Shown: piece after piece, positions 1-60,515 of the stretch
Layout of the letters: every line of letters starts with the position of its first letter
Position numbering within the stretch: position 1 is the stretch's first letter
NCBI RefSeq assembly: GCF_011745625.1
Contig: NW_027191473.1
Location: forward strand, 372,001-432,515
DNA from: Cladosporium halotolerans
Taxonomy: Eukaryota
Length of the DNA stretch: 60,515 nt
Direction: 5' to 3'
Translations under genes and position numbers: made by a program
The notes under the pieces: generated by a model
Told to the model about the DNA's origin: nothing
The model's database searches: none
Seen by the model: the letters and a program-made list of their open reading frames with translations, nothing else

Positions 1-95
1 GACAATAGAACAGATCACCGTACTGAAGACCAACCGGACTCTCCATCTTGCTATCTAGAGCTCGAAAAATCGGCGTCGAATCGCCGATACCTTCT

Positions 96-583
96 TTACT
101 TCCTGCCTTCGACCATGACAATGTGGTATCCTTCGCTAGTCTTGCATCTGCCATATGGGTCAGCAATCGAGCAGGTAGGCTGAGGCCATTATGCTCTGGA
201 CTCACTCTGCCCACTTCGGGCTATTTGTCGAAGACGGCTCGAGCTCGAAAGCGACCTTTTCGAACTCTGGGAGCAAGGCACCTTTGCCCTTCCAGCCAAG
301 CGATCCACCTGAATATTGTCAATTGACGGTTCAAGCTGCGAGCACCGGCTCACTGTATAGAGTTCTTACCAGCCCTTGCTTTGTCTTCCGAGTACTCCTC
401 AGCGACCTTGTTGAAAGCAACACCCTCATTCAGCTTCTTGAGTGCTTCCTCCTTCTTGCCGTGTTTCTCGCAGAGGATGTGGCGGACGTTGACCGACTGG
501 GCACCCTTCTGAGCGCCGCCTTTCTTATCTCCGCCCTTGTCCGCCCCTTTGCCCTTGTCGCCTCCCTTGCCCTTGGGTGCCAT
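96..583 (-). CDS. PIN4: Parvulin-type peptidyl-prolyl isomerase (Par14/PIN4), 3 exons: 583-370, 308-206, 147-96
   Basis: Basic Gly/Lys-rich N-terminus, then [13 protein letters not shown]...[14 protein letters not shown]...PEFEKVAF...[21 protein letters not shown] introns 309-369 and 148-205; spliced length 369 nt. Confidence 0.93.
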
Positions 584-799
584 GACTGTTTATCGATGGT
601 CGGATTTGTGAAGGCTGTTAGGACTATTGCGTGCTGAACGCTGGAGGCAGGAAGTTTGGTCAGCCCCGCACACTTTTGTCGATTGTTCGATGCGCATTCG
701 TTCACTTCGACTTCACCATACCGCGCACCAAGGTCTAAGATATACAACACAAGTCTCGCGTCGCTTATTCTGTAGAAATCTGGAACACGCCTCATCCTA

Positions 800-1596
800 A
801 TGATGGACGAAATCACACCAATAGGTCTCTTGGAGCAGCATAAAATTCCCGATCTGCCTGCTGCGATGTACTACATACCCAACTTTATCAACGAAGACGA
901 AGAACAACGCATATTGGAGAAGGTAGGTTGTGGTTGAGTCTACTACCTACAGAGTAAAAGACAAGGTCTAAATCACACCAGATACCTGCAAACCGCTGGA
1001 TCTCCCTCACCCACCGCCGCCTGCAAGCCATCCCTGCCCAACTCACAGCAAACAACACCCTCGTCGCCTCGTCTAAAATGCCACCTTGGCTCACAAATCC
1101 CGTCGTCGATCGTATCTCATCTTCCGGAATCTACGAAGGCGCGCCCCACGGAATCAACCATTGCTTAATCAACGAATATCTCCCCGGCCAGGGCATCATG
1201 CCACACGAGGACGGCGCGGCGTACCACCCTGTAGTTGCCACTGTCAGTCTTGGAGGAAGCTTGGTGCTCGATGTGACTGAGAAAAGGAAGGAAAATGATG
1301 CGGATGCTTCAGACGGCGCGTCAGAACCTAAGAGGTGGCGGATTCTGCAGGAGCCGCGGTCTTTACTGCTCACAACTTCTTCGGCCTATACGGACACGCT
1401 TCATGGCATCGCGGAAGTGAAGGAGGACTCGGATCTAACGCCGGAAACTGTAGCTAACTGGAAACTGCTTGGGAACGCAGGAGTGATCGAAGCAAATGGT
1501 GGCTGTAACACGAGGACGGATCGCATCAGTCTGACTTATCGAGACGTGAACAAGGTTTCGAATGTCGCTTCGAAACTGTTCGGAAAGACAAGATGA
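800..1596 (+). CDS. AlkB-family Fe(II)/2-oxoglutarate dioxygenase, ALKBH6-like; intron 923-981
   Basis: YYIPNFINEDEE N-terminal motif, NHCLINEYLPGQGIMPHEDG (HxD), distal HGI and RISLTYR. Phase-0 GT-AG intron joins exon 1 to ORF 1078-1596. Confidence 0.87.
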
Positions 1597-2119
1597 GGAC
1601 AGACGGGCGTCTTGCCGAATCTGTCAGCCTTTGTTGCACATAAAGTCCAAATACAACAAGAGGACTAAGGCTATTCGGTTTCCCGGCCGCAGAGGGCAAG
1701 ATCAAACTCGGTCTTAATCGTACAAGAGCATACCGGCACGCCATAAATCGGACCCAAAAGCATGCCCGACCCTGAGAGGAAGATCCAAGATCCGCAATGT
1801 GGAACAGAGCAAGCTCGCTACCTTCACCTTGTCCTGCTGAGCCAGACTGGCAGCCTTTCAAAAATGCCTTTGGCTTTCCAGCGACAGCCCCTGGTCGCGA
1901 TATGGCCGCCCATCATTTTGCTCTGCTGAACCCCGATACCCAGCTCTTTACACGCTCAGTGGCAGGCGAGTCTTGGTCAGGACTGAAGAGCTTTCGCTTT
2001 TTGCTTCCATAGTCGAGAGTAGAGTACAGGTATTTCGTACAAAGATGCCAGGATAACCCTCCAACGCCACGCTGAACCCACAATAAGTCCCTGCTAATAA
2101 TCGTACATCCGCCTCGTTC

Positions 2120-2550
2120 TCAAGTATTCTTGTCCAAAAACATTTTCGCCTCGTTGATCTTCGTCGCTAAGTAAGGGCTGCCGCCGCGGTCGGGGTGGTT
2201 CTGCATGATCATCTGTCGGTGTCTCTTGCGGACGATCTCCTTGTTCAGACCGCGCTCTCTGTAATGGGTGCGTCAGTACTCGTCGCGCGAATAGATACAG
2301 GTCGAGGTTGTTCACGTACGAGCACTCCAGAATGAGGGCTGCCTCTCTCTTGTTCATCGTCTTCTCAAATCCACCCTTGTAGAAAGCCTTGCCGATGGCG
2401 TTGGCGCCGCCACGGTACCTGCGGAATGCAACAAGACCTGCGCGACCCTAAGGCATGTTAGTATCTCGCTGGCGCATCGTTGTTGACGGAGGGGCGTACG
2501 AAGAAGGCGGCTGCGGCAACGCCGACACCGACTGCGAGAGCTGTGGCCAT
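2120..2550 (-). CDS. PAM18: Mitochondrial import motor J-protein Pam18/Tim14; introns 2448-2499 and 2259-2319
   Basis: [24 protein letters not shown]...[19 protein letters not shown]...[19 protein letters not shown] (HPD motif); spliced length 318 nt. Confidence 0.93.
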
Positions 2551-2653
2551 GACTTTGATGCGTTTCCGTTTGCAGAGTGGCTCCGAGAGCGAGGCCGGGT
2601 GACTGCTAGAAAGGAGAGCGAGTGTAGTTGGGGATAATTATCCAGTAGTGATA

Positions 2654-2660
2654 CTCATCG
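2654..2660. promoter_or_regulatory. PAC-like element (CTCATCG) in the PAM18/RLP24 divergent promoter
   Basis: Reverse complement of CGATGAG, the yeast ribosome-biogenesis PAC core, upstream of a ribosome-biogenesis gene. It is only a 7-mer and its function in filamentous fungi is uncertain. Confidence 0.25.
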
Positions 2661-2832
2661 GACACTCTCGGGGGAGAGAGGCGCCTTCGCCGGCCGAGCG
2701 AAGTGCAAGCCGTCGCACGGACCATCTGGATTTTTTTGGAGGCCTTCGCTGAGGGTTCGAGAGATTCGGCTTTGCGACGCTTGTCCTACTACCACCACAA
2801 CTCAAGTCGCCTACAGGCGCAACACAGCAATC

Positions 2833-3496
2833 ATGAGGTATGAATACATTTTGAAATTTACATCTAACACCTGCTAACATACTCTCCAGAATCGAGACGT
2901 GCCACTTCTGCTCGCAGCCCTGCTACCCCTCCAAGGGCATCACCTTCGTTCGCAACGACGCCAAAACCTTCCGCTTCTGCCGCTCGAAATGCCACAAGAA
3001 CTTCAAGATGAAGCGCAACCCGCGCAAGCTCGGCTGGACTAAGGCCTTCCGCCGCGCGCACGGGAAGGAGATGACTGTCGACAGCACCCTGCAGTTCCAG
3101 CAGCGCCGCAACGTCCCTGTGCGCTACAACCGCGACCTGGTGGCGCGCACGCTCGAGGCCATGTCCCGCGTCGGCGAGATCAGGGCGAAGAGAGAGAGGC
3201 AGTTCTACAAGAACCGCATGGCTGGCAACCGCGCCGCGCAGCTCGAGGCCGACCGCAAGCTGGTGGCGGAGAACCAGCACCTGCTGCCGCCGGAGTACAG
3301 AGACAAGATCGAGGAGGCTCTGGACGAGAACCTCGATGACATGGAGATGGAGGGCGACGAGATGACTGTGGAGGATCTGCAGAAATCCGCCATCAACCAG
3401 GAGGTCGACGCCAACAAGGCCAAGGCGAAGGGCAAGAAGAAGCAGAAGATGGTCAGAGGCAAGGGTGCCGAGGAGGCTATGGATGTGGACGAGTAG
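2833..3496 (+). CDS. RLP24: 60S ribosome biogenesis protein Rlp24 (eL24-like); 5-nt first coding exon, intron 2838-2889
   Basis: ATGAG|A gives [68 protein letters not shown]. Confidence 0.93.
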
Positions 3497-4212
3497 TTGC
3501 TCGGTGGCACGCCACAACAAAAGTCTTTTCCCACAATGAGCGTTGGCGCAGGAAGGCGTTAGTGGTGCTTTGGATGCCCCGGAAATTTCTGGTTGCTGGG
3601 CACATGGGTTACGATTAAGCATTTGAGGAGCCAACTTTACCACTCGGACCGATCGATTCTTTACTGCGCGTGTCGATCATCACCCACGTGTCAGTCTGTC
3701 AAAAAACAACCATCCGCACTCGACAGCCGACCGGTCCGCACTCGGCTGGACCGTTCGTCCGAGAGGACCACTCTCAGAATTGCCGGTCTCATATCATGCA
3801 TGGTCATCCTACCGCTCGATAAAGCATCGCAACAAGCCACATCACCTTGGCGGGTTTCGCATGGTCTGGGGCCCCGGAATACTTGCCCCACACGGCAATA
3901 AACGCAGATTCTTGGGTTGGAAGATCAGGCGGGGTAAGCGCATGCTTGTTCAGTCCTCGGTCAACCTGCAATATCAATGCAGCCGCCGGGCATTCGCCGC
4001 CAGCTAGGCCGAGTTTGATGCAGTCATGTATGAGCAAGTGGAGTCCTGGATGAGCTGGGAGCGGTAGGCCGTTTGTCGATAAGTATCGAGGGAATCCCTT
4101 GCGATTCAGAGTCCTGAATCACTCGGTTTTGATAGACCATTAAAGACTCACTCTTCTTACCCGTCAATCTCTTTTCACAAATACGTTCTTTTGACCTCCC
4201 TTGTACGCCGAT

Positions 4213-6940
4213 ATGGGAAGGAAGTACCTGGGCGGCTCCGGAGAGTCATTGACCGTCTGGATCTCAGTGTTGGTGATCTCTCAATGTGATCGTGTTGATA
4301 CACGCTGATGACAAGGTTCCATAGCGCGGCGTCCACGGTTCTGATCTTCTATGGATACGATGTACGTGAGACTTGCGAAATATCGCGCGCTCGATCCTAG
4401 TATGGCCGAAGAAAACCAGCAGTCGGATACATAATCGGATCTTGCCGCTGCTGTTGATAAGACCACCTGTCCAGGCAGACAATTCGCAGCAAGTTGATTG
4501 TTGGAACGGCTGGAAGGCGGGAGGACAAGGCCAAATACAAATGATCAGTGGTGATCGAGTATTTGAAGAGTACATGATGCTGACTGTTGCGTTTCTACAG
4601 CAAGGCACGCCTGTCGATATAAACGTCATTCCCGAGTGACCTTATTGACGTGATGATTGTTAGGCATTTTCGGAAATGTGATCATCAATGAGAACTTCCT
4701 GGAGACCTTCGGTAAGAGCTGATCTTCATTGCTTAATCACAAGTCTGTAGACACGCTGGGCTCGCCTCAGTCAGCAACGGGAGCCATCGTGTTCAGCCTA
4801 CTGTTTGCTTCTCAATGAGATGAAGGATCAGATTATATTAGTCTCCTCTTTACCGCCTTCAAGATCGACTTCCTACTCGGGCGAATGATTTTATATGGAA
4901 CATCGGACGAGAGATGTATCTTCTGGCAGGCTGCTAATAGTTATTCAAACAGGCCATCCATCGGCAAACACCCAGGGCACTATGACCTCAGTCTACAACA
5001 TCGGATGCTTCTTCGGAGCACTCAGCACGGTATTCACAGGAGATTGGCTGGGTCGACCCAAACAGATTCTCCTTGGTTCTACAGTCATTGCGATTGGCGC
5101 AGTCATTCAGACTGCCTCGTGGTCTGTCCCGCAGGTGAGGAGATCGTGCCGTTTATGTCGCAGCAAGACACCTTCTCATTTATTGCTAGATGATGGTCGG
5201 CAGAGTGGTTGCTGGATTGGGCACGGGCATGAATACTGCTACAGCAGGAGTAAGTCGTGATCGCATACTCCCACAAGGATGGACTTTGTTCATTAACATG
5301 AGGCAGGTCTGGCAAAGCGAGACTAGCAAGATGAGCAGTCGCGGCAAACTCGTCATTATCCAGATGGCCAACTGTATCACTGGATTCAGCATTAGCAACT
5401 GGTAAGCGACGAGTACCTCCTGTCGAATGCTTGAACAAAGAGATGTTGACGAAAACCCACCAGGCTAACCCTAGGCTTCTCTTTCGCTCCACGTGACATT
5501 TCCTGGCGATTCCCTCTGGCTTTCCAGGTCTTCTTTACGCTTTGCATTTGGGCCTTGTGCCCTTTCCTCCCCGACAGCCCCCGTCTGTTAATTCGCAAGG
5601 GCAAATACGACGAAGCACGAGAAGTTCTCGCGGCGTTGGAAGGCCACGGAGCAACGCCTGAGTCCGCTTCTGTCCAGGCGCAGTTCAACGTCATCAAAGA
5701 TATTCTCGACAGAGAGAATCTCAACAGCTTCACGTGGTGGCAGCTCGTGACCGGCCGTGGCCCTTCTGGATTGCTCCGACGCATGATTCTGGGGGCATTC
5801 ATGCAATGCATGAATCAGATAAGCGGTGAGTATCCGAAAAAAATGAGGAAATACCATTTTTCAATTTTTGGATGGCTCATAATGATACTACTAGGGATCA
5901 ACGTTACGAGCTACTATATGAGCTACATATTCATCACAGCTCTGGGCATCTCGGAGCTCCTAGCACGCATCCTCGCCGCCTGCGGATCCGTGGACTATCT
6001 GATTTTCGCATGCCTGGCCTACTTCGTCATCGAACGCTACGGTCGACGGAAGGTCATGATGTGCTCTGCTGCGGCTTGTTCGATCTGCTGGATCTGTATC
6101 GCGATCGCCACTGGTCTTACTGAGAAAGGAGGGAACTCGTATGTCCTCGGTTCGGTTGCAGTCGCGTTTTTCTTCGCCTTCTTCGCGAGCTTCGGAATGG
6201 GTGTACTTGGAATACCGTGGGGTGAGTTTCTGACGGTCAACCCAGGTTAGGTCTCCTTGCTAACAAGCATGCAGTATGTGAAAACCTCATCCTGCTGTAT
6301 GCGGCGCTTGCGGAACACCATAATGTCCACGGAGGGCTGGTTCTCGGCACAAAAAAATGCAGACGAAAAACCCGAACAAAGGCGCTGACATCTTACAGCT
6401 GTACCCAACCGAGATCAACGCCCTCGAAATGCGGACCAAGGGCGCCAGGTAAGCAAATCCACCGAACGCCCAATTCCCCAACCTCACTAACACAACAACT
6501 CCACCTCCCAGTCTAGCAATGGCAACCAACTGGATCTGCAACTACGCCGTCGTGCAAGCCACGCTCCCCGGCATCGAAAACCTAGGCTACAAGTTCTGGA
6601 TCGTCTGGGTAAACTCTCCCCCCCCCCCCCCGACCCCATTCCCTCCCCCTTTTGACCTACCTCCCACTAACACCCCCAGGCAACCATCTGCTTCTCCTTC
6701 ATTCCCATCACCTACCTCTTCTACCCCGAGACGGCCAACCGCACGCTCGAGGACATCGACCGCTTCTTCGAGACGGAGCCTTCGATCATCGTCTGCCGCA
6801 ACCGCTTGGCGACGCAGCTGTCCAGGCCGCAGGTGTACATCGAGCAGGACGAGGAGATTTTCCGGCAGAGCGAGAAGAAGGATGGCGCGGAGGGACATGT
6901 CACCGTTGTGGAGGATTTGAGGGAGTCTGGGAAGGTCTAG
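4213..6940 (+). CDS. MFS sugar porter (525 aa), 12 exons: 4213-4268, 4325-4361, 4601-4604, 4664-4711, 4953-5134, 5190-5249, 5307-5401, 5464-5825, 5895-6220, 6399-6448, 6512-6608, 6680-6940
   Basis: Spliced 1578-nt ORF restores the sugar-porter motifs FYGYDQG, GDWLGR, GRVVAGLG, WRFPLAFQ, PDSPR, QISGIN, ERYGRR, PWLYPTEI and FYPETANRTLEDID. The model needs a GC-AG intron and a stwintron. Confidence 0.88.
4601..4663 (+). other. 4-nt microexon (CAAG, 4601-4604) followed by a GC-AG intron (4605-4663)
   Basis: Upstream GCTGAC...TTCTACAG acceptor, AAG|GCACGC donor, TTGAC branch and TAG acceptor. Supplies the Q-G of the conserved GYDQG motif. Confidence 0.78.
6221..6398 (+). other. [D1,2] spliceosomal twin intron: internal intron 6222-6274 nested in the donor of external intron G6221+6275-6398
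   Basis: TGG|G[GTGAGT...GCTAAC...GCAG]TATGT...GCTGAC...ACAG|CTG. Removing the internal intron creates a GTATGT donor, and the final product reads PW-LYPTEI. Confidence 0.85.
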
Positions 6941-7100
6941 GTGGGCGGGGTTGGGCATTCCGTGTCGTTCGTGCCGCAGGATCTTCGACGCGATTGGGAA
7001 CGATGGGGTTTCGGAGCAAATGAAGTCTCGCTCTGCGAATGCGGTAGACTTGGAAGCTTGGGAGTCGTAGCTGATCAATCGAGTTTATTGCTCCGACGAG

Positions 7101-7117
7101 CTCTCTCTCTCTCTCTC
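7101..7117. repeat. (CT)n microsatellite
   Basis: ctctctctctctctctc between the converging MFS and MOT1 3' ends. Confidence 0.8.
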
Positions 7118-7310
7118 ATCCATTCAAAATCTCTATATAGTACAAGAAGAGCCTTCCCTTTCCGCCCCTCTCACAGAACTCCACGCTAATTTTCCTTTTG
7201 ACTTCCGAATGAACCCACCCTTAACCAGACCAAACCCCAAAACCAAAAAAAAAACGCCCTCGCTATGCGTACAAAAACACACCTCTCCTCCAGCAGCAGC
7301 AGCACCCTCA

Positions 7311-10300
7311 TCAAGCCTTCATCGTCTTCAAGAACCCATCCAGGTTAAACTCCTCCTCATACTGCTTCTCATCCCACAGCTCGCTCAGCTCATCCAAGAT
7401 CCCCTTCTTGCCCTTCTCCTTCACGTTCCCCTCCGCATCAACGGCATTCGACTCGTCGACCTCATTGCCCTTCTCCCCACCTTCCAGCGCAAGATTCGGA
7501 TCCGTCTCGCCGAGATTGAACAGATCCAAAATCTCGCCCGTCTCCATCGTCCCCAGCCCGGCGTTCTGCTGGTTGACGACGGTGGACGCGACGTCGATCT
7601 TGAAGCGCTGCAGATTCAAAATCTTCTCTTCGAGCGTGCCGCGCGTGACGAGGCGGTAGACGTTGACGACCTTCTTCTGGCCGATGCGGTGCGCGCGGTC
7701 CATGGCCTGCAGGTCCTTCTGCGGGTTCCAGTCGTGCTCGACGAAGATGACGGTGTCGGCGCCGGTCAGGTTGAGGCCGAGGCCGCCGACGGAGGTCGTG
7801 AGGAGCAGGCAGTCGATGCTGGGGTCGGAGTTGAAGCGGTTGACGATGTCCTGGCGCTTGGAGGCTTCGACGCTGCCGTCCAGGCGCGAGAAGGTGACGG
7901 AGGGGAGGAGCTTCTTGAGCACGGTCGTCTCGACCATGTCGAGCATTTCTTTCATTTGGCAGAAGATGAGCGCGCGGTGAGGCGAGACGGCTTGGTCGGC
8001 CGTGGGCACGGCGGAGGCGTCGCTGGGTTCGGCGCCGATGCCGCAGTCTACTAGGAGGTCACGCAGTGCTGTGAGCTTGGGTGCGTGGACGTGGTCTTTC
8101 AAGCTGGAGTTTTGCTTGGCTAGCAAGGCTTGCGTGGCTGCGTACTGCTTGTGGCCTTCCTTCATGACCAGAGCGGGCGAGTTGCAGAGCTTGCGCATGT
8201 ATTGCAGGGCCTGGAAGATGTGCGTCTTGGCTTCTTTGTCGGGCTGGCCGGCCATTTCCTGCAGCGCCTTGCCCTCCTTCTTCGAAAAATCGTCGAACAG
8301 CCTCTTCTGCAGGTCGCTGAGATCGCAGTAGTAGTTCTGAAGAATCTTAGGCGGCAGGTCGTTGAGCACCTCCTCCTTCAGACGGCGCAGCAAGAACGGA
8401 AGAACCTGCTTGTGGAGGGATTCAACCGCAAGCGCTCCAGCCTCTTGCTCCTTGGACGAAGACTTGGCAAACCTACTGGCAGCGATAGGCTTTGCGAAGC
8501 GATCCTGGAAAACCTTCTCGGTACCGAGGAAACCCGGCATCAAAAAGTCAAACAGCGACCAGAGCTCTAGGACATTGTTCTGAATCGGCGTTCCGGAGAG
8601 GATCAGACGGTGGTTGGCTACAAGGCGCTTCACAGCCTGCGTGACCTTGGCCTTGGGGTTCTTAATCAGGTGACCCTCGTCCAGCACGCAGTAGTTCCAG
8701 TTGATCGGCAACAAGACGTCGATGTCGTTTCTCGCGATCTCATACGAGGTGATGACAATGTCAGCAGTACCCAATTCATGGCGAACCTTGCCACGCTCTC
8801 CAGGAGGACCAGCGTACGCAACGGCGTGCAAGAAGGGCGCATAAGTGCGGATCTCCTGCTTCCAGTGGCCTGTAAGCGTCGGCGGGCAGATGATGAGCGA
8901 GCCCAAGCGGCGCTTGTCGGGCGCCTGAGTCTTTGCGAAATCTTCGGCGCGCATGTGGTGGTCACTGGCGACCATGCAGAGCGTCTGCAGCGTCTTGCCG
9001 AGACCCATGTCATCACAGAGCACACCGTGGAGATTGTAGCGGTTGAGGAAAGCCAGCCAGTTGACGCCGTCCTGCTGGTAAGAGCGGAGCTCGGCTTTGA
9101 TGCCGACGGGAATGTGGAAGGGCTCGACCTTCTTCGGGTCCAGCATCTGGGCAATGAACTTGCGCTCACGATCACGGCCCTCGAGCAGAGCTTGCGGGAG
9201 ACCAGGAGGGTCAGGGATACCAGCCTCGAGCGGCACAAGCTTGACGAGCGTTGCGAATGCAGTGGTCGCGATGAGACGCACGCCTGGGTCCGAATCGCTC
9301 ATGCGGCCAAGTACCGGCACCAAGAGGAAAATGACGTAGGGGAGGATGCCATCGCCCATGACCTGAATGAGATGGTAGATGCACTCGATCGCACCCTGGC
9401 GGAAGGCGACCTCGTGAGCGTTGTTGATAGGAGGCAGGACTTGCTCGACCAGCATGGTGAAGCCCTGCACGGTGATAACACTGCAAACACTGGCGAAGCA
9501 CTTAGCCGCCGTGTAGCGAAGGACAGCCAGCTTGCTTTGCAACGCCTTAGCAACACTGGGCAACAGCTCGAGCACCCAAGAGTGCAGAGCAGGATCGAGT
9601 GTCGCAACCAGAGCACGCAGAGTAGACATAGCATCCACAACCGCCTGTCCAAATTCGTTCTCCGGGTCCAGCAGATTCGAAGGCAGCTCGCCAGCGAAGC
9701 ACTCGCGAATAGGATCCTCAATGACAGAGCGCAGCTTAGGAACCTTGTTGAAGAGATCGGCTCCGAAGATCTGGCACAGCTGTTCAAGCGCATCCTTGGC
9801 GCCACGTCTGGTGATCTTAGCCTTCCTGACTTCGCGCTCGAACTTCGCAGCGTCGGGCCTGTCCTGGATGTCCTCGTCCTTCTGGAGGGAGAGGATGCCG
9901 GCTTCCTTGTCCGCGTTGGGGTGGAACTCGGGCGTCTCGCCGGTCTCCATGCAGCAGAACTTGACGAGGTTGCCGACAACCTTCTCGACCACCTTGTGGC
10001 GCTCTGTAGCGACCAGGTGAGCAACGAGCCCTGCGATACCGGCGGCGGAGCGGTGCTGGAGATCGGTGTTCTCCTCCTCCTTGACACCGTCCATGATACC
10101 CTTGATCGTCATCTGCGGTTTCTTTGGGACCTCACTGAAAGCGACCAAAGCGGTGGCGGCAGCAGACTTGATGCGCAGATCGCACACCCGCTTGGCGTTC
10201 TGAGCTTCCGCGATCGCTGCTTCAGCGTCGAGCTTAGCGTTGCTCAGGGCGTCAGCAGCGGACATCCGCTGCACGGTCGAGAGTGATTTCTTGAGCTTCT

Positions 10301-13083
10301 CAAAATCCGAGGTGACGATCTTCTCAGCGTCGGCAAGCGAGAAAGCGTTCTTACCAGCCTCAGCTTCACCTTGGCAAACAACGGCCAGAATGGGAAGCTT
10401 ATTTCCAGGGACGTGAGCCTGCTCCTGGAATGCGTTGATGAGCTGCTGGCACTGTGCTCTCGCAATGCGGAGGTAGCTTGTGAGGTCAGAGTAAAACGAC
10501 GGCCTGTCTTCCTCGACGAGACGCTTGAGGGTCTGAGTAGCATCTGTAGCGAGCTGATCGGGTTCTTTGGATGAGTTTGCGAAGTTTTCTAGAAGCATGG
10601 CTGTGAACAGCTGAGTTGTAGCGTAGGACGAGTTGAGCTGCGGCAAGAGCTGCGGCCCAAAGAAGGCCTGTCGCTCTTCGGCAGGCCAGAGGGAAATTGC
10701 TTTGCCGAGCGCTCGAGTAGCGACGATGCGGGACTTGATCATAACGTCTGTGCCGACGAGATCAACATCACCCTGCATGATGGCGGCATCGATGTTGTGC
10801 GATGCCTGCTGCGTCGGTACGACAGCGGTGGCGGCCTTTTCAGACCTCCTACGCTTCCTGGGCGGGTCGGCTCCATTGCTTGGAGAAGCGCGGTGGGCTG
10901 AGGCGAGTGGTGCGTAGCTGACGCCCGAGGGCTTAATGAAAAGAGTAGTGTCCATGGGGATCGGATGACGGCTGACGCCGATCGGGTGAACAGTAATGGT
11001 GACGAGAGATGTAGCATGAGGCTCGAACTCCGTTCTGAAGGCTTGCGGGCCCTTCGCGACCAGTCCGTCAGCAAGCGCATTCCAAACTTCAAGCGACAAT
11101 TTTGAGACGGCTTCGTTTCGTTCCACCAACAAGTTTTGGTAGACGAGGCGGAGCGCCTTGCCGTTGATCCATCCCTTGGTGTCGGCTCCGTCGATGTTGA
11201 TGAATGTCATCAGGGCGCGGAGAACAGCGGACCTGACACCGGTGATTGTGTGACGCAGGAAAGGATACAGGCGTGGCACGAGACGCTCGAAAGACTGTTC
11301 CTCATCCGTCGCAGCGTTCTTCTTCATCGCCTCCAGCACCTCGGGGAAGCTGCACAGCTTGGCAAGCAAGTCCATGACTGAGCCGGTGCTAGCGCTCAAG
11401 TCGTCGCTCAGGCTTGACAGACATTCCCAGACGACACTGATAAGATGGCTGAGTTCGCTTGATCGGACGTTGACGAATTCTTTGGCGACTGGAATCAACG
11501 TAGCTGCACTGACTGAGCGCACATCATCATCGGGATCACCGAGCCCCTTGATAACGCATTCCAACACGCCGTCCATCAATGAGGCATCTTGAAATAGAAG
11601 ATCCGTGCGAACGGCGACGAGGTACCTCATGCCAATCATTCCACCATGGCAGGCATGCCATGTCTTGGGCGATCGCTTGAGCTCCTTCTGCATCACGAGG
11701 CGGTAGAGAATGCGGTTTGCATCGTGCACAGACGAAGGCGGTAGATATTGCAGCACAGCGCCCATGGTCTGGCCGGCGGTCTCCCTAATCGGCGCAACGG
11801 CATTGTCGGAAACATAATCGGCGAAGCGGTCGAGCATGAACACACAGCAAATGCGACATGCTAGATCGTCCAGCCAGGCGCGGTTGAGCTGATCGTTCTC
11901 CGTTCGATTCTTGTCTGCTCTCCGTCCAGCGCCAGCACCGTGAACGCGCACAATCTCACGCAAGCCCATCGCTGCACCGTGACGGATCTCCCAAGTAGTA
12001 TCGAAAAGATCGACTGACAAGAATTCGCACAGGCGCTCAAAGGGCCACTCGTTGCCTTCTTCCTCATCGTCTGCGACCAGACTGGACTTCTCAGCAACGG
12101 GCAGACCTTTGAACTCCGACACGACCTTCGAGTCGTCGTCCCCACCCTTGCGATCGATGGAGAAATAGTCCGCGTTGCCGTTGCCGTTCGGCTCTTCCTT
12201 GATCTCCTGCTTCACCTCTGGCTCGACAGGGGTCTGTGCGACGCCGGCGGTGCTGCTTGTCCGCGAGCCGGCAAAGTCGTACTTGAACTTCTTGTTGTCG
12301 CGTTTGAGCTCGTCCTTTCTGCGCCGCTTCAGCGCGTTTAGCTGGCGCTTGCTCAGTTCGCCACCGCCCGAGGGCGTCTGCGGAGGCATGTCTTCGGGCG
12401 ACTTGACAGCGGCTTCTTCGGAGTGCGACATGGACGTTTCCAGGGTGGGCAGGCTAGGCTTCGAGAACGAGTTGGGGCGGACTGCTATGTCCTTTTCTTC
12501 CACCAAGTCGTCCTCGATGTACTCGCCACCGAGACCGAGACGTTTGACGAGGGATTTCTTCTGATGCATCAATCGTTCTGACGCGTTGAGGCCAGCGAGC
12601 TTGAAGTCGTATTGCTTGCCAGCACTGCCGAGGAGCTCCTTTCCGTAGGTCAGGATCGATTCGACGTCCAGGGTGGCGAGGGAGAGTTGGTCGGGATTAG
12701 TGGTTGCGGGCATGTCGGGGTCTTCCTTCTTGACGCCGTTTTCACCATTAGATTCGTCGGCCTTCACTTCCTCGAGTGTGGCGTTGGGATCGTATTTCTC
12801 CGCATGTTCGACGATACCGCCGATCGCCTTCGCGGCGGCGGTTCTTGTGTCCCATGACGGCGAACGAAGGTAGGGAACGACTCTGGTCAGGAGGTTGAAA
12901 AGTTCGTCCGGGTGAGCCTTTTGGACGTCGGCGAGTTGTTGTGCAGCGGTATTACGGATGAGCTGGGTGCTTCCAGTCTCGAGCAGGGTGACCAGTCGGT
13001 CAAGTCTGTCACGTGATGTCAGCATGGACGGTTACACCGCCGTCAGATTTGGTTGCACGACAAACTCACCGTGAAGTCGTCAT
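7311..13083 (-). CDS. MOT1: TBP-associated SNF2-family ATPase Mot1/BTAF1; intron 13006-13069
   Basis: MTTSR|LDRLVTLLETGST...AAQQLADVQK N-terminus, HEAT-repeat region, LCDDMGLGKTLQ, LDEGH, LSGTPIQN, QAMDRAHRIGQ. Confidence 0.97.
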
Positions 13084-14604
13084 CGTTGGGGATTAAAGCA
13101 AGCTTCAGGTCATGCAAACGCCGGGGTTGACGCGAACGCCCATGCAGAAGGGTAGGAGAGAGGGAGGGAAATGATCACGGCCGGGCGCAGATTGCAAGCA
13201 TTTCAGCAGAGACGCGGCCGGATCTCTCTCGAATGCAGCGCTGCTATTTCTATTAATTGGGTGACGGGCGGGCAGTGAGTGATGGATGGACGGATGGGCT
13301 GTTTGGCGATTAAAGGTCGGGTGGATGCGCGGCAGGTGCAGCGGGGCCAATCACGGGCGCGGGATCGTGGAGGCGACGTCGAGCTCGTCGTGGGCGGCAG
13401 GGCAGGTCTGGCAGGTCTGGCTTTGTCCTTATAAGCGCACGTCGTGTCCCTTCCAGCTGCCGCAGAAACACGCTAGCCCCGACGCGGCTAGCTCCCGCCC
13501 GTTGGTCGCGCCCTCCCACACCGAATTACTGGCCAGTTGTTTGGTAGGCGCGAGCCTGACGTGCCTGAGAGACAGGACGTGATCAGATTTTTTTGCTGCG
13601 ACTTGGTGAGGTGCTGCGTGAGATTACCGTACTCTACACAGATATACTGCCAAACGGGTTGCTTGTCACGTGGCGAATCTCCGTGTCGACCCGCCTCAGG
13701 CATGTGACGACGGCGATGATGGCTCCTGCAACAGCACAGCTACAGCACGCCAAGGGGCATCCTCCTGAGCGGACGAACGCCTGGATATCAAAGCGCTGCA
13801 TAGATCCCGGAGAGGGCTTGCAGATCGCCCTGCCTCGCGCAACGCTCACCATGCACCCACGCACCCGCGCACCCACGCACCGCCTTCACAGCCGCAACAA
13901 GGGTTGGGCCATCGCGGCCGCCAGAAGGGCCTCTCCTCTGCAGGCCGCTCTCCGCCGGCGCGCAAGTCAGCTTAACCTTCGAGTACGCGGCGCATGCGGC
14001 GCTGGCCAATCATCTCCTCTCGCCCGATTGATGGGACGCTCTTATACACAAGGCACTCATCGCAGCGCCCGCATCAGGCATGGTCACGCGTACACGCCTG
14101 CATCCTTTCCGAGGCACTCGGTCGGTGCAGTGCTGAGATGCGGCGGTCGTTTGCGCCATCAAATACATGCTTTGATTCGTCTTCCTTTCATGACAGATGT
14201 CGCGTCTTTCCCATGTCAAGGCGGCCAATAAGCCCTTATTGCGGATTAGGCACGGCTTGCCGTCGGAAATGCGAATGTTGCGATAACATCTCGAAGTGTC
14301 AAGGTACGATCTTAGCGTCAGTTGAGGAAACTGGTTGGAATCGCGTAAATCCGCGCACTCGTTCTGCAGTGGGCAGCATGGACGCCGAAAGCGCGCGACC
14401 CTGGCAAACGCGGTTCCGTGAAGACACACATCGAGAGAAAGAGGCTGGCAGCTGGAGCCGAACGCCGTCTCCTTCGAAGATTTGCAACGGCTGCGGAACA
14501 CCACGGCTCCACTGTGACGCGTGCGCAATTCCGTCTGCGGCATGTACGTACCGTACGCTCTTCCGATCAAATCTTTCGAGCCTGCTGCTGCGTGCTGTGA
14601 TCGC

Positions 14605-14624
14605 GCATCGCATCGCATCGCATC
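14605..14624. repeat. (GCATC)4 short tandem repeat
   Basis: gcatc x4 in intergenic DNA. Confidence 0.7.
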
Positions 14625-14855
14625 GCGCGCGAGAAGTCATGGCAAACGCTGAGTTACCCGTCGCGCATCGAGGCGTAGCGGGATGTCCGCGCTAGTTTGC
14701 GCCTCTTCCGCTGATGGTCTGGAACTGGCTATCCTCCATTTCAGGTCTGCATGCGGTACAGAATAGGGTGTCCGATCCTGCATTTTCGTCACGAGGATAG
14801 CGCATCTTCTAGTCTAACCAAACAATATATAAATGGACAAGGTAAGTGGTAGCTA

Positions 14856-16679
14856 TCATGACGCAGGGATCTCGCGCTTCCCTCCCTTCGCCCAATCTCT
14901 CAGGATATTCTTCCGCAGCTTGCCCGTCGACGTCTTGGGCAGCTCAGGAAGGACCTCGACTTCTCGCGGAACCATAAAGCGACTGATGCCGCTCTTGTTC
15001 TTCGCCCACTCGATCACCTCTTCGCCCGATAGCTGACCTTCCCTGCCTGATTTGAGGGTGATGAACGCCTTGGGTGTCTCTCCCCATTTCTCATCTTTCA
15101 CCGCAACGCACGCAGCTTCCAGGATATCCGGATGCGTCACGAGCAACGACTCAAGAGCCAACGAACTGATGTTCTCGCCGCCCGAAATGATGATATCCTT
15201 CGCTCGGTCCAGGATCTGGATCGCGCCGTCTGGATGCCATACGGCCAGGTCACCGCTGTGCATCGCGCCGCCCAGGAAGAGCTTCCGCGTCGCGTCCGGG
15301 TTCTTGTAGTACTCCTTGGCACAGAGATTGCCGGTGAAGATGATCTCGCCGATCTCCTTGCCGTCTCTCTTCACTTCGATCAGGTCGCCGGAAGGCTCGT
15401 CTGGATCGTCTTCGCTGGTCTTGACGACTCTGACAGGCAAAGACATCACAGAGCCGTGACCTTGACGGGCCATGCGGCCGAACTTCTCTTTAACCTCGAG
15501 ATCTCTCCATGATGGCTTGAAGTAACCCTTTGTGATTGGGCCGTACGTTTCTGTAAGGCCGTACACATGCACGGGCGCGAGGTTGAGTCCTTCCATGGTC
15601 TCGAACAGATGGGCTGTCGGAGGGCTTGCAGCCACAGTCACGCGCACGGGCTCTGCAAATCATCAGTAAGTGATCTTCTGCAGTCTCGCCAGGCTTAACA
15701 TACCTGGCAGTCTCTCCGCATTAGGATCCGCGCAAAGCAGAATATTCACAGTCGGCGCAGCGTTGAAATGGCTGATCGCCTCATCCTTCAACAACCTCCA
15801 GATCTCAGGATAATCAATCTTCCTCAAACAGTAATGCGTGCCCCTCACAGCCGTCACCGCCCACGGGAACGTCCACCCCATCGCATGGAACATCGGCAGC
15901 GTCCACAAGTAATGGCACCGGTCCGCTTTCGAGTTATGCGAGTTCAGCCCGCTCTCGACAATATTACCCAGCGCCGCCAGATACGCCCCGCGGTGCGTGT
16001 ACACGACGCCCTTCGGCCTCGCCGTCGTCCCCGACGTATACGACAGCGCCATCATCTCCTCCTCGCGCGCCGTCTCCGTCTCCAGCCCATCCCACCCGCG
16101 CCCGCCCGTCTCCTTATCGAACTCCAACCCCTCCAGCACAGCCCGGTCAAACGGCCCCTCATCCGCATCCGTATCCGTGTCCACAATCAACTTGACCCCC
16201 GGATGGCTCTTCGCAAACCCGCCGAGCAAATGTTCGAACTCCGCATCGACAATGATCGAATCCACCTCCGCGTGGTCGAAAATATAGCTGATATCATCCT
16301 CTTTCAACCGGTAATTAATCGCCACGTTCACCGCCCCCGCCGCCCCGACCCCGTAGATCGCTTCGAGGAACGCAGGCGTGTTCGGCGCCAGGATCCCGAC
16401 GCGCGCGTGCCCGTGCTTGCGCAGGTAGTAGGCTAGCCCGCGTGCGCGGTCGGCGGCCTCTGCGTAGCTGCGCCGCAGGATGGCTTTGTTGGCTGTTACG
16501 TGGTAGATTGCGCAGGCTTCGGGCTCGATTGCTGCGGCGCGGGGGAGGAAGACGGTCGGGGAGAGCTGGTGGATGTTGTGCTTGTGTTCGTACGGTTGAG
16601 GGGTGGGGGAGGAGGAGGAGGAGGAGGAGGGGGAGAAGTGGGCGGCGAGGGAGGTGAGGCGGCGGAGGGCGGAGGACAT
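14856..16679 (-). CDS. AMP-binding acyl-CoA synthetase with N-terminal PTS2-like signal; intron 15653-15703
   Basis: YTSGTTARPKG P-loop, LPMFH, YGLTETYG, HSGDLA, DRAKDIIISGGENI, LPKTSTGK. N-terminal RLTSLAAHF fits R-L-x5-H-F. Confidence 0.92.
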
Positions 16680-16967
16680 GGTTGGTTTCTGGTGGTGGTT
16701 GATGTGGGGGTTGGTTGGAGTAGAGCGTTCCGCGAGGAACGTTGTGTGTAGCTCTTGCTGTGCGAGAAGGCGAATGTATAAGATTATAAACAGATCATTG
16801 AATGTCGTTTCAGTGAGGTAGAGGTGAAGAAGAGCTTCTTATCCGTCAGGCCATATGAACCGAACCTCGAACGAGCTCCCCCAGAAACGAACGGTCTTGG
16901 AACGACGGGATGCTGGGGAAACTGTGGGGTTGCGATTGGCGGAGGCGGCGTTTTGGTTTGCTCACAA

Positions 16968-16973
16968 CCGAGG
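16968..16973. promoter_or_regulatory. FarA/FarB-type motif (CCGAGG) upstream of the acyl-CoA synthetase
   Basis: Exact CCTCGG on the minus strand ~290 bp upstream of the ATG. It is only a hexamer. Confidence 0.35.
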
Positions 16974-17368
16974 TCCTGGTGCTGCTGTCGCCGAACTCAG
17001 GCGATTTGTCGGATTCGCTCGAATGGAACGCGCGCGTGAGGTACATGTGATTGTGCTGGTGGCATGATCGTCGATAGGGTCTGACAGGATTTGGATGCTT
17101 TGCTCAGCTCTTGTTTTGTTGCTGGTGGTCGATCGCTGCTTGTGGGATTGGAGCTACACTCGCTTATCGAGATGAGAGCTCCGTTTCGAGGACTGTCACT
17201 TTGGCGGTTTCAATGGACTTCGAAGGAGTTCTGATCAGGCTCAACGAGACTTCAAGAAGTATAGAGCTACAGGAGGAAAACGTGTGCTTATCATGGGTAT
17301 ACAAGGATCACTACCAACCAAAGCCTGCTCAGGACTTTGAGCATGAATGTCACAACGACTAGACAGAA

Positions 17369-18274
17369 TTACGGCCGCACACGCTGCTCATCTGTCCACT
17401 TCATGAACAACCCGACATCCTTAACCACAGCATCAGGAACACCCAGCTTCTGCGCCCACATCGGCAGAACACCCCCGGCATCGCTCGCCGTCCCCATCTG
17501 CCACTTGACATTCCTCCCCTCATCCACCAACTCCCCCCGCTCAACACTCACATACTGCCCCGTCGTAATCTTCGGCCTATCCTGATACTTCACGCCCGGC
17601 AGCCCCTTCGCCGAAACCGGCAGCTGCACAACCAACCAGTCGTCCCGTGCCGGCCGCTTCGCCCACATGCACAACACCGTGAACACGCGATCATTCAGCG
17701 GCGGCGGGATCTTATGCACCATCTCCCTCACCTCCGCGCCCACATCCTCCCACTCGCCCACTTTCTTCCCCGCTTTCCCTAGCTCTTCGCTCCAGTCGAA
17801 CACCAGGTGCGCATCCAGCACGTCCGGCGTGTAGTCGTCCTCGCGCGCGCAGTGGTCCGCGCGCGTCCCGCGGTCGAACTCCTCCCAGCTCGCCGTGCCG
17901 CTCTTCGCGGCGTTCTCGTGGATGCTCGTGCGCGCGAACCAGGTCTCGGCGGTGGTGTCGGCGCTGCTGTGCGCGGAGGACGGGAGCTCGCGGGGCGGGA
18001 TGGAGTGGGAGAGGAGCTCGACGGGTGCCGTGGAGGGCGGGGAGCGCCGGTCTTTGGATCTTGATTTGAAGGTGCGGGGGAGGTAGGAGGTCATGAAGGT
18101 GTCGGCTTCGGCGAGGACGGTGGCGGCGTAGGAGGTGATTGTTGGGCGGGCGTTGTTGGAGGTTGGTGGGAGGGCGGGGTGAGAGGGGAGTTCGGATTGG
18201 TCGCGGTTGCGCAGGCGGACGTGAGGGCCGAGGATGGTGGGTATTGTTGACGAGGACTGAGGAGGGGTTGACAT
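17369..18274 (-). CDS. DUF3074 (START/SRPBCC-like fold) protein
   Basis: WFARTSIHE...GTASWEEFDRG...HCAREDDYTP...PPPLNDRVF...GQYVSVER...WQMGTASDAGGVLPMWAQ pattern of the fungal DUF3074 family, recognised by eye. Start placed at MSTPPQ. Confidence 0.78.
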   Translation of the reverse strand: MSTPPQSSSTIPTILGPHVRLRNRDQSELPSHPALPPTSNNARPTITSYAATVLAEADTFMTSYLPRTFKSRSKDRRSPPSTAPVELLSHSIPPRELPSSAHSSADTTAETWFARTSIHENAAKSGTASWEEFDRGTRADHCAREDDYTPDVLDAHLVFDWSEELGKAGKKVGEWEDVGAEVREMVHKIPPPLNDRVFTVLCMWAKRPARDDWLVVQLPVSAKGLPGVKYQDRPKITTGQYVSVERGELVDEGRNVKWQMGTASDAGGVLPMWAQKLGVPDAVVKDVGLFMKWTDEQRVRP

Positions 18275-18690
18275 TGTGTTCTGTTGATTCGGCTGGTGTC
18301 TAGGAGAGTGAGTCGTAATGTGTATTAATAAGGTATCTGAAGTGGAATGAGAATCCAGAGGGTGGGAATATGTTAAGGTAAGAATGGCAATACTTGTACG
18401 AGGTACGCACATGCGTGGTGGGCAAGGCGTGAGGAGCTGGCCGCGCTTGCGTTTTTGTCATTCATGACGCTGTCGAAACATTGCGATCTGTATATCGGGC
18501 TGCGTCATCATGCGGCGATAGCGACCTTCTTGAATACCCGCCCGCAGCATGTCGCGACAATGCGCTCTGAGCTGTCAGATGCTACCAGGCATGAAGCACC
18601 GCACTCACTTGTAAGAATGCCTTGAGATGCGGGTGTCATTCGCGCGAAGGTAAAGACGCAGGGACAGCGTTGAGTTGCAGACGAGATGAA

Positions 18691-18696
18691 CCTCGG
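18691..18696. promoter_or_regulatory. FarA/FarB-type motif (CCTCGG) in the DUF3074/thioesterase divergent promoter
   Basis: Exact CCTCGG ~105 bp upstream of the thioesterase ATG. It is only a hexamer. Confidence 0.35.
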
Positions 18697-18798
18697 CTCT
18701 GCCCAGAGACTCCTTATCAGATCTGGTATACACACCCTCTGTCCAACTCACAGACCGTCCGGTCTCGTGAAGTGACCAAACAACTCACATTACCCAAC

Positions 18799-19355
18799 AT
18801 GCGGCCTACCCTCGGACTCGACCTAGCTTCGAAGAAGCAAAGAAAGCGCGGCGATTACATGTACCGCGAGGATTATCGCACAAGATGGTACTTCACCCAA
18901 TGCCAGAGTACACCGCCTTCACTAACACCACTTTCAGGGCAGACAATGACATGTTTCATCATCTCAACAACCCCATCTACGGAGTACTGATAGACTCTAT
19001 AATCAACAGCTACCTCATTCAGTACTGCGGTTACAGCACATCACAATCAAACCATGTTGGTCTCGTGGCGAACAGCTACTGCGACTACTTCGGCGCTGCC
19101 CACTATCCTGGTATGCTGGATGTCGGGCTGCGAGTCGTCAAGATCGGCAACAGCTCGGTGATGTACGAGGTTGGCGTCTTCCAGCGAGGCGAGGACCAGG
19201 TCAAAGCAGTCGGTGGCTTCACACAGATCTGGGTGGACAGGGCGACCAACAAGGTCACGCCAGAGGGCGTACCTACGAGCGTCAAGCAGCCTTTGCGGCC
19301 ATTGCTGGAAGGCAGTGGGAATGAAGGAGCGATGACCAAATCTGCAAAGCTCTAG
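18799..19355 (+). CDS. Hotdog-fold (4HBT-like) acyl-CoA thioesterase with C-terminal PTS1 (-AKL); intron 18888-18937
   Basis: YRTRW|ADNDMFHHLNNPIY catalytic motif, GLRVVKIGNSSVMYEVGVF; ends KSAKL*. Confidence 0.88.
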
Positions 19356-19910
19356 CATTCTAGTTCCATAGAATGTCGAGACAACACGGGCTTTCTTTGC
19401 TTCGATGTCAGGTCCTTCTCCTACTTCATTGACGTTGTTGGTACGTAGGGTTAGGGTTGGGGGGACCCGATATTTGCCAGCCACTTGGCGCCTATACCCT
19501 CGCTTATTGATCCTTCGATAGTTCCCTGATTATGGATCTTTCTTTTTGCCATAGTGTAGTAAAAGGTGCTTTTGGAGGTCGGCTTGTCGGTGCGGGCTGT
19601 TTTGCGGCCGTATCACCAATCCGATGAATCGCCCCACATCTCGAGCGTCCAACACTTGCTGGACTGCCGAATATGCACGCATGACTCCCATCTGATAATA
19701 GCATTCAGAGATGCTACTCGTCTGATGCACAAGTGCAGGCTGCTGAGATTGTGTCAGCCGCATTCCCTCGAATCTCTCATCCTCGCAGGATCGCTCACCA
19801 ATCCAGTCATACCTCGATTGTATTCAACTGCTGAAAAGCATCCGGTCTCGCATCGCGATTTCGGATTGAAAAACCTAAAGCAACAGAGCGGACCAGACAA
19901 ACTATCCAAT

Positions 19911-22199
19911 ATGGAATGCGATACCGCGCCAAAAAGTGCGGACTTGTTGCCACCAAGCATGAACAGTGCTAAAAGATCAGTCTGTATTGTCGGGGCCGGT
20001 CCAGCCGGTCTTGTTGCAGCGAAAACAATCGTCCAAAGCGGCCAGTGCGATGTCACGATCTATGAGAAATCCGACCGGCTTGGTGGAATTTGGGCTTTGG
20101 ACGAAAGCTCCGTCGGCGAGTACCTGAGCCCATTCACGCCTACCAATCTGTCCAAGTTCACAGTCGCCTTTTCCGACCTCTCCTGGAATTCTGTAGACTT
20201 CAATGGCGATGGGAAAGCCACTGGACCTCCGATGTTTCCGAGAGCCTGGCAGGTTAACAAGTATCTCGAAGCTTACAGGCGGAGATATATCCCCGATGGA
20301 GTGATCGAGTTCGGACACGAGGTGACAGCTACTTCTCAAATGAAACAGTTGGCAGTCGGAGCAAAGCCTTTCTGGCGGATTACAGTGAGGAACCGACAAG
20401 GCGATGAGGAAGTCAAGAGCTTCGACAATCTCATCGTTGCCTCTGGCTTCTTTTCTGCTGCGCGGCCTTTGCAACAAAACGTGGCAGTGGGCCTTGATAA
20501 CTTGTCAGTAAAGACCATCCACAGCTCCCGGTTCCGAACCCTCGAAGACCTGTTTCCGAATGGTAAATCAGCTGCTGGTAAAGATATCCTCGTAATAGGT
20601 GGCGGCAATTCCTCCGGTGAAGTCGCTGCGGCTATCGCTTCCAGCCTTTCGAATGCGCAATGGTCACCGGAACCTGCGCAAGCGAAGAGGTTCGAGGGCT
20701 GCAAAATAATCCACGTAACACCCAAACCTCTCTATGGTATTCCTCCCTTCATACCAACAGACGAAAGCTCCACAAGCTATGTACCAGTCGATTTCCACCT
20801 CTACAATCTATCACGCAGGTTGCCTGGACCAATCGCTGGAAATGCAGGCCGTGTCACGGAAGACGTAAAGAACATGCTCCATGGCGCAATGAAAAGCATG
20901 CTTGGTGGAAATCAGTCAGACCTGGGAGCTGAAGCCCTGGTCGCTCCTGAGGGCAGTGAACGAGCAACCGTGCAGGTAGCACTGAGCGAGAGCTACCCAG
21001 AGTACGTCAGATCCGGGATGATCCAAGTTCTTGCCGGTCATGTCTCGAGCATCGACGCGAGAGACGAAGACACTGCGATGGCCAACGTCAAGAAGGGCGA
21101 GAACACCCTCAAGCTTGATAACATTGGGGCAGTCGTATACGCAACGGGCTACAGCCCCGAGACGGCTCTCCAGCTCTTTCACCCGAGCGTGAAGAAGGCA
21201 CTGCATTACGACCCAGATAGCATGCGGCTACCTCTGATTCTTGAGCGATGGCAGACAATGAAGAGGTCGGGTGAAGACGACCACTTGGCTCTCATTGGGT
21301 TCTACGAAGGTCCCTACTGGCCCATCATGGAGATGCAAGCACGTCTGACTGCCGCACGCTGGTTCAATGATGAAGAACTCCCGCAGAAACCGTACGAGCA
21401 GGCCGCAAAATTGCTCGAGCTCCGTCAAGCGATGAAGGACCGCGCGCTCGATATTCCCCAGTACTGGTTTGGCGACTACCTTGGCTACATGGAAGAGCTC
21501 AGTTCGTTGCTCCACCTCGAGCGCAATGACGGCCAGTTCGCGGAACGAGAGGGAGCCGTCTCCCCATCAAGATATCTCTCTCCAGCTGACGACAAAGCCG
21601 AAGCGCACAAGACCATGGTCGACATGCACAACGTCTGGAACGCATGCCGGAACGACGGCAAATACGTCCCGCGTGCCGTCTTCCGCGCCCTTCACGGCAA
21701 CTGGGATCTCCATCGCCGGATCACTAGCAGCAAAGGCGCTTTCCCCTCCGGCGTCTTCACTGGCACCGCGAGCTTTCACACTCGCTTTCCGACCACGGAC
21801 AAGACAAAGCAGGTGTTCGACCTCGAGTACATCTACATCGAGTCTGGTACCTTCACGCCTGCGACCGGCCAGCCCATCACCGCCAGCCGCCGCTACGTCT
21901 ACCGCTACGCTGAGTCCACGGACAAACTGAGCGTATGGTTCGTGAAGCCAGACCGCAATCTTGAGGTCGACTATCTGTTCCACAATCTCGCTTTTGCGCG
22001 GCCGGAGGAGGCGAGAGAAGAAGGTGCGTGCGTGGCCAAAGCGGACCATCTGTGCGTGGATGACATGTATGATACGCAGTATCGGTTCCCGATGAAAGGG
22101 ATCGCACTGCATAGCTTCCAGGTGTCGCATACTGTTAAGGGGCCGAGTAAGGATTACGTGGCGGTGGCGGATTACAGGCGTCCGGAGAAGAGGAAGTGA
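19911..22199 (+). CDS. Flavin-containing monooxygenase-like protein with C-terminal DUF6314-like domain
   Basis: VCIVGAGPAG (FAD), GGIW, IHSSRF (FMO motif remnant), VIGGGNSS (NADPH), YATGY. C-terminal GNWDLHRRI...YIESG...YVYRY...HLCVDDMY domain. The start may instead be 19959. Confidence 0.83.
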   Translation: MECDTAPKSADLLPPSMNSAKRSVCIVGAGPAGLVAAKTIVQSGQCDVTIYEKSDRLGGIWALDESSVGEYLSPFTPTNLSKFTVAFSDLSWNSVDFNGDGKATGPPMFPRAWQVNKYLEAYRRRYIPDGVIEFGHEVTATSQMKQLAVGAKPFWRITVRNRQGDEEVKSFDNLIVASGFFSAARPLQQNVAVGLDNLSVKTIHSSRFRTLEDLFPNGKSAAGKDILVIGGGNSSGEVAAAIASSLSNAQWSPEPAQAKRFEGCKIIHVTPKPLYGIPPFIPTDESSTSYVPVDFHLYNLSRRLPGPIAGNAGRVTEDVKNMLHGAMKSMLGGNQSDLGAEALVAPEGSERATVQVALSESYPEYVRSGMIQVLAGHVSSIDARDEDTAMANVKKGENTLKLDNIGAVVYATGYSPETALQLFHPSVKKALHYDPDSMRLPLILERWQTMKRSGEDDHLALIGFYEGPYWPIMEMQARLTAARWFNDEELPQKPYEQAAKLLELRQAMKDRALDIPQYWFGDYLGYMEELSSLLHLERNDGQFAEREGAVSPSRYLSPADDKAEAHKTMVDMHNVWNACRNDGKYVPRAVFRALHGNWDLHRRITSSKGAFPSGVFTGTASFHTRFPTTDKTKQVFDLEYIYIESGTFTPATGQPITASRRYVYRYAESTDKLSVWFVKPDRNLEVDYLFHNLAFARPEEAREEGACVAKADHLCVDDMYDTQYRFPMKGIALHSFQVSHTVKGPSKDYVAVADYRRPEKRK

Positions 22200-22437
22200 A
22201 CGATTGATAGTAGCTTGGGCCATGTATACGAGAACATCTAGAAACTTGAGGGCATGATTCATACGAGAGTCAGGTGCGACAGCATCGTGGGCATAGAGAA
22301 GGCAATAAAATTGAGCTGATAGAAGACGAAGGATAGCCATGAGGCTGTCAATAGTTTCCAAGATGAAGCAAAAGGTTGTATCGTGAAATTACTCATACTT
22401 CGAAAAAAAAAAAGCCTCAAAGAACGATGCCAAATGG

Positions 22438-25053
22438 CTATATTGTCAAAGCCTCAGGCTCACCTCCCAAGCCCTCTATGCCCTGTGCACCGTAGACCGT
22501 TATAGGAACGGCGATCTCAAAAGTCTCCGCCAACAAACGTTCCTTCGCTAACAGATTTAGCCCTCTATCATCTCTGCCAACTTCCTCGAGTAGTTCCCTG
22601 TCCTGCTCTTGTCCATCGTCTAACCATGATACTGTTGCCGGCTGCCGCTCGGTAGTAAATTCAACACGAAGCCGCCAAACTAGACTCACGCCAGTCGTCT
22701 CGAAAGTCGGAGCGGCATGGGGCGGAATGGCCAGGCTGAAGCTGATCGAGCGGGCGAAGAGTGAATTTTCGCGTGCTGAAGCGTGGACTTTGCGCGTCAC
22801 TCGTTGGATGGAGGAGCTGCTCCGGAGAGCTAAAGAGGGATCCACGCGCTCTGCCGACTCAAGCTCGAGGTTTACTGAGTACGTCGATGTCTGCTCGCGA
22901 TCTGCCGATGTAGCCGGATCCGCTGTGGTGAAGTCGATAGTTCCAGTGACGGTTTCGCCGAGGCGGTAAGCTGGCCGCAGTAATGTGACAACGGCAACCG
23001 GGTGGCCTGAGCAGGCGATGTTGAAGCGGTTGGAGCTTTGCGATGCTTCGGACTGAGCTGCACGATTGGAGCGAAGGATAGCGAAGTCGATGATTTCTCT
23101 GACGCTGGTCGGCTGTGGTTCTGCTATGCTTTGTCTACGTGATGTCGAGGGCGACAACGCCGGAGAGATAGGTGATGTGGGAGAAAGGAGGATGGCACTG
23201 TCCGCAGCAGGCGAAGCCAGCAGCCTTTCGGTGTAACGCAAGAAATCCTCCAGACCTTGTTTAGATGGCTTCGCTTTCGGGTCCGCTTTGGTAGGGAAGG
23301 AGGGAAAGGCCTTTGGTGACGAGGGTGATATAGAGATGCTCCCAGTCCGTGCCGAATCTTGCAACAGAATATATGGCGACATTAAGTCGTGACCTAAGAC
23401 CCCTCCGCGACTGTTAACGCTTCCCAGGACGCGGAATGGAATCTCGATCTGTTTGACGGGCTGCCCTCCAGGTCTCTGAATGCCAAGAGAGATGTGGTAA
23501 GACACTTTAATGGCTCGTCCTCGGTAAGATGGCGGCAGGCCACGCGGTAATGCGAATCGATAATGATAGCTCTTGCTTTCCCCGGGAGCAAGGCAAAGAT
23601 CGACGAAGAGTAAGCTCTGCGGCGTGGAGAGCAGCGGTACGGTCTTCGAGCTCGCTGCTGCTTTCATCTGCGCAATGGAGCTCATGTCATCGCCGCCGAG
23701 TAATCCACCTATGGATTCGCCAAGGTTACCCCAACTAAACGCGCCGAACATGCCAGAGGCGCGTTTCGAGCTTCGCTCAACACCAACAACTCCACCACCA
23801 CCCTGAACACCTTTCCTTTTCACGTCTTCAAATGGCGCTGCATTTACCAAGCTACCATCAAGCGCGAAGTGCCCGACGGTCTGCGCATGGCCCATCATGA
23901 GCGTCTCAGGCTGCGCCGGAATATGATCGCTAGGTCGTCTGATCTGAGATGCCTGGCGAGAATGCGCCTGTGATGGCAAAAGCCTTCCATTGGGCTGGTT
24001 TTGATAAGGAAGCTCCGAAGCCAGAGTTTCGTCACTGTGATTGCTCGTGCTGTAGAACTCGCCACTGCTGCGAGGTGTACCACCAGCCGAAGATTCCGTG
24101 ATCACTCGAGAGATAGGATGGAGGCTGCCCATGGAGCCAGGCCAGGCTTCGGGAGGCCGAGGAGATACACCGCGATTCTGACTAGAATGCATGTTGGAAT
24201 GTGTTCGGATCGGTTTTGGCGGAGAAGGCTGGGGTGTAGGCCTGTTCGCTGCAGGCTGTTGTCGCGGAGGGAATTCGAAGTCCGGGCTAAGTCCCCCACT
24301 CATTGCACTAGGGCTCCTTCTATGGCCCCCTGCTCTAGGTGTGAAATCGGCGGAAACTGTTCCCGGCCTACGCCTTGGGGGTTGTAGCGGACCAGGATCC
24401 GTTTGTCCTGGAGTGCCTTGGGGCGTAAACGATTCATACAGAGGTGAAGGCTGCCTGAAAGACCCAGATCCAGAACCTGGAAAGGCGTAAGGCGAAGGCA
24501 TCGGCGGCGGTTTCGAAGTCACTTGAAGACTCGTGCTCCGCGTGTGGCCCCTTGCCGGTCTCTTGCTTGTGGGAGGCGGAGCGACCGCGCGACCTTCGCT
24601 AGGCGCTTCACTACCCAGAGACATGATGGACAAGGACCGCCCATGGCCTTTGGCAGGTCGCGCTGAAGTCGGTGTTCGACTCGGCATCGGGGCACTGTGC
24701 AAGCCTCCCGTGTATGAGCTTGCTCTTGAGTGTGCGCTCGTTACGTTGAGTGACAGACTAGGTCTATGGCCTCTACCGCTGGCAGCCTGTCTTGAACCTG
24801 AGAAGGACGGCGCCCAGCTTGCTTGTGCAGTGCTGGGAGCAAGCGAAGATCTTCTACTGGCAGTAACTGATGGCGCCCTGGAGAAGCCATTGGACTGGGG
24901 TATATGTGCTGCATCCTCCTCTTGGGGCTCCTGACCAGGAGGCACGGCTACATTTTGGAAGGTGATTATACATTCGATATCCTCTCCGGCGTAAATGCTA
25001 GGCTCCTTCCAGTGTACGAATGCGCGGATGTTTGAGGGCGGCGGCGGAGGCAT
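22438..25053 (-). CDS. RGP1: Rgp1-domain protein (subunit of the Ric1-Rgp1 Ypt6/Rab6 GEF)
   Basis: AGEDIECIITFQN, ETLMMGHAQTVGHF, PLLSTPQSLLFVDL, LPRGLPPSYRGRAIKVSY, RPAYRLGETV, PTFETTGVSLVWRLRVEF. Confidence 0.85.
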   Translation of the reverse strand: MPPPPPSNIRAFVHWKEPSIYAGEDIECIITFQNVAVPPGQEPQEEDAAHIPQSNGFSRAPSVTASRRSSLAPSTAQASWAPSFSGSRQAASGRGHRPSLSLNVTSAHSRASSYTGGLHSAPMPSRTPTSARPAKGHGRSLSIMSLGSEAPSEGRAVAPPPTSKRPARGHTRSTSLQVTSKPPPMPSPYAFPGSGSGSFRQPSPLYESFTPQGTPGQTDPGPLQPPRRRPGTVSADFTPRAGGHRRSPSAMSGGLSPDFEFPPRQQPAANRPTPQPSPPKPIRTHSNMHSSQNRGVSPRPPEAWPGSMGSLHPISRVITESSAGGTPRSSGEFYSTSNHSDETLASELPYQNQPNGRLLPSQAHSRQASQIRRPSDHIPAQPETLMMGHAQTVGHFALDGSLVNAAPFEDVKRKGVQGGGGVVGVERSSKRASGMFGAFSWGNLGESIGGLLGGDDMSSIAQMKAAASSKTVPLLSTPQSLLFVDLCLAPGESKSYHYRFALPRGLPPSYRGRAIKVSYHISLGIQRPGGQPVKQIEIPFRVLGSVNSRGGVLGHDLMSPYILLQDSARTGSISISPSSPKAFPSFPTKADPKAKPSKQGLEDFLRYTERLLASPAADSAILLSPTSPISPALSPSTSRRQSIAEPQPTSVREIIDFAILRSNRAAQSEASQSSNRFNIACSGHPVAVVTLLRPAYRLGETVTGTIDFTTADPATSADREQTSTYSVNLELESAERVDPSLALRSSSSIQRVTRKVHASARENSLFARSISFSLAIPPHAAPTFETTGVSLVWRLRVEFTTERQPATVSWLDDGQEQDRELLEEVGRDDRGLNLLAKERLLAETFEIAVPITVYGAQGIEGLGGEPEALTI

Positions 25054-26156
25054 AATGGTCGAAGTAAGAGAGCAGCTTGATGCCGCTTAGAGCTGTGCAT
25101 GACATGGTACAAACTCCAGCATGATCGTGCTTCAAGGGCTTAGCGAGATGGCGGTATCATTATGAGGATCGTGTCGCTGTAGGCGTTCAAGCGCAGAGCT
25201 CAAAAGACGCCCGACTCGAGTGACATGACGATGTCTTGGGGGGATGATCGCCCGCATGGATGCGCAAGCGCTCATCTCGGCAAGCCCGCTTTCCCCTGCC
25301 AGCCCACCTCTCCCCAAAGCGGAGGTCCACATACGAGGGATAGCACCATGTCTCCTGGGAAAGCCGGTCTGCATTACATGTATATCTGTCAAAGGATTGT
25401 CATATTGGTCCATAATCACATGAGACCACTGATGTATGCAAAACAGAAACCCTAAAATCGGATTTTCAGCTCAAGACTAAAGTACTGAGCAAATCGAACA
25501 GATGAAGAAGACGTTAAACGCTGCGAGTTTGGGCTCAACTAGCATGCCAAAATACTGCGTCTTGACGCAAATCGGTGGCCTCGTATGCCCCCTAGACATC
25601 ACATGTTTTGCTTAGCGTAACGAAAATCACCTGTTGAATGGCCCGCCTATCGAATACCAGTCGAATGACCCGAAACCTCGTGTAGGTTATGTTGCCATAC
25701 CAAATCACACGGCCCAAGTTCAATGACAATCATGAAGGGCCATTCCAAAATGCAACTTGCGAACACTCAATTTATTTGAGATCGTCCCGTAAGTATTCAA
25801 TAGGAACTACCATTGGAACTACCAGAGTAACCGATATCATTCGAACATGCCCCTCGATGACGCAGTGTGTTAACAAATGACATTTTGTAGTCTCACGCGC
25901 TTGAGAAGGATGTATTAAAACGCGGCCTATCAGATCAAAAGATTCGATGGTTCTGTTGCTCGACTTTAAGGTTGCGGCTAGGCGACGGTGCACACGAAGC
26001 GTTTGCAGGTGCCTCAGGCCGCCAATACACTGCGCTTGGCGCTCGAAATTCCATCTCCACAACTCGAACTTTCTGCCTTTGCTGTGCGCTGCTCGCTCTC
26101 GACCTGACAAGCGACCTTCGAACCACCAGCCGGCCACCACACGTCGACCCGACAAG

Positions 26157-27046
26157 ATGAAGTTGAACATCTCCTACCCGGCCAACGGCTCTCAGAAGCT
26201 CGTCGAGATTGAGGATGACCGCAAGCTGCGTGTCTTCATGGACCGCCGCATGGGTCAGGAAGTCCCTGGCGACTCCGTCGGCGACGAGTTCAAGGGCTAC
26301 GTTTTCCGCATCACTGGCGGCAACGACAAGCAGGGCTTCCCCATGAAGCAGGGTGTCATGCACCCGACCCGTGTGCGCCTCCTCCTCGGTGAGGGCCAGT
26401 CCTGCTACCGCCCCCGCCGTACCGGTGAGCGCAAGCGCAAGTCCGTCCGCGGCTGCATTGTCGCCGCCGACCTGGCCGTCCTCTCTCTCGCCATCGTCAA
26501 GCAGGGCGATGCTGAGCTCCCCGGTCTCACCGACACTGTCCACCCCAAGCGCCTTGGTCCCAAGCGCGCCACGAAGATCCGCAGGTTCTTCGGTCTCAGC
26601 AAGGAAGACGATGTGAGTACCTCCAATGAGGCTCTATTCCTCTTCGCCAGCCCGTCTCCGTGCCTTTTGGCTGCGACGGGCTGAGTCTGAGAAAGTACAA
26701 AATGCTAACGTGATTGTGATCCAGGTCCGCAAGTTCGTCATCCGTCGTGAGGTCCAGCCCAAGAAGGAGGGTGCCAAGCCTTACACCAAGGCCCCTCGCA
26801 TCCAGCGTCTGGTCACTCCCCAGCGTCTCCAGCACAAGCGTCACCGCATCGCACTCAAGCGCCGCAACGCCGAGGCCTCCAAGGACGCTGCCGTAAGTCC
26901 AAGAGCTCTGCCAAAGGAAAGACGAGTACAACCACTAACACTACGTTCAGAACGAGTACGCCCAGATCCTGCACAAGCGTGTTGCGGAGGAGAAGGCCAA
27001 GCAGGCCGAGTTCCGCAAGCGCCGTGCCTCCAGCATGCGCAAGTAG
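26157..27046 (+). CDS. RPS6: 40S ribosomal protein eS6; introns 26613-26724 and 26893-26950
   Basis: [15 protein letters not shown]...[14 protein letters not shown]...[13 protein letters not shown]...RRASSMRK*; spliced length 720 nt. Confidence 0.98.
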
Positions 27047-27568
27047 ATATTTCTTGCGTAAGGACGGGTGTCCATCGTACCAGATGTTCAATCTGGGCCG
27101 GCGACCTGCGCCAGTGGTCATGTCGTTTGGGGGCCAGCTTGAGTCTGCCCGTTCAGCACGGTTTTGCCTGTAGTAAATGGGCGCAAAAAAGTAGACGGAG
27201 TTGGGCTCTTTATAGCGACAATCAATGGCGGCCTTTCACGCTGCTGTACTCGATTTTTTTGATACCCTGAGCTTTTTGTGAATACTTGATCAGTCCTTCA
27301 CTTTCACTATTCTCGCGTTCCCAATGCACTTAAGCAGACTCTCGTCATGCTTATGAACGCGGAAATTCACTGTCCTATATTTTGTGTCTCTTGCTTCCAT
27401 TCAGAAAGGCAGCATTTCGGCTGACCTTCCGTGCCGACCCCGCCTTTGCCCGCAAAAAAATCCCGGTCCGACATCATGCCTCAAGGTTCGTAAAGCCGCT
27501 TTGCGACTGTATACTTTCCGACATGATACCCCGTTGCTCTAGCCCGCAACTCACCATATTGGCCGGAC

Positions 27569-28708
27569 ATGGCTACCAACTCGATCAAGCTCCTGACTGG
27601 CAACAGCCACGGTCAGCTCGCCAAACTGGTGGCTGACCGCCTGGGTATCGAGCTGGCCAAGATCATGGTCCTGCAATACTCCAACAACGAGACGAGCATA
27701 TCGATTGGCGAGAGTGTGCGCGACGAGGATGGTATGAGACCTTGAGTGGGCCCGATGGTAGAGAACGAAGGCTGACCGCACGCCTGCAGTCTTCATCATC
27801 CAGTCCACCGAGTCGCACAGCATCAACGACCACATCATGGAGCTCCTCATCCTCATCAACGCCTGCCGCACCGCGTCCGCGCGCCGTATCACAGCCGTCC
27901 TTCCCAACTTCCCGTATGCCCGCCAGGACAAGAAGGATAAGAGTAGGGCTCCTATCACCGCCAAGCTCATGGCGAACATGTTGCAGACGGCCGGCTGCAA
28001 CCATGTCATCACGATGGACCTGCACGCAAGTCAGATCCAGGGCTTCTTCAACGTCCCCGTGGACAACCTCTATGCGGAACCGAGTACTCTCAGGTGGATC
28101 CGGGAGAACCTGCAGCCACAGGACTGCGTGATCGTCTCGCCCGACGCTGGCGGAGCGAAGAGGTAAGGACTGACAGCTGTCGGCGCACGCCGATATGCAC
28201 ATCTGCTGACATACACGCAACAGAGCGACCGCCATCGCCGACAACCTCAACGTCGGTTTCGCGCTCATCCACAAGGAGCGCGCGCGCCCCAACGAGGTCA
28301 GCCGCATGGTGCTGGTCGGCGACGTGAAAGACCGCACCGCCATCATCGTCGACGACATGGCCGACACCTGCGGCACGCTGTGCAAGGCCGCCGACGTGGT
28401 CATCGAGCACGGCGCCAAAGCCGCCATCGCCATCGTCACCCACGGCATCCTCAGCGGCGACGCCATCCAGAAGATCAACAACAGCAAGCTCAAGCACCTG
28501 GTCGTGACCAACACCGTTCCTCACGAGGAGAAGAAGAAGCTGTGCGACAGGATCGTCACGCTTGACATCTCGCCTACTGTAAGTCGTCCTGACTTTGGAA
28601 TGCCCAGAAATGATCGTACTGACTCAACCCCAGCTCGCCGAAGCCTGCCGGAGAACGCACAACGGCGAGAGCGTGTCTTTCCTCTTCAAGCACGCGCCCG
28701 TCGACTAG
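27569..28708 (+). CDS. PRS: Ribose-phosphate pyrophosphokinase (PRPP synthetase); introns 27732-27789, 28163-28223, 28579-28633
   Basis: [14 protein letters not shown]..., [52 protein letters not shown]. Paralog number not assigned. Confidence 0.96.
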
Positions 28709-29800
28709 AGATGTGTTCTTGTGTGGCCTTCTTTTTTTTACGATGAAATTCATACGCCTTGGCTGATAAAATATCGGGGTGATCTGGAGTTTGTTTCTTT
28801 TTTGGGACGAGCGGCTAGACTCGAAATGCAGTACCTGAACAAATCTGTATTCTTCTCAGAGCCGCGATCCAGCTCGCATCCCATCTGTGTGTTGAACAAG
28901 ATTTGCGACGTTGTTTTCTTCATCGTGGTTTGCAACTGGGACAGCGTGCTGCTTCCCTCGCGCAAACAATAGGTTCTCGACCTCGGTCGAGAAATTTGCC
29001 TCATTGTGAAGTCTGCTTGTATCAACCATCTCCGTAGGCGCGCCCAGCTTCGACCACAGAGCGTCTGGGTTGGAGATTGCGGTACGGAAGGACCTGCTGA
29101 TAGACGAATCGAGTTGGAACACATCAGTGTCGGTGGTAGACCGGCCTGACGGTGGTCTGAACCTGGTGTTGTTGTTATTGTTGTGATGCGACGGGGAGGA
29201 AAATCGGGCTGCTGGCCATATTGGTCGAAAGGAGCCACTCGTCGGCGTTGTGGATGGTCGGCGTAGCGAACTCAATCCTCAATGATCATGCTGATGCGGT
29301 CGAACTGGAAGAGTCACTTTCGACTCGCGCTGGTGAAGTCAACATGCTGGCGTTGGTCGGCGGTCAACGACGTCGGGAGCAGCTGACGCCAACGATGAGG
29401 TTTTGTCGGCGGGAGAGGTCGAAGAACAATGCCGTGGCATCTGAGCAATCTCGCCTCTACAGAGCGCCGACTCTCAACCGTACACATACGACTCGGAACC
29501 TTCCTCGATTGCCCACACAGCCAGCCATCCAGCCATGCGTCCGATGATCGATCTCATCTACAGCGTGCTCCAGGGCCGTCCGTTACCTGTACGGTTCCCG
29601 AAGCACGCGACGACGCAAAGAGTCTGGAAATGGCTCCAGGAGCAGGTAAAAGCGTGGCGCAGTCTCAGCAATGTCGCCCGTGAATGCGACTCTCGCCCAA
29701 AACCGCTTCAGCGGCATTTCAACTCTACAAGAAATACCATCGAGTCGCCGCGAGCTCCCACAGCTTGCTGGCGTCCGGCTCGAAGCGTGCCGCGCTGCCC

Positions 29801-29821
29801 CTCTCTCTCTCTCTCTCTCTC
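29801..29821. repeat. (CT)n microsatellite
   Basis: About ten CT units. A shorter (GA)n run lies near 30419-30432. Confidence 0.8.
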
Positions 29822-30691
29822 ACACAGCACGCACTGATCTCCAGAATCCGAAGGAGACAGCGTATGCATCCGTGGATCTAAAGTACTGTGTGTAGGCCAC
29901 TCGCTCGGCAAGCCCCGCCCGGATCGTCCTCCCTCCCACCAAGTCCCTTGTTGTGGCAGTAAAGCAGTGTGGCTGGTGCGAGCGAGGGCTTCGCCGTCGG
30001 AGTCTGCCCCCGCGAAGCGAAGCGACGTCCGAAGAAAGCCCCAGCTGGCGGCGCGGAGCCCCGGCGTGACCCACCCCACCCGCCGCCTCTGCTGTAAGGC
30101 TGCGGCTGGACTTCACGTCTTCGGCCGTCGGTTTTGGGTGCGCGCAACGATTTCAACGGAGAAGACAGATTAAGGTAAGCATGATAAGAGGCGACGGCGA
30201 GGGAAGCGTTGAGGGTGATGGTTGACTTCTTTGCAACGGCTCTGCTTCGAGGACGGGCGCGGGAGTCGACGAGTTGTTTAAGAGTGATGATGCACGAGAT
30301 GGGAGAGAGACGGTGAGAAGCAGTGGCATTGGTAAACAGAGCAAGTAACCCCAATCTCCCCTCGTTGCTGAAAGCGAACAAAAGGGCGATGGTCAAGGTA
30401 TCGTCGCGCGTAATTCAAGAGAGAGAGAGAGACTTATCATAAAAAGTAATCAACAAGAGACGACACGAAAAGTAAAGCCAGCGTCCTTCCCAACTCCTCG
30501 CCCTCCGATTCCCGAAAAAATCCCGATTCATGTCCCAGCGAAGGGTATCCATTCCGTGTTTTTTCGTTGCTCGTGTGCGGGCGTTGTTTCCTTTGTTGAG
30601 AGGGTATTAAGCGGCTTTGAAGAGGGATGAAAAGACATTAAGGTTTTGGTGAACCGCGGAGGGCTCGGGGTGTTGCTGCGCTGCACTGCAT

Positions 30692-31934
30692 TTACAGAGC
30701 GAGGAGCATGATGGCGGCGGCGCCGATGAGGCCGGGGGCGGCGGTCTGCATGGCGGCGGCGTTGCCGGAGTCCGAGGCTGCGAGGAACGTTAGTGGATGG
30801 GTAAGAGAATGGGAGAATGGCACGACTTACCGGCTTCGCCAGCAGAGCTGGTGGCCTCAGCAGCACCCTGGGTGGCCTCGCCGCCGGCGGAAGTGGCGCT
30901 CTCGGAAGCGTCAGACGCGCCGGAGGAAGCCTCAGAGGCACCAGAGGAGGCGGCAGACGAGGCGTCAGAAGCACCAGACGCGGCGCCGTCAGTCGCAGAG
31001 GAAGCGGCAGATCCAGCAGTGCCGGTCATGCTCATGCCAGCAGCGCCGAAAGCGCCAGCAAGAGCCTCAGTGCCGGAGAGGGTGGTGGAGGAGCCATCGG
31101 CCTCAGCGACGACACCCTGGCCGGAGGGAAGGGCGCTGTACTGGGTGCCGGAGATGGAGGTGGCATCGCCGCCGGCAGTGAGGGTGTTGGCGCCGATCGC
31201 GTAGCCGCCGTTGCCGTTGTCGATGGCAGAGATGCCAGACATGGTGGAGTTGCCACCGTTGCTGCTGCCACCAGCACCAGCAGCGCCGGTCTCGGTCGCA
31301 TTACCGCCGGCAGTCATGGTAGAGCTAATGGAGGGTCAGCATTGGAGGTTTGGACGTCTCTTGGGTGCCATTCGACTCACGTCATGGTGGCAGTTCCGCT
31401 GGCGGAACCAGAACCCTCAGTCGAGCTAGCAGAGCCAGATGCGCTGCCGGAGCCGGAAGCGAGGGCACCTGAGTGGAAATGTAAGCTTGATTGTCAAGAA
31501 GCGGAGATGGGCGGATTTGCTTACCCTGGCAGTACTGGGTGCCGAAAGCAATGACAGTGCCAGCATCTTCAGAGCTGCAGGCCTCGTTGGCGCAGTCGCG
31601 CACACCGTAGCCGAAGTTGGGCTCACGGCAGTAGCACTGAACGTCACCCTGGGCGCAGCCGAAGTTGTTGTTCGCAATGCCGAGCATGTTGTTGATGCAA
31701 GTGCGCTAGAGACGCGAGTCAGTACGCGACTTCGAAACGAGCGTGACGTCGACGCAGGAGCCATTGAGGTGAACAGAGTCGTTGGCGCGAAGGAACATGG
31801 ATTGATGACTCCATTCACCAATGGCTGCGCGATTCGGTTGGAGCAGCACTTACACCGCACTCGGGGAGAGAGTCGAGGCTCTGGGCAGCGACAATGGCCG
31901 CGCCGGCGGCGACGAGAGCGAAAGAAGCCTTCAT
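30692..31934 (-). CDS. Secreted, GPI-anchored CFEM-domain protein; introns 31706-31853, 31469-31524, 31325-31380, 30778-30830
   Basis: Signal peptide MKASFALVAAGAAIVAA, 8-Cys CFEM domain (PECG-RTC...GCAQGDVQCYC...RDCANEAC...QYC), Ser/Ala/Gly/Thr-rich stalk, omega-like SGNAA plus hydrophobic tail LIGAAAIMLLAL; spliced length 930 nt. Confidence 0.92.
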
Positions 31935-32510
31935 TGTGAGGTGTGGTTGATGATCGACTCGGTGGAGGTGGAGTGAAGGCTGGTGGTTGACGCAACGGAC
32001 GGGTGTGGTTGGGGAGTGGTGTGAGGGGAGAGAGCAAGAGTGATACGTGCGGCGCGAGTTGGGTTTATGGCCTGGCGGGCTCGTGGGCGGGCGACGTCAG
32101 GGCAGCGGTGGGCATCAGGCCGCCAGCGAATGGTCAAGCATGGACGCGCCGGGTGCCGCACGGGCTGCGGTACATGGCGATGCTGGGCCTGGCGCTGGAT
32201 CTGGCGCTCGGCTCGCCGCCGTTAGAGTGTGCGGACGCGCCGTGTTTTTCGCACGCCCGCGGCCTGCGCGACGGCGGCGGCGCCAAACAGGGCCCAGAGC
32301 TTGTGCGCGGGCGAGTGTCGCGCCCCTCGAGCACAGGTGGGAAGACTTGGAAGCTCAGCGAGCTCCCACCAGCTGTGCCAGCTGTGCCAGCTCTCCGCCC
32401 GCTCTCTGCCAGCTCTGCCAGCGCCCGCCCGCCGCACCGCTTGGGCCCTGCTGCAGGTACGCACAGGGCGCAGGGTGGATGCCAGTGCCGCGCCGTGACT
32501 TCACTCCGCG

Positions 32511-32536
32511 CCTGGCCACTCCTGGCCACTCCTGGC
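32511..32536 (-). promoter_or_regulatory. Tandem array of three PacC/Rim101-type sites (GCCAGG) within a 10-bp repeat CCTGGCCACT
   Basis: CCTGGC at 32511, 32521 and 32531, with further GCCARG sites at 32071, 32188 and 32946, all on the minus strand upstream of the CFEM gene. Confidence 0.5.
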
Positions 32537-34469
32537 CCTCCTACGCCTCTCCTACGCCTCTCCATCTTCCCCGCGCGCGCCAATCGCACATCCCAGGCAG
32601 TCCGCCCTGCAGCGCCGTGAAACTTGCTTTGGCCCTGATTGCCGCCAAACTCTGGCCCCGACTCACACCCGTGCCCTCGCTCCATGCCGTCATCCTGTCT
32701 CGTTGCGACCGCTCCGATCGCGCGCGGCCTGATCCTGCAGAGCGAAGCGTCCATCCATCGCCTCACCAGATCGCCCGCCTGCAGTCGCCGATGCGCCGCG
32801 TTTGCCCACCCACGAGCCCTGTGGCCCGCGACTGCGCTGCCATCCGACGTCCGACCCGTTTCGAGGCACCCGCCGGGAAATGACCTGGGGCGCCTTCACG
32901 TGGGACCGAGTGCCCACTGTCTCTCCTCGCCGTCTGGGCCATAAACTTGGCACGTATAAGCTCGTTTGCTCGTTTGCCAGCGAGGCAAGCCGGCGCCGGC
33001 ACGCCCGCCAGCGAGCAAGCACCCCAAGCCAGCAGGAGAGCCGAAGCGCCAAACTCAATCCCGCTTCCTGCGGCCACACCCGCCGCGATCGCCAACCTTG
33101 CCAATCACTCGCGCATGCCCTTTGCGTCGACCAGCCACCGCACTCTGCTCCGCCGCATGAGCAGAACGCCCACCCGTGGTCCAGATCAGCGCAGGCGGAA
33201 CTCTTTCGCCCTGCAATGTAACGTGACTGCGCCGAATGCCTCGGGAAAGACCATGACCATCGCGGCCAAACCACCAATACTCCACGGCGATCTCTCCACC
33301 TCGATCTCAAATCCCTTCTCGAGCTAGCAAAAGAGACTACAGTACCTTACCGGGGTGCCGCCAGAAGCTGGGTAGAGTACATGTGGGAAAGTACCACAAC
33401 GTCGCGCGACACGCCCCTTCGCAATCTCCCCCGCACGCGCCCGTTCGCCTATCACCACCCTCCTACTCCCCCAGCGCTCCCCTGACCCGATACACAACTC
33501 ATCCGCCTAATGATAATAGATCTCAACCCGCCATCCAAAACCACCACCGCGGGCGCAAGGCCTCCCTTTTCCAACGTGATTGCAGGTGCAGAAACAAATT
33601 TCCAACCGTCTCCTAGCGCGCCACGACCCCGTGGCCTGTTTCGCCCTGCTCGCACCTCTCCTGCGCCCACGTGCGGCGCAGCGTGGAACAGGCGTTCGCA
33701 GCCGCCTTTCTTCTCACGGGTAAATCCCAAGAATCCAAATCAAAAACGAGGCAGAACGAAGTCGGGTGGCTGGCGATACCTGCGCCCTGCCTGTTGCGGC
33801 TCCGTTCGTCGCGATCGCAGGCCGAGCTGCAGCCGCCCGTGGCGCTAGTTTCTTCCCTCTGCGTTAGTCGTCTCGATTCGACTCGCCGGCTCGCGCGAAA
33901 CTCACCTCTCTCATCACATGCTTCGATAGCGAGTCAAGCCACGGGTCATGCGCGCGAGCATCCTGTGGCTGTGCGCGCGTCGATCCCCGTCGATTAGCAG
34001 GCTTTCTCGGCCTCGCCGGGATCGCAGGGCAAGCCACGCCCGCGGTCGGCAAACGCTGGCTGTGGCTGTGCGCTCAGTCCCGCCTGTTCGGAGTGTCTTT
34101 CGGCCTGGATGGTCGGCGTCGCCGTGCGCGAGTCAAGCGTCGCTTACAGATACTACTGTCTATCGGGGAGTCAGCTCGTGGATACCGCGGTGTGGAAATG
34201 CTGCGCTGGACGCCTTGTCTTGAAGAATCTGAAGACCGACGATGCATTGGCCACGGATGCTCTGGCGCCTGATTGAGGCAATTAGACGTGTGCAGATTGC
34301 AAGGCAGATCAGATCAGATCAGCCTCGCTAAAGCAAAGCAAGGCAAGGCAAAGCGGATCACGCAAACGAGCGCCGAATGCCGGGCGGACGGGACTGCCCT
34401 GCTGACTGCTGTGGTTGTCGCTCAATCGATTAAAGGTAGGCAAGTCTATGCTACGGCAAGGACACAACG

Positions 34470-37355
34470 CTATGCATCTCTAAACGCATTCTGCTGCGCG
34501 AAGGCAGCAAAATCCATCTTCCCTCCCGCAGCCCTCTGCTGCTGCTGTCTTGCTTGAGGCTCGTCTGTAGAAAGACCCAGCGGATCGCCGCTCGTCGCCT
34601 GTTCACTTCCCTGCGCCTGCATTTGAACCTGCTCCGCCGAACTCGTCCCACCACCCGCATACCGCGCCAAAACATCCACGTCCGTTTCCTGCGACGCCAT
34701 CGCCGGTCGCTTCAGAACATCCCCTTCGCCGCTCGACCTGACCGCAGGCGGCGCAGGCGCCGCGGACTCCTCTTCAATCATCCCCCCAACCTCAGGCACA
34801 CTACTCACCGGCGCCGCCGCTCCCACACTCGCAGCCAACACCTCCGCCGCCCCCACGCTCGCAGACCGCGCCTCCGGCCCCGCCTGCGCCGGCGCCTGCT
34901 CCAGCGCCCGCGGCACATTCATCTCCTCGTCCTTCCGCCCAAACAGCATGCTCCACCACCTCACCTCAACCTCCCTCTCGACGCCTCGCCTCCGCGGGAA
35001 AAGCAACGGGTCGTCCCTCGCCTTGCCCTCCACGAACTCCGCGTTCGTGAACTCCGCCCTGCGCGCGCGGAAGTATCCCCACACGGACGGCAGCTTCTGG
35101 TGCTCGGGCGCGGCGCGCTCGCGCTCGCAGTTGAACAGGAACTCGCCGTACTGGCCCGCGTAGACTTGGTAGTAGAGGCGGCGCAGGAAGCGCTCGTTGA
35201 ACTCGAAGGCCGCGGGGTGCTGGTGCTGCAGCTGGAAGACGGCGTCGAGGAGCTGGTGGAAGATGGGGGAGACTTCGCGCGGGTCCATTGTTTTCTTTTC
35301 GTCGGCGGCGGCGGGGGCGGGTTTGGGGGTGGAGTTGGGCGTGCTGTGCAGGAGCGGGTTGGGAGGGAGTGGGGGAGGGGAGGTCGGGCGGGAGTCGGGC
35401 AGGCTGTCGCGGCTCGCGTTCGGCTGCTTGAACAGGCTGCCCTTGTTCTTCTCGAACCAGCTCTTCGCGCCCGAGAGGGCTTTCGTGCTCAGCGCTTGGA
35501 GGTTGTTGGGCTCCGAGCCGCGGTCCTCGCGGCTCCGAGCCGGCGCGATGCGCTCGTTCTCGATCTCGAACCACTTCTCGCTGCCCTCGATGCCGTCGCG
35601 GTCGCGGAACTTGTGCCCGAACGACAGGAAGTCCTTCTGCACGAGCGTGATGAAGCCGTCCAGCGTGCGGTAGTGCGGGTCCAGCATGATCTGCGCCAGG
35701 GCTGAGATCTGCGACGTGCGGTCCCAGCCGTCCGAGCAGTGGACCAGGACGTGGCTACCGCCCAGGCCGACCACGCGCGCGACCATCTCGGCGCCGTCCA
35801 GCAGGCCGCCGATGTGCGTCAGCCAGGCGGACTTGCGCAGCAGTTCTTGGTTGGGGGGTAGGTCGAGGTAGTCGCTGTTGCCGAGCGACTCGATCACTTT
35901 GTCCAGCGAGGAGCGCATCACGTGGATGTTGGCGATGTTCAGGAAGGAGACTTCGATCGGCATGTCGTTGTGGCCCGCGTAGTAGGCTGGGTTCTCGATG
36001 CCGCCGCCTGTGGCTCGGTTCGCGAGCATGTTTAGTTTGGGCCGCGCGTCTGCGATTACGTTTTGGCGTGTGCTGCCGTAGATTCTCTTGCGGGGGGTGA
36101 CGACTTGGTCTTCGAAGCTTTCGTCGAGGGCGGATTCGCTTTTGCTGAGGTGGAGTTTGGAGACGTCGGAGTCGAGCGCGTCTGCTGCCCCGTGGTCTTC
36201 TGTCGGTTGCTGGGACGGCGAGTCTTCTGGTGATGTTAGAGGCGGCGTGTGACTTGAGAAGATGGCAGACACAAGCCGCTCGTCCTGTGGATTGCGTTTC
36301 CCCTGCATGCCGACCATCGGCTGCGAGGAGCGCGTGATGCTGCCGCCGTTTGAGTGCAGATATGCGAGTGCTGGGATTCGGGCTTTCTTGCGGAACGTCC
36401 CGCCGTACTTGAGCATGTTGTCGCTGACTGTACGTGGCACGCAGAGCGTGTTCGGGTAGGTCGAAGAGTAAGAGTAGTCCTGGTTGATGTCGCTGATTCG
36501 CCATGCTGCCCCAGGGCCCTCGGCTGCTTTGGGGCTGATACCCATGCGAGCGAACTCCCGCCGAGCATCGTAGGGTTGCCCGCCGGCGGCTCGCTCTTCG
36601 GGCGGCGGTTTGAAGTGGAAGGCGTAGAGCTCGTTTACCTTGTCTACGCAGCAGCGGCTGCGGAGGCTGAAGAAAGCCTGACGTGCCGCTTCGTCGGCGG
36701 TTTTGTCGGATGTCGTGGGGTTGAAGTGGAATGCTAGGATTTGGAAGTCTTTGCACCGGAGGCGTATGGCGGGTGGTCGGCCGCTGCCGCCTACTGTTGA
36801 GAAGTCGACCCCTGAAGGAACAGGAGAAGCAGGTCTTCGTGGCGACGCGTAGGCGGAAAGGTTAGCGGAGTCGGTGGATGGCCTTGCAGAGTAGCTGGTG
36901 CCGTATGTTGGCGGAAACATCTCATCGTCATCGTCGGTCGAGTCGAAGCTGTTGTCTATTCCCGGAGGCCGTAGAGCTGCATTTTGCGCATGGCTTGGTC
37001 GCAGGGTGCAATGGCTGACTAGGGGATAAGGAATATAGACTTCTTTGGAACGGGGCTTTGGTGTCTTTGATTTGCTCGAGCCCTCTGTTCTGACGGCGGT
37101 GGGCTGAGATCCGGCATCGCCAGCGTTGGTATTCGAGGCAGGTTTAGCACTCTGTACGTCTGCCGTGGAAGAGCCTCTGCTATGGCCTTGCGCGGTTTGT
37201 GCTGACCCGTTGCCATTAGGTGGGCTACCGGGATAGTAACTGAAGATGAGGTGATGGCGCGTGAAGTATAGAGTGCCATTCTCGGGCTTGCCGCGTCGAT
37301 GCAAGCTGACATTCTTGAAACGCAAATCTTGCGAATCGCCGGACCCTCCCGCCAT
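34470..37355 (-). CDS. YMR1: Myotubularin-family phosphoinositide 3-phosphatase (Ymr1-like)
   Basis: WRISDINQDY...TYP, RIPALAY, RSSQP, DARP, NIANIHVMRSSL, VLVHCSDGWDRT (CX5R), FGHKFRDR, SPIFHQ, FEFNERFL. Confidence 0.93.
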   Translation of the reverse strand: MAGGSGDSQDLRFKNVSLHRRGKPENGTLYFTRHHLIFSYYPGSPPNGNGSAQTAQGHSRGSSTADVQSAKPASNTNAGDAGSQPTAVRTEGSSKSKTPKPRSKEVYIPYPLVSHCTLRPSHAQNAALRPPGIDNSFDSTDDDDEMFPPTYGTSYSARPSTDSANLSAYASPRRPASPVPSGVDFSTVGGSGRPPAIRLRCKDFQILAFHFNPTTSDKTADEAARQAFFSLRSRCCVDKVNELYAFHFKPPPEERAAGGQPYDARREFARMGISPKAAEGPGAAWRISDINQDYSYSSTYPNTLCVPRTVSDNMLKYGGTFRKKARIPALAYLHSNGGSITRSSQPMVGMQGKRNPQDERLVSAIFSSHTPPLTSPEDSPSQQPTEDHGAADALDSDVSKLHLSKSESALDESFEDQVVTPRKRIYGSTRQNVIADARPKLNMLANRATGGGIENPAYYAGHNDMPIEVSFLNIANIHVMRSSLDKVIESLGNSDYLDLPPNQELLRKSAWLTHIGGLLDGAEMVARVVGLGGSHVLVHCSDGWDRTSQISALAQIMLDPHYRTLDGFITLVQKDFLSFGHKFRDRDGIEGSEKWFEIENERIAPARSREDRGSEPNNLQALSTKALSGAKSWFEKNKGSLFKQPNASRDSLPDSRPTSPPPLPPNPLLHSTPNSTPKPAPAAADEKKTMDPREVSPIFHQLLDAVFQLQHQHPAAFEFNERFLRRLYYQVYAGQYGEFLFNCERERAAPEHQKLPSVWGYFRARRAEFTNAEFVEGKARDDPLLFPRRRGVEREVEVRWWSMLFGRKDEEMNVPRALEQAPAQAGPEARSASVGAAEVLAASVGAAAPVSSVPEVGGMIEEESAAPAPPAVRSSGEGDVLKRPAMASQETDVDVLARYAGGGTSSAEQVQMQAQGSEQATSGDPLGLSTDEPQARQQQQRAAGGKMDFAAFAQQNAFRDA

Positions 37356-38176
37356 GTTTGCGGTGTATTTCTTCAGGCTCTCTCGTATATCGAGTCTACT
37401 TTAGCTGCTGGTCTGTCGCCGAGCTCCGGTTGTGTCCAGCGTGGCAAGCCGGGTATCCTCGGCGAGATTATCGGTAGTGTCCCCCTCAGATGCGCATGTT
37501 TGCTGGATCATCCAAATATGCAAGACCGTATTGAATTTCAGGCCGCAGTCAATCGTGTGCTTTCTGTTTGCTTTCTACTCGACCTTTTGGTTCGAGGTTA
37601 TTTGCTGTGGTGGTGATCAGCTGCAGTGACGAGCCAAAAGTGGGGCGGTCTGCAACGGGAAAGATGGCCGAGCTCACTGAACTTCGATGTGTTGCGACGA
37701 TTCCGTACTTCACTTCACAAAAAATCTCGTTTCAAACACACGTGAATCGTTTTTGGTTCGTCGGCACTCTTGCGACTGGTCTCAGATTGCAACATGATGT
37801 CACGCTCTTCCATGAACATCCCCTTGGCGAATCAGGACATGCCGGCCGATACTGTTACACGCCTGAGCTCCCACAGCAGTGGCAAGGCGCGAAAGGAAGA
37901 ATGATTCTGGAAGTGATAGCAAACTCGGTTTAGTAATCGGTAGATTGAAGTTGGATGTTCACCGGTAAGAGCTTGTTGTGAAGTTTTCTTAGGTCTCGCA
38001 GATTAGATGATGTTGGGTTAAGCTTAAGTCGCACCTTCCTCCTCCCCCTTGTCCACCTTTCGTTTTGCTTTTCGCATCTATGTCCGCATTATGTCTCCAA
38101 GGAAGGCCATCCATTGATTGGCACCTGTGCAACCTTGACTACCTCATCTAGCCGAGCATCTCGATCTTACGTCACA

Positions 38177-41156
38177 ATGGCACCTTTGAAGGCTGTCAAG
38201 AAAGACCATGCCGACAAGCGCGTGCAGCTCATTCTGGGTTCGTCTCCAGCTTGGTATTGTACACGTAGTATGTACTGATTGGCATCGAGAATTCGCTACG
38301 GCGACAGCGCAAACACTCCAGGACAGGAGAACGATTCCAACAAATACTGTCGCCGAACTAGAACGATTCGTCAAGCAGCCTTTTCCGTCATCCACCGCCG
38401 TGGCTCTCGCTCGCAAATCGTCAGATTTCGATGTACAAGGTAGTGCTTTGTGGAATGCTGCCACCAAGCTTCTTCGCGACATTGTTCAAGACGAGGAGCC
38501 GACAACGAAAGTTGATCTCGCTCGACTGGGTGCGCTATTGAGAGCATTCGCTTTCTTCATGCTAGATGCCGCGCACAATACTTCGTCGCGCCGGATCAAT
38601 GACTACGATCAAAGGATACGGATCTTCAAGGTCGCAATCAAGGCGTCGCGCTGCTGCTTGGAAAACGACGACTCGGACACAGCATTCAAGATACTTGAGG
38701 TGTGCTCTATATATCTTTCCTCGTGGGAAGATGCAACTCTGGTCATACGCATGACGGGAGACCGGTCGAATGACGAATCTTCTACAATGCAGCGGCTTGA
38801 GTCGGAATACTACCTTGTCCGGACGGTCCATGCCTCAAAATCTGGACGCCTTGACTTGGCAGATCATTTCTTCGCAAAAGTGAATGTCGAACTAGGGGAA
38901 GCGCAGCATGATCTAAGCGAGAAAATAGCGGAGACGTGCTACGAGATTGGTAGCTCACTTCGACGACAGAAAGACGAAACCAAGGCTCTGCCGTGGCTCG
39001 ATCGAGCGTACCAATTGCTGGGTTCGAGAAATATCGAAAGCCACCCGTTGGACAATGAAGATTTGCTTATGGCCGTTGCTGCATCTTACGTCGAATCGCT
39101 GATGACCACGTCGTGCAAAGAAGATGTTCAACGCGCATGGGAAATTCTAGAAACACTTTCGAATGGACACGGTCTCGGCGACCGAACCGCAGTGCTGGGC
39201 ATGCGACTGAAGGTTGCAATGAGGGCTGACCCTGTCGATCACGATGCGATCAATGCTGTAATTGTTCGCACCATTCGATGTACGGTCCTCACACCCGAAA
39301 CCTTTCGAATGTAAGTTATACTTCATCAAGGCCATCCCAGCTCAGCTGTAAGTCACTAACATCTTCACAGACTCATGCAAATGGTCCATAAAGTGAGAAA
39401 GATCAGCTCACACTCCGCCTTGGATGCTATGGAGCTGCTCATAAACTCTCGACTTCTGCCAGACCTGGATGTTGTCATGGATGGTGACCAACTCAAAGAC
39501 TGGCTTGAGCGAGCCATTGTCACGCACACGGATGTGTGCCTCAGCGCTATCAACGACGAGAAGTACAGCGCACTCGAAAAGATGGCTCGCCAGTATGACC
39601 GCATTGTGTATCACACTAGCGAGCTTTTGTCCCCAAGAGCGACCCATGCGACGCAAGCGCTGATGTGGCGGACCTTAAAGAGCGCACATGGACAGACAGC
39701 TGAATATCTACTCACTGTGCTGCAGCATCAGCTATTTGCCAACGCCGGAGCCATCAACAAAGCTCGAATAGCTAGGAAAGTGATGCTGGTGGCCCTAGAG
39801 CGCGGGAAAGTCGACAAAGCACGGGCGATCTTCTACCAGCTCGAAGTTTCTTCTCAGAATGAAGGCTCAACGAGATACATCGGCTACAAGCTGGCCCTGA
39901 GGTCAAATGATGTGCGTCTGGCAAGCGAGTGTCTGAGTGCTCTTGTAAAGCATGACGAGAAGGACCGAAGATATCTGTATGCTTGTGTACTGGAAGCACA
40001 GCAGTCTGGCAACCGTGCGATGGCAATTGCGGCTTTCCACGCTCTCCTTGAGCAGCCTTCGACCAACGTCCAACTCCCCGCCCTGTTACGTTGTACGGCG
40101 CGGCTGCTGATGGAAGAGCTTGAAAGCTCCGCTGAACATCTCAGCGAAGCCGCGCACGAGCTGGTGCGTGTGTTCGAGACTGCCGCCGAGAATTCCAAGA
40201 CTTTCAGGCGTGGTCCAGAAAGCCAGTGGCTCGCGGAGATCCAATGGTGGAGTAAGAATGCATTCAACATTGCTTTGCGGCTATGCGCAGAAGTTGATCC
40301 AGAACACCTTGCTCGATTACTCAAGGCTTGTCGAAAGCTTCTGGACTTGTATCCCGAGGGCAAGGATCCAGTACGCCGCCAGGATCTGGTCAACCGCAAG
40401 CAAATTTGCCATTTCCTGGCCGCCAGCGCATTGATTGTGCTAGGACGATCCACAGCCGACAGGCAATCGCAGCTGCAGTACTACCTCGACGTTCAGCGCG
40501 AAGTCAAAGCTTTCCAAAACATATGGGAACCAATTCAAGTCCAGGCAGATGGTGGTCAGACAAGCCATGCGAGGGCACTGGAAATGCTCAAATTCAACGT
40601 CGAAAGCGTTTTCAGACTCGAGCAGTGGGGTAATCTCGACGAGACTCTCACTGCATGTCTCGACTTCCAGGGTACTGCTCGATGGGACGCATTGGCGGAT
40701 CTGGTCATCGTCATTCACAACGAGACAAGGAATCTCTCAATCGATTCCTCGGCTACAGCTAAGATCCCTGCAATCCTCCAGAAAATCATCAACGAGACCT
40801 GGCAGAAAGACAAGGATATTATAAAGCTCGCACGCTGGTTAAGATTCACGTTCTCCATCGAAATGGACGACAATGACGGCGACGAGAGTATCAAGCTGGT
40901 CGAACAAGCCGCCAACTTGGCAAAGCGCGGCGCTGAAATGCGAAACGACCCATATCCAGAGGATGAGCTGCAGTGGCTGGCTACCACCGCCTTCAACAAG
41001 GCGGTTGATTTGCTGGTATCGGAGAATCGTGCGGCGGCTGAGCGGTGGATCGAAGCGGCACTGGAGTTGGCCAGGTATGCCGTGGATAACGGCACGTTGC
41101 ATGCGCACTTGACGAGGAATCGAGAGGAGGCGGAACGGAGGATGAGGCGGAGGTGA
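38177..41156 (+). CDS. SPO22: Meiosis protein Spo22/Zip4 (TEX11-like TPR protein); introns 38238-38289 (tentative) and 39311-39370
   Basis: GSALWNAAT...LRAFAFFMLD, GRLDLADHFFAK, CYEIG...WLDRAY, LYACVLEAQQ, WWSKNAFNIAL, YPEDELQWLATTAFNKAVD. This helical-repeat pattern of fungal SPO22 proteins was recognised by eye. Confidence 0.78.
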
Positions 41157-41542
41157 TGTAGCTGAATTCTGCTCGTCGTTACGTACGGGTGCCTCTCACC
41201 TCTTGAGTCTTAGCGGCATGTTTGGTTGTTGTGAGGTCTGTAGCAGCGTAGCTTATGGCTCCGAGTAGATCGGTGAGCATCGGTGTCTGCGTCTATGACC
41301 TCTCTGTAGTACAGAACCATTCAGATGACGACAGTGGAAGAATGGAAGACTCAGTGGATGACAATCTTCGAAAAAGCATGGAACGATCACAAAATCTATA
41401 GCACATACGTGAGGTCTTGCTACCAGCCCTCATCCGAATCCCCACCGAACTCCATTTGCGCCATCGCTTCCCAGCCTAGTTGCCCACCTAAGCCGCGTAC
41501 GAACTTTTCTTACATTTCCCGCCCCTTCGACGCTGGGTATAT

Positions 41543-43146
<1,604 letters not shown>

Positions 43147-43356
43147 TCAAGAGGCTCGTAGCCTTGCTTGTCAACACAATGGAATTGCGCAGTTGATTGA
43201 GGGTGATCTGGAGGACGGTAATGCAAGTATTGTTGGGAGCGGAGGTTTCTCGAGGAATGCGATGGTGGAAATGTGGTTTCTCTGTGTAAAGCTCGATGGC
43301 CTTCGCGTTTCCTGCGCGCGCGCGAGCAGAAGGAAGCTCGACGCGAGCTTTCAGTG

Positions 43357-43379
43357 TCACGTGATTGTTAGGGTTAGGG
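43357..43379. promoter_or_regulatory. TCACGTGA (bHLH/Cbf1-type) plus TTAGGGTTAGGG (telo-box/Tbf1-type) in the RVB1/ISA1 bidirectional promoter
   Basis: Exact motifs adjacent within a 430-bp divergent spacer. Confidence 0.4.
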
Positions 43380-43549
43380 TAGTATCGGCGATGGCCTACA
43401 GCCAGTCACGATTCCGCTTATTCAGTTGCGCCGTATGACGGAGCAACGCTGATGAACCCTTCAAGTTCCAGTTCCGCTGCACCGTTCCGACACCACCTTC
43501 ACGCCACATTGCTTTTTACCGCCCCAACTAAATCTGCCAACTTGTCACC

Positions 43550-44387
43550 ATGGCAGCTCTACGAACAAGCGGCCCTGCCGTACAATCTATCTTCCGATTC
43601 GCCGCACAGCCCGCTCAGACACGAAGATGCGCCCAGTGTTTGAAGGCACAAAGATGCCCGTTCTCGTCCTTCCGCCCGCGCCTGCAATCCCACAAACGCC
43701 CTTTGATGACAGACACGGCCTACCGACCACAGACGCTTGACTCAGAAATCCCACCTCCTCCCCGCAACACTGGCGTCCCCGAAACGAGCATTGCTGGGAC
43801 CGAGGCGCAAAAGTGGCCGCCCAGTGCACCTTGGCAGCGACAGCAGGAGAATGGCATGAGCGAGAAAGAGGGCGAGGCACAGAAGAGCAAGCCCACGTCA
43901 TCAAATCTACCTGAAGTGGAATTAGAGAAGCCGAAGCCCACGCCAACAACAACCTCACAGCCCGCCGGCGCGAAGGCGAAGAAGTCAAAGCTCCGGCCGA
44001 GGAAAGCACCCATCAAGATCACACAGACTGCTGTGGAGCATTTGCGCGAACTGTTGGAGCAGCCGGAGTCGAAACTCGTCCGAGTAGGAGTTAAGAACCG
44101 TGGATGCTCTGGTTTGGCTTACCATTTGGAGTACGTGGATAAGCCTGGCGCTTTCGACGAGAGCGTCGAGCAGGACGGGGTCAAGGTCTTGATCGACAGC
44201 AAGGCACTGTTCAGCATCATTGGCAGTGAGATGGATTGGCTGGAGGATAAGTTGAGTGCGAGGTTCATTTTCAAGAACCCCAACATCAGTGAGTATTTCC
44301 TATTCGCCTCTGGCCACCTTTCACATCGTGCTAACATATTTTGCAGCCGAACAATGCGGATGCGGCGAGTCTTTCAGCATTTCTTAA
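43550..44387 (+). CDS. ISA1: Mitochondrial Fe-S cluster assembly protein Isa1 (HesB/IscA family); intron 44289-44346
   Basis: Arg/Ser-rich presequence, RVGVKNRGCSGLAYHLEY, IDSKALFSIIGSEMDW, NPNI|TEQCGCGESF. Confidence 0.94.
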
Positions 44388-44512
44388 GCGCTCGTTGAGC
44401 CACGTTTAATACTTTGCCAAGTACTTTAAATAGCGGCATTGCGACATTACGGCATTTACTACATAGAGCCTCCTGAGGCATACCTAGGTATTTCATTGCG
44501 AGGATGGAGGAG

Positions 44513-44571
44513 CAACCCTAGCACATAGAGCCAAATCAGAATACCCCAGGCTCGAAATCAACAACCCTAGC
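44513..44571 (+). promoter_or_regulatory. Two CAACCCTAGC (telo-box/Tbf1-like) motifs immediately upstream of the candidate snoRNA
   Basis: Identical 10-mers at 44513-44522 and 44562-44571. Confidence 0.45.
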
Positions 44572-44572
44572 G

Positions 44573-44915
44573 TTCTGAATGATACCGTCCAAGCTCGCCA
44601 CAAACTCTAGGTGAGCTGGATCCTTTTCCAGATAATATTTTCTGTCTTCAGTGTTTTGAAACTCGCAGATGAAGCCGTGCGAGAATCCGCCCTGCAAATT
44701 GTGTTAGTGATTCATCTGAAGATGTAGCCGGGGACGGGCCAGGGAAGGGTCACTACTACTTGGTGTCCTTCTGGGCTGTTATCGCGGCCGCCTCCGTGCG
44801 ATTTCATGTACGGCTTCTGGCTCGTTGGATGAACGCATTTCTCGGCGAGACCAACCATACGTTTGCAGACCTGTGCTCGAACTGTAGTCAGCTTCTGAAT
44901 TTGTTAATGACAATG
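44573..44915 (+). ncRNA. Candidate box H/ACA snoRNA, snR42-like (guide for the LSU rRNA pseudouridine equivalent to yeast Psi2975); ends approximate
   Basis: 5' hairpin AGCTCGCC/GGTGAGCT, then ANANNA (ATAATA 44632-44637). Second long hairpin has TGAAAC (44657-44662) and ACCTGT (44869-44874) flanking stems GCAGATG/CGTTTGC and GAAGCCGTGC/GTACGGCTTC. ACA at 44910-44912, farther from the pocket than the canonical spacing. Confidence 0.55.
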
Positions 44916-45477
44916 CCACAAATGCGGTTCACGAACGTCTTCCACTTGGGCGTGTGTTGTCGACGGCTTGAACTCGAAGAGGACGATGTGGAGGATCGGC
45001 ATTGTCGCTGTTGGTTGGCGGAGAGCACCTGCGTTGCAATGGACGATTGATTTAGATGAGATTGAGATGCTAGTGTTTTCCACATGTAATGATTTAGAAG
45101 GGCTGATCATGCATTGGCTTCGTGTACATCCGATCATGCCCGCGTGTTTGTAATCGTTCGTCAACCGTCCGGATGACGTTGCTGCAGGCCAGCTGCAGCT
45201 GCAGCTGCGGCCATTCGTTGCCGAGTGCCGACTGCCTTCCTGCGCGTCTGCCTCACGCGCAACGAGAGCTACTATACATTTCTGCATGACAGCAAAAGGA
45301 AATGTCTCCGGTCCCCGTGCTTTAGCTCTCGCGTGTGGCATGAGATGCCATCGCTGCTGACATTACGACTGCTCAAGCCGCATACTCCCGGCTGAGCTCT
45401 AACAAATAGTCCAACTACACTCGCATTCCGGAGCAACCATAAACGCACAACGACAAGGCACCCTGGACACGGCCGAC

Positions 45478-46353
45478 ATGGCGAGCACCACTCCTTCCGC
45501 AGCGCCGCTAGATGTTGTAGTCCGCTTCTCATCATCCGACCCAGACATCACCCTGCATGTGCCGAACCCCGGCTCGACAAGCGCCCTCACGCTCAAACAA
45601 CAGATTCGCAAAGCGCTTCCTGCGCCACAATGCGAGAGCCGGCTAAGGCTCATTCATGCTGGAAAAGTCGTCCCAGACGAAATTGCCCTGTCAAAAGGCC
45701 TACATGCTAGAGTGCCTCCGCCGCCGAGAGCCGGAGAGGATGGGAAGAGCGAGAAAGCAAAGGGCAAGCAACCGCTGAAACATCACGTTGAAGCCTCCCG
45801 GGTCTATGTACACTGTTCTATTGGCGACGTGCTCGTGCCTGCTGAGTTGACTGCTGAAGAAAACGCAGCTAGCGACGCGGACGCTGCATTGGCCTCTGCT
45901 ATACATCCGGATACATCGTCTTCTGCTACAGGACATGCTCCGTCCTCGACGACGACTCCTGCTCCGCGAGGATTTGACCGTCTGCTCACTGCGGGCTTCA
46001 CGGCCGCTGAGGTGGCTACTTTGCGCACGCAGTTCCTCGCCATCCAGGCGCACACTCACACCCCGGACACCATGCCTACTGGCCAAGACTTGCTAGCTTT
46101 GGAGGAACTTTGGCTGGACAACGGCTCCAATACAGCGACTGCTGGAGGCGAAGGGGCTGGCGGTTTTGGTGGAGAAGACTCGCGTGGGCTTGACGATCTG
46201 ATCTGGGGCAATCTGATGGGGTTCTTCTGGCCGGTAGGGGCTATGTTCTGGCTGATGAGGGAGGAGGGCGTGTGGAGCGGGAGGCGGCAAACGGCTGTCT
46301 TGGCTGGATTCGTGATGAATCTAACATTTGGGCTGTTCAGGATGCTGGGTTGA
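45478..46353 (+). CDS. DSC3: DSC E3 ligase complex subunit Dsc3 (DUF2407, ubiquitin-like N-terminus)
   Basis: DVVVRFS...PDITL...RLRLIHAGK UBL, YVHCSIGD, PRGFDRLLTAGF...LRTQF, LEELWLD, C-terminal TM segments GFFWP...WSGRRQ. Confidence 0.85.
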   Translation: MASTTPSAAPLDVVVRFSSSDPDITLHVPNPGSTSALTLKQQIRKALPAPQCESRLRLIHAGKVVPDEIALSKGLHARVPPPPRAGEDGKSEKAKGKQPLKHHVEASRVYVHCSIGDVLVPAELTAEENAASDADAALASAIHPDTSSSATGHAPSSTTTPAPRGFDRLLTAGFTAAEVATLRTQFLAIQAHTHTPDTMPTGQDLLALEELWLDNGSNTATAGGEGAGGFGGEDSRGLDDLIWGNLMGFFWPVGAMFWLMREEGVWSGRRQTAVLAGFVMNLTFGLFRMLG

Positions 46354-46377
46354 AGGACTGCGGTTTGGCGCTCGGGT

Positions 46378-47493
46378 TCAGGCTATTATTGCAAAGGTTG
46401 CCTTTGGCCCCGCGTACACCCGCTGGACGTTACGGAGTGAATGGACTTGCGTCCAATCACCCACGAAAGACTGGTCGCTTGGTAAGCCCAGCTGTCCATT
46501 GCTGTTGTCGCCGACCATGTACAGTTGTCCGGCGTCCGTGACGACTGCAACATGGTTTCTTCCAACGCAAGCACTGATGATATCAGCTGGCTCGGCGTCA
46601 GGACCTGCCAAGATGTCCACCAGAGCGACTTCGCCAGCCCCAGCTTCTTCAAGGCAATTGATACTGCCTTCGTCCTCTCCAGGCGTGGTAGTGCCCCAGA
46701 GATACAGCGCGCCATCTTCACTAAGCGCCGAAGCCAACCATCCAGCACCCGGACCGCACTGAATTTTCAAGATCTTCAGACCACCTAGGGCATCGACCAA
46801 GCCTGGTTTGTCTGCCGGCACAGCTTCTGGTCCTACAGTCGGTCTAGCAAGCGTGCGAAATCTTGGATCACCCCAAGTATACACCTCTCCGTCTTCCATC
46901 AGGAGAATGAAGTTTGCTGCATTCGCGAGCAGCTGCTTCGGTCGTCCGGGCAGCATGTGATGTGCGGCAGGATAGTTCTCACCATTGCTTGGATTTGCGT
47001 GCCAGTCCCTGAAGCTGGCAAGAGACACGAACTCAGCTATGTGCGTGAGACGCGCATTGGGCGCTTGCTTGAAAGAGACGGCGACCCTCTCGTTCCCAGC
47101 CAGCGCGAGATGGCTTATAGGCGGCGCTTCTGGTTCGCCGTGGCAAGTAAACACTTGCTTCTCCCCGTGAGGCTTGTTGTCTGTGAGAAAGTATACCTTT
47201 CCCTTGGAGTCTAGACAGCCGAGCAAGCCATTGTGGTCTCCGAACGGGCTGCTCAGGTCGACTCCTTCGTCGAGAGGGATTTCTGCTGAAAACTGTTGAT
47301 AACCCAGACTCGATACCTTTGAACCGTGTCTCACAGCTGTGCTGCTCCAGCTGGGATAGAGCAAGTCGTACTTATCGCCATTCGTAGCCGTCGATCGTAT
47401 CTGTAGCGGTTGAAATTCCCAAACGTCGCCCTCACGGTCGCTGAGTTGGTGGAAGGCATTAAAGCCCGCTGCCCATATGTTCGAGTCCGACAT
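46378..47493 (-). CDS. RCC1/BLIP-II beta-propeller repeat protein
   Basis: WAAGFNAFHQL, DGEVYTWGD, EDGALYLWG, GRNHVAVVTDAGQLYMVGDNSNGQLG repeats. Confidence 0.82.
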   Translation of the reverse strand: MSDSNIWAAGFNAFHQLSDREGDVWEFQPLQIRSTATNGDKYDLLYPSWSSTAVRHGSKVSSLGYQQFSAEIPLDEGVDLSSPFGDHNGLLGCLDSKGKVYFLTDNKPHGEKQVFTCHGEPEAPPISHLALAGNERVAVSFKQAPNARLTHIAEFVSLASFRDWHANPSNGENYPAAHHMLPGRPKQLLANAANFILLMEDGEVYTWGDPRFRTLARPTVGPEAVPADKPGLVDALGGLKILKIQCGPGAGWLASALSEDGALYLWGTTTPGEDEGSINCLEEAGAGEVALVDILAGPDAEPADIISACVGRNHVAVVTDAGQLYMVGDNSNGQLGLPSDQSFVGDWTQVHSLRNVQRVYAGPKATFAIIA

Positions 47494-48438
47494 GTCATTG
47501 ATATGGAGATAGTGACAACATCGTCCACGTGAGGTTTGTGTTGTTTTGGCGTGGTGTATCCTCGGCAGCCCAGCTACTGATGGCCGAGAGCCGCCCCGCG
47601 TTTTGACGTCTTCACCTCCACCTCACGGCAACATTATAGTACGATCAGGTTGAGATTGATGTTAAGGGTGAAATCGAGGAAGCCGATTGTTCCTATCGTT
47701 GGATCCGATCAAAAGACGAAATCCCGACTTGAAGGAAGGGAAAGCCATATACCTGGCGGATTCGAGAAGATCTGTCGTTGTACGACGTGGCGAACTACGG
47801 CGAACGTTAACGCGCATCATTAGATACATGTACGCCATGAATGACAATCTACTCCGCCGTCCATGATCCGGCCAATGATAGAGTGGTGCTCGAGTCAATG
47901 CCGCCTACATGAAAGTGGAAGTTGATGTGCAACGTTTGGTCGATCGAACAATAGGACCAACACTTCGTTAAGATAGACACGCGTCTAGGCAATGAGATTA
48001 GAATGTCTCCTCGACAACGCGTTCCATACTTCAAATTATGATATGAGGTTTGATGGTCAAGTTGATTCGGAGAGAGCGAACATACGATGAACATTGGCCT
48101 TCCTGAGTTGTAATTCATTGCCTGTCAACAAACCGAGCTCTGTTTGTTATGGGCGTGTTCAGGAATAGCGAATGATCGATATTCATATTGCTTGATTGAT
48201 ATAATACTTCAAAGAACGTGCCCGCAACTCCGTCTGATCGATATCTCAGAGAAAACAAATCTCGTTCGTGTATCACAAGAAGCGAGAACCACGAAATACT
48301 CCGCTTCGTGCATGAAAGTGATAAGCAAAGGTATTTGTAAAAGCACAAACTCGCAGTCGAAAGGTGACTCCACAGGGAAGAATGGCCGTACTCCAGCAGA
48401 TGTTTCAGAGATTGACCCTCCTCGTTTCTTGGTGGTAT

Positions 48439-49234
48439 CTAACACGCGCAACCCTCCTTAGGTCCAGCATCTGCATTCGCATTGAGGTTCACTCGGCTGT
48501 TGTCCTGCGCACCACTGCCCAGAGCCGCCTGTGTGGCGCCTCCTGCACCGCCTCTGGGGCCCTTCAAGCTCGTCTCGGGAATCGCGTTGGCGATGGCGGT
48601 AAAGACCTCGTTGACATTGTGTCCGCTCTTCGCGCTAGTCTCGAAGAACAGCAGGTTCTCCTCATCGGCGTAGTCCTTGCCCTCTTTCGTGCTGACCCGG
48701 CGCACCTTACCGTCCTCCTCACCCTCGCCCTCGCCTTCGCCCTCCTGTGCCTCACCTTCCTCCTCATCCTCCACAAGGTCGAGCTTGTTGCCCACCAGCG
48801 CGATCACAATGCCTGGGCTGGCTTGTCGCTGCAGCTCAGCGATCCAGTGCTTGGCCTTTACCAAACTGCTGGCCTTGGTGATGTCGTAGACGACGAGCGC
48901 GCTCTGCGCGTTGCGGTAGTACATGGGCGCCAGGCTAGCGAAGCGCTCCTGGCCCGCGGTATCCCAGATCTCGAACTTGATCGTGCGGTTGGGCAGGTTG
49001 CATTTCTGCGTCAGGAAGGCGGCGCCGATCGTGGGCTCTTTGTTCGGCTCGAAGGCGTCGTTGACGAAGCGAAGGACGAGGGAAGACTACGAGGGCACTG
49101 GTCAGTGGATGGTGCCGGGTTTGCGCTGGTGGAGGAGATAGGGGACATACTTTACCGACGGCAGCCTCGCCGAGCAGGACTAGCTTGACGCTGCTGCTAG
49201 GCTTGGGCGCGCTTGGGGCAGGTGAGTCGGACAT
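48439..49234 (-). CDS. VPS21: Rab5-family GTPase (Vps21/Ypt51-like); intron 49087-49150
   Basis: [49 protein letters not shown]-terminal CAC prenylation motif. Confidence 0.92.
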
Positions 49235-49880
49235 GGCTGGGTTTGTTGGAGGGGATGAAGGTCGATTGGCCCTAAGGCTCCTGCCGACTGCGTAGGATGA
49301 CAGCTTGGGTGGGTGGTTTTGCGGTTGAGGAAGACGGCCGTGATGTCGCGACGTAGATTATAGCAGTGCCCGCACTGTTTATAAGGCAGTGTGTGAAGAA
49401 GTGGTGGTGAATGTGGTTTGGTGTTTGTCGAGCTCTCGAGGGTTAGGTTGTCTGCCTGCGGAGTCGCCCTCAGCCAGTGACGACTCGCCCCAGCCAACGC
49501 CCGCGGACACAGCCGCGGCCTTCCAGAGGCAAGACGAGCTTTGTTCTTTGACCTCACAAACAACTGCACGCATCATTCTAGCACGTGATGTAGCATGGAA
49601 AGCATGCGACAGTGATATGATACTGTTTCGTGCCTGTAACTTGTGCTTAGGGGCGCGATATGTTTTGATCAGGTCGTCCGCTCAGCCTTACAGGCTAGTA
49701 TACCACCAACCAGGCATAACGTTCGGCCACCAGCAGCCACCAGGGAAAACAGTGGGGTATTGAGCGACACACCTTAGGCTCAGCTTGGCACTGCGCATCT
49801 AACATGAGATCCCGCCTTTCGTCTGCGGGGAGTTGTACACTTCTCACATTACCACTGTTCAGCCTTATACTCGTCCCACC

Positions 49881-51632
49881 ATGACGGAAACTGTCCCCTC
49901 CAACCTCACGTCTCGCTTGTCGAAGCTGAACCCGTTCGCGAAAGCGAAGGGCGACGAAGAAGACCTCGGCGAAACCATAGACAGCACGTCAGTCGCTGGT
50001 GGTGGCCATGCTGCTCGCAGGACTAAGCTTACATCGAAGGAGCTTCGTGTTGGTCGTGCTTTGAGGTCATTTCTGGTACAGAAGAACGTGCTGAGTGCGG
50101 CTGACGCTGATGTTGAGACCGATCAACAAACGCCGGCCTTGCAGGCATTGCTGGACAAGTCTCATCTTGACGTGCCGAGCTACGTTACTGATAGATCGCA
50201 CCCTCTACCTGAGTACTTCATCAGCTCCAGCCACAATACTTATCTCACGGCACATCAGCTCTATGGAAGCTCCACGGCTACTGCATATGAAACGGCGCTG
50301 CTCAATGGTGCCAGATGTGTCGAAATCGATGCCTGGGATGACGATGATAATCCCGATGAACCCAAGGTCACTCATGGCTACACGTTGACATCGAACCTTC
50401 CTTTCCGCGCTGTCTGTCAGACTATCAAGGAAGTCGTGGATCGTGAGGCTGCACAGCCAACAAGCGCTGAAGGCCACGCCGCCCCGATTATGCTGTCACT
50501 GGAGAACCACTGCGGGGCACATGGTCAGCTGCGACTTGCCCAGATCATGCAGGAAGTCTGGGGAGACCGTCTTTTGAGCAAATCTGTCCGTGACCATGGC
50601 CACCAGGAGCAAGCCGGCACCGGGAACCATGTAACGCTGAAGGAGCTCGGCAACAAAATCGCTGTCATGGTTGAGTATCATTTCGCTGGTGAGCCAGAAG
50701 ACAGTGATACCTCGTCGGACGAAGAAGAGGACGAAAAGACCAAGGCCGAGCAGAAGGCCTACAAGGAGAGCAAAAAGAAGGCCGCAGCATCGCCCATCAT
50801 TCCAGAGCTCGCAGAACTTGGCGTCTACGCGCAGTCCGTAAAACCTGTTGACCAATCCTGGCTGACCGGCGACCTCAAAAACGGACCTCACCACCATCTC
50901 ATCAATATGTCCGAATCCGGCGTCTCAAAGCTCCTCCCGGCATCTACCGCCGCGATCTCCCAGCACAACGCCCACCACCTCATGCGCGTTTACCCCAAAG
51001 GCACCCGCATCTTCTCCCGTAACCTCAACGCTTGCACCTACTGGGGCGTCGGCGCGCAAGTTGCCGCGCTGAACTGGCAGACCTTCGACGCCTCCATGCA
51101 GCTCAACGAAGCCCTATTCTCCGGCTCCGACGGCTACGTCCTCAAGCCCGCCGCTCTACGCGCTGGTGGTAACGGTAAGCTCAGCACCGGCCGCAAGAAG
51201 CGCCTGCGCCTGCACATCGGCGGTGCCACTCACGTGCCTACCCCGGAGGACTACGACGCAGCCGAGATGAAGCCCTACGTCACTTGCACGTTGATCCACC
51301 CGGACAACGTCGACGGCAAGCCGCCCAAGAGCAAGACGTCGGCGTACAAGCAGCACAAGCTGTCGTTCCTGCACAAGGGCGAGAACCCGCCGGTCACGGA
51401 GCCGATTTGGGACGAGGCGCTCGAGTGGGTTTACGAGGAGAATGAGCTGGTTTTCCTGAGGATCTTGATCAAGAGTGATGATGCCTGGGCCAGGAACCCG
51501 ATGTTCGCTGTTGCGGCTGTTAGGCTGTCGTATGTGGCGCAGGGGTGGGTTTTCATTCGCATGCTTGATTTGAAGGGTCGCGAGACGCATTGCTCGCTTT
51601 TGGTCAAGTTTGAGTTTGAGGATGTCGCGTGA
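49881..51632 (+). CDS. Phosphoinositide-specific phospholipase C (X-Y-C2, no obvious PH/EF-hand region)
   Basis: YFISSSHNTYL, GARCVEIDAWD, VTHGYTLTS, SLENHC, RVYPKGTR, ALNWQTFD...NEALF...GYVLKP, C-terminal C2 domain. Confidence 0.92.
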   Translation: MTETVPSNLTSRLSKLNPFAKAKGDEEDLGETIDSTSVAGGGHAARRTKLTSKELRVGRALRSFLVQKNVLSAADADVETDQQTPALQALLDKSHLDVPSYVTDRSHPLPEYFISSSHNTYLTAHQLYGSSTATAYETALLNGARCVEIDAWDDDDNPDEPKVTHGYTLTSNLPFRAVCQTIKEVVDREAAQPTSAEGHAAPIMLSLENHCGAHGQLRLAQIMQEVWGDRLLSKSVRDHGHQEQAGTGNHVTLKELGNKIAVMVEYHFAGEPEDSDTSSDEEEDEKTKAEQKAYKESKKKAAASPIIPELAELGVYAQSVKPVDQSWLTGDLKNGPHHHLINMSESGVSKLLPASTAAISQHNAHHLMRVYPKGTRIFSRNLNACTYWGVGAQVAALNWQTFDASMQLNEALFSGSDGYVLKPAALRAGGNGKLSTGRKKRLRLHIGGATHVPTPEDYDAAEMKPYVTCTLIHPDNVDGKPPKSKTSAYKQHKLSFLHKGENPPVTEPIWDEALEWVYEENELVFLRILIKSDDAWARNPMFAVAAVRLSYVAQGWVFIRMLDLKGRETHCSLLVKFEFEDVA

Positions 51633-51959
51633 GGGTTGGAGTGGGTGCTTTCATGAATTTACGATGAGATGCTGAATTTTGAGAGGAAGTATGATCAGGG
51701 ACTTCCCATTCGTGTATCAGATGCACATCGCAGACCGATTACCTGCTCGACGGAGTCGGTAGATGTACTTTCTTTGATCTAATATGACCCCATCTCATAT
51801 TTCACTGTTGATATACTCATCTCAGTGCCTTCAAACAGAGACAGGTTGGTCAAAGCGGATTCTCAGAGTGTTTGCTTAGACCTATCATCGTTGAATCGTA
51901 CTCTATGTTTTGGGGACTTCCGCAAGCCTCAAACTGGCTATAATCTTCAAGTCTATCAC

Positions 51960-53549
51960 TTACACCTTCTCCCGGAACTCACTCGCACCTACAACCCCAG
52001 CATCGCCCTTGAGATCCTCCAAGTCCCCCACGCTAAGCGCAATACTCGCGTTCCTATGCGCCTCAGTCTCCGCAGCAGGTCCATCGAACACCTCCGCAAT
52101 CTCCTCCAGACTCCTGCCCTTGGTCTCCGGGAATAAGAACCAGATGATGGCGATGAACGAGATCAAGCAGCCAATGTAGACGAAGTAGTAGCGCCACGCG
52201 ATCGCCGCCAGCGCAACGGGGTTAAGGTACTGGTTGAGCATGCCGGCGGCGAAGATGGTCGTGAGCGTGATCGACATGCCGCGCGAGCGCAGCCGGTACG
52301 GCAGGATCTCGATCGGGTACGCGAAGGAGAGCGGCGTGAAGGCGATGTCGTAGAAGCCGAAGAAGATGAATAGCATCGCGATCACGGCGCCGCCGACGAC
52401 TTTGCTGCCGTTTTTCGCGTAGGTTGCCGACAGCGCTGTGATGATCGTGAAGGCGACGAGCATCCCGGTTGCGCTGGTGAGCCAGAGTGGGCGGCGGCCA
52501 TAGCGCTCGGCGGCGGTGGCGCCTACAAGGGCCAGAATGGCGTTCCAGACTTGCAGGCCGAGGTTGATGAGGGCTTGGGAGATGGGGTCAGTGACGCCGA
52601 CGCTGGCAAGGATGGGCGCCAGGTAGTAGCTAACGATGCCGTTGCCGGCCCATTGGATCATGATACCGACGAGGAAGCAGATGAGGAGACGGTGGCGGTT
52701 TCCTGGGGTGGAGAGGAAGAGCTTCCATGTCGAATCTGAGGAGAAAGCGGCCTCGCGCTCGATGGCTTCGCAGATCTCACTGTATTCGTAGACTACAAGG
52801 GCATCTGTCTTGTCGCCATTGGCGTGGAAGCGGGCGAGGACGTCGAGAGCCTTTTCCTTCTGGCCCTTGGCAATGAGGAATCGAGGGGATTCCGGGATGA
52901 TGAAGAGACCAATAGTCTGCAGGGCGGGAAAGAGGATCTGCATCAGCACAGGCATCCTCCAACTCCAGGAGCCTTTGATGTACAGTCCTCCGAGAGTGGC
53001 AATGGCGGATACGATGGCGCCCCAGTAGAAAGCGGTCTGGAAGCAGGCTGTCACCATGCCTCGATTTCTCGGGTGGGCAGTTTCGGTTGCAAGTGCCGGA
53101 GCTGGAATCAGGATGAACGCAATGCCGACACCCAGAACGATCTTGGTGGCTAGAAAAGCCCAAGGCCCAGTTGTGAACGCTTGGACGACGCTCGTGGCAA
53201 TCATGAGAGACGTGCCAACGGCCAAGCACACCTTCCTGCCCCATTTGTCGCTCACATATCCAGCAGGGATGAGAGCGATAAGGCCACCGATGGAGATTGC
53301 CGCGATGATAAGTCCAAGAATGCTGGTGTTAACGCGGTCGACCAGATCCACTTTGAAGGCTGGGATCGTAAGCAGTCCGTTCATTAACGAGCCATCGAAG
53401 CCGTTTGCGGTAGCAGAAGAGAAGACTAGGAGGATTCCAATGTTGAGCCTGCGAAGACCGGGATCGCGGTACCAAGATGGGTGGCAGTTATTCGGCAAAG
53501 TCTTGTAGATTTCATCGCCTTTTGAGCTGCCGGCTGGTCCAGAAACCAT
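51960..53549 (-). CDS. MFS sugar porter of the lactose-permease/cellodextrin-transporter type (intronless)
   Basis: NGFDGSLMNGL, DKWGRK, ETAHPRNRG, WSWRMP, PESPRFL, QWAGNGIVSYYL, YPIEILPYRLRSRG, FPETKGRSLEEI. Confidence 0.92.
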   Translation of the reverse strand: MVSGPAGSSKGDEIYKTLPNNCHPSWYRDPGLRRLNIGILLVFSSATANGFDGSLMNGLLTIPAFKVDLVDRVNTSILGLIIAAISIGGLIALIPAGYVSDKWGRKVCLAVGTSLMIATSVVQAFTTGPWAFLATKIVLGVGIAFILIPAPALATETAHPRNRGMVTACFQTAFYWGAIVSAIATLGGLYIKGSWSWRMPVLMQILFPALQTIGLFIIPESPRFLIAKGQKEKALDVLARFHANGDKTDALVVYEYSEICEAIEREAAFSSDSTWKLFLSTPGNRHRLLICFLVGIMIQWAGNGIVSYYLAPILASVGVTDPISQALINLGLQVWNAILALVGATAAERYGRRPLWLTSATGMLVAFTIITALSATYAKNGSKVVGGAVIAMLFIFFGFYDIAFTPLSFAYPIEILPYRLRSRGMSITLTTIFAAGMLNQYLNPVALAAIAWRYYFVYIGCLISFIAIIWFLFPETKGRSLEEIAEVFDGPAAETEAHRNASIALSVGDLEDLKGDAGVVGASEFREKV

Positions 53550-54291
53550 CGTGGCGAACAGATTTGTCGAATTCTGGTGATGATGGAAGTGAAAGAGTTT
53601 GGGTCAATGGGGTCTGTGAGACCGGGGATGATGGCGCTGTCAAAAAGTCCGGCATGGTCAACGATATATATACCAAAATACCATTGTGAGGTCTAGGTAC
53701 ATTGTGTATTGCAGTAGGCGATATTCGCCGCTCTCGCAGCGGACAAGACCAAGGCACCCCAGAAAGTCGTTGGTGGAGAGAGTTTGCGCTAGCAAGCATG
53801 TGGTATTTCTGCGAGTGTTTCGCCGATGGGTGGGCTTCTCGCCGGGAATGATGTGCAATTCTGGTTCCTTGAGGCTCGGCGGGCGGCATTCCCTCGCTGC
53901 GGCTCAATACTCGGTGATTCAAGCGCTGGTATCTACCCGCAAGTCACATGGGAGACGCAGTATGGGGCTCCTCAGTGTTGGTATCCCAATGGGGCTCAGG
54001 CGGGGAGTCGCAGACACGCTGGGGTTAATTGGCTGAGCATAACATTGTGCTTGCCTTCAAATCCATTCCTGCTGGCATTCCCGGATCAACATCAACGCGC
54101 GCAGCAGGTAAGATGAATTCAGGATCGATTCTCGTAGGCTCACATATGCGAGGGCGAGCATCTCGAGAGTTGAGCTCTTGCTCTGAATCCTAATGGCTTA
54201 CGAAGAATGAGGCCAACAATGCATTTCTGAGCAGACCGAGGTATTTATGCCTCATTCGTCCATAATTGAATATATGTTCTTGAAACCCGGT

Positions 54292-56172
54292 TCAGCCGTT
54301 GGCAATCGACGCCCTTCTTGAAGGCTGCCGGATTGAACCATCATCCCGTAACAGCTGAACTCCAGCCAAATGCCTATATTTCTGCTGCTCTGCCGTACCC
54401 TCTGGGCCGCCGCCCATCTTTTTCTCAAGCGTCCGAACATAAATCTGGCGAGAATTTGGAGATGCCGACAGACTGAGGAGTAAATAACGGAGTGTTTCGT
54501 AATGGTCTGCCGGCCGAGACGCGCCAGACAGGGTGAGAGCGTCAAGCAATGAGTAAGCAATCTCGAATTGCTTCTCGAACTGCGCAAGTGAAAGTGTTAG
54601 ACGTGATCACCCTTCATCAGGTAGGTACCAGATACTCACGATGCCCAAGCCGTGGACTTGTATAGCCACTGGGGGTAGACTCTTTACGATTGCGCAAAGA
54701 GAAGATGCAATTTCGATCGGATAGTGGTAGGTAAAAGCTGGGTCTGCCGATGAAGACGAGATAAGACCGAGTCTTAGGGCAGCCTGCCAGAAAACCAAGC
54801 GCAGCCACTGCTGGGTTATTAGAACGTCTGCTCGCTGTATGTCCGATATGCCGTGAATGCCAAGATCCTGTCGCAGATGTTGCTGCAACCGAGATAGCTG
54901 AGGGAAGCCCTGGTCGATGCTTGACATAGAGGCTAGGTCATTCCATAGACGTACAAAGTCGAAATCGAGCAGAGAGAAAAGGTGATGAAGGCTGCTGAGA
55001 CCAAGGGATACAGCAGGATCTTCGCCAGGTAAAGCATCCCTGAGTAAGCTCGGAGGAGATAAAATGGTGACAGGGAAGTTGTCCAAGACACATGCTCCTC
55101 GTTCTGTGATGAACAGTATTGCATAGGCCCGCTGCTCACGGAGCCGTTTTACGTCACCCGATGGTAAGTCCGGTGCCAGTAGATGTAGACCCAGCGCATG
55201 AGCGAGAGTGATTGCTTCACGTACATAGAACCAAGACGCCTTTCGGCTTTTGAGTTCAAAATAAGTCACAGCAATGAACAAAGAACAAACCATGTCTGCA
55301 AAGGAGGCCTCTTCAATGAAGTCGACCTGCATTCGAATTTGTTGGCATTGCCGAATGTATTTGCGTGAGTGCACCGCCCGTTGCTCTGAGCTCATGTTTG
55401 GCCAGCTCTCCACGTGGACCAAGCTCATAGCACACATGGCAAAAAGCATGCATGTATTTGCCGGATCGATCTCGGAAGGAGTCACAAGACTTGATCGTAT
55501 CGCTTTTTCGTCCAGTATCGGGTAGATCGGGTATATGTGAGAAAAGAACAGGTTGATACCATGCTCAGTAATGCTGGTGACCTCAAAGGACGTAGTGAGC
55601 GGTGTCGATGGAATGGTGATTGAGTCCACGTTGGACAGTAGATTCTGCAGCTGCGCTGGCGAGCTTGTCGAGTATGCTTCGTTTCTGTAGACTCCGAACT
55701 CATCCTGTGACGATGAACCAAGTATGTTCTGCGCAAACTCGTCGAAAGTCAGGTAGTCGTCTTCCACGAGCTCTGGGTTGATCACGCTTGGTTGTGTATG
55801 ACCGTCAGAAACGGGTGTTGGCGCAGCCATCGATGTCGGTCCAGCATAGTTGGTGAATGTGGATCCAGCCTGACTTCGCGAATCTTGCTGAGGAGAAGAG
55901 CCTTGTGCTGTATCGAACTGATTCGTAGCTACTTCATCCGGCGGAAGCGATTGGGATGCACTGGCTTTACGTGATTCCGCACGCAGCTGTTCCACGACTG
56001 CACCTTGGCCCTTTTTGGGTCCTCGCTTTTTCCGAACAGAATCGAAGGTGCACACAAGGTTGTAGCTCTGACAGCGGTCGCATGGCCTAGCGTAGTTGCA
56101 TCTGACCTTGCGCCTTCGGCAAGCATCGCATGGAAAGACCGTTGATCTCCGGCCCTCTGCCGTTCGCTCCAT
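54292..56172 (-). CDS. Zn(II)2Cys6 transcription factor, AmyR/MalR/Suc1-like; intron 54580-54639
   Basis: CDACRRRKVRCNYARPCDRCQSYNLVC...KKRGPK, fungal TF middle domain, QRADVLITQQWLRLVFWQ, HGLGI|FEK. Confidence 0.9.
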
Positions 56173-56853
56173 CTCGAAAGGATGTGTAGAGCGGAGAGAG
56201 GAGAGAGGGAGCTCGGTGAAACTATTCACCAATCGCAGAAACTGGGTGCTGTCCCACTTTCTGCACCCCAATCATAACGGCCCGAAGTCTAATGCCCTCA
56301 GCGGTGATAGTCCTTGGCTTGGGGTCCATCTGCAAGGCACCAATCTGTCATTATTCAATCGTCCTCGGGCCGCGTACATTCAGATTTGCTTATCGAACAT
56401 ACGGGACAAAAAGCTGGCATGGTTGTTGCCGCGATGAAGCGAGCCCTTGCCACTCGATGTGGCGTTGAAATGAAGAAAGACGCGTTCTTTCGGCGGTCGG
56501 CTGCCGTCTGTGGCTGAGATCGACAATTGAATGAGGGGGTGGGGAACGCCAAGCAAGTCCGATCAGGCGTCCTCCAACTCGCAATCCTACCTACCTAGGT
56601 ACGTAAGGCACTCCGCCTCTGTACCTGCACACTACTGGGGACACAAGGCGGAAGCGTCTTCGCTAAAACTACGCGCGCCGCTTCCATCGCTCGCCGAATA
56701 TCTCGCCAACATGTAATGTAGCGCGCATTGCAATGATCATGATACACGCGACTATATCAATGCCATGTAGGTGCCCTAGCAAGCAACCATTCCAAACTTT
56801 CCATCTCTCTCTGCATTCTTCCAGATACGCAAGGAGGCTCCATATTGCACACC

Positions 56854-58718
56854 ATGCCTCATAGTACATCACAGCCAACCAGGAACTGGTGGCATGAAGC
56901 CAGTATTTACCAGATCTATCCAGCCAGCTTCAAAGACTCTAACGCAGATGGCTTCGGAGATGTTCCTGGCATCATCTCTAAAGTCGACCACATCGCGAGC
57001 CTAGGTGTCGACGCAGTATGGCTATCACCTTGCTACAAGAGCCCCAACGTCGACATGGGCTACGACATTGCTGATTACCGAGAGATCGACCCCCGCTACG
57101 GCAGTGTAGCTGATATCGAGGTGCTTATTGCCAAGCTCAAGGAACATGGCATTAAGCTGTTGATGGACTTGGTGGTGAATCACAGCTCAGACCAGCACGC
57201 TTGGTTTCAGGAGTCGAGAAGCAGCAAGACGAACCCGAAGAGGGACTGGTATGCGACTTGTTAGAATAAGAGCCAGGTTTGGCAGCTAACAGCCATGATA
57301 GGTACATCTGGAAGAAAGGCAAGACTGAGGTCGTCGATGGAAAGGAAGTCCGCTTGCCACCCAACAATTGGGAGTCACTCTTCAAGGGCAGCGCCTGGGA
57401 ATACGACTCCTTGACTGACGAGTTCTACCTCCGCATCTTCGCCAAAGAACAGCCCGACCTCAACTGGGACAACCCAGAACTCCGCCGTGCTGTTCACGAC
57501 GACATGCGCTTCTGGCTCGACAAAGGTATTGGTGGCTTCCGCATGGATGTCATCAACATGATCTCCAAACCCGCCGACTTCCCCGACGCTCCTGTCACCA
57601 ACCCAGCCTCTCCCTGGCAACATGCCGCCTGCGTCTACTGTAACGGCCCCCGCGTCCACGAGTACTTGCAGGAAGTCAAGCGCGAAGTCCTTGACCACTA
57701 CCCCAACGTCATGACCGTCGGCGAGGTCCCCTTCACCTCCGACCCGGCGCTCGTGCGCCAGTACGTCGAGCCCGAGCGCGCCGAGCTCAGCATGCTCTTC
57801 CAATTCGACATCTTCGACATCGACACTGGCCCCGGCGGCAAGTTCACACCCTCCAACTGGAATCTCAAGGACCTCAAGTCCACCATCGCCAAATGGCAGC
57901 AGGCCCTCTCCTTCAGCTCCGGCGCCTGGCAGACTTTCTTCCTCGAATCTCACGACGCTGCACGCTCCGTCACCCGTTTCGGCGACCGCGACCCCGCCAA
58001 CCGCGAACGCGTCGCCAAGCTCCTCGCCCTGATGTCCGTCACGCTCAGCGGCACGCTCTTCATGCATCAGGGGCAGGAGATCGGCCTTGCGAACCTTGCC
58101 GACGACGTGCCCGTCGCCGACTACCCGGACATCGAGACACGGAACTTCTGCCAAACGCTTCGCGAGCAGCGCGAAGCCGAGGCTGGCGGGAAGGAAGTCG
58201 ACATGAGCGACGTCGAGCGCGAGATCCGTCTCAAGGCGCGCGACCACGGCCGCATCCCGATCCCGTGGGACGCGGCGGCGAAGAACGCTGGCTTCTCGGA
58301 GTCGGATAAGGCGCTGCTGTGGACCCCGATGAACACGGATGCGGAGGCGTGCAATGTCGCGGACCAGGACGCGAGGCCGGATTCCGTGCTCAACTTCTGG
58401 CGCAGGATGCTGGCTTTCAGAAAGGAGAAGCGCGAGACGTTGGTCTTTGGAGACTTCGAGCCGCTGGCGCTTGATGACGCGCCGGTGTTTGCGTACAGGC
58501 GGAGGAATCTTGACGTTGGCGGTGGGGAGGATGTTTTGGTCCTGCTGAATATGACGGCGAGTGATGGCGTTGTTGCTACTTTGCCGAGTGATGGTCCCTA
58601 CAAGATTCTGGAGACCACTGGGGCCGGTCAGAAATCGAAGGCTGGTGGTGACATGCGAGGTGGACAGGATGTTTCGCTGGGCGCGTACGAGGGCCTTGTT
58701 CTTGCTTGCTCCAATTGA
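56854..58718 (+). CDS. GH13 alpha-glucosidase (maltase/oligo-1,6-glucosidase type); intron 57249-57301
   Basis: WWHEASIYQIYPASFKDSN, DMGYDI, MDLVVNHSSD, QPDLNW, GFRMDVIN, GEVP, LESHD. No signal peptide evident. Confidence 0.95.
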
Positions 58719-58927
58719 GGGGTGCGTGGCAAAGTAGAGACGTGAATGAATAGGAATCGCATTAAAGGAACATCCATCGAAGTGTTCATTCTGTGAGGGA
58801 AATGCTGTGATGACGGCGCTGCTGCAAGGTAAGGATAGAAGTACTCGCTCAAACGCGCAGACTAGAAGCAAACAACCTCGAGATATACAGACGCCCGACA
58901 GTGCCACTGACTGTGAGAACGTCAGAC

Positions 58928-60040
58928 TCAACTGATCTTTCCAATCCTCTTCTTCGCCACGTCCAGCTTCCCCTGGTGCCTCTCCACATCCTGATCCAGA
59001 ATCCCCAGCATCTCATTCTGCAGCTCCAGCTCTTCGTTGATCATAATACCCATGTCCTTCAGCCGGCTGACCGTCTTCCCCAAGCTCATCACGTCCTCAT
59101 CTTGCTCCCGCATCACCTGCTGCTGTAGCTGAAGCACACCTGAGTTGTCCAGCTCCCTCGTCCGCTCCGTCTCTTTCAGTGGCCCGCCCAACACGCGACC
59201 AGAAGGCTTACTCGCGCCGCGGAACAAGTCTGCTTTGGCTTCCGGTGCGGCAGCGGCGGACGCGCTGGGCGCAGAAGTCTGGTTTGACCGCGCGGGCGCT
59301 GCGCTGCGGAGGACCGCTTCCAGCCCTTCGACTTCTTTCCTCGCTGCGCCTACGAGGTCGCGGCGCCGCCGTATCTCGCCATCACCGAGACGTTTGCCCC
59401 AGCCGGCTTCGTTGCCTTGCTTGGATGTTAGGGAGCGGAGGCCGGAGTCTAGCTGTTCGATGTTGGCTGCGGCGCGCACGAGGGAAGCTTTGGCGTCGGC
59501 GCTGAGAGCGTGCTGGTTTTGGGCGCTTTGGGCGGAGTCGCGGGACTTTAGTTGTTGTCGAGCGGCGTTGATGTGGGATTTCAGGTCGCGGTGGGCTTCG
59601 AGCCAGTCGTTGGGGTCGGTGATGCCGGCGCTACCTCTGCGGCGAGAGGTGGGTGATAGAGAGCCATTCGAGTGCAGGGTGCTAGTGCCGCTGGGGAGGT
59701 TGAGAAAAGCGCGCCATGCGCTGCTGCTTCGCCATTTGGGATCGTTGTCTTCGAGGATTGCCTTCACGTATTTCTCCAGCGCTTGCCGGCGGTCTTCGGT
59801 CAGGCTGTCATTGTTTACTGTCTTCCGTATCCAGCTCTTTGCAGGTAGTGGTGCAGGTGGAGGAGATCCAGTCTGGGATTGTAGCTCGGTGTGAAGGGTG
59901 GTGAAGTCGGTGTAGCGCTTGCGAATCTCATGTTTGCGCAGAGGTAGCTGGAGGACGATGTGGTAAACAGTGTACGGCTTCCCCTCGGCCGGCGTTGCGA
60001 CCGAGGCGTTAGGTATGGAGATGTGAAGAGCAGGCGCCAT
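58928..60040 (-). CDS. VAM7: PX-domain t-SNARE (Vam7-like)
   Basis: PX domain (YTVY...KRYTDFTTLH...PPPAPLPAK...RRQALEKY) plus C-terminal Qc-SNARE (LQLQQQVMREQD...INEELELQNEML); no TM anchor. Confidence 0.88.
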   Translation of the reverse strand: MAPALHISIPNASVATPAEGKPYTVYHIVLQLPLRKHEIRKRYTDFTTLHTELQSQTGSPPPAPLPAKSWIRKTVNNDSLTEDRRQALEKYVKAILEDNDPKWRSSSAWRAFLNLPSGTSTLHSNGSLSPTSRRRGSAGITDPNDWLEAHRDLKSHINAARQQLKSRDSAQSAQNQHALSADAKASLVRAAANIEQLDSGLRSLTSKQGNEAGWGKRLGDGEIRRRRDLVGAARKEVEGLEAVLRSAAPARSNQTSAPSASAAAAPEAKADLFRGASKPSGRVLGGPLKETERTRELDNSGVLQLQQQVMREQDEDVMSLGKTVSRLKDMGIMINEELELQNEMLGILDQDVERHQGKLDVAKKRIGKIS

Positions 60041-60451
60041 AGTGGTACCGGCGCGTGAATGGTGCTACAGTGCTAAATCATGTCACCACCAAGGCGTTAT
60101 CTTGAGCAGATACTGTACCCTGGTGGTCTGCGATGCCGTGCCGCTGCCTAGACTACGGCCGTGCTCGTCCCGTATATTGCTCTCGGTCGCTGCCGGTTCG
60201 CTTGTGAGCTGCAATCTGCTTCCTGTGAGCTGCAGATTGGCTTTGGTGCATGGATATGCACGAGGAAGCAGGGTGCCAAAGACGGCGAGCTCTCAAGCAA
60301 ACTGCGCAATCATGTTGTCGACCTTGATCACCTGCAGTGACCACGGCGAATGGACGTCATCGGCAGACAGCCAATCAGAAGACACCGGCACTGGCCGGCG
60401 CTAGCTGCGGGCGAAATCTATAGGGTTGCCTATCTAGGTAATTTTGGCGCT

Positions 60452-60515
<64 letters not shown>
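60452..60515. repeat. Terminal poly-G run (64 nt), probable sequencing/assembly artefact
   Basis: Pure G homopolymer running to the window end. Confidence 0.8.

Follow-up and report, generated by a model that had tools for sequence, protein, structure and literature searches.

The window, by which we mean the whole stretch of 60,515 nucleotides that was analysed, codes on its plus strand (positions 4213 to 6940) for an STL1-like sugar porter of the MFS type. This coding region comprises 12 exons and 11 intervening sequences and specifies a product of 525 residues, which was assembled in silico from the RNA joints. Eight of the splice joints were taken from RNA-derived contigs, and the two most upstream were deduced from homologues and from a loose end. 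Exon 9 (5895 to 6220; contig pieces 5894 to 6219, with one ambiguous letter) ends in ...GIPW, its last codon being TGG at 6218 to 6220. Exon 10 (6399 to 6448) encodes LYPTEINALEMRTKGA followed by two bases of the next codon, and its opening CTG TAC CCA ACC GAG ATC from 6399 is translated as LYPTEI. The 178 nt between these two exons are the subject of this study.

The family to which the gene belongs was determined from these two exons and from the complete product. Both flanking exons match the Pfam profile Sugar_tr (PF00083), with 41.8 and 59 bits at a cut-off of 22.3. With exon 9 as query, 193 longer proteins were matched; the best 120 of these 193 are fungal MFS transporters, the top matches among them coming from Dothideomycetes with 92-94% identity. 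The source names of many of the matches are sugar transporter STL1 or general substrate transporter. Five homologues were compared over the full length of the 525-residue product. The closest is a protein of Cladosporium inversicolor (P0009), which shows 89.6% identity over 518 residues without any gap, and four other Dothideomycete proteins show 80-85% identity; with five proteins compared, this points only tentatively to a Cladosporium-like fungus. By a Sugar_tr score above the curated cut-off and by end-to-end collinearity with named members, the gene product is classed as a predicted STL1-like sugar porter, for which the substrate specificity is putative.

Architecture of the intervening sequence 6221 to 6398

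The intervening sequence extends from 6221 to 6398 on the plus strand, has GG..AG termini and lies in phase 0 between Trp390 and Leu391. It shows the signals of a whole [D1,2] twin intron. The G at 6221 is the first nucleotide of an external donor and is parted from the remainder of that donor by an internal U2-type intron of 53 nt (6222 to 6274), for which separate excision is predicted. This internal intron begins at nucleotide 2 of the element and is complete and canonical: its sequence contains the donor GTGAGT (6222-6227), the branch element GCTAAC (6259-6264; its branch A, 6263, is 11 nt away from the 3′ end) and the acceptor CAG (6272-6274). The remainder of the external intron follows from 6275 to 6398 and amounts to 125 nt together with G6221. 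Its first letters, TATGT (6275-6279), complete the external donor GTATGT with G6221, so that a canonical donor comes together once the internal intron is gone. A separate branch element, GCTGAC (6384-6389), whose branch A at 6388 stands 10 nt before the 3′ end, and a separate acceptor, CAG (6396-6398), belong to this external intron. A re-reading of the sequence found all coordinates proposed in an earlier note on this DNA to be exact to the base.

The reading frame leaves little freedom in placing the cut. Removal of 6222 to 6398 takes out 177 nt, so one G stays behind and the frame is shifted. If G6221 and 6275 to 6296 are kept as an exon, 23 nt are added and the frame is shifted as well. 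The frame is kept, with TGG next to CTG, only if the 178 nt from 6221 to 6398 are cut out. Inside the excised piece, seven AG dinucleotides at a sufficient distance downstream of the donor could be tested as internal acceptors, and a T comes next only at 6273-6274, where G+TATGT results as donor and a branch element precedes by 11 nt. At AG 6267 a C comes next, which needs a GCATGC donor and places the acceptor 4 nt past the branch A; at the five other internal AGs a G or an A comes next, and all six were discarded. Among the seven, the nesting of 6222-6274 within 6221-6398, as it had been proposed from the sequence alone, is the only solution yielding a GT donor. The exonic flanks are G at 6220 and C at 6399. 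Alternative [D1,2]/[A2,3] splicing, as described in PMC5587772, requires a G on both exonic sides; by this rule the [A2,3] route is closed, since the downstream exon begins with C.

Chance expectation was estimated in two ways. A [D1,2] motif model applied to both strands of the 60.5-kb window gave one match, which is exactly 6221 to 6398. Fifty shuffled windows gave a mean of 0.54 matches, so the bare motif by itself is not significant and is weak evidence. In addition, the excised piece was shuffled 20000 times, with the first 7 and the last 15 nt fixed and the middle randomised. An internal branch site, an acceptor and a T-donor, all in their proper places, then arose together in 132 of 20000 shuffles under loose settings (0.66%) and in 23 of 20000 under strict ones (0.12%).

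Excision from mature RNA and route of removal

Over the positions 4650 to 6950, the window was compared with assembled contigs of four runs (X1, X3, X5 and X6) among 23 indexed runs. X5 and X6 belong to one study with two samples, and the sample of X6 is the same as that of the DNA run X1. The records of X5 and X6 bear no RNA label; both were taken as RNA because their contigs are spliced at eight joints each. These contigs agree with the exons without a single deviating letter. At seven of the joints a GT..AG cut is possible, and the skips measure 241, 55, 57, 62, 69, 63 and 71 nt. The eighth, 6219 to 6398 in both X5 and X6 with one ambiguous letter, skips 178 nt; its ends read GG..CA or, one place on, GG..AG, and it is the only one of the eight joints without a GT..AG cut. 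In both runs the element is thus excised exactly from the mature RNA with G|GT...AG termini, and the spliced contigs show the predicted mature junction TGG|CTG (6220 to 6399). This agreement between the excision seen in RNA and the predicted 178 nt is strong evidence.

Another explanation would be that the surplus G stems from faulty assembly or sequencing of a G run and that the gene carries an ordinary 177-nt GT..AG intron. GGGG is a homopolymer, and homopolymer errors do occur here, since the length of the poly-C run at 6618 varies between assemblies. The DNA runs X1 and X3 each provide one contig spanning the entire compared stretch. X1 is near-identical to the window, with one C fewer in the poly-C run at 6618 as the sole difference; it may well be the source of the window and is not an independent witness. 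Nine substitutions relative to the window mark X3 as a different strain; it also has one extra A behind 6321, the sole X3 difference in the external intron remainder, and four fewer C at 6618. However, both assemblies lack an indel at 6219-6222, and the RNA contigs skip 178 nt of the window DNA, not 177. An error in the G run, which the earlier note had named as one finding that would overturn its reading, is hence given hardly any credence.

On yet another reading, a small in-frame exon (6275-6324 or 6275-6339) would be flanked by two ordinary introns, or the gene would be a pseudogene. The frame after the internal intron is open over 6275-6516, and GT dinucleotides at 6325 and 6340 stand in the right register. 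Against this, the donors in question, GTCCAC and GTTCTC, are poor, and nothing from 6221-6398 is present in the RNA contigs. Furthermore, most homologues lack an additional peptide here: among the best 120 of the 193 matched proteins, PW is followed directly by LYP or VYP in 114, without any residue separating W and L. Among the six exceptions, the sequence stops at W in P0080 and P0101, the stretch is missing in P0033 and P0085, divergence precedes the stretch in P0046, and only P0105 has extra residues (22) separating W and L. The spliced product is a full 525-residue protein that aligns with P0009 without gaps. Since the RNA contigs skip the 178 nt, both the assembly-error and the small-exon readings are excluded as main product, and so are the micro-exon models with donors at 6325 or 6340; the RNA contigs also agree with the earlier rejection of alternative exon models. 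All in all, a small exon or a pseudogene is extremely improbable. The DNA sequence, the exact 178-nt GG..AG excision in mature RNA and the need for this junction at the protein level are established.

The nesting of one intron inside the start signal of another makes a removal in two steps most likely. In the first step, the spliceosome would remove the 53-nt internal intron 6222-6274 (GTGAGT...GCTAAC...CAG), whereby G6221 would be joined to TATGT to form the donor GTATGT of the 125-nt external intron. In the second step, the external intron would be removed by means of its own GCTGAC and CAG, joining TGG to CTG in frame. The order of the reactions and the intermediate joining 6221 to 6275 are what we infer.

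Alternatively, a single splicing event might take out the 178 nt as a non-canonical intron of the GG-AG type, with the cut one base upstream of GTGAGT and without any nested intron. The mature junction alone is compatible with one or two steps, and the intermediate is absent among the assembled contigs, which drop rare forms. A protein with the external intron retained (translation of 6277-6516) was searched for among the longer proteins, and none of the 24 candidates scored reached an E of 0.001, which is weak evidence and was counted for neither side. On the other hand, U2 splicing very seldom uses GG donors. A consensus GTGAGT lies just one base downstream, and its use in one step would lead to a frameshifted product. 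A second full set of signals stands exactly where the two-step route needs it, an arrangement found in the 0.12-0.66% of shuffles given above, and four related loci carry, at a different site, an element of like design with GG..AG ends and signals nested inside. Removal in a single step is quite unlikely in view of these points. We consider it highly probable, at about 0.88, that 6221 to 6398 is a strict [D1,2] stwintron which separates Trp390 from Leu391, in phase 0, in the STL1-like sugar porter gene of a Dothideomycete, and that it is removed in two steps. A role of this twin intron beyond being an intron is not evident.

Intervening sequences at related loci

A scan of metagenome contigs provided 73 related loci, and the 45-nt stretch encoding GMGVLGVPWLYPTEI was resolved in 63 of them. 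This stretch is intronless in 32 of the 63 loci and contains one intervening sequence in the other 31. GT..AG introns are found at nt 41 of the stretch (14 loci), nt 36 (three loci), nt 35 and nt 40 (one locus each), nt 26 (one locus, L010), nt 24 (two loci) and nt 9 (two loci). At nt 26, three further loci (L041, L042 and L064) show GT..GG termini, and at nt 7 four loci (L011, L016, L018 and L035) allow GG..AG termini only. In six further loci PW is contiguous with LY, so that the W/L junction is resolved in 69 of the 73 loci; left out are L017, a truncated locus, and L045-L047, which are without the motif. The window's twin intron, at nt 27, is present in none of the 69 loci resolved at the W/L junction, and it appears confined to the close kin of the window.

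The ordinary intron of L010 lies one nucleotide from the position of the window's twin intron, and ordinary introns of relatives occupy six or seven further positions in the 45-nt stretch. Comparison of the window's internal and external introns with the nt-26 intron of L010 gave scores of 10 and 9 at a shuffle maximum of 12, that is no signal. The one-nucleotide shift model described in PMC5587772 does not account for this position either: if either internal intron were lost, the intron left behind would lie at nt 27 or 28 instead of nt 26.

The element at nt 7 deserves separate mention. In all four loci a nested internal intron of 57-62 nt is followed by TTGGT or TATGT, and branch elements are present. 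The element interrupts the Gly384 codon in phase 1 and precedes the position of the window's twin intron by 20 nt; as predicted from its sequence, it gives this gene family a second [D1,2] twin intron. Like the window's twin intron, it has GG..AG termini that make a GT..AG cut impossible, interrupts the same conserved peptide stretch and is placed after a TGG. The two are dissimilar in sequence, with 34-44% identity in a forced alignment, compared with 49-62% among the four nt-7 loci themselves. An exon tree groups L016, L018 and L035 in a clade of their own, separate from the window; L011 was omitted from the tree because of an alignment gap. The nt-7 and window twin introns are read as being probably of independent origin. 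The external introns at nt 7 show no signal of relationship to the ordinary nt-9 intron of L019, since 168 to 318 of 500 shuffles reached an equally good score.

A deposited protein model of Cladosporium allicinum (P0103) contains GMG, then 27 residues, then GVLGVPW, and the insertion opens with WSH. To judge by this peptide, the insertion probably arose from an nt-7-type element in which the internal intron was spliced and the external one read through, a concrete case of mis-modelling.

No similar copies of 6221-6398 were found in the 60.5-kb window and the 73 loci, the best off-target match being 15 nt. The minimum free energy of the element is -45.6 kcal/mol, compared with a shuffle mean of -46.5 (z 0.22), and neither the marked symmetry nor the unusually stable fold that characterises sister stwintrons was found at this z. 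Integration of the window's twin intron was seemingly seamless, and a duplicated flank is not evident.

It is conceivable, if rather doubtful, that the 45-nt stretch has served Cladosporium-like Dothideomycetes as a recurrent target of intron gain, with whole [D1,2] twin introns among the gains. This idea was suggested by two sequence-unrelated twin introns which lie 20 nt apart in separate clades, each after TGG, and by the ordinary introns of relatives in the stretch, including the one of L010 a nucleotide away from the window's element.

Relation to known twin introns and significance

The [D1,2] stwintron is a known type in Pezizomycotina. RT-PCR-proven cases have been described in Aspergillus nidulans and Trichoderma reesei (PMC5587772), and the architecture found here agrees with them, as the earlier note had maintained. 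One of these is dhaoS of A. nidulans, with constituent introns of 57 and 56 nt and an intermediate shown by RT-PCR (PMC5587772). Larger numbers come from the Xylariales, with 117 [D1,2] stwintrons described in one Hypoxylon genome (PMC9024468) and 288 sequence-similar stwintrons in 14 Xylariales (PMC12403724).

As in the window, the stwintrons of Pezizomycotina described in PMC5587772 and PMC9024468 consist of a G and a complete U2 intron, with the internal acceptor followed by the pattern T..G. which rebuilds the donor, and an external intron with its own branch element and acceptor. The constituent introns of dhaoS are similar in size to the 53 and 125 nt found here, and in stwintrons of the dhaoS type, too, the use of the distal site in one step leaves a G and shifts the frame. 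Interruption of a conserved membrane-transporter peptide is likewise shared with known [D1,2] cases, as far as these are described in the reports cited. The window differs from them in the gene, an STL1-like sugar porter, and in the lineage, a Dothideomycete near Cladosporium. Furthermore, it is strictly [D1,2], as the downstream exon begins with C. The splicing intermediate is predicted here, whereas in dhaoS it was demonstrated (PMC5587772).

The sister stwintrons of Hypoxylaceae and Xylariaceae described in PMC12403724 resemble the window's element in that their intron positions are not shared with relatives (0 of 69 loci in our case). However, without copies in the window and the 73 loci, and with a fold at z 0.22, membership in a sister-stwintron or introner-like group is not supported. 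The lack of similar copies and the ordinary fold rather resemble the class termed 'uniquely occurring' in Hypoxylon sp. CO27-5, and not the 'sister' class, as these are set out in PMC9024468.

In Dothideomycetes, a twin intron has reportedly been published from Helminthosporium solani. Cladosporium is mentioned alongside the term stwintron in a review. In the main texts of the literature searched, neither a report of the window's stwintron nor one of a stwintron coupled with a sugar transporter was found. The element of the window is real and RNA-supported; its kind is already known, and the instance is one for which no prior report was found.

While the known mechanism of splicing is unchanged by the window's twin intron, there are consequences for genome annotation. 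Standard predictors cannot make a GG..AG junction and would be expected to arrive at a truncated, frame-shifted or padded protein; the padding in P0103 at a sister locus is an example of such an error and indirectly supports the earlier note's view that loci of this type are mis-modelled. With our results, the [D1,2] class, known chiefly from Xylariales, Aspergillus and Trichoderma, gains an RNA-supported case from the sugar porter of a Dothideomycete. If the 45-nt stretch were indeed a recurrent target, twin introns would arise or propagate outside the Xylariales, and the locus would provide a natural series in which the formation of twin introns and shifts of intron position could be tested. 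Taken together, the two twin introns and the dense neighbouring intron positions offer a compact system in which the gain and shift of introns can be studied by comparison.

Structure of the sugar porter gene and its neighbour

In the spliced contigs, which are probably of RNA origin, a loose end ...GAT CA was found ahead of window position 4662 near the 5' end of the sugar porter gene. This loose end fits a putative 4-nt micro-exon CAAG (4601-4604), whose joints lie outside the region aligned to the contigs. The micro-exon would be flanked by a GT..AG intron of 239 nt (4362-4600) and by an intron of 59 nt with a GC donor (GCACGC; 4605-4663), and its inclusion gives a product with YGYDQGIFGN, matching homologues. 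Within the last intron of the gene, a poly-C run (6611-6630) varies in length among assemblies; compared to the window, it is one C shorter in the DNA assembly X1 and four C shorter in X3, from another strain.

The neighbouring open frame on the minus strand (7311-13031) comprises 1906 residues with HEAT repeats, DUF3535, an SNF2-related domain and Helicase_C, the combination that characterizes TBP-associated ATPases of the Mot1/BTAF1 type.

Intervening sequences in related genes

Related genes harbor a second [D1,2] twin intron, located 20 nt upstream of the position of the window's own and in phase 1 of a Gly codon (FGMG|VLG). It has GG..AG termini with nested internal introns of 57-62 nt and was found in the metagenome loci L011 (1326-1473), L016 (472-610), L018 (2805-2945) and L035 (2794-2970). 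In the deposited Cladosporium allicinum model P0103, its external intron appears to be read through, giving 27 residues.

An intervening sequence of another kind splits the Trp codon at nt 26 of the conserved 45-nt stretch in L041 (2812-2914, 103 nt), L042 and L064. Its donor is GTAAGT and its branch element CTAAC, but it ends in GG, not AG, and no AG occurs ahead of the conserved LYPTEI exon. No nested, twin-intron solution fits. The homologous protein models P0080 and P0101 end at this Trp.

Crowding of intron positions

In P0015, another homologous protein, there are hints of a further intron position between G and V of the peptide encoded by this stretch.

When the window is taken together with its relatives L001-L073, the 45-nt stretch that codes for GMGVLGVPWLYPTEI carries intervening sequences at nine distinct positions, namely nt 27 in the window and nt 7, 9, 24, 26, 35, 36, 40 and 41 in the relatives. 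This cluster of intron positions is unusually dense.
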